DNA of 64,000 nucleotides from Bugula neritina (Eukaryota; Animalia; Bryozoa), in the NCBI GenBank assembly GCA_964035545.1, contig OZ037767.1, positions 19,918,628 to 19,982,627 on the forward strand, read 5' to 3'. Position 1 is the stretch's first letter, and the number at the start of each line of letters is the position of its first letter. The notes beneath the pieces were generated by a model. The model did no database searches and was not told the DNA's origin. It saw only the letters and a program-made list of their open reading frames with translations. The translations under genes and the position numbers were made by a program. Of this stretch, positions 1 to 64,000 are shown piece by piece.

Positions 1-124
1 GTTTTTGTAATGTATAATTGTGTGTAAAATATACTCGTTCACTCGACTTATCCTGGTGCAGTTCTATAGTAACTAAATAGACTCTCTGGATAGCACATCA
101 ACCCTAAATCTGGAAATCATAACA
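1..124 (+). repeat. 5' LTR (3' part only)
   Basis: Identical to 7202-7325; ends ...TAACA just before the PBS. Confidence 0.95.
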
Positions 125-125
125 G

Positions 126-144
126 TGGTGGCAGCGGTGGGATT
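126..144 (+). promoter_or_regulatory. Primer binding site complementary to the 3' end of tRNA-Leu
   Basis: TGGTGGCAGCGGTGGGATT is the reverse complement of the tRNA-Leu(AAG/TAG) 3' end ...AATCCCACCGCTGCCACCA. Confidence 0.9.
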
Positions 145-155
145 GTGCATCCAAG

Positions 156-1109
156 ATGGAGACTGAAAATGCTGGAACTCAACCACCGGCAATCGAAGGT
201 GAGCGTAGAGACAATGCTGTAGAGACAATGCCTGTTAACCATGTAGTAGAAGAGCGAAGGGTTCCGCGAGAACTAGCTGAAGACCGCTACAGGTTAAAGG
301 CGCCCACCTTCACGGGTGAAGAGGAGGTGGAACAATTTATCCAAGAGTTTAGCGACGTAATGGACGTCGCTCAGTGGCCCCCTAGGGTGGCCTTGCTGAA
401 GCTTAGAATGGCATTGATGGACAAAGCCAAGCCCTACGGGCTGGGTGTAGACATTGATAATATCTTTGCTTCTCTGCGGGCCCGCTTTGGCCTCTCTGCT
501 ACAGATGCCAGGGCCCGATTGCAGAGGTTGCGGCGTGATCCCCGCACCCCGCTGCGGGAGCATGCCGCCGCGGTCATGAAGCTGGCACAGATCGCGTACA
601 GCGACTTGCCCCCAGTCAACCGCGAGAGGTACACCCTCGACGCTTTCATAGCATCTGTCGACGATCTGGGTCTCCACCACCAGTTTCTAGCTAGGGGAGT
701 CACCACCGTTGAAGATGCTCTGACTGAGGGGGAAGCTTACCTCCTAGCTAATCAAATGCATAAAAGTCGCGGAAGCTCCCGCCAAGTGGAGATAGACCGC
801 GCAGACACGGCCGCGGGACAAGGGGAGGAAACCCCCGCCGCGGCTGCCGTGTCCCAGTTGGCGACGGCATCAAAAGTCACTCAACTGACGGACATGCTAG
901 CCAAGCTGATAGCAACACTGACACCACAAAACCCAGTGAGTACCGCCCCTGAGCCCATGCGGCCATCGGCGCCGCCACAGGGAGAAACAGTCAGTTTTTG
1001 CTGGGAGTGCGGAAATCAAGGACATTTCCGCCGATATTGTCCCTTCCTAAATCAGGGGTTAAACTACCGCGGCCCGCAGATGTTCCCACCTTCCGCGGGC
1101 CGACGATGA
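156..1109 (+). CDS. gag: Gag with a single CCHC zinc knuckle
   Basis: 317 aa ORF; capsid-like region (PTFTG...FI..F); knuckle CWECGNQGHFRRYC. Confidence 0.92.
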   Translation: METENAGTQPPAIEGERRDNAVETMPVNHVVEERRVPRELAEDRYRLKAPTFTGEEEVEQFIQEFSDVMDVAQWPPRVALLKLRMALMDKAKPYGLGVDIDNIFASLRARFGLSATDARARLQRLRRDPRTPLREHAAAVMKLAQIAYSDLPPVNRERYTLDAFIASVDDLGLHHQFLARGVTTVEDALTEGEAYLLANQMHKSRGSSRQVEIDRADTAAGQGEETPAAAAVSQLATASKVTQLTDMLAKLIATLTPQNPVSTAPEPMRPSAPPQGETVSFCWECGNQGHFRRYCPFLNQGLNYRGPQMFPPSAGRR

Positions 1110-4100
1110 AACCTCCAGGGAAGAAGAAACGCAGGTCACCCAGACGGGTACCGCGTACTGGCAACCAACAGTGGCAACAGCCACGACGGACCAGCAAGGG
1201 GCTTCGCCCCGCAGCTGCCTTTTCTATGCCCCTTCACAACAGATTCACAGGGCTACAAGTCCAAGAATCTGGATGGGAGCCCACAAAGGTAGCTGAGAAT
1301 CTAGCCTCGGCACCCCCGAGGCCTACCTACCACCGCCCTAAGAGACCTCCTTCGCGACCCAAAGCGAGGGAGGTACTCCCTGCGAGAGTAAGGCCTGAAG
1401 GGAGAGTTCAGGTGCAGCCCCATGGGAACAGCTATTTCTTGCCCGGTAAACTGGAAGGCAAAGCTGTTACTTTCCTCATTGATTCGGGCTGTACCACAAA
1501 CCTCTTAAGCCGCCAACTCTTCGACACCCTCAGTACTAGGGTCAAGGGCGAGATGGAAGCATACGAAGGGGAATACGGCACCCTCGCTGACGGGTCGTGC
1601 CTTCCCTTCTATGGTATAATTGAGCTGACGGGACGAGTCCGTGATCAAACGATCCAAGAGACGTTCATCGTCAGTCAGCTCAAGGAGGATGCTATCCTCG
1701 GGATGCCGTTCCTTAAACGGCACGGATGTCACATAGATTTTAGCAGATCTGCAATGATGATGTCCGGGCGGGAACTCGCCTGCGTCGACAAGTTCGGCCG
1801 CCCTTTAGTGGGAGGTGTGCAAGTGGTACGCAACCGTATCATACCAGGCCGCTCCCGGGCTACCATTCACTGCAGGGTGAATAGTAGCCGGATCTCTGGA
1901 CTCGGGGTGGTTGAAGGCGCGCACGAAAAGATCCAACTTGCCAGCAGTCTGAATCAGCTGACTGAGCAAGGGGAGATCTTAGTGCAGTGTGTCAACCCCT
2001 TTACCGAGCCTATCAAGCTCCCGGCTGGGTCGATGCTGGGCCGTTTTCACTCTGTTCAGGAGGGAGACGTAGGCCCGTCGCTGGGTGATGCGACGGAGGC
2101 ACCCCCTCAGTGCCCTATTCAGGGACGGGGGGCAGTCCCAACACATCTCCGGGAGTTATACGAAACAGCCAGTGGCGGCTGCGCGAGTAACAAAGAACGC
2201 CAAGCTATGGCTAAGTTACTACGCGACTACGGTGATGTGTTCAGCAGCGGAGAGCATGACGTGGGACTGACTGGAATTGTCAGACACGAAATACCGCTGA
2301 CTGCAGGGACAGTCCCTGTCCGGCAGCCCACACGCAGGCTGGGGCCGGAGAAAGAGAAGGAGGTTAGCCGACAAGTACGAGATCTTCTGGACCGGGGACT
2401 GATAGAGCCCGCCCATAGTGCGTGGAGCTCGCCAGTCGTACTGGTCCGGAAGAAAGACGGCAGTTGGCGGTTCTGTGTGGACTACCGCAAACTCAATAGC
2501 GTAACCATACAGGACGCCTACCCTCTACCTCGTATTGACGAGTCATTGGACGCCCTAGCCGGCAGCAAGTACTTCAGTACGTTAGACTTGCTAAGCGGCT
2601 ATTGGCAGGTTCCTCTGAGTCCCGACGCCCAAGAGAAAGCGGCGTTTATCACACGGGACGGTTTGTGGAAGTGGAAGGTGCTGCCCTTCGGGTTAACCTC
2701 CGCCCCAGCCACCTTCCAGAGGCTGATGGAGCAAGTCCTTAGCGGACTCCATTGGAAGACACTGCTGGTCTACCTCGATGATGTCATCGTAATCTCTCCA
2801 GACTTTGAGACACATGTCAGTCGTCTGCAGGAGGTTTTCGAGAAACTCCGAGGTGCCGGTCTTAAGCTCAAACCTTCCAAGTGCGCTCTATTGCAGCCGG
2901 AGGTCAAGTATCTGGGGCACGTTGTCGGTCGAAACGGCGTGGCAACGGATCCCGAAAAGGTACGGGCAGTAGAAGACTGGGTCACCCCCAAGACTTGACC
3001 GGACTCCGGGCTTTCTTGGGGCTGGTAGGGTATTACAGGCAATACATACCAGACTTTGCGGGCATAGCCCAGCCGTTAAACCGGCTCACCGCAAAGGGGG
3101 TGACGTGGCAGTGGACTCCAGTCGAACAAGAAGCGTTCGACCGCCTCAAGGGCTGCCTACTAACGGCACCCATCTTGGCCTACCCAGACCCCACTCTGGA
3201 GTACATCCTGGACACGGACGCCAGTGACCAAAATGTTGGCGCTGTGCTGTCACAAGTGCAGGAAGGCCGAGAGGTAGTAGTAGCCTACTACAGCAAGTCT
3301 CTCTCACCCGCTGAACGAAATTACTGCACTACCCGCAAGGAGCTGCTGGCAGTAATCAAGTCAGTGAAGCACTTCAGACCATACCTATATGGCAGGAAGT
3401 TCCGGCTGCGTACGGATCATGCCTCGCTGATCTGGTTGTGCAGGAGAGCAGAGCCCTCTAGTCAGGTCGCCCGGTGGCTCGAAATCCTAGCTGAATTCTC
3501 ATACCGGATCGAACATCGACCGGGCAAGAGACACAGCAATGCGGATGGGTTGAGTCGCCGACCTGACGGAGGTTGCAAACAGTGTCTCAACATCGAGAGG
3601 AGGGATGGAGGTCCCCCGCGATGCGAGTTGGAGACGCTGGCTCATCACGGAGCACCGTTTGACTGGGATCAAGGTCAACTCAGGCAAAGAGTTGATGAGT
3701 CCCCGGAGGATGTACAAAACCTCCGCGCCAACCCTGTACTGGCCGGTAATGTTCGAGAGCTGAAGAAGCTCCAAGAAGAGCTGCCTGGAGTCGTGGCAGA
3801 CATATACCGGGCCAAAAGGGAAGGGCGACGACCCAGCGAGGAACGCATACGACAGGGATGCGCCGAGTTCCGGCTATACTGTCAGCGTTGGGACTCGCTG
3901 CGGATCGGGCAGGATGGGTTGCTAACCATCTCTCTAGCTGCCAGCGGCAGACACCCGGAAAGGAAGAGGGTAGTCTGCCCCACAGCCATCCGCCGTGAGT
4001 TGATTTGGGATACTCACAAGCAGGCCCACGCAGGGGTCAAGCGAGTGATATCCAAATTACGACTCCGGTGGTATTGGCCACAAATGGAGCGTGATGTCCG

Positions 4101-5629
4101 ACTCAGAGTCAAACAGTGTGAGATCTGCCAGGCCAGTAAGCATAGCCGCCCCCCTGGTGAAGCAGGACGGCGGAGGCTATACGCTGGTAGGCCCTGGCAA
4201 GTAGTCGCTGTAGACCTGGTCGGACCCATGCCCCTGACCCCCAGAGGCAATAATTGGATCCTAGTACTAACCGACCACTTTACTAGGTGGGCGGATGCTC
4301 TGGCTATCCCAGATGCATCAGCCCCAACAGTGGCCAGGGCGCTAGACCAACATGTATTCTGTTATTTTGGGCTCCCCGAACAGATACACTCTGATCAAGG
4401 CGCTCAATTCCAGTCTCAACTGATGAGCGACCTTTGCCGCCTCTGGGGAGTAAATCAGAGCAGGACCACCCCCTACCACCCTCAAGGTAACGGGGTGGTG
4501 GAGCGCAACAACCGGATGCTAGGTGATGCACTCCGAAGTCTCTTCCTTGGACGAGGTCAAGAGGAATGGGATACGGTATTGCCGCAAGTCATGCGTGCAT
4601 ACCGTAGCACCCCACACACCAGTACTGGTGAGACCCCAAACCTCTTGATGCTCGGGAGAGAGACTCGTGTCCCTGACCATCTCACCTATCACGTTCCAGA
4701 GCAAGACAACTCGGTTCACGAGTATGCCAGTGAACTAGTGGAACGGATGAAGGCCGCACACGATATACTGCGTCAACAGCAGTGGAAGGTGCGGCACGAA
4801 GATTCCGATGAACCACCTCTCTATCAAACGGGAGATAAGGTGTGGATGGTCAATTACCGTAGGCGTCGCGGACAGGCTGATAAACTGAAGCCTAAGTTCG
4901 TAGGCCCCTACGTGGTCGTCGAGGCTATGCCCAATCATACGTACAAGATTGAGCGCTCAGGACAGGTGTCTATCCAGAATGAGTCTCGCTTGAAACCGTA
5001 TTGGGCTAGCCCCGACGGAGTGGGAGAAGCCCCCCTCGTTGTTAGAGCCCAGGAGGCAGACAACGACGCGCGGGCGACGGCGGCATGGACCTGAATACGA
5101 AGTGGTCATACCGCGGGAAGAAAACTTGGTGAGGGAGGAGCGGCAGCTTTTGTCAACAGAAGCGTGTCCGCCACCGCCAAGTCTAATTCCATCACTTCCA
5201 GAAACCGAGCCGGTTCTGGAAGTGCAAACCCCCACGGAGGGAGGGGCTCCATCCGGAGAACAAGAAGAGGTGACCGCTAACGGTGAAGTAGAGACGCCAT
5301 TAGAGGCCCCTACTAACGAACCGGCAAGCGTGTCATCCCCCCTAGAAAGGGGACAGCGTACGAGGCAACCCCCCGCATACTTGAAGGACTTCGTATGTGA
5401 CTGCGTTAAAAGCGGCACACATGAAAGTCTAGGGGAAAACCGTACGAGAAAAGAATCGAGCAAATGTGGGAGTTGTCAACACCACGGAAATATCAACTTT
5501 TGTATCGGCGGAAATAGAAACAAAATTCATCCGCCGGGTGCACAAAGTCTTAATCACGCACCCCAACCACGTTGCTCGATCTTTTCATACGCTGATGCAG
5601 TCAGGAGTAGACGTGTTTCTAAGCAGTAG
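998..5629 (+). pseudogene. pol: Pol polyprotein (protease, RT, RNase H, integrase), split by single-base frameshifts near 2985-2990 and 5030-5035
   Basis: LIDSG protease; YLDD RT; LDTDAS RNase H; HKQAH...CEIC and DDE integrase; GPY motif; C-terminal RTRQPPAYLKDFV motif in the 5039-5629 ORF. Both breaks fall in C homopolymers. Confidence 0.9.
1058..1122 (+). promoter_or_regulatory. Putative -1 ribosomal frameshift signal (G_TTA_AAC plus stem-loop or pseudoknot)
   Basis: Heptamer is in gag frame at 1058-1064; stem CGGCCCGC(1070-1077)/GCGGGCCG(1095-1102) starts 5 nt downstream; pol is in the -1 frame. Confidence 0.75.
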
Positions 5630-5943
5630 TTCAAACCATTTCACACATTCAGTATGTCTTACGACAACAGATCGTGGGGTGAGTTAACTATATCTTAATA
5701 CGAAACTAGATTGCATCGCTCAGCTCTGACTCACCGAGTCAATCGAGCTGGAGATAGGCTAGTGAAATACCGTAGTAAGAACTCAGTTTGACTTAGAGAT
5801 TTTTATAATCTCATTGCAATACGTGTTCTATCTGACTATTCACTACCATTAATCTCTACGAGGTAACTGAATTAGGAGTTGCCAAGCTGCTCAAGCTGAC
5901 AACACAGCAGTGTACTGTATTAACACTGTTGAAACTTTTTCAG

Positions 5944-6731
5944 ATTACACTCGACCCGCTACAACCAGGGTACGGGATAGAACACTTCCCGCTCCGTATC
6001 CGGAGGAGTATGCTAGTGGTGACAGGCCTGAGCCACTACGCCGCCGTTGGCGGTGGGTGTCTCCACAAACAGAGGAAGAAATAGAAACGGCCTGGGGGTC
6101 CAGAGGACGGACGAGATGCCAGATCTGTGGTGAAGATTGCGCCTCTCACCGCTCCCTTAAACTACACGTCAATGCTCATCTCCTACTAACATTCTGCCCC
6201 TGCGGGTACAATGATGTGTATCCCTACCCCGTCACCAGACACCGAGCGGCGGGCTGTTTCCCTGGAGAAAACTATGTGGTCGACGCTAAGCTGTACCCGG
6301 AGTTCCTCACACTTATACGACCTCTGGTGAAGAAGGCCATGCTATTAGCCGTTCTGTCCTCGGGGTTCCAACGTGTGTTAGACAACGCCCGCCAACAATC
6401 CCCGTTGGTGTCTGACCGCCCTCAAATTACATACACCCCCGAGGAAACTACACATCCAGAAGAAGGAGAGATCTCCCCTACCCCGGCGAAGAGACGAACC
6501 AGGTCCCCCAGTCCACCCTTACGCCGCAGACGGACACCGTCCCCAGACCCAGTACGACTAGCCACAGTAGAAGAACGCCTCCTACGACTACAAGAAGAGT
6601 TCACCCAGCTGGCACCAGATCTACTTAACACTACAACAGGACTCTTCCAGCTAAAAGGATCCGTATGCCGTATGAAACGGAAACTGCGTACATGCCAAGC
6701 CAAGCACCGACGTGCCCAACAAGGACTCTAG
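5944..6731 (+). CDS. Retrotransposon ORF3, spliced: C2H2 zinc finger, RS/P-rich basic tract and coiled coil; not Env-like
   Basis: Acceptor ttttttcag at 5943; CQIC-x12-HVNAH; second CPC...H-x4-C; heptad leucines near the C-terminus; lies between pol and the 3' LTR. Confidence 0.75.
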
Positions 6732-7020
6732 TTAGACTACCCGGAGTACTCCAACTCCGCCTCTTGGGAGAGGCCAAGATGTCATGTAAATGTTTGACTG
6801 CTTAGCAGGTTATCCCCTGCCTAACACCACAGCTAGCTAGTATTCCTCGTCTATCTACAGCTGGCCAATTGTATGCAACGGATCGTTATAATGACTCTGC
6901 CTATTATTATGTCTCTTCCTGTATATTATGTATTATTTTGTCCACTGATGTATGCAATTACTATTGAATGTTTTTTTATATATATATATCAGAAAGATGG
7001 CTTTCTGCTGGTGGGGGCGG

Positions 7021-7325
7021 TGTGGTGGTTCGTGGAACTACCAGCAGCACAACATGTAGGGTCGCGTAATTGACCCGGAACAATGGATAGCCAGTTAGCA
7101 TAGTTGATAGTTAGCAGCAATTGTAGTTTCCCGCTGCTAACTCAGTCGAAGCTAGAGTGTGAAATAGATTAGATGTGTAACTTGTTTGGAAATAATGTAT
7201 CGTTTTTGTAATGTATAATTGTGTGTAAAATATACTCGTTCACTCGACTTATCCTGGTGCAGTTCTATAGTAACTAAATAGACTCTCTGGATAGCACATC
7301 AACCCTAAATCTGGAAATCATAACA
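7021..7325 (+). repeat. 3' LTR (305 bp, TG...CA)
   Basis: Starts TGTGG after the G-rich tract GGTGGGGGCGG (7010-7020) and ends TAACA; last 124 bp match the window start. Confidence 0.93.
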
Positions 7326-8167
7326 ATAGTATAAGAATAAGTATGTTCATAGTTATGCCTACTGAATTATAGTATCAAAGTCAATAGGCCTAAGGCAAAT
7401 GATAAAGTCTTTAGACTTATAATGAATAATCTAATCACAGCTGTATTAATAATAAAAAAATTTATAGCTTCTACTTTTACATGAAATATCCACTGAAATC
7501 CAGTTATTAGAGCTTAGTTTAATAGAATGTAGGTTCCAGCCACTGGGTCAGCCTGTTTTGAATATAATGATGGCCTAGGCTAGAGTATTCAAATTAATTT
7601 TAAGTCCAGTTGATCAAACAAATTATAAATCGATTCATGTAATTTTCAATTTTATTACAGGTACGAATTCTATTTTAAAAGAATTTTTAAAAGAATATGT
7701 ATGCTCTCTTTAAAAGTTTGCCTACAATTAATAGAAATTATTAAATAAAAGTACAGGAATATTGCTTTAGCAGTTGAAAATGAACTTTTTTTTCAATTTC
7801 AGCTTTTTTGAATTAATAATAGTTATTCAACTTTTATGCGCAATTTGAATGGAAAGAATATTTTTGTTCAGTGATTTCTTAAAAAGACCTTTAGAAAAAA
7901 GGAACATTTTTTAAAAGCTGGTGCAAGTTACTACTAATATTGGCAATGGTGAAAAGACTGCAAACTGTGCAATGACTAATTAAACTATTGCGATTCTTAG
8001 AAAATTGAAAACAAATGTAGTGAAGCTTCTCGTGCAAATGTATTTTATTCTTTAAGTCTACAAAACTATTCGTTGAAATCAGCTGTCTTTAAAGTTTTTT
8101 CAAACTTTTGGGTAAATAAATTAAAAGAATGTTTCAAAGAAATGAATAGGCCAGCAAACATGTGATC

Positions 8168-10182
8168 TTATCGGGTCATTAAGTATCCCATAGAGAAGGC
8201 AGCAAGGAAAGCTCCTGTGCTGATGGCTATAGACTGTGCTCCAGGCATTCGGTTACACAAGCTTAGTTTCTTCACTTCATCTACCGGAGGCAGCTTTACC
8301 TGCAAGGGGATTTCTAAATGTGTTCAATGTTGCTTGCTTAGACAAGAAGGATGGAACACAGTTTATGTGACTTTCACTAATGTTAGAAAAAAACATATTT
8401 TGTATGCAAACGCACTAGCTTAAAGTTGTAGTAAGAATTAAAGCTAGCAGATCTTTGGTTTTCTCAATCAAAACTCAAAATTATTGAATTGATGAAATTA
8501 TTTAATATAATAATAGTTTCACCTTACAGATGCTATTACTGACAACAAATTTGTTTCAACTAACCAACTTTTTATCACTTGCCGCCGATCTCCATACCTC
8601 AATAGTTCATTGTAGAGTTATAAAAACTCGGCAATTCGTAGTTTGCTATTAAATGTTGCTGCCATCTACTAGCAATGGCAAAGTGTTCACAACTCTATGT
8701 ATTTAAAAAGTGTTTCCATATCTTACCCAGCCCCCAGAGGCTGATATCCACTCCTCAAACATGTTGTACTTGAAATAATCTTCACACCAATCAGCGATAC
8801 ACGCCACTATGCAAGGCTGTTCTGTCGCTACAGCTTTTTCCGCAAGTCTTGCTGTGAACACAATTGCCTGAAAAATCCCAAAAAACTGGTTTAAACTATT
8901 CTTATATAATAAAACAGATTTAAAATACTATTACTATAGCTATAGTTTTTATTTTTATAGCCTATTTAAATTATCTATGCTATGCTGTAAACAATAAATT
9001 CATTACCAAGGTTCAATAGTTTGAAAAAAATTGCGTGTAAAGCAGTATTTTCACCCATTCTTTCATTGTTTGCCACTTTTAGGTTAAAACTTCAACTTAA
9101 CCACCAATGAGTTACTCACAATGGCTAATCGACCCCACGTTAGTTTCCTGTCTCTGAACAACTCATTCAACCAGGCAAAGTAGTGAGGTCTGGCGTCCCT
9201 ATGACTCAGTCGTATGCACTTAACTGACGAGTCGAGAAACATCTTGTTGGTATGTTCTGAATCAATTCTATTTCCTACCAAAATAGCGCTAACACTTTAT
9301 TATATAATATGATTTCACTTTATTGACCTTATTCATAGAAAACTTGTTGCATTATGTGTCACATGGCTAGTTACCCAAATCAGCTATCACTTTTCCTGGA
9401 AGAGAGGTTGTTAGTGGCCCCACATTTTCAAACAACTGCTGTATTACCTTGTCCTCGTAAGCATCAATATCATATCCTGCATTTTGTAACCTATGGTTTA
9501 TAAAGTACACAACTAAAAGTAAAAAATGTGTAATGCTTTGTATAAAGTCATTGATGGTTTGCACACAGTGTTTTATATTGTTTGCTTTTGAGGGTCATTA
9601 CCTAAAAGTAAAGCTCTGAGTGTTACTGCTTTATTAAAAAACTTGAATTTAAATCTCATTGCTTCCCAAAGTCATTTACATTATGGTTACTCCTGTTTTA
9701 TTTTCTGTTTTGATAATTGAACATATTTTGGTTGTGCTTTTGGCCATCTATACATTCTCACTAGTTTAATTTTACAAACTTATGTCTGATTATATTCAAA
9801 GACACAATAATGGTTATAGTCCTTTACTCATGTGTACTTAACCATTACATATATACATTTAATCATATGTAGTGTATACATTCAATCATTACTTGTATCA
9901 TATGTAGTGCATGCACCTAATCATCACCTATACTGTATGTAATGTAGGTACTTAGTCAGTATCTATATGGTATATAGTGTAAGTACCTAATTGTTACCTG
10001 TATCGTATGTAGTGGAGGAGTAATTCTTTTGTTTCAACTGTAGCTGGGGTATCGCAACTCCTTGGTTTCTGGTCTGAAGCGGATTGTAGAGCCAGGGCCC
10101 ATTTCAAGTGGTACTGTTTCATACACTGACCGCCAACGTCTGCGGTGTCAACTTCAAGTTGATTATTCTGGCAAGCAGCCAT
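8168..10182 (-). CDS. Bcl-2 family protein, paralog B (~242 aa); exons 10182-9998, 9490-9375, 9274-9120, 8867-8727, 8299-8168
   Basis: BH4-like ETKELLLHYIRYRL; BH1 ELFRDRKLTWGRLAI; BH2 EEWISASGGW; hydrophobic C-terminal tail; GT-AG introns with consistent phases. Confidence 0.88.
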
Positions 10183-10495
10183 TTTAGTATGCGTGTTAAC
10201 TTATTTTGTATTAAAACATGTGAAGAATGTGAATTATTTCAATTAGTTTTTAAACTATATTTTATAAGGTTTGTTTTCAAAGATATGCTTGGTTGTTTTA
10301 TATTTTTCTTTCTGCAATTTTACATACTTTGCCTTGATAAAACTTTTGACACTTCAATTGTATATTTTATATTGGCCGAGCTTGACTTTAAATTTTTAGT
10401 AATTAATAAGGAGGTATTGCAAGTGAATATTAAAATAAGTTTATTTGTATTAATGAAAAATATAAACAATAAATTGCCATGATTTGAACAAAATT

Positions 10496-13138
10496 TTAAA
10501 TAGATTTTTGTAGAATGAAATACCCAGTCACTACAATTCCTGTGATTATGGCCAGCCCTGCAACTACACTCTTCATTTCATTCAGCACTTCTTTTCTCTC
10601 CCAATCTGTACCATACACAGTTTTCAACGAATCCTACAATTATGTTCCCAAATAAAGCATCTTTTTCATGTGACATAAAGTTTTAAATCGTTAAATTTAC
10701 TTGAAATCACGAAAAGGATGTGCTCATTTTTGGCCCACTTGTATTTATTTGCTAGCTGTGCTCTTTTACTTGCAAAACTTTTCTAATTACATTGTATTAG
10801 AAAGCATACACTTCTACTTCTGCAGCATATATAGTATATACCATATAGTTACTGCCTTTAGTCTATCTATACAATCACTCACCCAGCCCCCATTGGCTCC
10901 TATCCATTGTTCCAGGTAATTCTCCCTGAAAAACGTTTCACACCACTCAACTAGGTTTCTGATTTGATCAGCACAACCCAGTTTCATAGCCCTGACTGCC
11001 AGACGGCCAGTGTACACCATCACCTGAAGAGAAAGGTCAATAGGTCAACACATGTCCTAGCAAAGCGTATTAGGAGCAGTAGTGGAGAAATTGAGACAGT
11101 CTAATTTTTTAAACCTTTTATTGAATTTTGGTTTGGCGTGCGGGTTTGAAATTCTTGCGAGAACATAACTTCTTATGCTATATTTCTAATTTAGAACACA
11201 GGCTTTTCGCAAGTTCTCCATTACTGCAGATACCTCAACAGAGCAGCTTTAGTTACAGTTTACCAACTAATCCTTTTCTACAACTCCCAGTCAAATTCGT
11301 GTTGGTCATGTCTTTGCTATTTGAAATAATATATTCAAATGCTCTCTTAAGCTGCTTTACACACACCAAGGGCAATTTTTTACAATGTAACAGACCTTTT
11401 CTTCAAGTTAGTCAGTGTTGAGGTAGTTTTTTATGCACAAATAACTAACATGTTCATTGATTTGGCCATAAAATCAGTTCTATGTTATTTTTTTGTTTAC
11501 TTCAATCTCTAAACTTACCAGAACGAGCTTGCCCCAGTTGATCTTCCTATCACTAAATATTTCACACAGCACGCTGAAATAGTCCGATTTTGCTGATTTC
11601 CCCATCAAGTCAAACTGTTGCTCAGACATGTCTAGAAAGGCTGAGAGGTACTGGTGACACTCCATGTCCTTGCCTACAATAATACTATGGAACTGAGGCT
11701 TCTACGGCTTTATATGCTGTGATGTAGACATCTATCTGCTGCTTGTTGACGAGTTAAAGAATGTATTAAAAATAGTATCATTCACCACCATTAGTTACAT
11801 ATTTTCTCAGGGTATTATGACTCTCCTTTGAAGATCTGCTTAATTTCTAATGCAATGTTGACACTCAAACCTAATATTTAGGTCTACCTTCTATGTGGCT
11901 ATTATATAAAAACATTACATGATATAATTCAGTTACAATTAATAGATTCAATGAAGCACTTGCCATCACTGCTGCCGATGTGTTATTAACTTAACCCTAT
12001 AGCTTAAACCCCTCAGCCACACAAAAAAGAATTACCACTCTTGATATAACTGACCCTGACTATTCGCAAGTATTTTACTTGAAATTTCTTTGTTTAATGA
12101 TTCTCTATTTGCTGCTGCATATTTGGATATAAAGCTTTTAGCAGCCATTGATTATATCTACCCATCCCCTTTCCCCTTACAAGTTCCCTGTCTATCCACT
12201 CCTTTTACTCACCCACTATCCGGACCTGGTTCATTGCCAATGACTCATCCAAATGCATTCCTGTAAACAAATCTCTTATTGACCTCAGATCCATCCCACA
12301 GTACCCCTCCTCATTAAGTCTGAAACAGAACATAGTTCTTAGGCTATACTATACAGTCCCTAGGCTATCTGCAGAATATTATACTGTATAGTTCCTAGTT
12401 TATCTGCAGAATATTATACTATATAGTTCCTAGTTTATCTGCAGAACAATATACTATACAGTTCCTAGTTTATCTGCAGATTATTATACTATACAGTCCC
12501 TAGTTTATCTGTAGAATATTGTACTATACAGTCCCTAGTTTATCTGCAGAATATTATACTATACAGTCCCTAGTTTATCTGCAGAATATTTTACTATATA
12601 GTTCCTAGTTTATCTGCAGAACAATATACTATACAGTTCCTAGTTTATCTGCAGAATATTATACTATACAGTTCCTAGTCTATCTGCAGAATATTATACT
12701 ATACAGTTCCTAGTTTATCTGCAGAATATTATACTATACAGTTCCTAGTTTATCTGTAGAATATTATACTATACAGTTCCTAGTTTACCTGCAAATAATA
12801 TACTATATAGTTCCTAGTTTATCTGCAGAGTATTATACTGTATAGTTCCTAGTTTATCTGCAGAATATTATACTATACAGTTCCTAGTTTATCTGCAGAA
12901 TATTATACTATACAGTTCCTAGTTTATCTGCAGAATATTATACTATACAGTTCCTAGTTTATCTGCAGAATATTATACTATACAGTTCCTAGTTTATCTG
13001 CAGAATATTATACTATACAGTTCCTAGTTTATCTGCAGAATATTATATTATATTGCATACCAAACCCTGTTTTTGAAATACTAAAGCATCTTACCTAAAT
13101 CTAATATAATCTAGCAAGATCTCCCTTGTTTTAGCCAT
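10496..13138 (-). CDS. Bcl-2 family protein, paralog A (~194 aa); exons 13138-13095, 12319-12213, 11673-11519, 11023-10883, 10633-10496
   Basis: BH4-like KTREILLDYIRFRL; BH3-like QVRIVGKDME; BH1 EIFSDRKINWGKLVL; BH2 EQWIGANGGW; TM tail VVAGLAIITGIVVTGYFIL. Start codon is uncertain. Confidence 0.88.
12345..13050. repeat. 35-bp minisatellite (~20 copies) in Bcl-2 A intron 1
   Basis: Unit atacagttcctagtttatctgcagaatattatact repeated in tandem. Confidence 0.95.
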
Positions 13139-13688
13139 ATCTTTACTTGTACAAACTTCCCCTGTGGTCTATGATCAGGCCTGCCTGATTTGGTGTCTAT
13201 TTATTTAGTAAATTTAAACCAATCATGCACTAAATAACTCTTTCACTTGAAATATATTATTATTCACACAAATCTTAACTATTGTCAAGAAATATCTCAG
13301 GAATGCTGCTCAAAAATCTCGAAAACTGTAAAATATTTTTGTTAATTCGAGTTTCTAGTGCAATTGCCTTCAAATCTCTGAATCATCTTCTGCAGTAATT
13401 TTACAATTGGCTTGTTGCTAATAAAACATAGAGCAATAAAATATATTTATTATGAATATGAAAAGCCTAATGTGTTGTTTACTTGAACCACATTGCTGCT
13501 TTAGATATATAATATGTGCAGATCTATCATACAGCTGGTAATTCTCAGGCCTGTAGTTCCTACTACTTTTCTAAAGCTTGTATTATTTCTACAGTTACTA
13601 TTATTTCTACACGTAGTATTATTTCTTCAGGTTAGGCTATAGTATTATTTCTACAGGTTGTAGTATCATTTCTACAGATCACCTCAAC

Positions 13689-16600
13689 ATGATAGTCTGC
13701 CTGCTGCCGCTGCTGCTGTCCACTGTAATAGTAGTCTCGGTGAGTAAATGGTAAGGCATATGTGTTGGCAGAACTAAATATTAAAAAGTTGTTCCTGACA
13801 ATAGCTTTAGTAGTATGATTTTCTGCTGTGTTGTATTATACTGCACTGTAATATTATATACTATTTTTTATTATATAGTCCTGTATTATATTATGCTATA
13901 TTGTATTATATTGTATTATATTATACTATATTGTACTATATTATATTATATTGTATTGTATTATATCGCACTGCATTATATTGCACTGTAGTACATATTA
14001 TATTACGCTTACGTTGAACTATGCCCTAGTACCTACTACCTAAGCTGCTGACTAAGCATGTCATAACAATGAATTCGTATCTAATTGCACGTTTCCAATA
14101 TGGCGACCACAGGGCGGTTTTGGTGATGTCAATGAAGAGAGATCCTGGATTTACAGCTCCTGTGAAGCCAGTCAAAAAGTTCAGGCTGACATAGCCTTAG
14201 GTTTTGCTTACATTGATGCACCAAAAGTTACGGTGTTGCTGGACTATGGAACGGTGAGTCTGTAACTGAAGCTATATTTCTATTACTCAGCAGTTTGGAG
14301 TTGTCTTTTCTTTACATATCCTGTACAATGAAACTAAAAACACCTCAACAATAATGAGTAATTGCTGTTGCATTTTAGTATAAGAAAGACACAGCGTCCT
14401 ATTATCACCAAATCTACTTAGTACTATAAGTAGTTAAATGATCAACTGGGTTTTATTATATGCTTCAGTATTACATTCCTCCGATACCCTTGCTTCACCA
14501 ATACTACACCTCACTACACCCCTGTGACACTCTTACTAGACTTCTTCGTAATCTACCTGAGCAATCTACTTCTAAACCTCCAACACACTCATTACACACC
14601 TCTACTACACTCCTTCCACATCCTACTACACTCCTTCCACACCCCTACTACACTCCTTCCACACCCCTACTACACTTCTGCTGTATTTCTGCTGTACCCC
14701 AATTTACAACCACATATTCTCATTTTTGCAGCTTCAGCTACCTGCCACCATCTGTATAACTACTCACCAACTGTGTTTAAACTATACATGAGTAGTTATT
14801 GTGTATAGATGGCAGCAGGTAACTGTGTACTCATTAACTACCAGTAAACTCCTCTCTGTGTTTAAAGGATTGCTCTATCTTGCCTTATAAATGGCCATTT
14901 AGGTCAAACACACATAATATTGTGTTTTTCTAAGCATGCATTGACAAAAAGCATTTGACCAAAGGTAGAAAAAGTTAGTTGAAGTTGAGGGTGTAGATCG
15001 GTAACAGCCAAAACGCCGATTTTGAAATGAGCTGGGAAATGTGACGTAACAGCGCCAGCATTCCTGCTGGTCACGTGACTATACAAATGAATAACTATAG
15101 AAATATGACTGTGAGATGTGATCTTTCAGCTCGAAATTTGTATATTTATAGAAGTGCAAATGTTAATTATCTCAATCTATAGTTTTTTGACATCTTAAAT
15201 AACATGTATGTGATAACATTAGGCCATATTTTGCTTGTAAACGTATTAGGCTATTCTTTTTCATGGCTGAAAATTTTACCTCCCTCAAAATTGGAATTTT
15301 GAAAAGCTGTCTTCTAGGCATATATCCCTTTGCAAAGTCACAATTGTTTGCATACACATTAGATTATAGTTCATAATTATAATGTGATTGTAATAAACTA
15401 AGATTGAGCAATCCTTTAAACTATTATATACAATAGATACGTTTGAATTTTTGTGTTTTCTATTTTTTTTCTGCATTCCAGAACGAAGCTGCCTTCCACT
15501 TCAAAGAGTCTTCACGATGCCTTGTTGCTCCAATAGACAAGAGAATGTTTCCTGGCTCAGCGGGTGAACTCGAGATGCGGGCTGCAGATTTCACCTTTAA
15601 AGTTTGTAACACAATATTTTGCTGCACATATTACACCTTCAAACTATGTAACTTTAAGTTCTACTGCAAATCACACTTTCAAAGTATGTACATTTAGCTC
15701 AATTTTGTGCTGCAGATTTTGTCTTTTATTTTGAACATTTAGAAAATGGGTAGTATAGTTGAGGTCTAGTGAGTGGAGCTTAGTAAACCCGAGGTCATGG
15801 GTTCAAATCCTAGTAAAGGTCAGTTGGGGATGTTAGGAAGGACATTCAGTCATAATTGCTCCTGTACCATAATTGAAATAAGTCCTTAGCCCAGTTAAAA
15901 AGTTTCCTTCAAGAGGTTCTCACAGGAATGAAGTCTTTTAGAAAGTGTGAGTCATGAACTAGCCTGAGAACGGGATGCAAATTTCAACTTGACCTCAATA
16001 TGCCTCTAACATTTATCCCAGGTGCAAGTAACCATTATAACATACAAACTAAAAGCTCTAGTCTTACAGCGTAGGCTGCAGGGATATCAACTCTATTTAA
16101 TTGCGCTTCAGTGCTGATTTGAAGGATTTATCAGTCCCATATTTAAATCAAATAATAATATTATTTGATTCACAATTGGCTTTACTTCACACAATTGCAT
16201 CACACATGCAAGAGGGTTAACACGCTTTTTTCTACATTGTACATAGACAACTCTTACAATTTCTTACTGGTATGTAATAGTTTGGTTTGTTGCTCAACGG
16301 TTCAAGTTTTGGAATTGCTATAGAAATACACATGCAATAGATGATTAAATGATTGACACAGAAATGAAGATAAGTTCATATAAACTCTGAAAATTCTTGA
16401 GATCAAGTTGTATCATTCTCAAACTCTTACGGCCTGGCCACACACTCGGGAGAATAACACGAAGCTGTCTATTTTACACGAAAAGACAAATTTGAGAGAG
16501 TTCATATGGAATATTGTTCACTAGGTGCACCCTCTGAAAGCAATTGACGATATACGCACCACTTGATTGGTCAATAGAATTTTAGCAACAATTATTATTT

Positions 16601-17593
16601 CAGTTCTACTACGTTTCTGTGTCTGGCAATCTTCTGCTGTGCAAACCCATTCATGGACTATTTATTATGTGTTTTGTCCGGCGAGAGAATAACTCACAAA
16701 AATCTTCACACAACTTTCACGTGATTCTTTAGAGTGTGTGGCCAGGCCATTAGTTTAATTTTGGTGCCACCATTTGCATTGCGTGTACTCTCTTATTACA
16801 TATACCCCCACCTCTACTGCCTTCAACTCCACTGCATTTCTCTGGTTTGTCCTTTACCCAGTCACTCATCTTTTTTCAATATATAAGTATATAAAAAAAA
16901 TTATGTACATGTATAATCTGTAGCACATTATATTAAATGCATAGCTTAATTTCCCAATGTCTAATTCATTTTCCAACAGCACAGTTCAGGAGACTCCTCA
17001 AAGTTTCCCGTGTATAAACTAGTTAGAAACTCGGGCAACATTGACTTCAATGACCACTTCAACCAGGACGCATCCTTAGCCAAGATAAAGAGTGACTTGA
17101 TTGTGGAGACGTGTGAAGACGCCACCCAACTGGCTACGGCCTCAGTGCTGCATGTGGACCAGACCGGTACGAGAGCTGTTATCTCTCTTGTATAATCAGT
17201 ATCACTACCCTCTTAACTTATAAGGAGCTTATTCTACTTGATATACTGAAGTTTTGCTTTTTGATTACACTATTACCTTGGTGTATGTATATAATATGCA
17301 AACTGTGAGATGAAACATTAATACAATAATGGAATACGATTTTGAATATAATATATGAACAATATTGCGAGAATCTGACACGTGTATAATACGAAATAGA
17401 ATTGCAGTCAAGAACAATAGTCAAGTTTTTCATGTGATGGTAGTTAATAGTGTAAATATTTGGTTTTGTTTACAAAAATATATTGGCTTTTTTACTTCAT
17501 GTTATTTTCTTGCCTTTTGTAGATATTGAGTGTAACAGCCTGGATAAACTACTCTGTGTTATGAATATGAAGATCTGTGAGAGCAGGCAGTAA
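13689..17593 (+). CDS. Secreted BRICHOS-like protein (~189 aa); exons 13689-13739, 14113-14253, 15482-15601, 16980-17166, 17523-17593
   Basis: Signal peptide MIVCLLPLLLSTVIVVSGGFG; TVLLDYGTNEAAFHFKESSRCLVAPID and LIVETC match the BRICHOS D-x-C...C pattern; Cys-rich tail; all splice phases are consistent. Confidence 0.72.
14866..15415. mobile_element. Non-autonomous DNA transposon with TTAA target duplication (Kolobok-like)
   Basis: TIR AGGATTGCTC(T/A)ATCTT matches at 15/16; TTAA at 14862-14865 and 15416-15419. Confidence 0.75.
15748..15900 (+). mobile_element. Degenerate tRNA-derived SINE
   Basis: B box GGTTCAAATCC at ~15800 with an upstream A-box-like segment; no intact cloverleaf; 3' boundary uncertain. 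Confidence 0.5.
16430..16749. mobile_element. PIF/Harbinger (Tourist-like) MITE
   Basis: TIR GGCCTGGCCACACACTC; TTA at 16427-16429 and 16750-16752. Confidence 0.8.
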
Positions 17594-18905
17594 CGCTTCT
17601 ACCAGCTTCTTCTGGTAACGACACAACATCTTGGCAGATTTTTTTTAGCTTTATTTGTATTTTACGCAAAATAATTTTTAATAAAATGCTTCTTATGTTG
17701 TTGTATTCTTTTTCATTCATTTCAAAATCTGCTGCCGTTGCCATGGTTACCGAGTGAGTTGTGTGCCCTCAACATCTGCAGGTCTTATCTTCGTCTGCTG
17801 TGAACGTCATCAGGGTGGGAGTAGACGTAATACAAGGAGGTCTGCCATGATTCTCCCACCATTCTGTAAACAAAGAGTTAGGTTCTACAGCTACACTGAA
17901 GGCTATGCCAGTACTCCCCCTAGTAAAAATGCTTGTAGCTAAGGCTAAAATAACTGTTAATTATTTTGTTAATAATCACAGCGGAACTTAGTTGGAGTTG
18001 TTCCAGATAGAATTATTCACACCCAAATAGTTTAAGTTGTCTCTATTAATAAATTTTATCAAGCAAGATGAAAATTATAATCATCAGATAATTATAACAA
18101 CTTCTATATGGGATAAACAGATGGAAAGATAGAACTAATGTGAGATAAAACCCTAACATGTGGTCATATTCTAGGGGTACATTTGGTATTGGATAAACCA
18201 CCCTGTTACTATGCAATGTCAGTCATTTAACAAATACCCGTCGCCATGGTGCTGGCCAAAAGAATACGTAGACACTCCATGCATGTTAGGCATTACTTAA
18301 CGCTAAGTGACAGAGAAAGTAATCGTAAATGAAGCACAGCGTAGCAGAATATATAATATGATATAACATTATTTAATGTAGAGAGTAATTAGTGCCTGAA
18401 TAATAAGGCTACACATCATTGCTTTATTAATAGGAAATATATTTCTCATTTCAAATGGTGCTTTACACACGTTTAGTATTTACATCCTGTTTGAATGATT
18501 AATAGAGTAGCTATTCAGTCAACTCATTCACGGTTTCCTTAGGTTCACCTTACGCATGTAAATCAGCGTCTTTCACTTTCAGGTGAACACGTGCTACTGT
18601 TTAGAAACAATGTCGTCACTGTGCCTGGCTGTATCAGCAAATAGTTTAATTGGTATCATTGTTGAGGCAATATTTAAGCATAGGATATTCAAGTTGACTG
18701 CTTCAAGCAATGAAATATATTAGACAATTGTTGCCACCATATTGCCAAGTTCTGCATTTGATGATTGCTTTCACAAAGGGATAAGTAATGTAACAACAAA
18801 TGCCAAGGTTATCTATAGTTTAAGATGGACACCATTTATAAAATAGTAATATGATAAAAAATGTCAATTAAGTAACTCAATAGTCTGTAGTATGACACCA
18901 GAACC

Positions 18906-19343
18906 TCACCTTTGAACCTGCTGATTCTTTGCCAGAAAGAAAAGCGCGAGGAGAAGCAGAATTCCTACGAGAACTCTGAAGCCGTAGCTCCAAGTTGTGT
19001 CGCTGTCTTGTTTGATAAAGTACTTAGAGGTCGCCGCCGAAGCCTTGGTTAGCATTCCACTCATACAGTTGAGGTGTCTGGCAGCCTCCCCCGCTAGATT
19101 GTCGCAGAGTTCTTCAGTCTTGCTCATAGCGGGCATACTTCTGCTCGCTGTAGCCATGCAGTCATACTCCATAGGATCTGGAAATCTGTAAGAAGATGCA
19201 GGGGTCGGTGTGCGGTTCCTATACGGTTTTCTAGACTGTGATCTTGAGTTGGACTTGGACTTGGTTCTAGAGTTTGATCTTGTTCTTGAACGAGATCTCT
19301 TTTTTAGAATTGATCTTTTTGGCGAACATCTATTTCGTGCCAT
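18906..19343 (-). CDS. Unknown ~145 aa protein: basic RS-rich N-terminus and C-terminal transmembrane helix
   Basis: ORF from ATG 19343 in a locally GC-richer segment; RSRSRTRSNSR tract; VLVGILLLLALFFLA. May splice (AG|gtgagg) to an exon near 17790-17863. Confidence 0.6.
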   Translation of the reverse strand: MARNRCSPKRSILKKRSRSRTRSNSRTKSKSNSRSQSRKPYRNRTPTPASSYRFPDPMEYDCMATASRSMPAMSKTEELCDNLAGEAARHLNCMSGMLTKASAATSKYFIKQDSDTTWSYGFRVLVGILLLLALFFLAKNQQVQR

Positions 19344-20434
19344 TTTTTCACTTTTTTGTTTTATTTTTTTCTTAATTTTTCTGCCAGCAGTTATTTTTAT
19401 CCACTCCACCCTAGATGAAGCCACACAATTCTTATTGTTGAGCTCACAAAATTTTCTACATTCACGTTTTCACAGAATTTTTCAAATTTTTTAAATAAAA
19501 TGTTGATATGAATTTGTATTCTATCAGTTTACATTCTATACTGGCAATATATTTGTAGATTTTTACATAATTGAAACAATATTTTAACTGGACTTGTAAT
19601 TGATCTATGTATTTATTGTTCATAGTTTTATGTGCTGTAATTATTGTAGCTGAGATTTAGAAAGACATATTAGAGGTTATTGTACTTGTAACATAATGTT
19701 ATGTCACGCTCATATACTTAATAAGGGTAACAAACTTTCACAGCACCTGCTGTTTGAAGGTCTTCTGATCATGCCATTGACTAACTTATGTATGTTCAAC
19801 TACGGTTTTGGATACAAATACACAGACTAGTCAGCAGCCTGCATGTATTGCCATTATCATAGTCTCTAGGTTTACACATAACAGCTGGGGGGTATACTAG
19901 TACGCCCCCCAAAAAAATTCTATAAACCAATGGCATTCCTTATTCAACCTCTCTCTATTTCAGCATTTCCACGAACTTCGGGGACTTATAATTGCTAATT
20001 CTGGTTTTTCTTATATAATATTGTACAGTAACGTATAATTGTTGAAATATTTAAAAGATATGACATGCTTCTTCATTTAATTTCCATATCGTGTACAAAA
20101 AAGCATCGTATATTTCAATTATGCTAAATTGAAAGCAGAACAAAGCTAAGACACATTTTCTCAACTTCTTTACCTGCATGAAGCACTTCACCACCTCTAA
20201 GCCGTCACCATCAATCATGTCATCACATACTTTCTGCTCTTCTTGAGCTTGCTGTACGTCATCACACTAGGTTGGTGAAGTGGTGCGTGCGCTTCCAACT
20301 TACATCATTCCAGCCACCGGGTCATTTGCTAAGTTGAGTTGCTTCACAGGTTCTTCTGCTTGCAGAGTAGCTGTCAGTTTTTACAGGATAAACACATGTT
20401 TTGTCATATGAGCATTACTTTATAGATTATATTA

Positions 20435-21196
20435 TCACCGGCTTTCCATGGATCGATCCCAGTGAGATCGATCTGAGAAATGTGCTCAGATCGATCATTT
20501 TTCCATCGATCTATCGATCTTTCGTAGTTGCCTCCTCTTGAGTGAATAAATTTTTTAAGGGTAATTTTTTCACTCACTTGAGTGATTAAAGCTACTTAGA
20601 TTAGAAAACAAGATTTTTGTAGTCTAGAAATTAACGCCAGCTATAAACTATACGAAGCAAAGCTCTTAGTGTGAAGTAATTTGGCCAATTAAAGATAATT
20701 AATTTTAATTCTTTAGCTTGGTAGCTTATATAAGATTAATAGCTGTCTTGCAGATCATTCATAAACTTAGAGGATTGTTAGGCTTGAAACTATGCACTAA
20801 ATAACTAATGAAAGTAAGTTTTACTAGTCATTTAAATTCCATTTAAATGCTCCCATTTTTGGTACCTTCTACCATCTATAATTTTACATAATTGAGTTTT
20901 CTCCATCATAGTAATGAAAGTCAATGTTTTGCTATTTGAAAATGTGGCTATCGTAATTATTAAGTACTTTGCTTAGTAATTATCAATAAGTTATTATTTT
21001 TATTAGCAGACAACATTATAGCGCACAGTCTTTTTCTACTTCTCAGATCGATCTGGCGTCTTTGCATGGTCTTATTGACATGAGATCGATCTGAGTTTGA
21101 GCGCCACAGACCGACCAGCTCAGATCGACGGAGATCGATCTCTGGCGTCTTTCCATGGATCGATCTCGCTGAGATCGGTCTATGGAAAGCCAGTGA
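20435..21196. mobile_element. MITE with long TIRs and GATCGATC subterminal repeats
   Basis: TCACCGGCTTTCCATGGATCGATC matches the reverse complement of the right end, TCACTGGCTTTCCATAGACCGATC. Confidence 0.8.
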
Positions 21197-22948
21197 CTGG
21201 ATCTCCAGTGAGGTTGAATGCTACACATAGAAATAAATGAGCCAAACATAAAAATTCAGTTTATAAATGCTTGCATATACCAGCTCTTAATTTCTGTTTG
21301 AGATAAGCTCATGATTTATAGGCTTTTAGATAGACTTTGTAAATTTGCATATCATATACTTATAAGATACACCTATAATATATACACCTATAAGATATAC
21401 CTATAATATATACACCTATAATATATATACCTATAATATATACCTATAAGATATACACCTATAAGATATACCTATAACATATACCTATAATATAATATAT
21501 TATAGGTGTATTATAGGTATATATTATAGGTATATTATATGCAAATTTACAAATATATGTACATATATATACATGTACATATATTTATATATATGTATAT
21601 GTATATATATTTGACTTTTATATAACATTAAAAAACATCCATACGGAGATTAGGAGTATACCACATTTATTAGACATTAGAGACTTCACCATGCGTCTAT
21701 ATATGGAATTGGTGAACTTTAAGTAGTTTATATTATAACCTGCTAACATATAAAGTTTGTAATAGTTTTTGGTATCTACAGAACAACGTTGCATACATAT
21801 GCAGTCACGCCCCCATCGTTTTCCAATGATGTAAAACAACCCTGTGAGTGACTATTCCTTTGTGATAGCACTTTACTAAACTATATTAAAAGATCTTTTC
21901 AGAAAAAGACAAACTGCAATGTTTATATTAATACAGTAAAAGCAACATGTGACGACTTATTTTCCCACAGCTGTATATTTTATTTCATTAATTAAGCTAT
22001 GCTATGTTTCAGTATGATTTTATCATTCAAATTTTAAGGACGGTTTTTAAACTCTTATAATTAATATCATTACAAATTTGAGGCGTGCTTTTTCTGCAAT
22101 GCATAATATATAACTTATACATCTTCTAGAAAACACATTTAGTTTTATGGAACCTAATCCTGAAATCTCTCAAGTTTTCTAAAGATGTGGTGGAATACTG
22201 AAATATACCAATTTTATTCTGCTCTGAGCTCCATTAACAACCATATTTCCATTTTTTGTTTTCCTTGCTGCAGATTGCCTACACATCCTGCAGTCGAAAG
22301 ATTAATGTGCAGATATTATGCAGGTAATCTGTGCAGTGCCAATTGGAGAGCGGTATTCTGGGTGAAGTTGGTGAGAAAGTGATAGATCATCAGGATATTA
22401 TAATCTCGTACTTAATTTATCCCAAAATAATATACCAATACTCGCAAATGCAGTTGATTTGAAAACAGGCATGTATGAGTTTATGGTGCACCAAAAACGA
22501 TTACATGTTATTTAAGCACTTAAAGAGATTGAATGAAAGCTGTCAACTATACTTTGTATTTAGCAAAACTTAATAGTACTTATAAAATCGTCTGGTTATA
22601 ATACTATGAAAAGATTTCGAATGTAATTTACAGATAAACTTCAAAATTATTGAATATAACTATTTTAAAAGTTTGTGTATAACAATAATATATAAAGATA
22701 TATTACGTTACTGTTTTATCATGTGATTATACAACGCACTGCATACAACGAGCATTTCCTGTTGCTGAAAGTTTCTAGGTCAAGAGTAAAGTTACAAAAA
22801 TTTCATTGGAAAGAAATGCCAGCATTTCTTTGAGGTTAAATCCGTAATAGGAAGTGAGTATCATTAGGTACGGCAACTGGAAGTGACATCATCAACGGGT
22901 GCTGCCTTTTCTACTGCTGTCTCTCTCGCACCTTATCCTAGCCCACAG

Positions 22949-24984
22949 TTAGACGTCTGGTAGCGCTAGAAAATAGTATAATAAATAATATTAACCAAAT
23001 GACTTAAAAATTGTGTTTTCCTGTATACGCAATAGAATAAGTAGTGTAGAAGAATTGCTTTATGTCATAGCTATACCTGGAAACTTTGGTAGTTGTTGCC
23101 GTTTCATTTCAGGCTGTGAATCTACAAACGAAAGGAATAATTTACAGCACGCTGAGCCAGCACACTTCTACACACTAATGACTATTTCATGAGTTCGTAT
23201 TGTTGTGTGATAGAGTTGACTACACACTCTAGCTTTTCCAAAGTCATGAATCAACCAGTCAATTTGAAGATGCACCAGTCCATGGTACATAGTGGTAACA
23301 GAAGCCCTATAACTGTGTCAAGGAGCGTCTTATCATGCACTCAGAGCACTTTATAATAATAATAAGTGCCTATTTTTAAATCAGAGCTTTGATTGCAAAA
23401 GATGTGATTAAAGATGAAGCAGGGACATATTTTTAGTGAATGACTAATTCCAAGATGGATTATCTTAATTAACAGAAGCAAAAATTTCCTCAAATGTTTT
23501 ATGTAAAAAGTATTATCTAGCAAATATTATAGCGATTCGATTGTAGATTAAAAACAAATTCTAGTAAATTAAATTAATTTCCTAACGCATTTCCTTTAAA
23601 ACTTGAATTGCTAACATGAAAGGTGATGCTATACCATGGTTATAGTAATAGTCACAATTATATAGCTATATAGTCATAGTCACAGGTATAATTATAGCCA
23701 TAGTTATAGTCATAGTACAAAATTATAGTGTATTCCGTCCTGAAACTAAAACATTAGGCAGTAAGAATAATCTAAAGTCTAATTGAATACTTTTCAAAAA
23801 CTTGAGGCTCATAAAAGTTACAAAAATTTGAATCTCATCTTGTTAGCAACTTACTTAGAGATGGGCGTCGCTGATCTGTGGACAAAGAAACCTCATCTGT
23901 TGGTACGTTGATAGTTATGGTGCCGTCAGGGTTGACGCCCTAAAAGTGAGAGTATAGAAGCTAAATCAAGGCTAAACTCTGGTAGATACTTAAACAGAGA
24001 TACCAAAGTTTTACAATAAATACTCTCTCTTTAGTCTATTATAGGCCTAAACATGTCATGCTCCTATAAGTTTATACGTATATTATAGTACTAATATAGC
24101 ATATGGTAGTAATACAGCATATAGTAGTAACATATAGCGTATAATAGTAATACAGTATACAAAAAGTCTGCTTGGATTAGTATAAAGATTAGTAGAGATA
24201 GCACAACAAAGCGCCCTGATATCTCACAGTCCCCATGACAACTAAGAGTAGATATATCAGGATTAGCGTAATATTTCAACCTGAATTGTATTATACTAAT
24301 CCATGGGATAAGAGCAAACCAAGAACCATACCTTCGCCAACAGTTCCAGCAGTTTACTCAAGTTGAGTTTCACTTGAACCAAAGGTTGGGTAACCGTTTT
24401 TTCATTGGTCGAGATAGGTGATGCCGATGCTACTGCAGAATCTGCTCTTTGTGCTGTAACCACGTCTTGTGTAGTCTGTGCTACTTCTTGTGTGGCCTGT
24501 GCTACTTCTTGTGTGGGCCGTGCTACTTCTTGTGTGGTCTGTGCTACTTCTTGTGTGGGCCGTGCTACTTCTTGTGTGGCCTCAGATGCCTCTATATTGT
24601 GTTGTGGTTCAACTGCTTCAAACCCCTGAGGTATTCTAAGTGTTGAGGCATTAAACCCAATCTGTTGATAACAAAGATGTTTTCATTTATTTGGTGCTAA
24701 TGCATCAATTATATACAGACCTAATAGGCTATGTATTGGCTGTATTCTCCTCTCACACCCAGCATTCATCTCCACTTGTAGAAGCAGCTGTGAAACCATG
24801 GTTTTACAGCTGCTTTCACAGTGATGACTTGAGTTAACACTGATTGAGAAGATATGAACTCACACTTTCTATAAAGTTGAAGTAGCCATTCACGCAGCTT
24901 GTAATAAACATCACACATTCAAACTGTGTTTTTAATGGTCGGTTTTGGTCAATGCCAGCAACAAATATGTTATGATTTCCAAAT
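22949..24984 (-). CDS. 3' part of an unknown gene with TQEVA[QR]x heptapeptide repeats; exons ~24984-24864, 24661-24332, 23939-23855, 23121-23077, 22965-22949
   Basis: Five consecutive exons with canonical splice sites and compatible phases, ending ...PKFPALPDV*. Upstream exons are unresolved. Confidence 0.6.
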
Positions 24985-27590
24985 CTGCTAATATTAATTA
25001 CTATGTTTTGAAACTAGTTAGAAATCTTTTTAACTTTTGAAAATACTAGAAACTGGTTAGAGAAATAAAATCCTCATACTAACTGGGAGAAAGCTGGTAG
25101 ATGCTGATGATAATAACATGGTAAGTAGAAAGACCCTTGAAAGTACTCCTGCCATATCTGTCTACACTCTGCCAACCTCTGTATGCTGTTTATCTGCTTC
25201 CACACCTTAGCAAAAACCTCCAATCTAAGTTCATTATTTTATCCACAATCTTTTATATATTTCTTATGACATTTTACGGCTCACTAAACCAGCCAGCTAT
25301 GACCCATTCTATTGGTTAGTCAGGTAGTGCCCATTGTGATGGTTTAGCGACATGACATTCGTCACGAGTTATACCAATGAGAGGAAGTCATTGCTGAAGC
25401 ACATATTATAATATATATTCTGGCATTAAATTAACTGAAAGATACAAGCTTTTTCATAAATTTTAGACCCTATCAAACCATAAAACATATTGCTGTACCA
25501 TTTGTTTCTCTTTTGTTTCTAATTCTAAAAGTATAAAATACAGTTAAATGCTATAAATTATTAGTTTTAAAAAACTGGCATAAAATACTCCAAACAAAGG
25601 TGTCTAATAAGAAAAAAATAATTCACTCCTCCCACTGGGGTTGCACCCCTAAAGTATTCACTAACTGAGCAGGGATAGTGCACATGTACTATTTATGAGA
25701 TACTAGCCACAATAGCAGTAAAAAGAAATTTTTTAATACTTTATTACAGTCTCTAAAAAAACCCTTCATTGCTGTTTTCTTTACAAAGCAAACCATGCTG
25801 ATTCTCGCACTCAACCATCACTTCCAAGTCAAATGTAGCAAATGAAATGCTACCATGAATAGGGTGGAAATATTGGTTCGTATATAACAATAAATTCTTC
25901 ACACTAGATGAGACTAAAATAAAGAGAAAGAAATGATGCAATTTCCTATATTATTCGATCCTCACCACTTCCTACCAACTTCTGCCATTCCGCTAAAATC
26001 ATGTTTTATATTCTATAACAAATAACTAAGAGTATTGAAGATTTTTGACAGATATGAAAATCTATGTTTTAATAAAAGCTGTACTAAAGTACTTCTGTGA
26101 ATTCACAGAAATTCTTTAGTACAACTTTTATTACAACAATTTTTACATTATAAATGACAAACACGCAGGTTTTTAATGAAGGTTGCTTTATCTTACGATG
26201 GTGAAATTATTTACTTTACTTGTGTACACAACTTATTACCATCTAATAGCAGAAAATTTTCTCTACTTCCAGAACTATCCTGGCATTGAAAAGCGCATCA
26301 AACCCCATGCGCTGTTGCAACAGAAGTGTGAAATTTGCAACATTTGGTCTGCAGGGTTGTTAGTTGAGGCCGAAGACTCATATCCCTGTTGTGATTTAAT
26401 TATTTCCTTTTAAAGCTGTAAGTTATAGTTTTTGAGATAGTAAAATGTTTGATTTAATTTAAAGCAGATTAAGTATCGACAGACAAATCTGCTTAGAATG
26501 TTATAGAATCTAGACAATAACTCAGTGACATGTGACACTGGCCAGGTAGAGGCACCACCTATTGGCTCAGGTAGATAAACATACATCCAGACACTAGTCT
26601 CTATGGATAATCTCCAAATACATCTTGTGGTACAGGGTATGCCCCATGCAGAGTGACATTATACAACCATATGAATCACCCTGGACCACACTGATCATAG
26701 ACTGAGAGAGCTGGTGCCTATAGCCCATAATCTACTATTACCTGAAACTGGCAGCTTCTATCCACAAAGCTATGTTATTAATTTTCTCTCTACCAATTCA
26801 TTAAGATGAAGAGCTGGAACTCCTGCAGGTAATTTAGCAGCTGAGGCGAGAGTCCTTTGGATTCATTATTAGCCGCATGTGAGCTTGTTGGGAATAAAAT
26901 GCTTAACTAATCGTTGAGAATTTTGACTTTCAACTATCCAATTGATCACGAAATAACAGTGTGCCATGTCTTAGAGCAGCTTATAATGTATTACTGTAAT
27001 AAATGTGCAATATATTATAACCATTTATTAGAAGTGTACTCATATAATGCATCATAACAGTGTTTCATATAATATAACCATGTATTAAAACAGTGTTTCA
27101 TATAATATAACCATGTATTAAAACAGTGTTTAATATAATATAACCATGTATCATAGCAGTGTACAATGCATTATATATTAATTTAACGGTGTGTAAGTAA
27201 TCATCATTGAAACCTTCTATCTTTTGTATAACTAAGCAAAAAATTGAAAAGGATTGTAAAATCTGAAAAATACCTAATTATTTGAATCCATTTGTTTAAG
27301 TTAAAAACAGGTATTGGCAGGTATATCTTTATCAAATGGGCAAGAGATGGTTATATTCAGTCTGTGCTAAATAGTGTAAAGTGGTCCACATAGTCAACAA
27401 CATTATTTGCTACCAGAAGAAATACAGCCGAATGGATCAGCACATGTGATTTGATAAAGTGGAGATAATCTGAAACTATAAAATCAAACTATTCAACAAT
27501 GTTTTTCTAGCTTATGGGGAATATAGGATCTGTAGGTCCTTATCATTTGCCAGTCTCTAATGAGATCAGAATCTTCATATACTGTAGCAA

Positions 27591-27740
27591 GTGTCACCAA
27601 CCACCTGTCCACAGTGTCGCCAACCACCTGTCCACAGTGTCGCCAACCACCTGTCCACAGTGTCGCCAACCACCTGTCCACAGTGTCACCAACCACCTGT
27701 CCACAGTGTCACCAACCACCTGTCCACAGTGTCACCAACA
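27591..27740. repeat. 23-bp tandem repeat (~6.5 copies)
   Basis: Unit gtgtcRccaaccacctgtccaca. Confidence 0.9.
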
Positions 27741-27832
27741 CACCACATGCAATTTTCTGCAAGAGTATAAAGTTATCGTCAGTCATTTGCTGACTGAGTG
27801 AGTGAATTGAGGAGTTGTTGGCACAACACTTG

Positions 27833-29170
27833 TACACCAACAACTCCTCTGCAAGATCGTGAAGTTAATTGTTGCACAGTGCGCTATAGCGCTATGCTCA
27901 CACCTTTGAAAACTTTCATTTCTCATTGCTTGTGCTGGAGCTGTTGGACCCAGAAAATTGGCAACAAATTATGTCCAATTTCCTATTCCACAAGCTCCAG
28001 CAAACCACTGGTGAGAGACAAGCAAGGAGAAATGAAAGATCAATTGGTATTTTCAAAACTGTAGAAAATAGCATTCACAGTTAATTAAATAGAGACTAGT
28101 CGAAAGGAAAGTCTGTAGAGCCAGTCGACTGAAAACCGGCCAGAAGATTGTGGGAGTTGTGCTCACTCCTTACACATCTTCCCACTGGTTTAAAGTCGAC
28201 TGGCTCTACAGGAATTTCCTTTCGACTAGTCTGAAGCAAAGAAACTGTGAAGAGCGTCTGACACCATCAATTCAGAGAACACGCATGTTAACTGGATGTC
28301 CGGGGCAGTCTGTAGCATCTATCAGAGTTCACTGATGATGTTGAAGCAGGCCCAGCTGCTGTGGTGAAATTTAGGGTCAGCCGGCTCCTATTGGGCTACA
28401 ACACCACCAAACATGGGTGGAGGCAAACAAGTGAGGCAGACGGCGTTTAGAAGGGAGTAAAACGCCGTCTGCACACTCGGAGACACCAGTGAGACGTGCC
28501 ACTGGGTCACGGTAACTCACTTGTTTAAGCAGCCAATCAAAAGCTGCATATATTCCGTACAATGTAAACTTCACTCACCTGTCTGTACGGCAATGTAGTC
28601 GCATCAACGTATGCCATTCCTTGATCACTCACTTCCGAGACTACAACTCCTACTTCTCTGCCTGTCTATAAATATGAGTAGAGAAAAGTCAGCCATATTG
28701 AAATGACTGAGTGAGCATTATTAGTGTGTACACACTGTACTAACTGACTGAAAAGTGACTCATCACCTACCAGTCTGAAAGTACAAACATATCACGTGAC
28801 ATTCACCTCAGCAGGTGCCCGAAGAGTTTGAGTTTAAAGTTTGATTTGTTTGTTTTTAGAAACGGTATGCTGGGCAACTGATGCCCTCAATTCAGCAAAC
28901 ACGCATGTTAGCTGGATATCAGGAGCAGTGTGTTGCATCAGTCAAAGTCTACGGGTGGACAAGATGCCCAACCGGGAAAAAAAGGGTTCGGTCGGAGGCA
29001 CCAAAATTCTAATGATTCTGGATGTTACCATTCACCAAATTATAAACTAAAAGTCTAATATACCAGATATAATCAATTACTCTATATTATAAGTAATACT
29101 CACTATCCAACAACGCACATGTCATAGCCTTTCCACATTCTCTCCGTCTCCTACAATGTATGTAAGTCAA
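27833..29170. repeat. 1.3 kb segmental duplication, copy 1
   Basis: Highly similar to 30246-31598. Confidence 0.93.
28579..28800 (-). promoter_or_regulatory. Probable Pol II promoter plus short first coding exon (MAYVDATTLPYRQ|gtgagt); paralogous copy at 30993-31210
   Basis: ETS site CACTTCCG (28630), ACTACAACTCC motif (28640), E-box TCACGTGA; ATG 28617 to a strong donor at 28579. Confidence 0.5.
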
Positions 29171-30245
29171 GGTCAAATCATTTCGATTGAATGAGCGAAA
29201 TGCTGATAATGGAAACCTGGCAATATCGTGGAGCAGATGCTAGCAGGGGCCCCTGGTACCAGCTCTTCCCCTACAACATGATGCACTCGTATGTTGTAGG
29301 GGAGTGAGGCCAACGGTGCGAGGCCAAGTCTACACTCCCCTACAAAATGGCACAAGTAGTGTGCCATGTTGTAGGGGATTGTGGGCTTGAGGGCTTTGTA
29401 TGGCTAGTTTAAAGAGTTTAGTTTGAGTTGATAATTTTGTTGTATGACTTTGGAGTTACTCATGAGGACAAGTGACCCTTGGAATCTGGGACAATGCCAA
29501 ATCAAGATCATAGAAGCACATTTCAAATGTCACACTGCAATCATCTACATCCACAGCATCAGAGGTAAGGAAATGTCCAGTTGTGAAATCAAGGCTAGCT
29601 ACAACCGGCAACATGTTCAATACATCTTATACAGCAATACTCTAGTTGCACCCGACAAGCTCTACAGCATACACTCACCTCTCTAGGGCTATCTTTACTG
29701 GCCAAAAGTCTTTGAGCTCTTTTGTTTCAAACTACAAGCAGAGAGTATGGAGTTATTGCATCTAAAGAGGTAAACATAAATGTGGAGTTGGTCTTCAAAT
29801 ACCACTTTTGGGCTACAGCCAACTGAGGTGTTGCCTGAAGTTTGTGAGTGGTTTTGCATACAAATATCGCACAAGGTAAATTTTTGAGTAAAATCAATAG
29901 TTGGAAGATAAAACTGTGTTACACCTCATGCGTAGCAGTTGTCTTCTCAGCTATTTAACTCACCAAATCATTCCAAATGAAAACTCAACCCTAAGAGATG
30001 TGGCTTTTCATCTTGTAGTTAAATTAAGATTTTGTGTGTAACAATGTTTACTATTTTGACAATAATATTACGGGAACGAAGTAAATGATAATGTTTCAAG
30101 AAAGGGGATTCATCAGCTGGCAATTCTGTTGTGACGAACACAATTTCCACACAGAAATGTATACGAACTTAAACTAGGCTAAAACAAAAAGTGAATTTTT
30201 CAACTTAGAGCTAATAAGCTAAACATGCAATAATTATAAGACAAT

Positions 30246-31598
30246 ACACCAACAACTCCTCTGCAAGATCGTGAAGTTAATTGTTGCACAGTGCGCTATA
30301 GCGCTATGCTCACACCTTTGAAAACTTTCATTTCTCATTGCTTGTGCTGGAGCTGTTGGACCCAGAAAATTGGCAACAAATTATGTCCAATTTCCTATTC
30401 CACAAGCTCCAGCAAACCACTGGTGAGAGACAAGCAAGGAGAAATAAAAGATCAATTGGTATTTTCAAAATTGTAGAAAATAGCGTTCACAATTTTTTTA
30501 AATAGAGACTGGCTGAAAGGAAATTCCATTGAGCCAGTCGACTGCAAACCAGTCAAAAAATTGTGGGAGTTGTGCTCACTCTTTACATATCTTCCCACTG
30601 GTTTAAAGTCGACTGGCTCTACAGGAACTTCCTTTCGATTAGTCTGAAGCAAAGAAACTGTGAAGAGCGTCTGACACCATCAATTCAGAGAACACGCATG
30701 TTAACTGGATGTCCGGGGCAGTCTGTAGCATCTATCAGAGTTCACTGATGATGTTGAAGCAGGCCCAGCTGCTGTGGTGAAATTTAGGGTCAGCCGGCAA
30801 CCTATTGCGCTACAACACCACCAAACATGGGTGGAGGCAAACAAGTGAGGCAGATGGCGTTTAGAAGGGAGTGAAACGCCGTCTGCACACTCGGAGACAC
30901 CAGTGAGACGTGCCACTGGGTCACGGTAACTCACTTGTTTAAGCAGCCAATCGAAAGCTGCACATATTCCGTACAATGTAAACTTCACTCACCTGCCTAT
31001 CTCGCATGACCACATCAACGTATGCCATTCCTTGATCACTCACTTCCGAGACTACAACTCCTACTTCTCTGCCTGTCTATAAATATGAGTAGAGAAAAGT
31101 CAGCCATATAGAAATGACTGAGTGAGTATTATTAGTGTGTACACACTGTACTAACTGACTGATAAGTGACTCATCACCTACCAGTCAGAAAGTACAAACA
31201 TATCACGTGACATTCACCTCAGCAGGTGCCCACAGAGTTCGAGTTTAAGGTTTGAGTTTGAGTTTAAAGTTTGATTTGTCATTTGTTTTTAGAAGCGGTA
31301 CGCTGGGCAACTGATGCCCTCAATTCAGGAAACACACATGTCAGCTGGATATCAGGAGCAGTGTGTTGCATCGGTAAAAGTCTACGGGTGGACAAGATGC
31401 CCAACCGGGAGAAAAAAGGTCCGGTCGGAGGCACCAAAATTCTAATGATTTTAGATGTTACCATTCACTAAATTATAAACTACAAGTCTAATATACCAGA
31501 TATAATCAATTACTCTATATTATAAGTAATACTCACTATCCAACAACGTCATAGCCTTATTGCATTATCTCCGTCATCTACAAAGGATATAAATCAAG
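30246..31598. repeat. 1.3 kb segmental duplication, copy 2
   Basis: Highly similar to 27833-29170. Confidence 0.93.
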
Positions 31599-32089
31599 TG
31601 GAATAAGTAAAAGCATTCAACCAATCAGGGCTTAGCTGCTAGTCAGTGATTGGATGATCACTAAACACAAAATTTGAGTGTTCCGACAAATTTATAGCTA
31701 GTTTACAGAGTTTAAAGCTAGACTTGCTGCGCTGTTTGCATAGTGGCTGATGCCATCAATTCAGAGAAAACGAATTACTCAGGGACAATGCGTTGCATCA
31801 AAATGAAAATCCACTACTACAGGTTTACGAGATAGCCAACCGTGAAGAAACAGGTCCATTTAATGTTGCTAATTTTTTTAAAAGCAAATTTAAAATGATC
31901 AACACTACTATACCAGATTGTTTTAATGTTACTATTAGTAATACTAATACTTACCAGGTAGTGGTACCATCAACAAAAAACTCATGACGAGGGTTCATAT
32001 CATTATCAAGTTCAACGTGTACATCAGCACGCTTCCTGTTTGTACGGTTTTAAAGTAATCAAATATCTGTATGCGTGCAGTTGCAAGTA

Positions 32090-32332
32090 CGCTCATGAGT
32101 CATTACTGGAATCAAACATCGATCAACGAATTTTTAATGTTGAGTGAGCAACGAATTGAACTCTAAGCTACAGCCAATGAACTAGAATTTTTTATTGTAC
32201 GAGATTGTAGGACTAGCAAGCAGCTGCAGTGCCCCAACTAAGGCTGCGCGCATACACCGAGCTTTATATACTAGTTATTGTACTGTACCCCACGTGACAG
32301 GGCGGGATTAGGAAATTTTGCAGGGAATTCCC
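32090..32332. promoter_or_regulatory. Transcription-factor motif cluster (AP-1, CCAAT, E-box, GC box, NF-kB palindrome)
   Basis: TGAGTCA, CCAAT, CACGTG, GGGCGG and GGGAATTCCC (32323-32332) within ~240 bp; CpG-richer than the flanks. Confidence 0.35.
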
Positions 32333-33276
32333 TATTTGAAAACTCCAAACCAGGACAAACCAAAATTACGCAAGCAATGCAGCCCAGCTTTGCACCCCAT
32401 TAATAATGCTTGGTCACACATGCACATCAATATAATGTGATTTCTATTTTTGAGAAGCCTGATTTGGCAATTCATAATCCATAGAGAATGGAATTTGTGG
32501 ATCACCAAGTTTGTCAATCATGCCATTTTTAAAACGCAATTGGGCACTCGTGGGAGAGCCAATTTCAGGACTGCTGGATAATCAGTTATACACAACTGCC
32601 CCAGGAAATGGAGCTGCATTGCATTTACCTCTGCGATTTACAGTAAAGCAATAACTGGAAAGAACTGGTTGAGCAGTTTGAATACTGTTGGCTTCCCTAT
32701 TTAGGAGGCTAAAGAAACATGTTTTTGTTATTTCATAACCTAATACAACAGCCATGGACAGGATGTACAGTGCATTATAGAGGCTAGCCTAGCCGGAAAT
32801 CATAACTATAAGCATCTGAGTAAAGCTCTATATTTTTATTTAAGGGGATTTTATCTTTTGGTTATTTCCAGTTTATGGAGTTTTTTCAATTGCCTTGCAG
32901 AAGGAAGTTGTGATTTGGTGGGAGGTTTAGAATTATCAATAAGTCACAAGTACAGCTATTAAATTTTATTATATATAAAAATCAACAAGCATAAATAACC
33001 ATCAGGATTGTATTCTGCACAACATTCTAAATGAGAAAGCCAAAAGTTAACAGAGGTACTATCAAATCTAACAGATTGCCAATTGAGTGATGTAGCAGGT
33101 TGCTGGTGTCATGACTCAGAACATTGCACTTTCAGTTATACTTGTACGGACTGTCTTGAAGTTGGTAAGGACTAGGTAGATCAGGAGGAGCATCCAACAA
33201 ATCTGCAGGTAAGAGCAGCAGGTGATAGAATATGAGAATACAGAGTCAGTCTACCAGCTAATAGTAAAGAATATAC

Positions 33277-33353
33277 TCAGGTGTTCATTGGATATCCTCA
33301 CTAAACTACAGTATGACTGTATTATACTCAGAGTGAGCTAGGTGTATCATCAT
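33277..33353 (-). ncRNA. SNORD29: Box C/D snoRNA, SNORD29/snR71-like, copy 1
   Basis: ATGATGA-TACACCTAGCTCACT-CTGA...GTGAGGA-TATCCAATGAACAC-CTGA. Shares CTAGCTCACT and ATGAACACCTGA with vertebrate U29; targets the A in 28S GUGAGCUGGG. Confidence 0.9.
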
Positions 33354-33530
33354 TCTATATTCTACTGTCTCAATACATGTTTCCGGTACATTATCAACAC
33401 TCACCATGTTCAATACATCATATTATATCAGCTCATAGAGACGCAGCCAATTCCTACAAAAGAGGAAATAAACTAATGAAAGAGAACTACCACTGACTAT
33501 ATAATAACATGTAGTTGAGAAGTAACTGCT

Positions 33531-33593
33531 TCAGAAAGTACCAATCAGCATGGATTAATAAGAGAGCTGGGTTTAGCTAAGGCTGATCATCAT
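33531..33593 (-). ncRNA. Box C/D snoRNA, snR69-like, copy 1
   Basis: C box ATGATGA, D' CTTA, C' ATGCTGA, D CTGA. Guide CTAAACCCAGCTC pairs with 28S GAGCUGGGUUUAG; the +5 rule gives the C2948 equivalent (yeast numbering). Confidence 0.88.
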
Positions 33594-33813
33594 TGCAAGC
33601 TACATGTACATTCTACTAAGCAACATAAGACTCTCGCTTACCAGACACTTGCCAAGAACTCAACCAGATATGTACTAGCAAGTAATATTTCGCAAAGACA
33701 CTGGTGATATATACTCATGGAGACGTGGCCAACATCTACAAGAGGAAAAACAACAGTAAGAGAAAACAACTACCACAAACTACATAATAACACGTAATCG
33801 TGGAGTAACTGCA

Positions 33814-33876
33814 TCAGAAGGTACCAATCAGCATGGATTAATAAGAGAGCTGGGTTTAGCTAAGGCTGATCATCAT
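33814..33876 (-). ncRNA. Box C/D snoRNA, snR69-like, copy 2
   Basis: Same boxes and guide; terminal stem ACTGCA/TGCAGT. Confidence 0.88.
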
Positions 33877-34210
33877 TGCAGTAGAAAACTAATGAAACAT
33901 GAAGCCAATTTGAACCATAAAAATTCATGCAAGAGGAGATTGTAGATTTTAAAAACAGAATAAAGTTTTTTAATAAATAATTACTGAAAAAAACCTTTGC
34001 TGTTTTATAAGCACTTGCAGTATAAAAGAAAATTTCCCAGAGTTACCTTACCTCATATTAATACCAGTATTTCTACCAAATTCACACATCAGGAAATAGC
34101 AGATGATATAATAAGGCTGGTGGGTCAACTACAAAACACACAGTAACTCAGTGTACAATTCAATAAACAGCTCACTGAGAGGAGAGGAGATAACTATGAC
34201 AGACTGGGCC

Positions 34211-34271
34211 TCAGTAAGTTTGGTATACAATATCAGCAGTGACTCAGTAGCAGAACTGAAAGTATCATCAT
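34211..34271 (-). ncRNA. SNORD38: Box C/D snoRNA, SNORD38/snR61-like, copy 1
   Basis: ATGATGA-TACTTTCAGTTCTGCTA-CTGA; CAGTTCTGCTACTGA is as in vertebrate U38 and pairs with 28S AGCAGAACUG; terminal stem GGGTT/GGCCC. Confidence 0.88.
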
Positions 34272-34632
34272 TAACCCAGAAGTCATGGCAGCAGAAACAC
34301 AGGTGAATGTTTAGCATTTAGGGACTAGATGTCGAGTCATCACTCAGGGTTGGGGATAAATGTCAGGTGGTCAAACCAGCAAATTATTAAAATGAAAGGT
34401 TGACAACGCCTATAAAATACCAAAATACTTATATAATTTACAGACTTACCAAAGAGATTACTAGCCAACACAATAGGATGCACTGTTAGTGCATGTGCAC
34501 ACTGACCGTCTTGAAGTGGGTAAGGACTAGGTAGATCAGGTAGGAGCATCCAACAAATCTGCAGGTAAGAGCAGCAGGTGATAGAATATGAGAATACAGA
34601 GTCAGTCTACCAGCTAATAGTAAAGAATATAC

Positions 34633-34709
34633 TCAGGTGTTCATTGGATATCCTCACTAAACTACAGTATGACTGTATTATACTCAGAGTGAGCTAGGTG
34701 TATCATCAT
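34633..34709 (-). ncRNA. SNORD29: Box C/D snoRNA, SNORD29-like, copy 2
   Basis: As copy 1. Confidence 0.9.
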
Positions 34710-34890
34710 TCTATATTCTACCGTCTCAATACATGTTTCCGGTACATTATCAATACTCACCATGTTCAGTACATTATATTATTATGAGCTCATGGAGATG
34801 TGGCCAACATCTACAAGAGAGGAAATACACTGGTAAAAGAAGACAACTACCACAGACTATATAATAACAAGTAGTCATGGAGTAACTGCT

Positions 34891-34953
34891 TCAGAAGGTA
34901 CCAATCAGCATGGATTAATAAGAGAGCTGGGTTTAGCTAAGGCTGATCATCAT
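34891..34953 (-). ncRNA. Box C/D snoRNA, snR69-like, copy 3
   Basis: Same boxes and guide. Confidence 0.88.
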
Positions 34954-35049
34954 TGCAGTAGAAAGCTAATGAAACAATTTGAACCATAAAAAATCATGCA
35001 AGAGGAGATTGTAGCTTTTAAAAACAGAATAAAGTATTTTAATAAATAA

Positions 35050-35106
35050 TAAGTTTGGTATACAATATCAGCAGTGACTCAGTAGCAGAACTGTAAGTAT
35101 CATCAT
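35050..35106 (-). pseudogene. SNORD38-like copy 2, truncated (D box lost at a deletion junction)
   Basis: C box and D' guide are present; the 3' end is replaced by AT-rich sequence. Confidence 0.7.
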
Positions 35107-35179
35107 TAACCCAGAAGTCATGGCAGCAGAAACACAGGTGAATGTTTAGCATTCAGGGACTAGATGTCAGGTCATCACT

Positions 35180-35536
35180 CAGGGTTGGGGTCCATTACAT
35201 GTGAATGTAATTATTTACAATTACATGAAAATTTGTCAATTACAATTGCTATCAAACTGGACAAACAGGAGTGATATAATCTCACCAACTATCGAAGGCA
35301 GATTTCACATGAGAGAAACTTCTTTGTTATTAATTAATAGGGTGATACAATACTACATTTAAGCAATCGGAGCTTTCTATTGACCGGTAGGAATGGTAGA
35401 AAATGTATTAATTTCATACAACTTAAAAATTTGAAGCAACTGTCATGTAATTATAATTAAGTAATTGTAAAAATCAATTACATTAGCAATGTAATTGATT
35501 ACAATTTTATAAATCAATTACAATCCCCCAACTTCA
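35180..35536. mobile_element. hAT-like MITE co-amplified with the snoRNA array (also 37658-37997 and 40952-41291; fragments at ~39763-39838 and ~40143-40218)
   Basis: Termini CAGGGTTGGGG...CCCCAAC(C/T)T; many AATTACA subterminal repeats. Confidence 0.6.
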
Positions 35537-35741
35537 GTCATTAGACCCAACAAATTGCTAGAAAATTGACAGTAAATCTCTGAAATATTAAATATTCATA
35601 AAAACCTACCCTAGTATTTGGCAAATCACTCTTGATGGATTCGCTTAGATGTGGCCAATTCCTACAAGAGAGGAAATAAACTAATGAAAGAGGAGAACTA
35701 CCACAGACTATATAATAACATGTTGTCGTGGAGTAACTGCA

Positions 35742-35804
35742 TCAGAAAGTACCAATCAGCATGGATTAATAAGAGAGCTGGGTTTAGCTAAGGCTGATCA
35801 TCAT
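35742..35804 (-). ncRNA. Box C/D snoRNA, snR69-like, copy 4
   Basis: Same boxes and guide. Confidence 0.88.
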
Positions 35805-36027
35805 TGCAAGCTAAATGTACATTCTACTAAGCAACAGAAGACTTAAGCTTACCAGACACTTGCCAAGAACTCAACCAGATATGTACTAGCAAGTAATATC
35901 TCGCAGAGACACTGGTGATATAAACTCATGGAGACGTGGCCAACATCTACAAGAGAGGAAACATACTGGTAAAAGAGGAGAACTACCACAGACTAAACAA
36001 TAATAAAGTAGTCGTGGAGTAACTGCA

Positions 36028-36090
36028 TCAGAAGGTACCAATCAGCATGGATTAATAAGAGAGCTGGGTTTAGCTAAGGCTGATCATCAT
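36028..36090 (-). ncRNA. Box C/D snoRNA, snR69-like, copy 5
   Basis: Same boxes and guide. Confidence 0.88.
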
Positions 36091-36448
36091 TGCAGTAGAA
36101 AACTAATAGAGGTTGAAGTCAATTTGAACAAGAAAAGGTTACATAAAAGCAGCTGTAGATTTTAAAAACACAAGAAAGCATCCTATAAAAAATAATAAAT
36201 GAATGAAACAAAAGCAAAATATATAAAGTTTAACAGCACTGCTTTAAAAAATTTGACAAGACACAAGAAAATACTCAGGAGTTACCTTACCTCATAATAA
36301 TATCGAAATTTTATCAAAATCACACATCAGGAAATAGCAGGTGATATAATAAGGCTGGTGGGTCAACTACAAAACACACAGTAACTCAGTGTACAATTCA
36401 ATAAACAGCTCACTGAGAGGAGAGGAGATAACTATGACAGACTGGGCC

Positions 36449-36509
36449 TCAGTAAGTTTGGTATACAATATCAGCAGTGACTCAGTAGCAGAACTGAAAG
36501 TATCATCAT
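36449..36509 (-). ncRNA. SNORD38: Box C/D snoRNA, SNORD38-like, copy 3
   Basis: As copy 1. Confidence 0.88.
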
Positions 36510-36870
36510 TAACCCAGAAGTCATGGCAGCAGAAACACAGGTGAATGTTTAGCATTTAGGGACTAGATGTCGAGTCATCACTCAGGGTTGGGGATAAATG
36601 TCAGGTGGTCAAACCAGCAAATTATTAAAATGAAAGGTTGACAACGCCTATAAAATACCAAAATACTTATATAATTTACAGACTTACCAAAGAGATTACT
36701 AGCCAACACAATAGGATGCACTGTTAGTGCATGTGCACACTGACCGTCTTGAAGTGGGTAAGGACTAGGTATATCAGGTAGGAGCATCCAACAAATCTGC
36801 AGGTAAGAGCAGCAGGTGATAGAATATGAGAATACAGAGTCAGTCTACCAGCTAATAGTAAAGAATATAC

Positions 36871-36947
36871 TCAGGTGTTCATTGGATATCCTCACTAAAC
36901 TACAGTATGACTGCATTATACTCAGAGTGAGCTAGGTGTATCATCAT
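36871..36947 (-). ncRNA. SNORD29: Box C/D snoRNA, SNORD29-like, copy 3
   Basis: As copy 1. Confidence 0.9.
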
Positions 36948-37128
36948 TCTATATTCTACCGTCTCAATACATGTTTCCGGTACATTATCAATACTCACCA
37001 TGTTCAGTACATTATATTATTATGAGCTCATGGAGATGTGGCCAACATCTACAAGAGAGGAAATACACTGGTAAAAGAAGACAACTACCACAGACTATAT
37101 AATAACAAGTAGTCATGGAGTAACTGCT

Positions 37129-37191
37129 TCAGAAGGTACCAATCAGCATGGATTAATAAGAGAGCTGGGTTTAGCTAAGGCTGATCATCAT
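37129..37191 (-). ncRNA. Box C/D snoRNA, snR69-like, copy 6
   Basis: Same boxes and guide. Confidence 0.88.
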
Positions 37192-37523
37192 TGCAGTAGA
37201 AAGCTAATGAAACAATTTGAACCATAAAAAATCATGCAAGAGGAGATTGTAGCTTTTAAAAACAGAATAAAGTATTTTAATAAATAATTACTGAAAAAAA
37301 ACCCTTTGCTGTTTTATAAGCACTTGCAGTAAAAAAGAAAATATCCTAGAGTTACCTTACCTCATATTAATACCAGTATTTCTACCAAAATCACACATCA
37401 GGAAATAGCAGGTGAGATAATAAGGCTGGTGGGTAACCCAACTACAAAACACACAGTAACTCAGTGTACAATTCAATATACAGCTCACTGAGGGGAGAGA
37501 AGATAACTCTGACAGACTGGGCC

Positions 37524-37584
37524 TCAGTAAGTTTGGTAAAGAATATCAGCAGTGACTCAGTAGCAGAACTGAAAGTATCATCAT
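37524..37584 (-). ncRNA. SNORD38: Box C/D snoRNA, SNORD38-like, copy 4
   Basis: As copy 1. Confidence 0.88.
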
Positions 37585-38209
37585 TAACCCAGAAGTCATG
37601 GCAGCAGAAACACAGGTAAATGTTTAGCATTCAGGGAGTAGATGTCGAGTCATCACTCAGGGTTGGGGTCCATTACATGTGAATGTAATTATTTACAATT
37701 ACATGAAAATTTGTCAATTACAATTGCTATCAAACTGGACAAACAGGAGTGATATAATCTCACCAACTATTGAAGGCAAATTTCACATGAGAGAAACTTC
37801 TTTGTTATTAATTATTAGGGTGATACAAAACTACATTTAAGCAATCAGAGCTTTCTATTCACTGGTAGGAATGGTAGGAAATGTATTAATTTTGAAGCAA
37901 TTGTCATGTAATTATAATAAAGTAATTGTAAAAGTCGATTATATTAGCTATGTAACTAATTACAATTTTATATATCAATTACAATCCCCCAACCTTAGTC
38001 ATTAGACTCAACAAATTGCTAAAAAATTGACAGCAAAATCTAAAAATATTAAACAGTTTATATTCATAAAAACCTACCATAGTATTTGGCATATCACTTC
38101 TAGTGTATTCACCTAGAGATGGTCAATTCCTACAAGAAAAGAAATACACTGGTAAAAGAAGACAAGTACCACAGACTACATAATAACAAGTAGTTGTGAA
38201 GTAACTGCA

Positions 38210-38272
38210 TCAGAAGGTACCAATCAGCATGGATTAATAAGAGAGCTGGGTTTAGCTAAGGCTGATCATCAT
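38210..38272 (-). ncRNA. Box C/D snoRNA, snR69-like, copy 7
   Basis: Same boxes and guide. Confidence 0.88.
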
Positions 38273-38999
38273 TGCAGTAGGACACTAATGAGACATAAAG
38301 TCAACTTGAAGCATAAAAATTCACATAAGAGAAAATCTAGATTTTAAAAACAATGTCAATAAACAAAAAGCCAAAGATCTCTAAACAGAATAGATATTCA
38401 CACAGATCAGCAACCAAATCTTGGCACAGACCCTGTAACAGGACTATATTGCGTCGATTTCATACATCAATAATCACTGCAAATAGTTTTTGAGATAGTG
38501 ATTTAATTGGCCAAGCTGTATTTAAAGACTCCACTTTTTATTATTAGTATTTTCCCATCAACTGAGGATTTCGAATGGGATTTCTGAACAAAATAATGCA
38601 ACAGAGGCAGCAAATTCATTCTAAAACAATTGAATATCAGAGATTTGTTCTAATTGGAAATGTATGCGTGGTAGGTAACTTTAGCAGCAGATTTGCACTA
38701 AATATGGTTTCTAGGCAAATCTGACTTTATCTGACCGGACTATTAGACAACATAAGAAGACAAGCAAATTAAATACATAGTCGAATAATCAATAGCTACC
38801 TGTATGAACAAACGTTAGTAGATTCATCAACAGTACAGGCTTATATATCAGGCATTGTAATAGAGTATGGCAGAGGTGAGTCTTCCACTTATACAGGACT
38901 TCTGGTGGGTAACCCAACTACAAAACACACAGTAACTCAGTATACAATTCAATATACAACTCACTGAGGGGAGAGAAGATAACTCTGACAGACTGGGCC

Positions 39000-39060
39000 T
39001 CAGTAGGTTTGGTATACAATATCAGCAGTGACTCAGTAGCAGAACTGTAAGTATCATCAT
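39000..39060 (-). ncRNA. SNORD38: Box C/D snoRNA, SNORD38-like, copy 5
   Basis: As copy 1. Confidence 0.88.
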
Positions 39061-39416
39061 TAACCCAGAAGTCATGGCAGCAGAAACACAGGTGAATGTT
39101 TAGCATTCAGGGACTAGATGTCAGGTCATCACTGCAGGGTTGGGGTCAAATGCCAGGTCATCAAACCAGCAAATTATTAAAACGAAAGGATGCCTATAGA
39201 ATACCAAAATACTCATATAATTTACAGACTTACCAAAGAGATTACTAGCCAACACAATAGGATGCACTGTTAGTGCATGTGCACACTGACCGTCTTGAAG
39301 TGGGTAAGGACTAGGTAGATCAGGTAGGAGCATCCAACACACCTGCAGGAAAGAGTACCAGGTGATAGAATATGAGAATACAGAGTCAGTCTACCAGCTA
39401 ATAGTAAAGAATATAC

Positions 39417-39493
39417 TCAGGTGTTCATTGGATATCCTCACTAAACTACAGTATGACTGTATTATACTCAGAGTGAGCTAGGTGTATCATCAT
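39417..39493 (-). ncRNA. SNORD29: Box C/D snoRNA, SNORD29-like, copy 4
   Basis: As copy 1. Confidence 0.9.
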
Positions 39494-39673
39494 TTTATAT
39501 TCTACCGTCTCAATACATGTCTCCTATACATTATCAATACTCACCATGTTCAGTACATCATATTATATCAGCTAATGGAGACGCAGCCAATTCCTACAAG
39601 AGAGGAAATACACTGGTATAAGAAGACAAGTACCACAGACTACATAATAACAAGTAGCCATGGAGTAACTGCA

Positions 39674-39736
39674 CCAGAAAGTACCAATCAGCATGGATTA
39701 ATCAGAGAGCTGGGTTTAGCTAAGGCTGATCATCAT
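39674..39736 (-). ncRNA. Box C/D snoRNA, snR69-like, copy 8 (D box CTGG, D' CTGA)
   Basis: Guide intact; box variants. Confidence 0.75.
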
Positions 39737-40053
39737 TGCAGTAGAAAACTAAGAGAAGTTGAAGTAATTGCAAAAGTCGATTACATTAGCTATTTAATAA
39801 TTACAATTTTATATATCAATTACAATCTTCCAACCTTAGTCATTAGACCCAACCAATTGCTAAAAAAAAATTGACAGCGAAACTTTAAAATAATAAATAG
39901 TTTATATTCATAAAAACCTACCATAGTATTTGGCATATCACTTCTAGTGTATTCACTTAGAGATGATCAACTCCTACAAGAGATGAAATACACTGGTAAT
40001 AGAAGACAAGTACCACAGACTATATAATAACAAGTAGTCATGGAGTAACTGCA

Positions 40054-40116
40054 TCAGAAAGTACCAATCAGCATGGATTAATCAGAGAGCTGGGTTTAGC
40101 TAAGGCTGATCATCAT
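40054..40116 (-). ncRNA. Box C/D snoRNA, snR69-like, copy 9 (canonical D' CTGA)
   Basis: Guide intact; both D and D' are canonical. Confidence 0.88.
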
Positions 40117-40429
40117 TGCAGTAGAAAACTAAGAGAAGTTGAAGTAATTGCAAAAGTCGATTACATTAGCTATTTAATAATTACAATTTTATATATCAAT
40201 TACAATCTTCCAACCTTAGTCATTAGACCCAACCAATTGCTAAAAAAAAATTGACAGCGAAACTTTAAAATAATAGTTTATATTCATAAAAACCTACCAT
40301 AGTATTTGGCATATCACTTCTAGTGTATTCACTTAGAGATGATCAACTCCTACAAGAGATGAAATACACTGGTAATAGAAGACAACTACCACAGACTATA
40401 TATTAACAAGTAATCATGGAGTAACTGCA

Positions 40430-40492
40430 TCAGAAGGTACCAATCAGCATGGATTAATAAGAGAGCTGGGTTTAGCTGAGGCTGATCATCAT
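40430..40492 (-). ncRNA. Box C/D snoRNA, snR69-like, copy 10
   Basis: Same boxes and guide. Confidence 0.88.
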
Positions 40493-40817
40493 TGCAGTAG
40501 AAAAATAATGAGACAATTTGAACCATAAAAATTCATGCAAGAGGAGATGTAGATTTTAAAAACAGAATAAAGTTTTTTATTAAATAGTTAATTAAAAAAA
40601 CCTTTGCAGTTTTATAAGCACTTGCAGTATAAAAGAAAATATCCCAGAGTTACCTTACCTCACATTAATACCAGTATTTCTACCAAAATCACACATCAGG
40701 AAATAGCAGGTGAGATAATAAGGCTGGTGGGTCAACTACAAAACACACAGTAACTCAGTGTACAATTCAATATACAACTCACTGGGGGGAGAGAAGATAA
40801 CTCTGACAGACTGGGCC

Positions 40818-40878
40818 TCAGTAAGTTTGGTATACAATATCAGCAGTGACTCAGTAGCAGAACTGAAAGTATCATCAT
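40818..40878 (-). ncRNA. SNORD38: Box C/D snoRNA, SNORD38-like, copy 6
   Basis: As copy 1. Confidence 0.88.
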
Positions 40879-41503
40879 TAACCCAGAAGTCATGGCAGCA
40901 GAAACACAGGTGAATGTTTAGCATTCAGGGACTAGATGTCGAGTCATCACTCAGGGTTGGGGTCCATTACATGTTCATGTAATTATTTACAATTACATGA
41001 AAATTTGTCAATTACAATTGCTATCAAACTGGACAAACAGGAGTGATATAATCTCACCAACTATTGAAGGCAAATTTCACATGAGAGAAACTTCTTTGTT
41101 ATTAATTAATAGGGTGATACAATACTACATTCAAGCAATAGGAGCTTTCTATTAACCAGTAGGAATGGTAGGAAATGTATTAATTTTGAAGCAATTGTCA
41201 TGTAATTATAATAAAGTAATTGTAAAAGTCAATTACATTAGCTATGTAACTAATAACAATTTTATATATCAATTACAATCCCCCAACCTTAGTCATTAGA
41301 CCCAACCAATTGCTAGAAAATTGACAGCAAAACCTAAAAATATTAAATAGTTTATATTCATAAAAACCTACCATAGTATTTGGCATATCACTTCTAGTGT
41401 ATTCGCTTAGAGATGATCAACTCCTACAAGAGAAGAAATATATTGATAACAGAAGACAACTACCACAGACTACATCATAATAAGTAGTCATGGAGTAACT
41501 GCT

Positions 41504-41566
41504 TCAGAAGGTACCAATCAGCATGGATTAATAAGAGAGCTGGGTTTAGCTAAGGCTGATCATCAT
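41504..41566 (-). ncRNA. Box C/D snoRNA, snR69-like, copy 11
   Basis: Same boxes and guide. Confidence 0.88.
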
Positions 41567-42294
41567 TGCAGTAGAAAACTAATGAGACATGAAGTCAACT
41601 TGAAGCATAAAAATTCACATAAGAGAAAATCTAGATTTTAAAAACAATGTCAATAAACAAAAAGCCAAAGATCTCTCAACGGAACAGATATTCACACAGA
41701 TCAGCAACCAAATCTTAGCAAAGACCCTTCAAAAGGACTACATTGCAACGATTTCATACATCAATAATCACCGCAAATAGTTTTTGAGATAGTGATCTAA
41801 TTGGCCAAGCCGTATTTAAAGACTCCACTTTTCATCATTAGTATTTCCCCATCAATTGAGAATGTCAAATAGAATTTCTGAACAAAATAATGCAGCAGAG
41901 GCAGCAAATTCATTCTATAACAATTGAATACCAGAGATTTGTTCTAATTGGAAATGTATGCGTGGCAGGTAACTTTAGCAGCAGATTTGCACTAAATATG
42001 GTTTCTAGGCAAATCTGACTCTATCTGACCGGACTATTAGACAACATAAGAAGACAAGCAAATTAAATACATAGTCAAATAATCAATAGCTACCTTGTAT
42101 GAACAAATGTTAGTAGATCCATCAACAGTACAGGCTTATATATCAGGCATTGTAATAGAGTATGGCAGAGGTGAGTCTTCCACTTATACAGGACTTCTGG
42201 TGGGTAACCCAACTACAAAACACACAGTAACTCAGTATACAATTCAATACACAACTCACTGGGGGGAGAGAAGATAACTCTGACAGACTGGGTC

Positions 42295-42355
42295 TCAGTA
42301 GGTTTGGTATACAATATCAGCAGTGACTCAGTAGCAGAACTGAAAGTATCATCAT
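42295..42355 (-). ncRNA. SNORD38: Box C/D snoRNA, SNORD38-like, copy 7
   Basis: As copy 1. Confidence 0.88.
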
Positions 42356-42715
42356 TAACCCAGAAGTCATGGCAGCAGAAACACAGGTGAATGGTTACAT
42401 TTAGGGAGTAGATGTCAGGTCATCACTCAGGGTTGGGGTCAAATGTCAGGTCATCAAACCAGCAAATTATTAAAATGAAAGGATGACAACGCCTATAGAA
42501 TACCAAAATACTCATATAATTTACAGACTTACCAAAGAGATTACTAGCCAACACAATAGGATGCACTGTTAGTGCATGTGCACACTGACCGTCTTGAAGT
42601 TGTTAAGGACTAGGTAGATCAGGTAGGAGCATCCAACACACCTGCAGGAAAGAGTACCAGGTGATAGAATATGAGAATACAGAGTCAGTCTACCAGCTAA
42701 TAGTATAGAATATAC

Positions 42716-42792
42716 TCAGGTGTTCATTGGATATCCTCATTAAATTACAGTATGACTGTATTATACTCAGAGTGAGCTAGGTGTATCATCAT
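42716..42792 (-). ncRNA. SNORD29: Box C/D snoRNA, SNORD29-like, copy 5
   Basis: As copy 1; C' is ATGAGGA. Confidence 0.9.
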
Positions 42793-42973
42793 TCTATATT
42801 CTACTGTCTCAATACATGTCTCCTATACATTATCAATACTCACCATGTTCAGTACATTATATTATTATGAGCTCATGGAGATGTAGTCAACATCTACAAG
42901 AGAGGAAATACACTGATAAGAGAGGACAACTACCACAGACTATATAATAACAAGTAATTGTGGAGTAACTGCA

Positions 42974-43036
42974 CCAGAAAGTACCAATCAGCATGGATTA
43001 ATAAGAGAGCTGGGTTTAGCTAAGGCTGATCATCAT
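42974..43036 (-). ncRNA. Box C/D snoRNA, snR69-like, copy 12 (D box CTGG)
   Basis: Guide intact; D box mutated. Confidence 0.72.
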
Positions 43037-43362
43037 TGCAGTAGAAAACTAATGAAACAATTTGAACCATAAAAATTCATGCAAGAGGAGATTGTAGATT
43101 TTAAAAACAGAATAAAGTTTTTTAATAAATAATTAATTAAAAAAACCTTTGCAGTTTTATAAGCACTTGCAGTATAAAAGAAAATATCCTAGAGTTACCT
43201 TACCTCACATTAATACCAGTATTTCTACCAAAATCACACATCAGGAAATAGCATGAGATAATAAGGCTGGTGGGTCAACTACAAAACACACAGTAACTCA
43301 GTGTACAATTCAATACACAACTCACTGGGGGGGGGGAGAAGATAACTCTGACAGACTGGGCC

Positions 43363-43423
43363 TCAGTAGGTTTGGTATACAATATCAGCAGTGACTCAGT
43401 AGCAGAACTGAAAGTATCATCAT
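43363..43423 (-). ncRNA. SNORD38: Box C/D snoRNA, SNORD38-like, copy 8
   Basis: As copy 1. Confidence 0.88.
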
Positions 43424-43638
43424 TAACCCAGAAGTCATGGCAGCAGAAATAATGATAGTTTATACAAACTCACCATAGAAGTGGGTTGAATCCCCAGTTA
43501 TATTTATATAGAGTCAGTTCTGAAGCCGGTGACAAACTTATGGAGACGCAGCCAATTCCTACAAGAGAGGAAATACACCGATAAGAGAGGACAACTACCA
43601 CAGACTACATAATAACAAGTAGCTATGGAGTAACTGCA

Positions 43639-43701
43639 TCAGAAGGTACCAATCAGCATGGATTAATAAGAGAGCTGGGTTTAGCTAAGGCTGATCATCA
43701 T
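43639..43701 (-). ncRNA. Box C/D snoRNA, snR69-like, copy 13 (first intron of the host gene)
   Basis: Same boxes and guide. Confidence 0.88.
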
Positions 43702-44083
43702 TGCAAGCTACATGTACATTCTACTAAGCAACAGAAGACTTTAGCTTACCAGACACTTGCCAAGAACATGAACCAGATATGAGATACTAGCAAGTAATAT
43801 CTCGCAGAGACATCGGGTAAGAAAGATTTGATGCGCAGATGGGTTCGCCACAGAGTTTCAGGCTGAAATACAAATCAAGGAACTGCAATAAATTCGGTTA
43901 GGTGTACGGAAACTGAACATGGATAATGTATAATGAAACTGAACTCACCTCACAGTAGAAATCATAAGCAAAGCAGACAAACAGAATATTACAAGATTGG
44001 ATTACGTTTGCCTATCAACTTTATTGATAAACTATCATAAGATGGTAAAAAGACAATTTTCAAAACAAAACAGCAACTCAGAT

Positions 44084-46246
44084 CTATGCATCTCCTGCTG
44101 CCAACTTCTTCAGGAAAGACTCCTTCTTCTGTTTGACACGGTCTTTGCGTTGAGCAAGGTTCATCTTGGCTCTGTTCCACCTGAAAAACCAACCAGAAAC
44201 ATACTTGATTCGTTCCCATCAAGAGGAAAACCAATTCTGACATTCCCGAAGTTGCTACAGGTTACAGCACTGCCAGGTATTACAAACTGTCAGTTAACAA
44301 TTTGAGAAAACAAAAAATTAAATCTCCTTACCTCTTGACCTTGACATCCTTCTTCTCGGTAGTTTTGGCTGCTGGATCAGCTCTGATGGCAGCGTGAACC
44401 TTCTTGTACAACTCCTCGAGGTTGTCTGCGCTCACACCCAGCTTGATGTACTTACCAAACTGCTTCTGGTAAGCTTCAGAGTCTTCATCCTGCAAAAAGA
44501 TACTCACATTGCATTCCTTTCATCACTGCATCTGCAAGGAGTGACAATGGATAGACTAGTCTAACAGATATACCTGGAGATGGGTCATGTAGGCAGCAAC
44601 ATGTCCTCCCATGATGTGCTTTCGGTGAGTCTCGGCATCAAACTGTCCACTTTCAGCATCGTAGCCGGGAAATCTCTTCACACTGACAACACACAGAGAC
44701 GCGTACAGCCACAAGCTTGATTTGAAATGACACCAGAAAGTGGGAGTTGTTAGATTAAAGTACAGGCGAGGCAGGTCGTAGATCAGCTCACCCATGTGGA
44801 ATGTCTAGCCCTCCATCGGCAGCACCTTTCATGGCTCCGAACACTCTGGCACCAGTAGTTGTGCGGACCAGACCAACATCAAGGAAAGCTCTGAATGGAC
44901 CAGGCTGGTCATCTAGAGCCTCTACGTTGTATTCATCACCATCAACCTCTTCCTGACCTGCATACAGGCCGTCTAATTTATACTTCTGGAGCAGACGTCT
45001 TGTGAGCAAGAGTCCAGTGCAGTATGCAGCAGCATAGTTTGTCAACCCGACCTTCAAGCCATATCGAGGGAGCTCGTGGGCATATGCAGCGCACACGATC
45101 ACGTCTCCTTCAATTCTGGCGTAAGCTACCTGCAAGTACAACACATGCATTAGTACAGAGGTAGAGGTAGATATATGTAGGCTCACTCGGTATAGCAAGT
45201 AGAAGATCTAAATGCTAATGGAATGGAGCCCAGTGGTTTTGCACCCATTTCCATGCGAGAAGAGTCAACAAATACTTTCCCGCTTGAACAGCAAAGTGCA
45301 ACAATAAAATCAGAAAGATATTAGCATCGTTTTATTGTCGACAAAACTTTTTTGAATAGAAAACTAAATCCAAATGCTTACTTGGCAGATGATGTCTTTG
45401 TTTGTGAAACGGACAATCAATCTAAATTTAGGGGTGTTGTACTTGTTTTTTTCTTGAACCACTAGGCGACGACGAGCATAGTAATCGGTTTTTCCTTCTC
45501 GTCTCCTTCTGAACTTGACTTGAAATCGTTTAAAATACGCCTTATTCTTTACAACTTTCACAAACCCCGTCTACAACATATACATTACTGCAGGTTTAGA
45601 GGTTGAGGTATTACAGTCTGCTAAAAAGCTAAGAGAAAACTAAACAGAACTTGATAAAATATACACCAGGTGCTTGAGTAGCAATTTTAGAATAAGTCAA
45701 TAACAAATTGAATAAGGTATCAATTGTTTTACAAAGGTATCTTTAATTTCAAGTCTGGAAATGCTGGAATATATTCAATAAAGTTGAATATTAAATCGAA
45801 ATATTCAACTAACTAAATGCCTAATAATAGTAATACTTTTAATAATAGCAATTACTTAGCAATGGCCACAGACAACAGTGATTTTGATGGTCATACTCAG
45901 TACTCATGAGTCATAGTACCACTGCCACACTGGTCGATAATATTGATCTTAGCTACCACTAAATACTAATACTACTAATACTATACATCGTGATTGAAAT
46001 GATAACGACCAGTACGGTATGACCAGCAATCACAACCAATTCTAACAGCCAAAATGCTAGCAATTTCAGTGCCGAGAACACGTTTATCGTTCACACTTTG
46101 ATTGAGATTTAAACGCAATTTTAATCCTGCCTCATCCATTGCAAATGTTTAATAGCTGCAAAGTTTAAACTTTTTATGGCAACCTAAATAAGTTAGGCAA
46201 CCTTATCCAAAACTTAATTTACTGCTACATGCAAACTACTTACCAT
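44084..46246 (-). CDS. RPL5: 60S ribosomal protein L5 (uL18); exons 46246-46244, 45570-45382, 45129-44792, 44682-44574, 44489-44332, 44180-44084
   Basis: [38 protein letters not shown]...[15 protein letters not shown]...DGGLDIPHG; canonical splice sites; pyrimidine start motif CCTTTTCC at 46314-46307; AATAAA at ~44020. Confidence 0.98.
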
Positions 46247-47392
46247 TTTTTCTATTAGAGTACAATATCTCTTAGGGTAGCGTCGGCTTGGGGCTGACAA
46301 TTAGCCGGAAAAGGTAGATCTTCTTGATGCGCGTGCGCACTGTAATGCGCTGCGTGTATTTTCTCGATCTTTTTGAGGTAGACAAATCCCACCTTCTCAA
46401 TTGATGGTTCTATTGTAATGGTTCAATGTCGATATGTAATTTCCTAAATGTGATAAACTGGTAGTATTTCTGACAAAATAACAAATATACTACTTATGAA
46501 AGTAACTTATTACTGAAGTATCGATTATTGAATAATTTACAGAGATTTTTTTTCAGCTACCTATTTAAACAGTTTTGTTAGTTCAAATCACCCCATGGCA
46601 ACGTGATATTTATTTTAATTACTTATCTCATGCCAAACACATAATAATAACATATTAGTTGTTAAAAACTGAAACCATAAAAAAATCAAAATTGATATAA
46701 AGTGATAATATAATGCAATTTGTGCACATGACTATGCAAAATAAGGTTAGTACCTATATAGAGTAAGCTCGTATTTGTCCACTTTAAACGCTGATATCAA
46801 AAAGGTCTCCCAATGATTATTTGCTTCCAGCTGTGACATGTGTGTGCTAATTGTGTATAATATCTCAACATATTTTCAAAACTATTTATATATTAAAAAA
46901 TTATTCTTTTCATGATATTAAATTTATTAGACTGGAGTTCATGTTTTCATACTTTGGATTGAATGTTTGAAAGTTGCATGCCTGCAAAATATTATAATAC
47001 ATACCATGGATAAGTTGTGTTTTCAGTTGCATTTTGTCACATAGCATTATATACATATAATACCATTGCAAAATTCTATAACCCATGATCACAAGGCATA
47101 ATATAAGGGTATGTTGATAGTTTATTAGTTTACACTTCACAGTTTATAAATTAGTATGAGGCTAATCGGCTATATATCTCGTGGTATGTATTACTATTAT
47201 TACAATCTGATGTATAAAATAGCTGCTATTTACATGTAATTTACAAAATAATACACGGTGACTAAATATTTTAGATGTTGATTTCGTATGACATATAATA
47301 GTGTCATTATGGCAATTACAGCTCAATGCAATGAGGTAGTACCGAGAAACAAAAATATGGTTTCTCTGAAAAAACAGTAGACAACTCCAATA

Positions 47393-55094
<7,702 letters not shown>

Positions 55095-58000
55095 CTTACA
55101 TTTGTGAAGTCTTGGTTTCTTTATTAATTACTTCTACAACCTCCATTTTAAGTCTGCAAAACAAAGGATATGTAAACATACACTACGGTGTTATATGTGT
55201 TATGGTTAATGATATTAATTCATTGTAAGGTTACCCGCTATGCACTGTATTCAATTTTGATTCTTTGCAGTGCTATGGTGTCTATAAAAAAAGTTTTGTA
55301 ATGAAATATTTTATTGAAAGTCTGAATAAAAGCATTGGTTTCATAAGTTCTACACCGGTACAATTAATATTTTGTTTTAATTTGAAGTTATTATATGTAC
55401 AGCTGTGCCGTCAATGTAAATCGTTGAAATGTCTGGAGTTTGGATGCAGATTATAGGAGAGCATAATTCCATAGTTTCAGTGACTAAACTCGAACTGCAA
55501 GCAAACAAAAATTGTTTTTCAAACCCATTACAATATGCTTCAGTAAGTGTAAACACAAGTGAGTTGCTGTTGTTTACAGAATATGCTGACCTTTACATGA
55601 ATAAAGGAAGGCAGGCAGCATATCAATCATCTAGAAGAGCTGTCAAACCACCTGCTTCCTTTGAGTCACATGGAAGACATCACAGAGGCACAAATGGAGT
55701 TAATTATTAAACAAACACAGCAGTTCTAATTTAGCTTTTAACTGTAGTTAATGTAGTATATTGGTTAAGGAGTTTTATTAGTGAAGTTTATTTTGTATAA
55801 AATAAACTATACATTGGTCACTAGACAGATACTACAGATGTGCTTGTACTTGTACTTTGATAATTTGAAATATTATCTAGAAAACTATCCAATTGCAGAA
55901 GCTATACAGCACACATATTTTTAAAAAAAAGTTTAATCAATTTGTCAGAATCAACACTTATAGTTTAGCTCTTACTATAAATTCTACACAGTAACTAAAT
56001 ATATGACTTATCATTTAGCATATTTTTGTGATTTATGAAGCATGAGAAGAGTATAATTATGAACAAGTCTAGTTATATCTGAAACAAACTGGTCAACACT
56101 GATAGCTATAAGCAATGTCTATACAAAAGTATTTAGTATGTCACTAAATAGACTCCCACTGGAAGGCTATAGAGTCTAGACGTATTATGAGAACTATTAC
56201 GAATAGTAGAGCAGATAGGTGATATATAAACCTCCTTCTGCATGTAATTCACAGACTTAATTACATGTGTTAATCTAATAGAAATTCTATCGAAATCAAA
56301 TCTTTCTTATTAAAAGTGAGAAGAAATTGTAAGCTAATTCAATCAGCAAAGTAGTTAAATAGTTTATAGTAAAGGAGTGTTCACTAGGAGAGAAACCATT
56401 CAAGAACCGATTTGTTTCTCACCAAGTTATTAGAGTTGCAAGTAACACAAAGTGATTTCAAATGTTCCAATTAGGAGATGCTTACTTTGGGTTGTTCTCT
56501 TCTGACCTCCAAGGAGTCCATGAAAATTGAATTGAAAAGCCATCACCCCTAACTGACCAACTAAATTCACAAATGGATGCTGCTATAATTCTCAATTACA
56601 TAATTACAGTGCACTAGTGCTTAGAATTGCAGGGAAATTGTAATTAGGTACATAGTGTTAGCTGTTAGGCCTAAGCACTTAATTTGAGATTGCAACATCA
56701 TGAGTCATTTGAACATAACTATAGACTAGTTATTACAAAACTTAAATTTAGCTAAAAATAGCATCTGTTCTCATAAGCGCTGAATAATAATATAAAATTA
56801 AAGACTGCTGCCACATATCTTCTTATATACTTTATTCTGATAAACCATGTTATGCAACTTACCGCAGCTTCTTTTTTAAAAAGATGCGTTCTGCAGCTAA
56901 AGCTAAGGTTCTCCATTGATCTCTATTCTAGGTATGTGTCATTTGCTGATGGCGTTAAAGTACACAGGAGTAGAGATAGTGTGATTTTACAAGTCGTGTG
57001 TTTAATCATCTTCTGCTCTTCACGCATATGTAAGTTTTCTAGCCTTTAGCTTCAACTACACAAGCGTGTGTATTCATTATTGATTAACTGTGAGCATGTT
57101 ATGAGAAACATACATGAAGTATGCGGGCACAACACTATAAACCCTCCCACTATCTTCAGTAAGGGAAAGAACTCTTAGTCTATATTGATTAATAAGTGAG
57201 TTGTGTTTTATTGTCTGGCAGATGCTAATGTTTTCATAACTCCTTCTTCCAAATGAAATCTGATCACATGTCTAATGCTCTCTATTGATTGGCTGGTTTC
57301 AACGCAAAGTGCTGCTTAGTTACTTCAGCCATCAACTCCCAAAACTTGTATGTTTTGTAGAACTTCCTTCAGCTAACAGAACCCACTTAACAGTTACTTT
57401 TCACACGGATAGACCGCCCATTAACCCGCCCATTAACCAATTATGTTTGGCAAAAGGAGAAGAGACTGATAGTAACTGGTCCATGTCCAAACTGATCCTG
57501 TGCATACAGAGAAAACAGGATGTGCATGTTTAGTGGTCTAAAGACCGACTCTCCTAACAACAAAACAAACACTTGATTACTACTCAACAAAGTTTCCTTG
57601 CAGATTTATAAAATAACAGAATTCACAAACAGAATTAATAAAAGAAAAAACTGCATCAACATTATATTGAAATCTATCTAAAAATTATAGGTAGTAACAG
57701 CATAAACAGCATAAAATATGACACATTAAAAAGTTTATTTTTAACATGAATAATTTGCATCAACGAACTGATGTTCAACACATCTGCAGCTCATTGTTTA
57801 GAGCAGCCAAAAATAATTAGTGATAGGCCAGTCAGCTCCAGCTCAAGTAACGTACCAACTGCCAGAAACAGCAGCACTTTGCCAAGAGATCACAACTCTT
57901 AATATTGTTGTCATATTTTATTCCGCAAAGTCTAAACTCTAATGCACGAGTTACGACGGTATAGATCTATGGGACTAACACCTGAAAGAGACTACTAAGC

Positions 58001-59007
58001 AAGCTATGCTGTCATATACAGCATGTACTAGTATATTTTATGTTGTTATCCTATTTTACTTTATAGCTATACTATACTATACTATGCTATACTATTATTG
58101 TAGTTTAATGGCGTAACTTTGCAATATGTCAGCATATATTACGATAGCCTACATTTGTTAAAGAATTTAACATTTATGCAACATTAACATATGTTTAGGC
58201 CTTGGTATTATACTTGACTATTAGTTATTGGTAACTTTCATTGCTCTTCCTCTGGACTAAATTTTAGTTTTCCCAACTTTGCAGACATATAATAGCTGTC
58301 CCTAATTTTATTTAATATCTGACTAATAGAAACCCTGTGAACAGAGGACAGTCTATATGAGAGAGCTAAGGCTGGAAGTCAGTGCTGGCCTCATCTGAAG
58401 CAGCCAATTGAAATTCAAGAGAAACAAAATAATGGTTGCTTAATGAGGTATTAGCATATGAACAAAAAGCTAGGTACAATTATCAAACAACACCTAAATT
58501 ACCTGATGATGTCATAGTTTTCATGGAGGAAAAGATTTTGCTGCTGTTTTAGATTGAGCTGATATGTTTACAAATGCCACCATCACAGAGAAATTATACA
58601 AAGTCAAAGAAATATTACAAAGACTGTCTTATTTGCAAAATTTATTAAAAAGCAGTGTTTGTAAAAGGTTTACAACTTGTTTATCAAAACCAGAAATTCA
58701 TGAATATAATCAACATTCTTTGGTTGCATTAGTTTAAGAGTAAAATCAGTGAGAAAATTGTAAACTTGTATATGCATTAGTTAAGGATTGGTGAACCTGA
58801 TATATACAATATCTTGCAGCATTGTTTTTGTATCACAAATAAATAAATCAGGTGCTGTATTTTGTTACTAAAGTTGAAAAAGATAAAACTAAAAATTGTC
58901 TAAATAATGTACAATCATACGTGCACATAATACATACTGTAAAACAAAAAATACAATCCACAATAATTGAATTATTTTGCGATTGGCCAATCCGGAGTCT
59001 GCAGAGT

Positions 59008-62746
<3,739 letters not shown>

Positions 62747-62869
62747 GGTAACTCTGTTCAAACAAAATTGTGGACATGTTATGATTTTATCAATATTAAC
62801 ATTGTGATAGAACTTTTAGCTAAAAAATTACATAAAATTCTTTGAGTCAGAAAATGCTAATAGTGCTAT

Positions 62870-62994
62870 AGTAATAGTGGTAGGAGTGGTGGTGATAGTA
62901 GCACTACTAGTACTACTAGTAGTAGTAGTACTACTACTACTAGTAGTAGTAGTAGCAGGAGAAGCAGCAGCAGCAGTAGTAGTACTGTAGTACT

Positions 62995-63036
<42 letters not shown>

Positions 63037-63140
63037 TAGTAGTACTGTAGTAGTAGTCGTAGTAGTACTAGTAGTAGTACTGCAGTAGTAGTAGTAGTAG
63101 TAGTAGTAGTAATAGCAGTAGTAGTAGTAGTAATACTGAT
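62870..63140. repeat. (TAG)n imperfect microsatellite
   Basis: Visible AGT/TAG repeats. Confidence 0.95.
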
Positions 63141-64000
63141 AAGTGATAATAGTTCAGTAGTACTAACTGAGTGATTGAGTGATACTAGTAGTAGTTGAGA
63201 CTTGAGCAGTACTAATAGTAACAGAGTGGATGTGGTTAAGTATGAACACTTCAGTTAGTCAACTCCTCTGGTAGTAATACTCTAACAGTAACACTAATAG
63301 TAATACTAATAAGTAATAATAATTGATTACTCCGGCTGGCTGACACAAGCGAGGTAAACTGCACACTCCTGATAGGGATAAAGTAATTGTGAAATTTTAG
63401 AGAGCCTGTGCTTATAAATGTTGATTAGAGTGGCTGATATGAAGCTATATATAGTTTATCTATAAGCTACTGGGAATGCGAAAAAATAGCTGCATCATGC
63501 ATGCCTTTTGTTCCTCAATAATAACCATAGCCGTCGATCCTACCAGTAGAATTCCTGCAAAATAAGAGGGTATTTGTTACGCCACTCTCTGCACGCTACC
63601 TTCAGATGAATTGGCATTGAAAATTAATTATCTCGCCGATAAGCATTAAAAGGCTAGAAGTTATCCGGTCAAAAGGCGCTGTAAAACATGACGTAAGCAA
63701 ATTCTTTTGAAGTTACCAATTAGTTTATTATCGTTGCCCTTAATGTCTCTAAGAGGCATCTAGTTATTATTAACCAAAAGCAGTGTCAAACAAATTGAGT
63801 ATAAGGCATAAGCTACATATAACTTGGACTCTCAAAGTTCTTTGCAGTATAACATGAAGATTTCAAGTCTGAATAGCAAATCAGTGCTTTATAGAAGATA
63901 ATTGCTCACAAGTTTTAACCCAAATCAGAGTTCAATGATCGAATCAGACTGCTGGAAATTTAGTCACCAATAGAATTGTTCCTTCAGCCTGACCAAAATG

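Follow-up and report, generated by a model that had tools for sequence, protein, structure and literature searches.

The question raised by this locus is what kind of gene, if any, occupies about 11 kb on the minus strand behind RPL5 of Bugula neritina, and how it came to hold so many copies of a few small RNAs. In the 64,000-nucleotide stretch that was analyzed (the window), the minus strand between 33271 and 43707 carries 26 box C/D snoRNA copies of three families, 13 snR69-like (A), 5 SNORD29-like (B) and 8 snR61/SNORD38-like (C), and all positions and counts given in an earlier note on this DNA were recovered (Table 1). The copies lie in 25 predicted introns, which alternate with predicted exons of 49-119 nt, each interrupted by stop codons in two or more frames. 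A GT donor closes every predicted exon and the AG acceptors are preceded by a pyrimidine tract, which supports the proposed exon/intron modules. The distance from the D box to the predicted 3' splice site, previously put at about 75-85 nt, was found to be 74-84 nt in all 25 introns. Furthermore, the predicted terminal exon contains an AATAAA motif, and RPL5 indeed adjoins the array upstream on the same strand. Taken together, this anatomy points to a snoRNA host of the UHG/GAS5 type, one that is spliced but encodes no protein, a reading that we consider likely.

Of the 26 copies, 23 show a C box, a D box, a terminal stem of 5-6 bp and internal D'/C' boxes. The three defective ones are two A copies with the D box CTGG (at 43036 and 39736) and one C copy that is truncated before the D box (at 35106). 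Scanning with Rfam models at gathering thresholds (GA) returned none of the 26 copies. In E-value mode, snR61 gave eight matches (33.5 bits for the truncated copy, 40.7-44.7 for the other seven; GA 45), SNORD29 five (30.5-31.4 bits, GA 48) and snR69 two weak ones (24.2 bits, GA 50). The low scores of family B can be attributed to a 22-nt internal insertion, and those of family A to its limited match with the yeast-based model, which extends to the C box and a 13-nt guide core and no further. The near-threshold matches fall in the expected families, and the three assignments made earlier are upheld, at sub-threshold scores.

The D' guides pair with the 28S rRNA of the species itself, as had been anticipated, in duplexes of 11-13 bp that begin at the second nucleotide upstream of D'. 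The nucleotide opposite the fifth position upstream of D' is A1294 for family C, A3326 for B and C3328 for A, equivalent to A1133, A2946 and C2948 in yeast. In the peptidyl-transferase region, A3326 and C3328 follow the A-loop UG at distances of 24 and 26 nt on its 3' side, a spacing that equals the one in yeast between G2922 and A2946/C2948, the snR71 and snR69 sites (PMC10899779). For the D-side guides no convincing rRNA target was found. Whole-genome searches (216 Mb) placed all copies of the three families at this locus only, and revealed no other credible guide for A1294, A3326 or C3328.

From this arrangement we infer a pathway in which Pol II would transcribe about 11 kb and each of the 25 introns would yield a box C/D snoRNA. 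The 74-84 nt spacing suggests that snoRNP assembly is coupled to splicing; the debranched introns would then be trimmed by exonucleases, leaving the exon-only RNA as a by-product. The three families would direct 2'-O-methylation by fibrillarin at their respective 28S nucleotides.

Table 1. Features of the RPL5 3' end and the predicted snoRNA host gene (positions in the window).
Feature	Position	Strand	Remark
RPL5 last coding exon	44084..44181	-	stop TAG 44086-44084; translation; Pfam L5e / L18_c on neighbouring exons
RPL5 poly(A) signal AATAAA	44020..44025	-	conserved in L006/L007
Predicted short intron, RPL5 3' end to host 'exon 1'	43863..43948	-	
Donor GAG/GT of predicted short intron	43949/43948	-	acceptors end at 43883 or 43863
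Host 'exon 1'	43750..43862	-	5' limit uncertain: acceptor 43862/43882 or TOP-like start 43825
snoRNA A1	43633..43707	-	snR69-like, guide to 28S C3328
Predicted exon	43474..43558	-	
snoRNA C1	43357..43429	-	snR61/SNORD38-like, guide to 28S A1294
Predicted exon	43204..43278	-	
snoRNA A2	42968..43042	-	D box CTGG, probably defective
Predicted exon	42844..42893	-	
snoRNA B1	42710..42798	-	SNORD29-like, guide to 28S A3326
Predicted exon	42533..42641	-	
snoRNA C2	42289..42361	-	
Predicted exon	42094..42212	-	weaker donor GTAGCT
snoRNA A3	41498..41572	-	
Predicted exon	41372..41423	-	
snoRNA C3	40812..40884	-	
Predicted exon	40659..40735	-	
snoRNA A4	40424..40498	-	
Predicted exon	40298..40349	-	
snoRNA A5	40048..40122	-	D' box canonical CTGA
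Predicted exon	39922..39973	-	
snoRNA A6	39668..39742	-	D box CTGG, probably defective
Predicted exon	39545..39593	-	
snoRNA B2	39411..39499	-	
Predicted exon	39234..39342	-	
snoRNA C4	38994..39066	-	
Predicted exon	38800..38917	-	weaker donor GTAGCT
snoRNA A7	38204..38278	-	
Predicted exon	38078..38129	-	
snoRNA C5	37518..37590	-	
Predicted exon	37361..37441	-	
snoRNA A8	37123..37197	-	
Predicted exon	36999..37048	-	
snoRNA B3	36865..36953	-	
Predicted exon	36688..36796	-	
snoRNA C6	36443..36515	-	
Predicted exon	36291..36366	-	
snoRNA A9	36022..36096	-	
Predicted exon	35853..35946	-	3' part = copy of host exon 1
snoRNA A10	35736..35810	-	
Predicted exon	35610..35661	-	
snoRNA C7	35050..35112	-	pseudo-copy truncated before D box, in A11's intron
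snoRNA A11	34885..34959	-	
Predicted exon	34761..34810	-	
snoRNA B4	34627..34715	-	
Predicted exon	34450..34558	-	
snoRNA C8	34205..34277	-	
Predicted exon	34052..34128	-	
snoRNA A12	33808..33882	-	
Predicted exon	33642..33735	-	3' part = copy of host exon 1
snoRNA A13	33525..33599	-	
Predicted exon	33405..33453	-	
snoRNA B5	33271..33359	-	
Predicted terminal exon	32945..33202	-	AATAAA 32970-32965; 3' end approximate

How such a host gene came to be amplified can be read from its own repeats and from a more distant relative (L008). Multi-module segments have been duplicated as blocks with 93-96% identity. In L008, one SNORD29 (50 bits, above GA 48), one snR61 (46 bits, above GA 45) and one snR69-like snoRNA occupy consecutive predicted introns behind RPL5, with conserved guides and a D-box-to-acceptor spacing of about 73-76 nt as read by eye. 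Because each snoRNA is present there as a single copy, the amplification is lineage-specific, and this relative provides direct evidence for it. The ancestral gene would have contained one copy per snoRNA, and repeated segmental duplications of multi-module blocks in the Bugula neritina lineage would have led to 13 + 5 + 8 copies, 23 of them seemingly intact. Both the block duplications and the single-copy locus bear out the shuffling and amplification of modules that had been suggested. The idea that amplification served to raise the dose of the guides fits less well, since the CTGG variant is found at equivalent positions of a 2.7 kb block duplication: the dead D box was copied together with its block, and selection for function therefore does not account for all of the duplications. 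Any dosage benefit is putative.

A start of its own is putative for the host, which is predicted to begin no more than about 200-270 nt from the RPL5 poly(A) signal; the earlier note likened it to UHG/GAS5-type hosts, which are 5'TOP genes. However, the TOP-like motif (43825-43815) carries a 5-nt deletion in a sibling lineage (L006/L007), and a strong donor with acceptors is located between the RPL5 poly(A) signal and 'exon 1'; therefore an upstream mini-exon or read-through from RPL5 is as possible as an own TOP start. It is possible, in our view, that the whole array belongs to a lengthened RPL5 transcription unit instead of forming an independent gene and that the TOP promoter of RPL5 drives the snoRNAs. 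Transcription would continue past the poly(A) site, the donor about 70 nt beyond the signal would be spliced to 'exon 1', and the resulting RNA, in which the stop codon would precede many junctions, would be a substrate for NMD; in an operon-like variant the acceptor would receive a spliced leader. This is in line with the sequence of this donor (GAG/GTGAGT) and the two good acceptors that follow it, a set which is kept in the sibling lineage and has a similar counterpart in L008 and behind RPLP0, with the partial loss of the TOP-like motif, with the conserved linkage of RPL5 and host in L008 and with another amplified C/D array that adjoins RPLP0 downstream. On the other hand, efficient cleavage is expected at the RPL5 3' end, where a canonical AATAAA is followed by a GU-rich element, a short own-start first exon between poly(A) site and donor accounts for the same signals, and conservation of the interval does not exceed that of RPL5 introns. 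As a separate observation, intron 2 of RPL5 carries an H/ACA snoRNA.

We regard it as unlikely that the array is a mostly neutral repeat which expands and decays by unequal crossing-over, with few copies processed and no dosage meaning of the copy number. The three defective copies and the CTGG passenger of the block duplication would be expected of such a repeat. The claim that bodies are invariant as flanks diverge holds strongly for family A, where 7 of 75 body columns but 31 of 68 flank columns are variable (Fisher p = 1e-6) and the pairwise distance among the 13 copies is 0.033 in bodies versus 0.146 in flanks; in families B and C it is a trend that is not statistically significant, which would suit such a repeat. 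The constraint on family A, together with guides that are identical in 25 of 26 copies and a D box that is intact in 23, argues against neutrality.

Elsewhere among eukaryotes, producing snoRNAs from polycistronic clusters is well established. The dense head-to-tail arrangement on one strand would suit a splicing-independent cluster as in plants, yeast and trypanosomes, in which snoRNAs are released by endonuclease cuts and trimming and the splice-like signals are irrelevant. We consider this very improbable, as every unit combines a consensus GT donor with an acceptor and pyrimidine tract at 74-84 nt, and L008 retains the spacing despite its diverged sequence. In animals such a spacing is a hallmark of C/D snoRNP assembly that is coupled to splicing, as Hirose and Steitz reportedly described in 2001. 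Finally, it is hardly credible that a short repeat was expanded during assembly: short-read contigs do break up within the array, but the large blocks are distinguishable copies, with 4-7% divergence and junctions of their own, the array unitigs of X1, a sample that may be identical to the assembled one, reach 1-5 times the single-copy depth of 103x, fitting several near-identical copies, and sibling-lineage contigs from two other samples break exactly at the array start.

The predicted spliced host gene can be compared with several known systems. The vertebrate and Drosophila non-coding hosts UHG/SNHG1, GAS5 and Drosophila Uhg1-8 likewise carry a single snoRNA in each intron, between short exons in which no reading frame is conserved. 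Their C/D snoRNAs also lie about 70-80 nt away from the 3' splice site, and these genes too have grown through duplications within the gene. Seven Uhg lncRNA hosts are listed for Drosophila (PMC11014333), and a gas5-like host has been called a hotspot of snoRNA expansion (PMC2653536), a paper that also mentions tandem repeats in imprinted regions. In contrast to these hosts, the Bugula gene reaches 26 copies with no more than three families, a single canonical rRNA guide being present up to 13 times. It is the only genomic source of its guides, and begins at most about 200-270 nt from the RPL5 poly(A) signal with a putative TOP start and putative expression. Tandem exon/intron/C/D units with dozens of copies per non-coding transcript are known from SNORD115/SNORD116 (SNURF-SNRPN) and SNORD113/114 (MEG8). 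The repeat unit is the same in Bugula; however, those snoRNAs are tissue-specific, imprinted orphans without rRNA targets, whereas in Bugula the guides are ancient canonical 28S guides and three types of module are mixed in a mosaic.

Yeast snR69, snR71 and snR61 and human SNORD29 and SNORD38 have the same guide cores and, by position, the same target nucleotides (PMC10899779), and the accessory elements GAACnCCUGA (SNORD29) and UACCAAA (snR61) of the Rfam consensus recur in the Bugula copies. The latter differ in scoring below the Rfam gathering values, in the much shorter A compared with the yeast snR69 model and in the insertion in B, and they are intronic, whereas the yeast snR genes are independent. 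Vertebrate RPL5, host of SNORD21 and SNORA66, resembles the Bugula arrangement in that snoRNA output would be coupled to a TOP-regulated ribosomal protein gene, and the H/ACA snoRNA in RPL5 intron 2 is a further similarity, but the Bugula array follows the poly(A) signal and is outside the RPL5 introns. The rarity that had been ascribed to the locus is thus overstated in view of the documented intragenic duplication (PMC2653536), the imprinted arrays and the second amplified C/D array directly behind RPLP0 in the same genome. The design of the gene is already known from UHG/GAS5-type hosts, intragenic snoRNA duplication and SNORD115/116-style arrays, and what is unusual here is the strong amplification.

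The window carries 26 box C/D snoRNA copies on its minus strand between 43707 and 33271, which fall into three families: the snR69-like family A, the SNORD29-like family B and the snR61/SNORD38-like family C. When each family was searched with BLAST in the whole genome (216 Mb; 216,009,554 bases), 13, 5 and 8 copies were returned, the numbers an earlier note had counted by reading the sequence, and all of them are located in the array. Mature box C/D snoRNAs are stable RNAs of 60-100 nt that bind fibrillarin, Nop56, Nop58 and Snu13. As box C/D snoRNAs we regarded copies in which a terminal stem joins a C box (RUGAUGA) close to the 5' end with a D box (CUGA) close to the 3' end; 23 of the 26 copies possess all of these elements, with terminal stems of 5-6 bp. 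The three damaged copies are two members of family A with CTGG as D box (at 43036 and 39736) and one member of family C at 35106, which ends before the D box. A scan of the window with Rfam at the gathering thresholds (GA) gave no match, but the E-value mode returned matches to the three families expected from the earlier note. In this mode snR61 (RF00476, GA 45) matched eight times, with 40.7-44.7 bits for seven copies and 33.5 bits for the truncated one, so all copies score below the threshold, the best only just. SNORD29/snR71 (RF00070, GA 48) matched five times at 30.5-31.4 bits, and snR69 (RF00475, GA 50) reached 24.2 bits in only the two copies with a canonical D' box, both again below GA. 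The alignments indicate that family B stays below its threshold because of a 22-nt insertion and family A because the yeast-derived model is much longer. Explained by this insertion and by divergence, the absence of matches at the gathering thresholds does not count as an argument against the snoRNAs. Most family C snoRNAs are preceded, at a distance of about 70 nt, by a conserved GTGATGA...CTGA motif, which may be what is left of a lost snoRNA or may serve in processing.

Guides were accepted if they showed at least about 10 bp of rRNA complementarity abutting the D or D' box, with the target opposite the fifth nucleotide, and the 28S reference was the own rDNA of B. neritina from the same genome. 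The D' guides of all three families pair with this 28S, over 13 bp in A and 11 bp each in B and C, which bears out the complementarity anticipated in the earlier note; the second nucleotide upstream of D' is the first paired position in each case. The family B guide CUAGCUCACU is identical to the SNORD29/snR71 consensus, and the A2946-equivalent of the LSU rRNA is the own A3326. For the family A guide UAAACCCAGCUCU, all 13 of 13 core positions agree with the Rfam snR69 consensus and the target is the C2948-equivalent. Identity to the snR61/SNORD38 consensus was also found for the family C guide UCAGUUCUGCU; its target is the A1133-equivalent, and the own A1294 is, going by the family name, what we take to be yeast A1133. 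A3326 and C3328 are both located 3' of the A-loop UG, at 24 and 26 nt. In yeast, snR71 and snR69 methylate A2946 and C2948, and the spacing from G2922 is the same as in the own 28S (PMC10899779), in line with the two sites 2 nt apart in the peptidyl-transferase region that the earlier note names. The second guides at the D side gave no rRNA match exceeding that of shuffled guides. Short pairings beside the primary targets, seen by eye for family C (7 bp at 28S 1284-1290) and family B (6 bp on the A-loop), may represent accessory contacts or chance.

Features of the array, its 5' end and its predicted targets (window positions unless 28S is stated)
Feature	Position	Strand	Description
RPL5 stop codon	44086-44084	minus	
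RPL5 AATAAA	44025-44020	minus	
Consensus donor	43949/43948	minus	predicted
Acceptors	ending 43883 and 43863	minus	predicted
TOP-like CTTTCTTACCC	43825-43815	minus	
Exon 1 donor	43750/43749	minus	predicted
Family A		minus	13 copies, ~75 nt; C box AUGAUGA, D' CUUA (CUGA in 2 copies), D CUGA, 6-bp terminal stem
Family B		minus	5 copies, ~89 nt; guide and 3' element match the SNORD29 consensus
Family C		minus	8 copies, ~73 nt; guide and 3' element match snR61/Z1/Z11 (SNORD38 group)
Family A guide	own 28S 3325-3337		position-5 target C3328
Family B guide	own 28S 3323-3333		position-5 target A3326
Family C guide	own 28S 1291-1301		position-5 target A1294
GTGATGA...CTGA motif	42426, 40950, 39132, 37656, 36581, 35178, 34343	minus	upstream of family C copies
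Self-match	37043-39752 and 40344-43052		2.7 kb block, 94.5% identity
Self-match	33446-35050 and 35654-37288		1.6 kb block, 93.2% identity
Self-match			380-bp tandem, 96.5% identity
MITE-like element	about 40951-41350; paralogous stretches about 37650-38080 and 35170-35600		long introns

The surroundings of the copies are consistent with a non-coding host gene. Each D box is followed by a pyrimidine tract and a predicted AG acceptor at a distance of 74-84 nt, which agrees well with the approximately 75-85 nt reported beforehand. A spacing this uniform between snoRNA and 3' splice site is known to mark the coupling of C/D snoRNP assembly to splicing. Each predicted acceptor opens a stretch of 49-119 nt that ends at a consensus GT donor, and from this donor it is 48-527 nt to the next C box. 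In the predicted gene model, the first exon ends at 43750 and the terminal exon, which has an AATAAA at 32970-32965, begins at 33202; between them are 24 internal exons. Among its 25 predicted introns, 24 contain one snoRNA copy, and the remaining one combines the truncated family C copy with an intact family A copy, because a deletion took out the intervening exon. Every predicted exon, assessed singly and unjoined, contains stop codons in at least two of the three frames. For annotation this means that an apparently junk repeat of 11 kb is explained.

The array has grown by duplication of blocks (see the self-matches in the table), and parts of exon 1 and intron 1 have been duplicated into its interior. 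The two family A copies with a CTGG D box sit at corresponding places in the 2.7 kb duplication, and therefore the defective copy was amplified as a passenger. In family A, divergence per site is 0.033 in the snoRNA bodies versus 0.146 in the next 68 intron bases, and 7 of 75 columns are variable in the bodies versus 31 of 68 in the flanks (p = 1e-6). The earlier observation of nearly invariant bodies and diverging flanks thus stands for family A, but the trend in families B and C, which points in the same direction, is not significant. That the array is an assembly expansion, a reading that would have spoken against the earlier note, is unlikely, because the blocks are distinguishable with differences of 4-7%, the unitig depth in the array amounts to 1-5x the single-copy value of 103x, and sibling-lineage contigs from two other samples break exactly at the array start. 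The three sequencing runs available came from one study, are of unrecorded type and behave as DNA. The long introns also contain a high-copy, MITE-like element rich in short inverted repeats; its contig depth exceeds 10,000 in runs X1 and X2 and is 3,100-3,900 in X3, the single-copy depth in X1 being about 100.

A pattern search for C box plus guide core in the rest of the genome yielded background only, and ten inspected candidates for other guide genes were rejected since they have no D' box, D box and terminal stem. As all BLAST copies are located in the array and the candidates outside lack these boxes and stems, the array is the only recognizable source in the genome of the predicted guides for the conserved methylation of 28S at three sites, two of which are neighbors in the peptidyl-transferase region.

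Relatives were found by a search with the large RPL5 exon. Two contigs (L006 and L007) with a 97% identical RPL5 exon and about 84-90% identical nucleotides probably represent a sibling type of a species complex; they are collinear with the window through RPL5 and host exon 1, and then the contigs end. Two further contigs from metagenome assemblies (L008 and L009, RPL5 exon 86% identical) belong to a more distant relative. In L008, single snoRNA genes follow immediately after the stop codon and AATAAA of RPL5, in the order SNORD29 (50 bits), snR61 (46 bits), both above GA, and an snR69-like C/D gene, whose guide has the same spacing as in family A together with a canonical CTGA D' box. Each of them lies, by eye, about 73-76 nt before a predicted acceptor. 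In comparison with the window, the guide cores and the 3' elements of B and C are kept and the remainder has diverged. This arrangement shows that the linkage between RPL5 and the host gene is old, and it looks like the unamplified ancestral state. The contrast between single copies in L008 and 26 in B. neritina also substantiates the amplification of modules proposed before.

A second amplified C/D array is located behind RPLP0 on the minus strand of another stretch of the same genome (G000:C1:20271500-20281499). The distance from the RPLP0 poly(A) signal to its start is about 400 nt, and it contains one family with four copies and another with five; therefore, snoRNA amplification is not unique to the RPL5 locus. 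Rfam identified no further snoRNAs near the RPL5-linked array or in RPL5. Conservation and folding revealed an H/ACA-type candidate without Rfam match in RPL5 intron 2 (45166-45301, minus strand), with two hairpins, the hinge AAACCA, an ACA near the 3' end and a fold z-score of -4.6; the sibling lineage matches the surrounding stretch at 98-100% identity, and L008 retains the pocket and box elements of the candidate. RPL5 itself has a TOP-like start CCTTTTCC at about 46305 on the minus strand, and downstream of it intron 1 (45830-45990, minus strand) contains short AGT/ATT tracts with a periodicity of 3 or 6 bases.

The two loci raise the question whether arrays immediately behind RPL5 and RPLP0 are transcriptionally coupled to the ribosomal protein genes. 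For the start of the host RNA we lean toward an own promoter squeezed behind RPL5. A TOP-like CTTTCTTACCC precedes the exon 1 donor, but in the sibling contigs this element is partly lost through a 5-nt deletion. Read-through from RPL5 is a less probable but serious alternative, and what remains falls to other readings including a trans-spliced unit. The donor and the two acceptors upstream of the TOP-like element, a set kept in the sibling contigs, suggest another first exon, and a like donor occurs shortly after the poly(A) signal at the L008 RPL5 gene and at the RPLP0 locus. A more general idea, which we consider rather doubtful, is that amplified C/D arrays of bryozoans trail ribosomal protein genes with high expression, either sharing the TOP promoter of such a gene through read-through transcription or forming an operon-like downstream unit. 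If so, the supply of guides for the peptidyl-transferase region would be coupled to the synthesis of ribosomal proteins, and copy amplification would compensate for the few polymerases that pass the poly(A) site.

Apart from the snoRNA genes, the window contains a (GT)n microsatellite of about 500 bp (50839-51340) and an exon-like open frame (60985-61392, minus strand) that resembles, by eye, a glutathione transferase of the Xi-class/glutathionyl-hydroquinone reductase type. The mitochondrial contig of the assembly spans 15.25 kb, and its COX1 has in-frame TGA and AGA at conserved serine positions. A nearly full COX1 copy with the same TGA pattern (G000:C6:11174072-11175412) is probably a nuclear mitochondrial insert; the other COX1-bearing contigs (C17, C214 and C73) may derive from other organisms, and C17 is free of internal stops.

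It is established that non-coding genes can host multiple snoRNAs and that snoRNAs duplicate within genes (PMC2653536, PMC11014333). The kind of gene is thus already known, and the novelty lies in the phylum, in how far canonical guides have been amplified, in the exclusivity of the locus and in its position directly behind a ribosomal protein gene; our literature search found no paper describing bryozoan snoRNAs. The array is a clean natural example of host gene growth, from a three-snoRNA ancestor, a state still found in the relative, to 26 copies by block duplication. With hosts of the UHG/GAS5 type it shares, according to the predicted splice sites, the many introns with one snoRNA each at a favored distance, as well as short exons lacking a coding frame. 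Hosts of this type typically start at a 5'TOP motif and yield a spliced, polyadenylated and unstable, NMD-sensitive RNA. Imprinted loci of mammals also contain tandem arrays of exon-intron-snoRNA units, and the predicted architecture resembles the SNORD115/116 arrays in combining such units in one non-coding transcript. SNORD115/116, however, are orphan snoRNAs with imprinted and tissue-specific expression, whereas the guides of the B. neritina array have canonical targets in the 28S rRNA.
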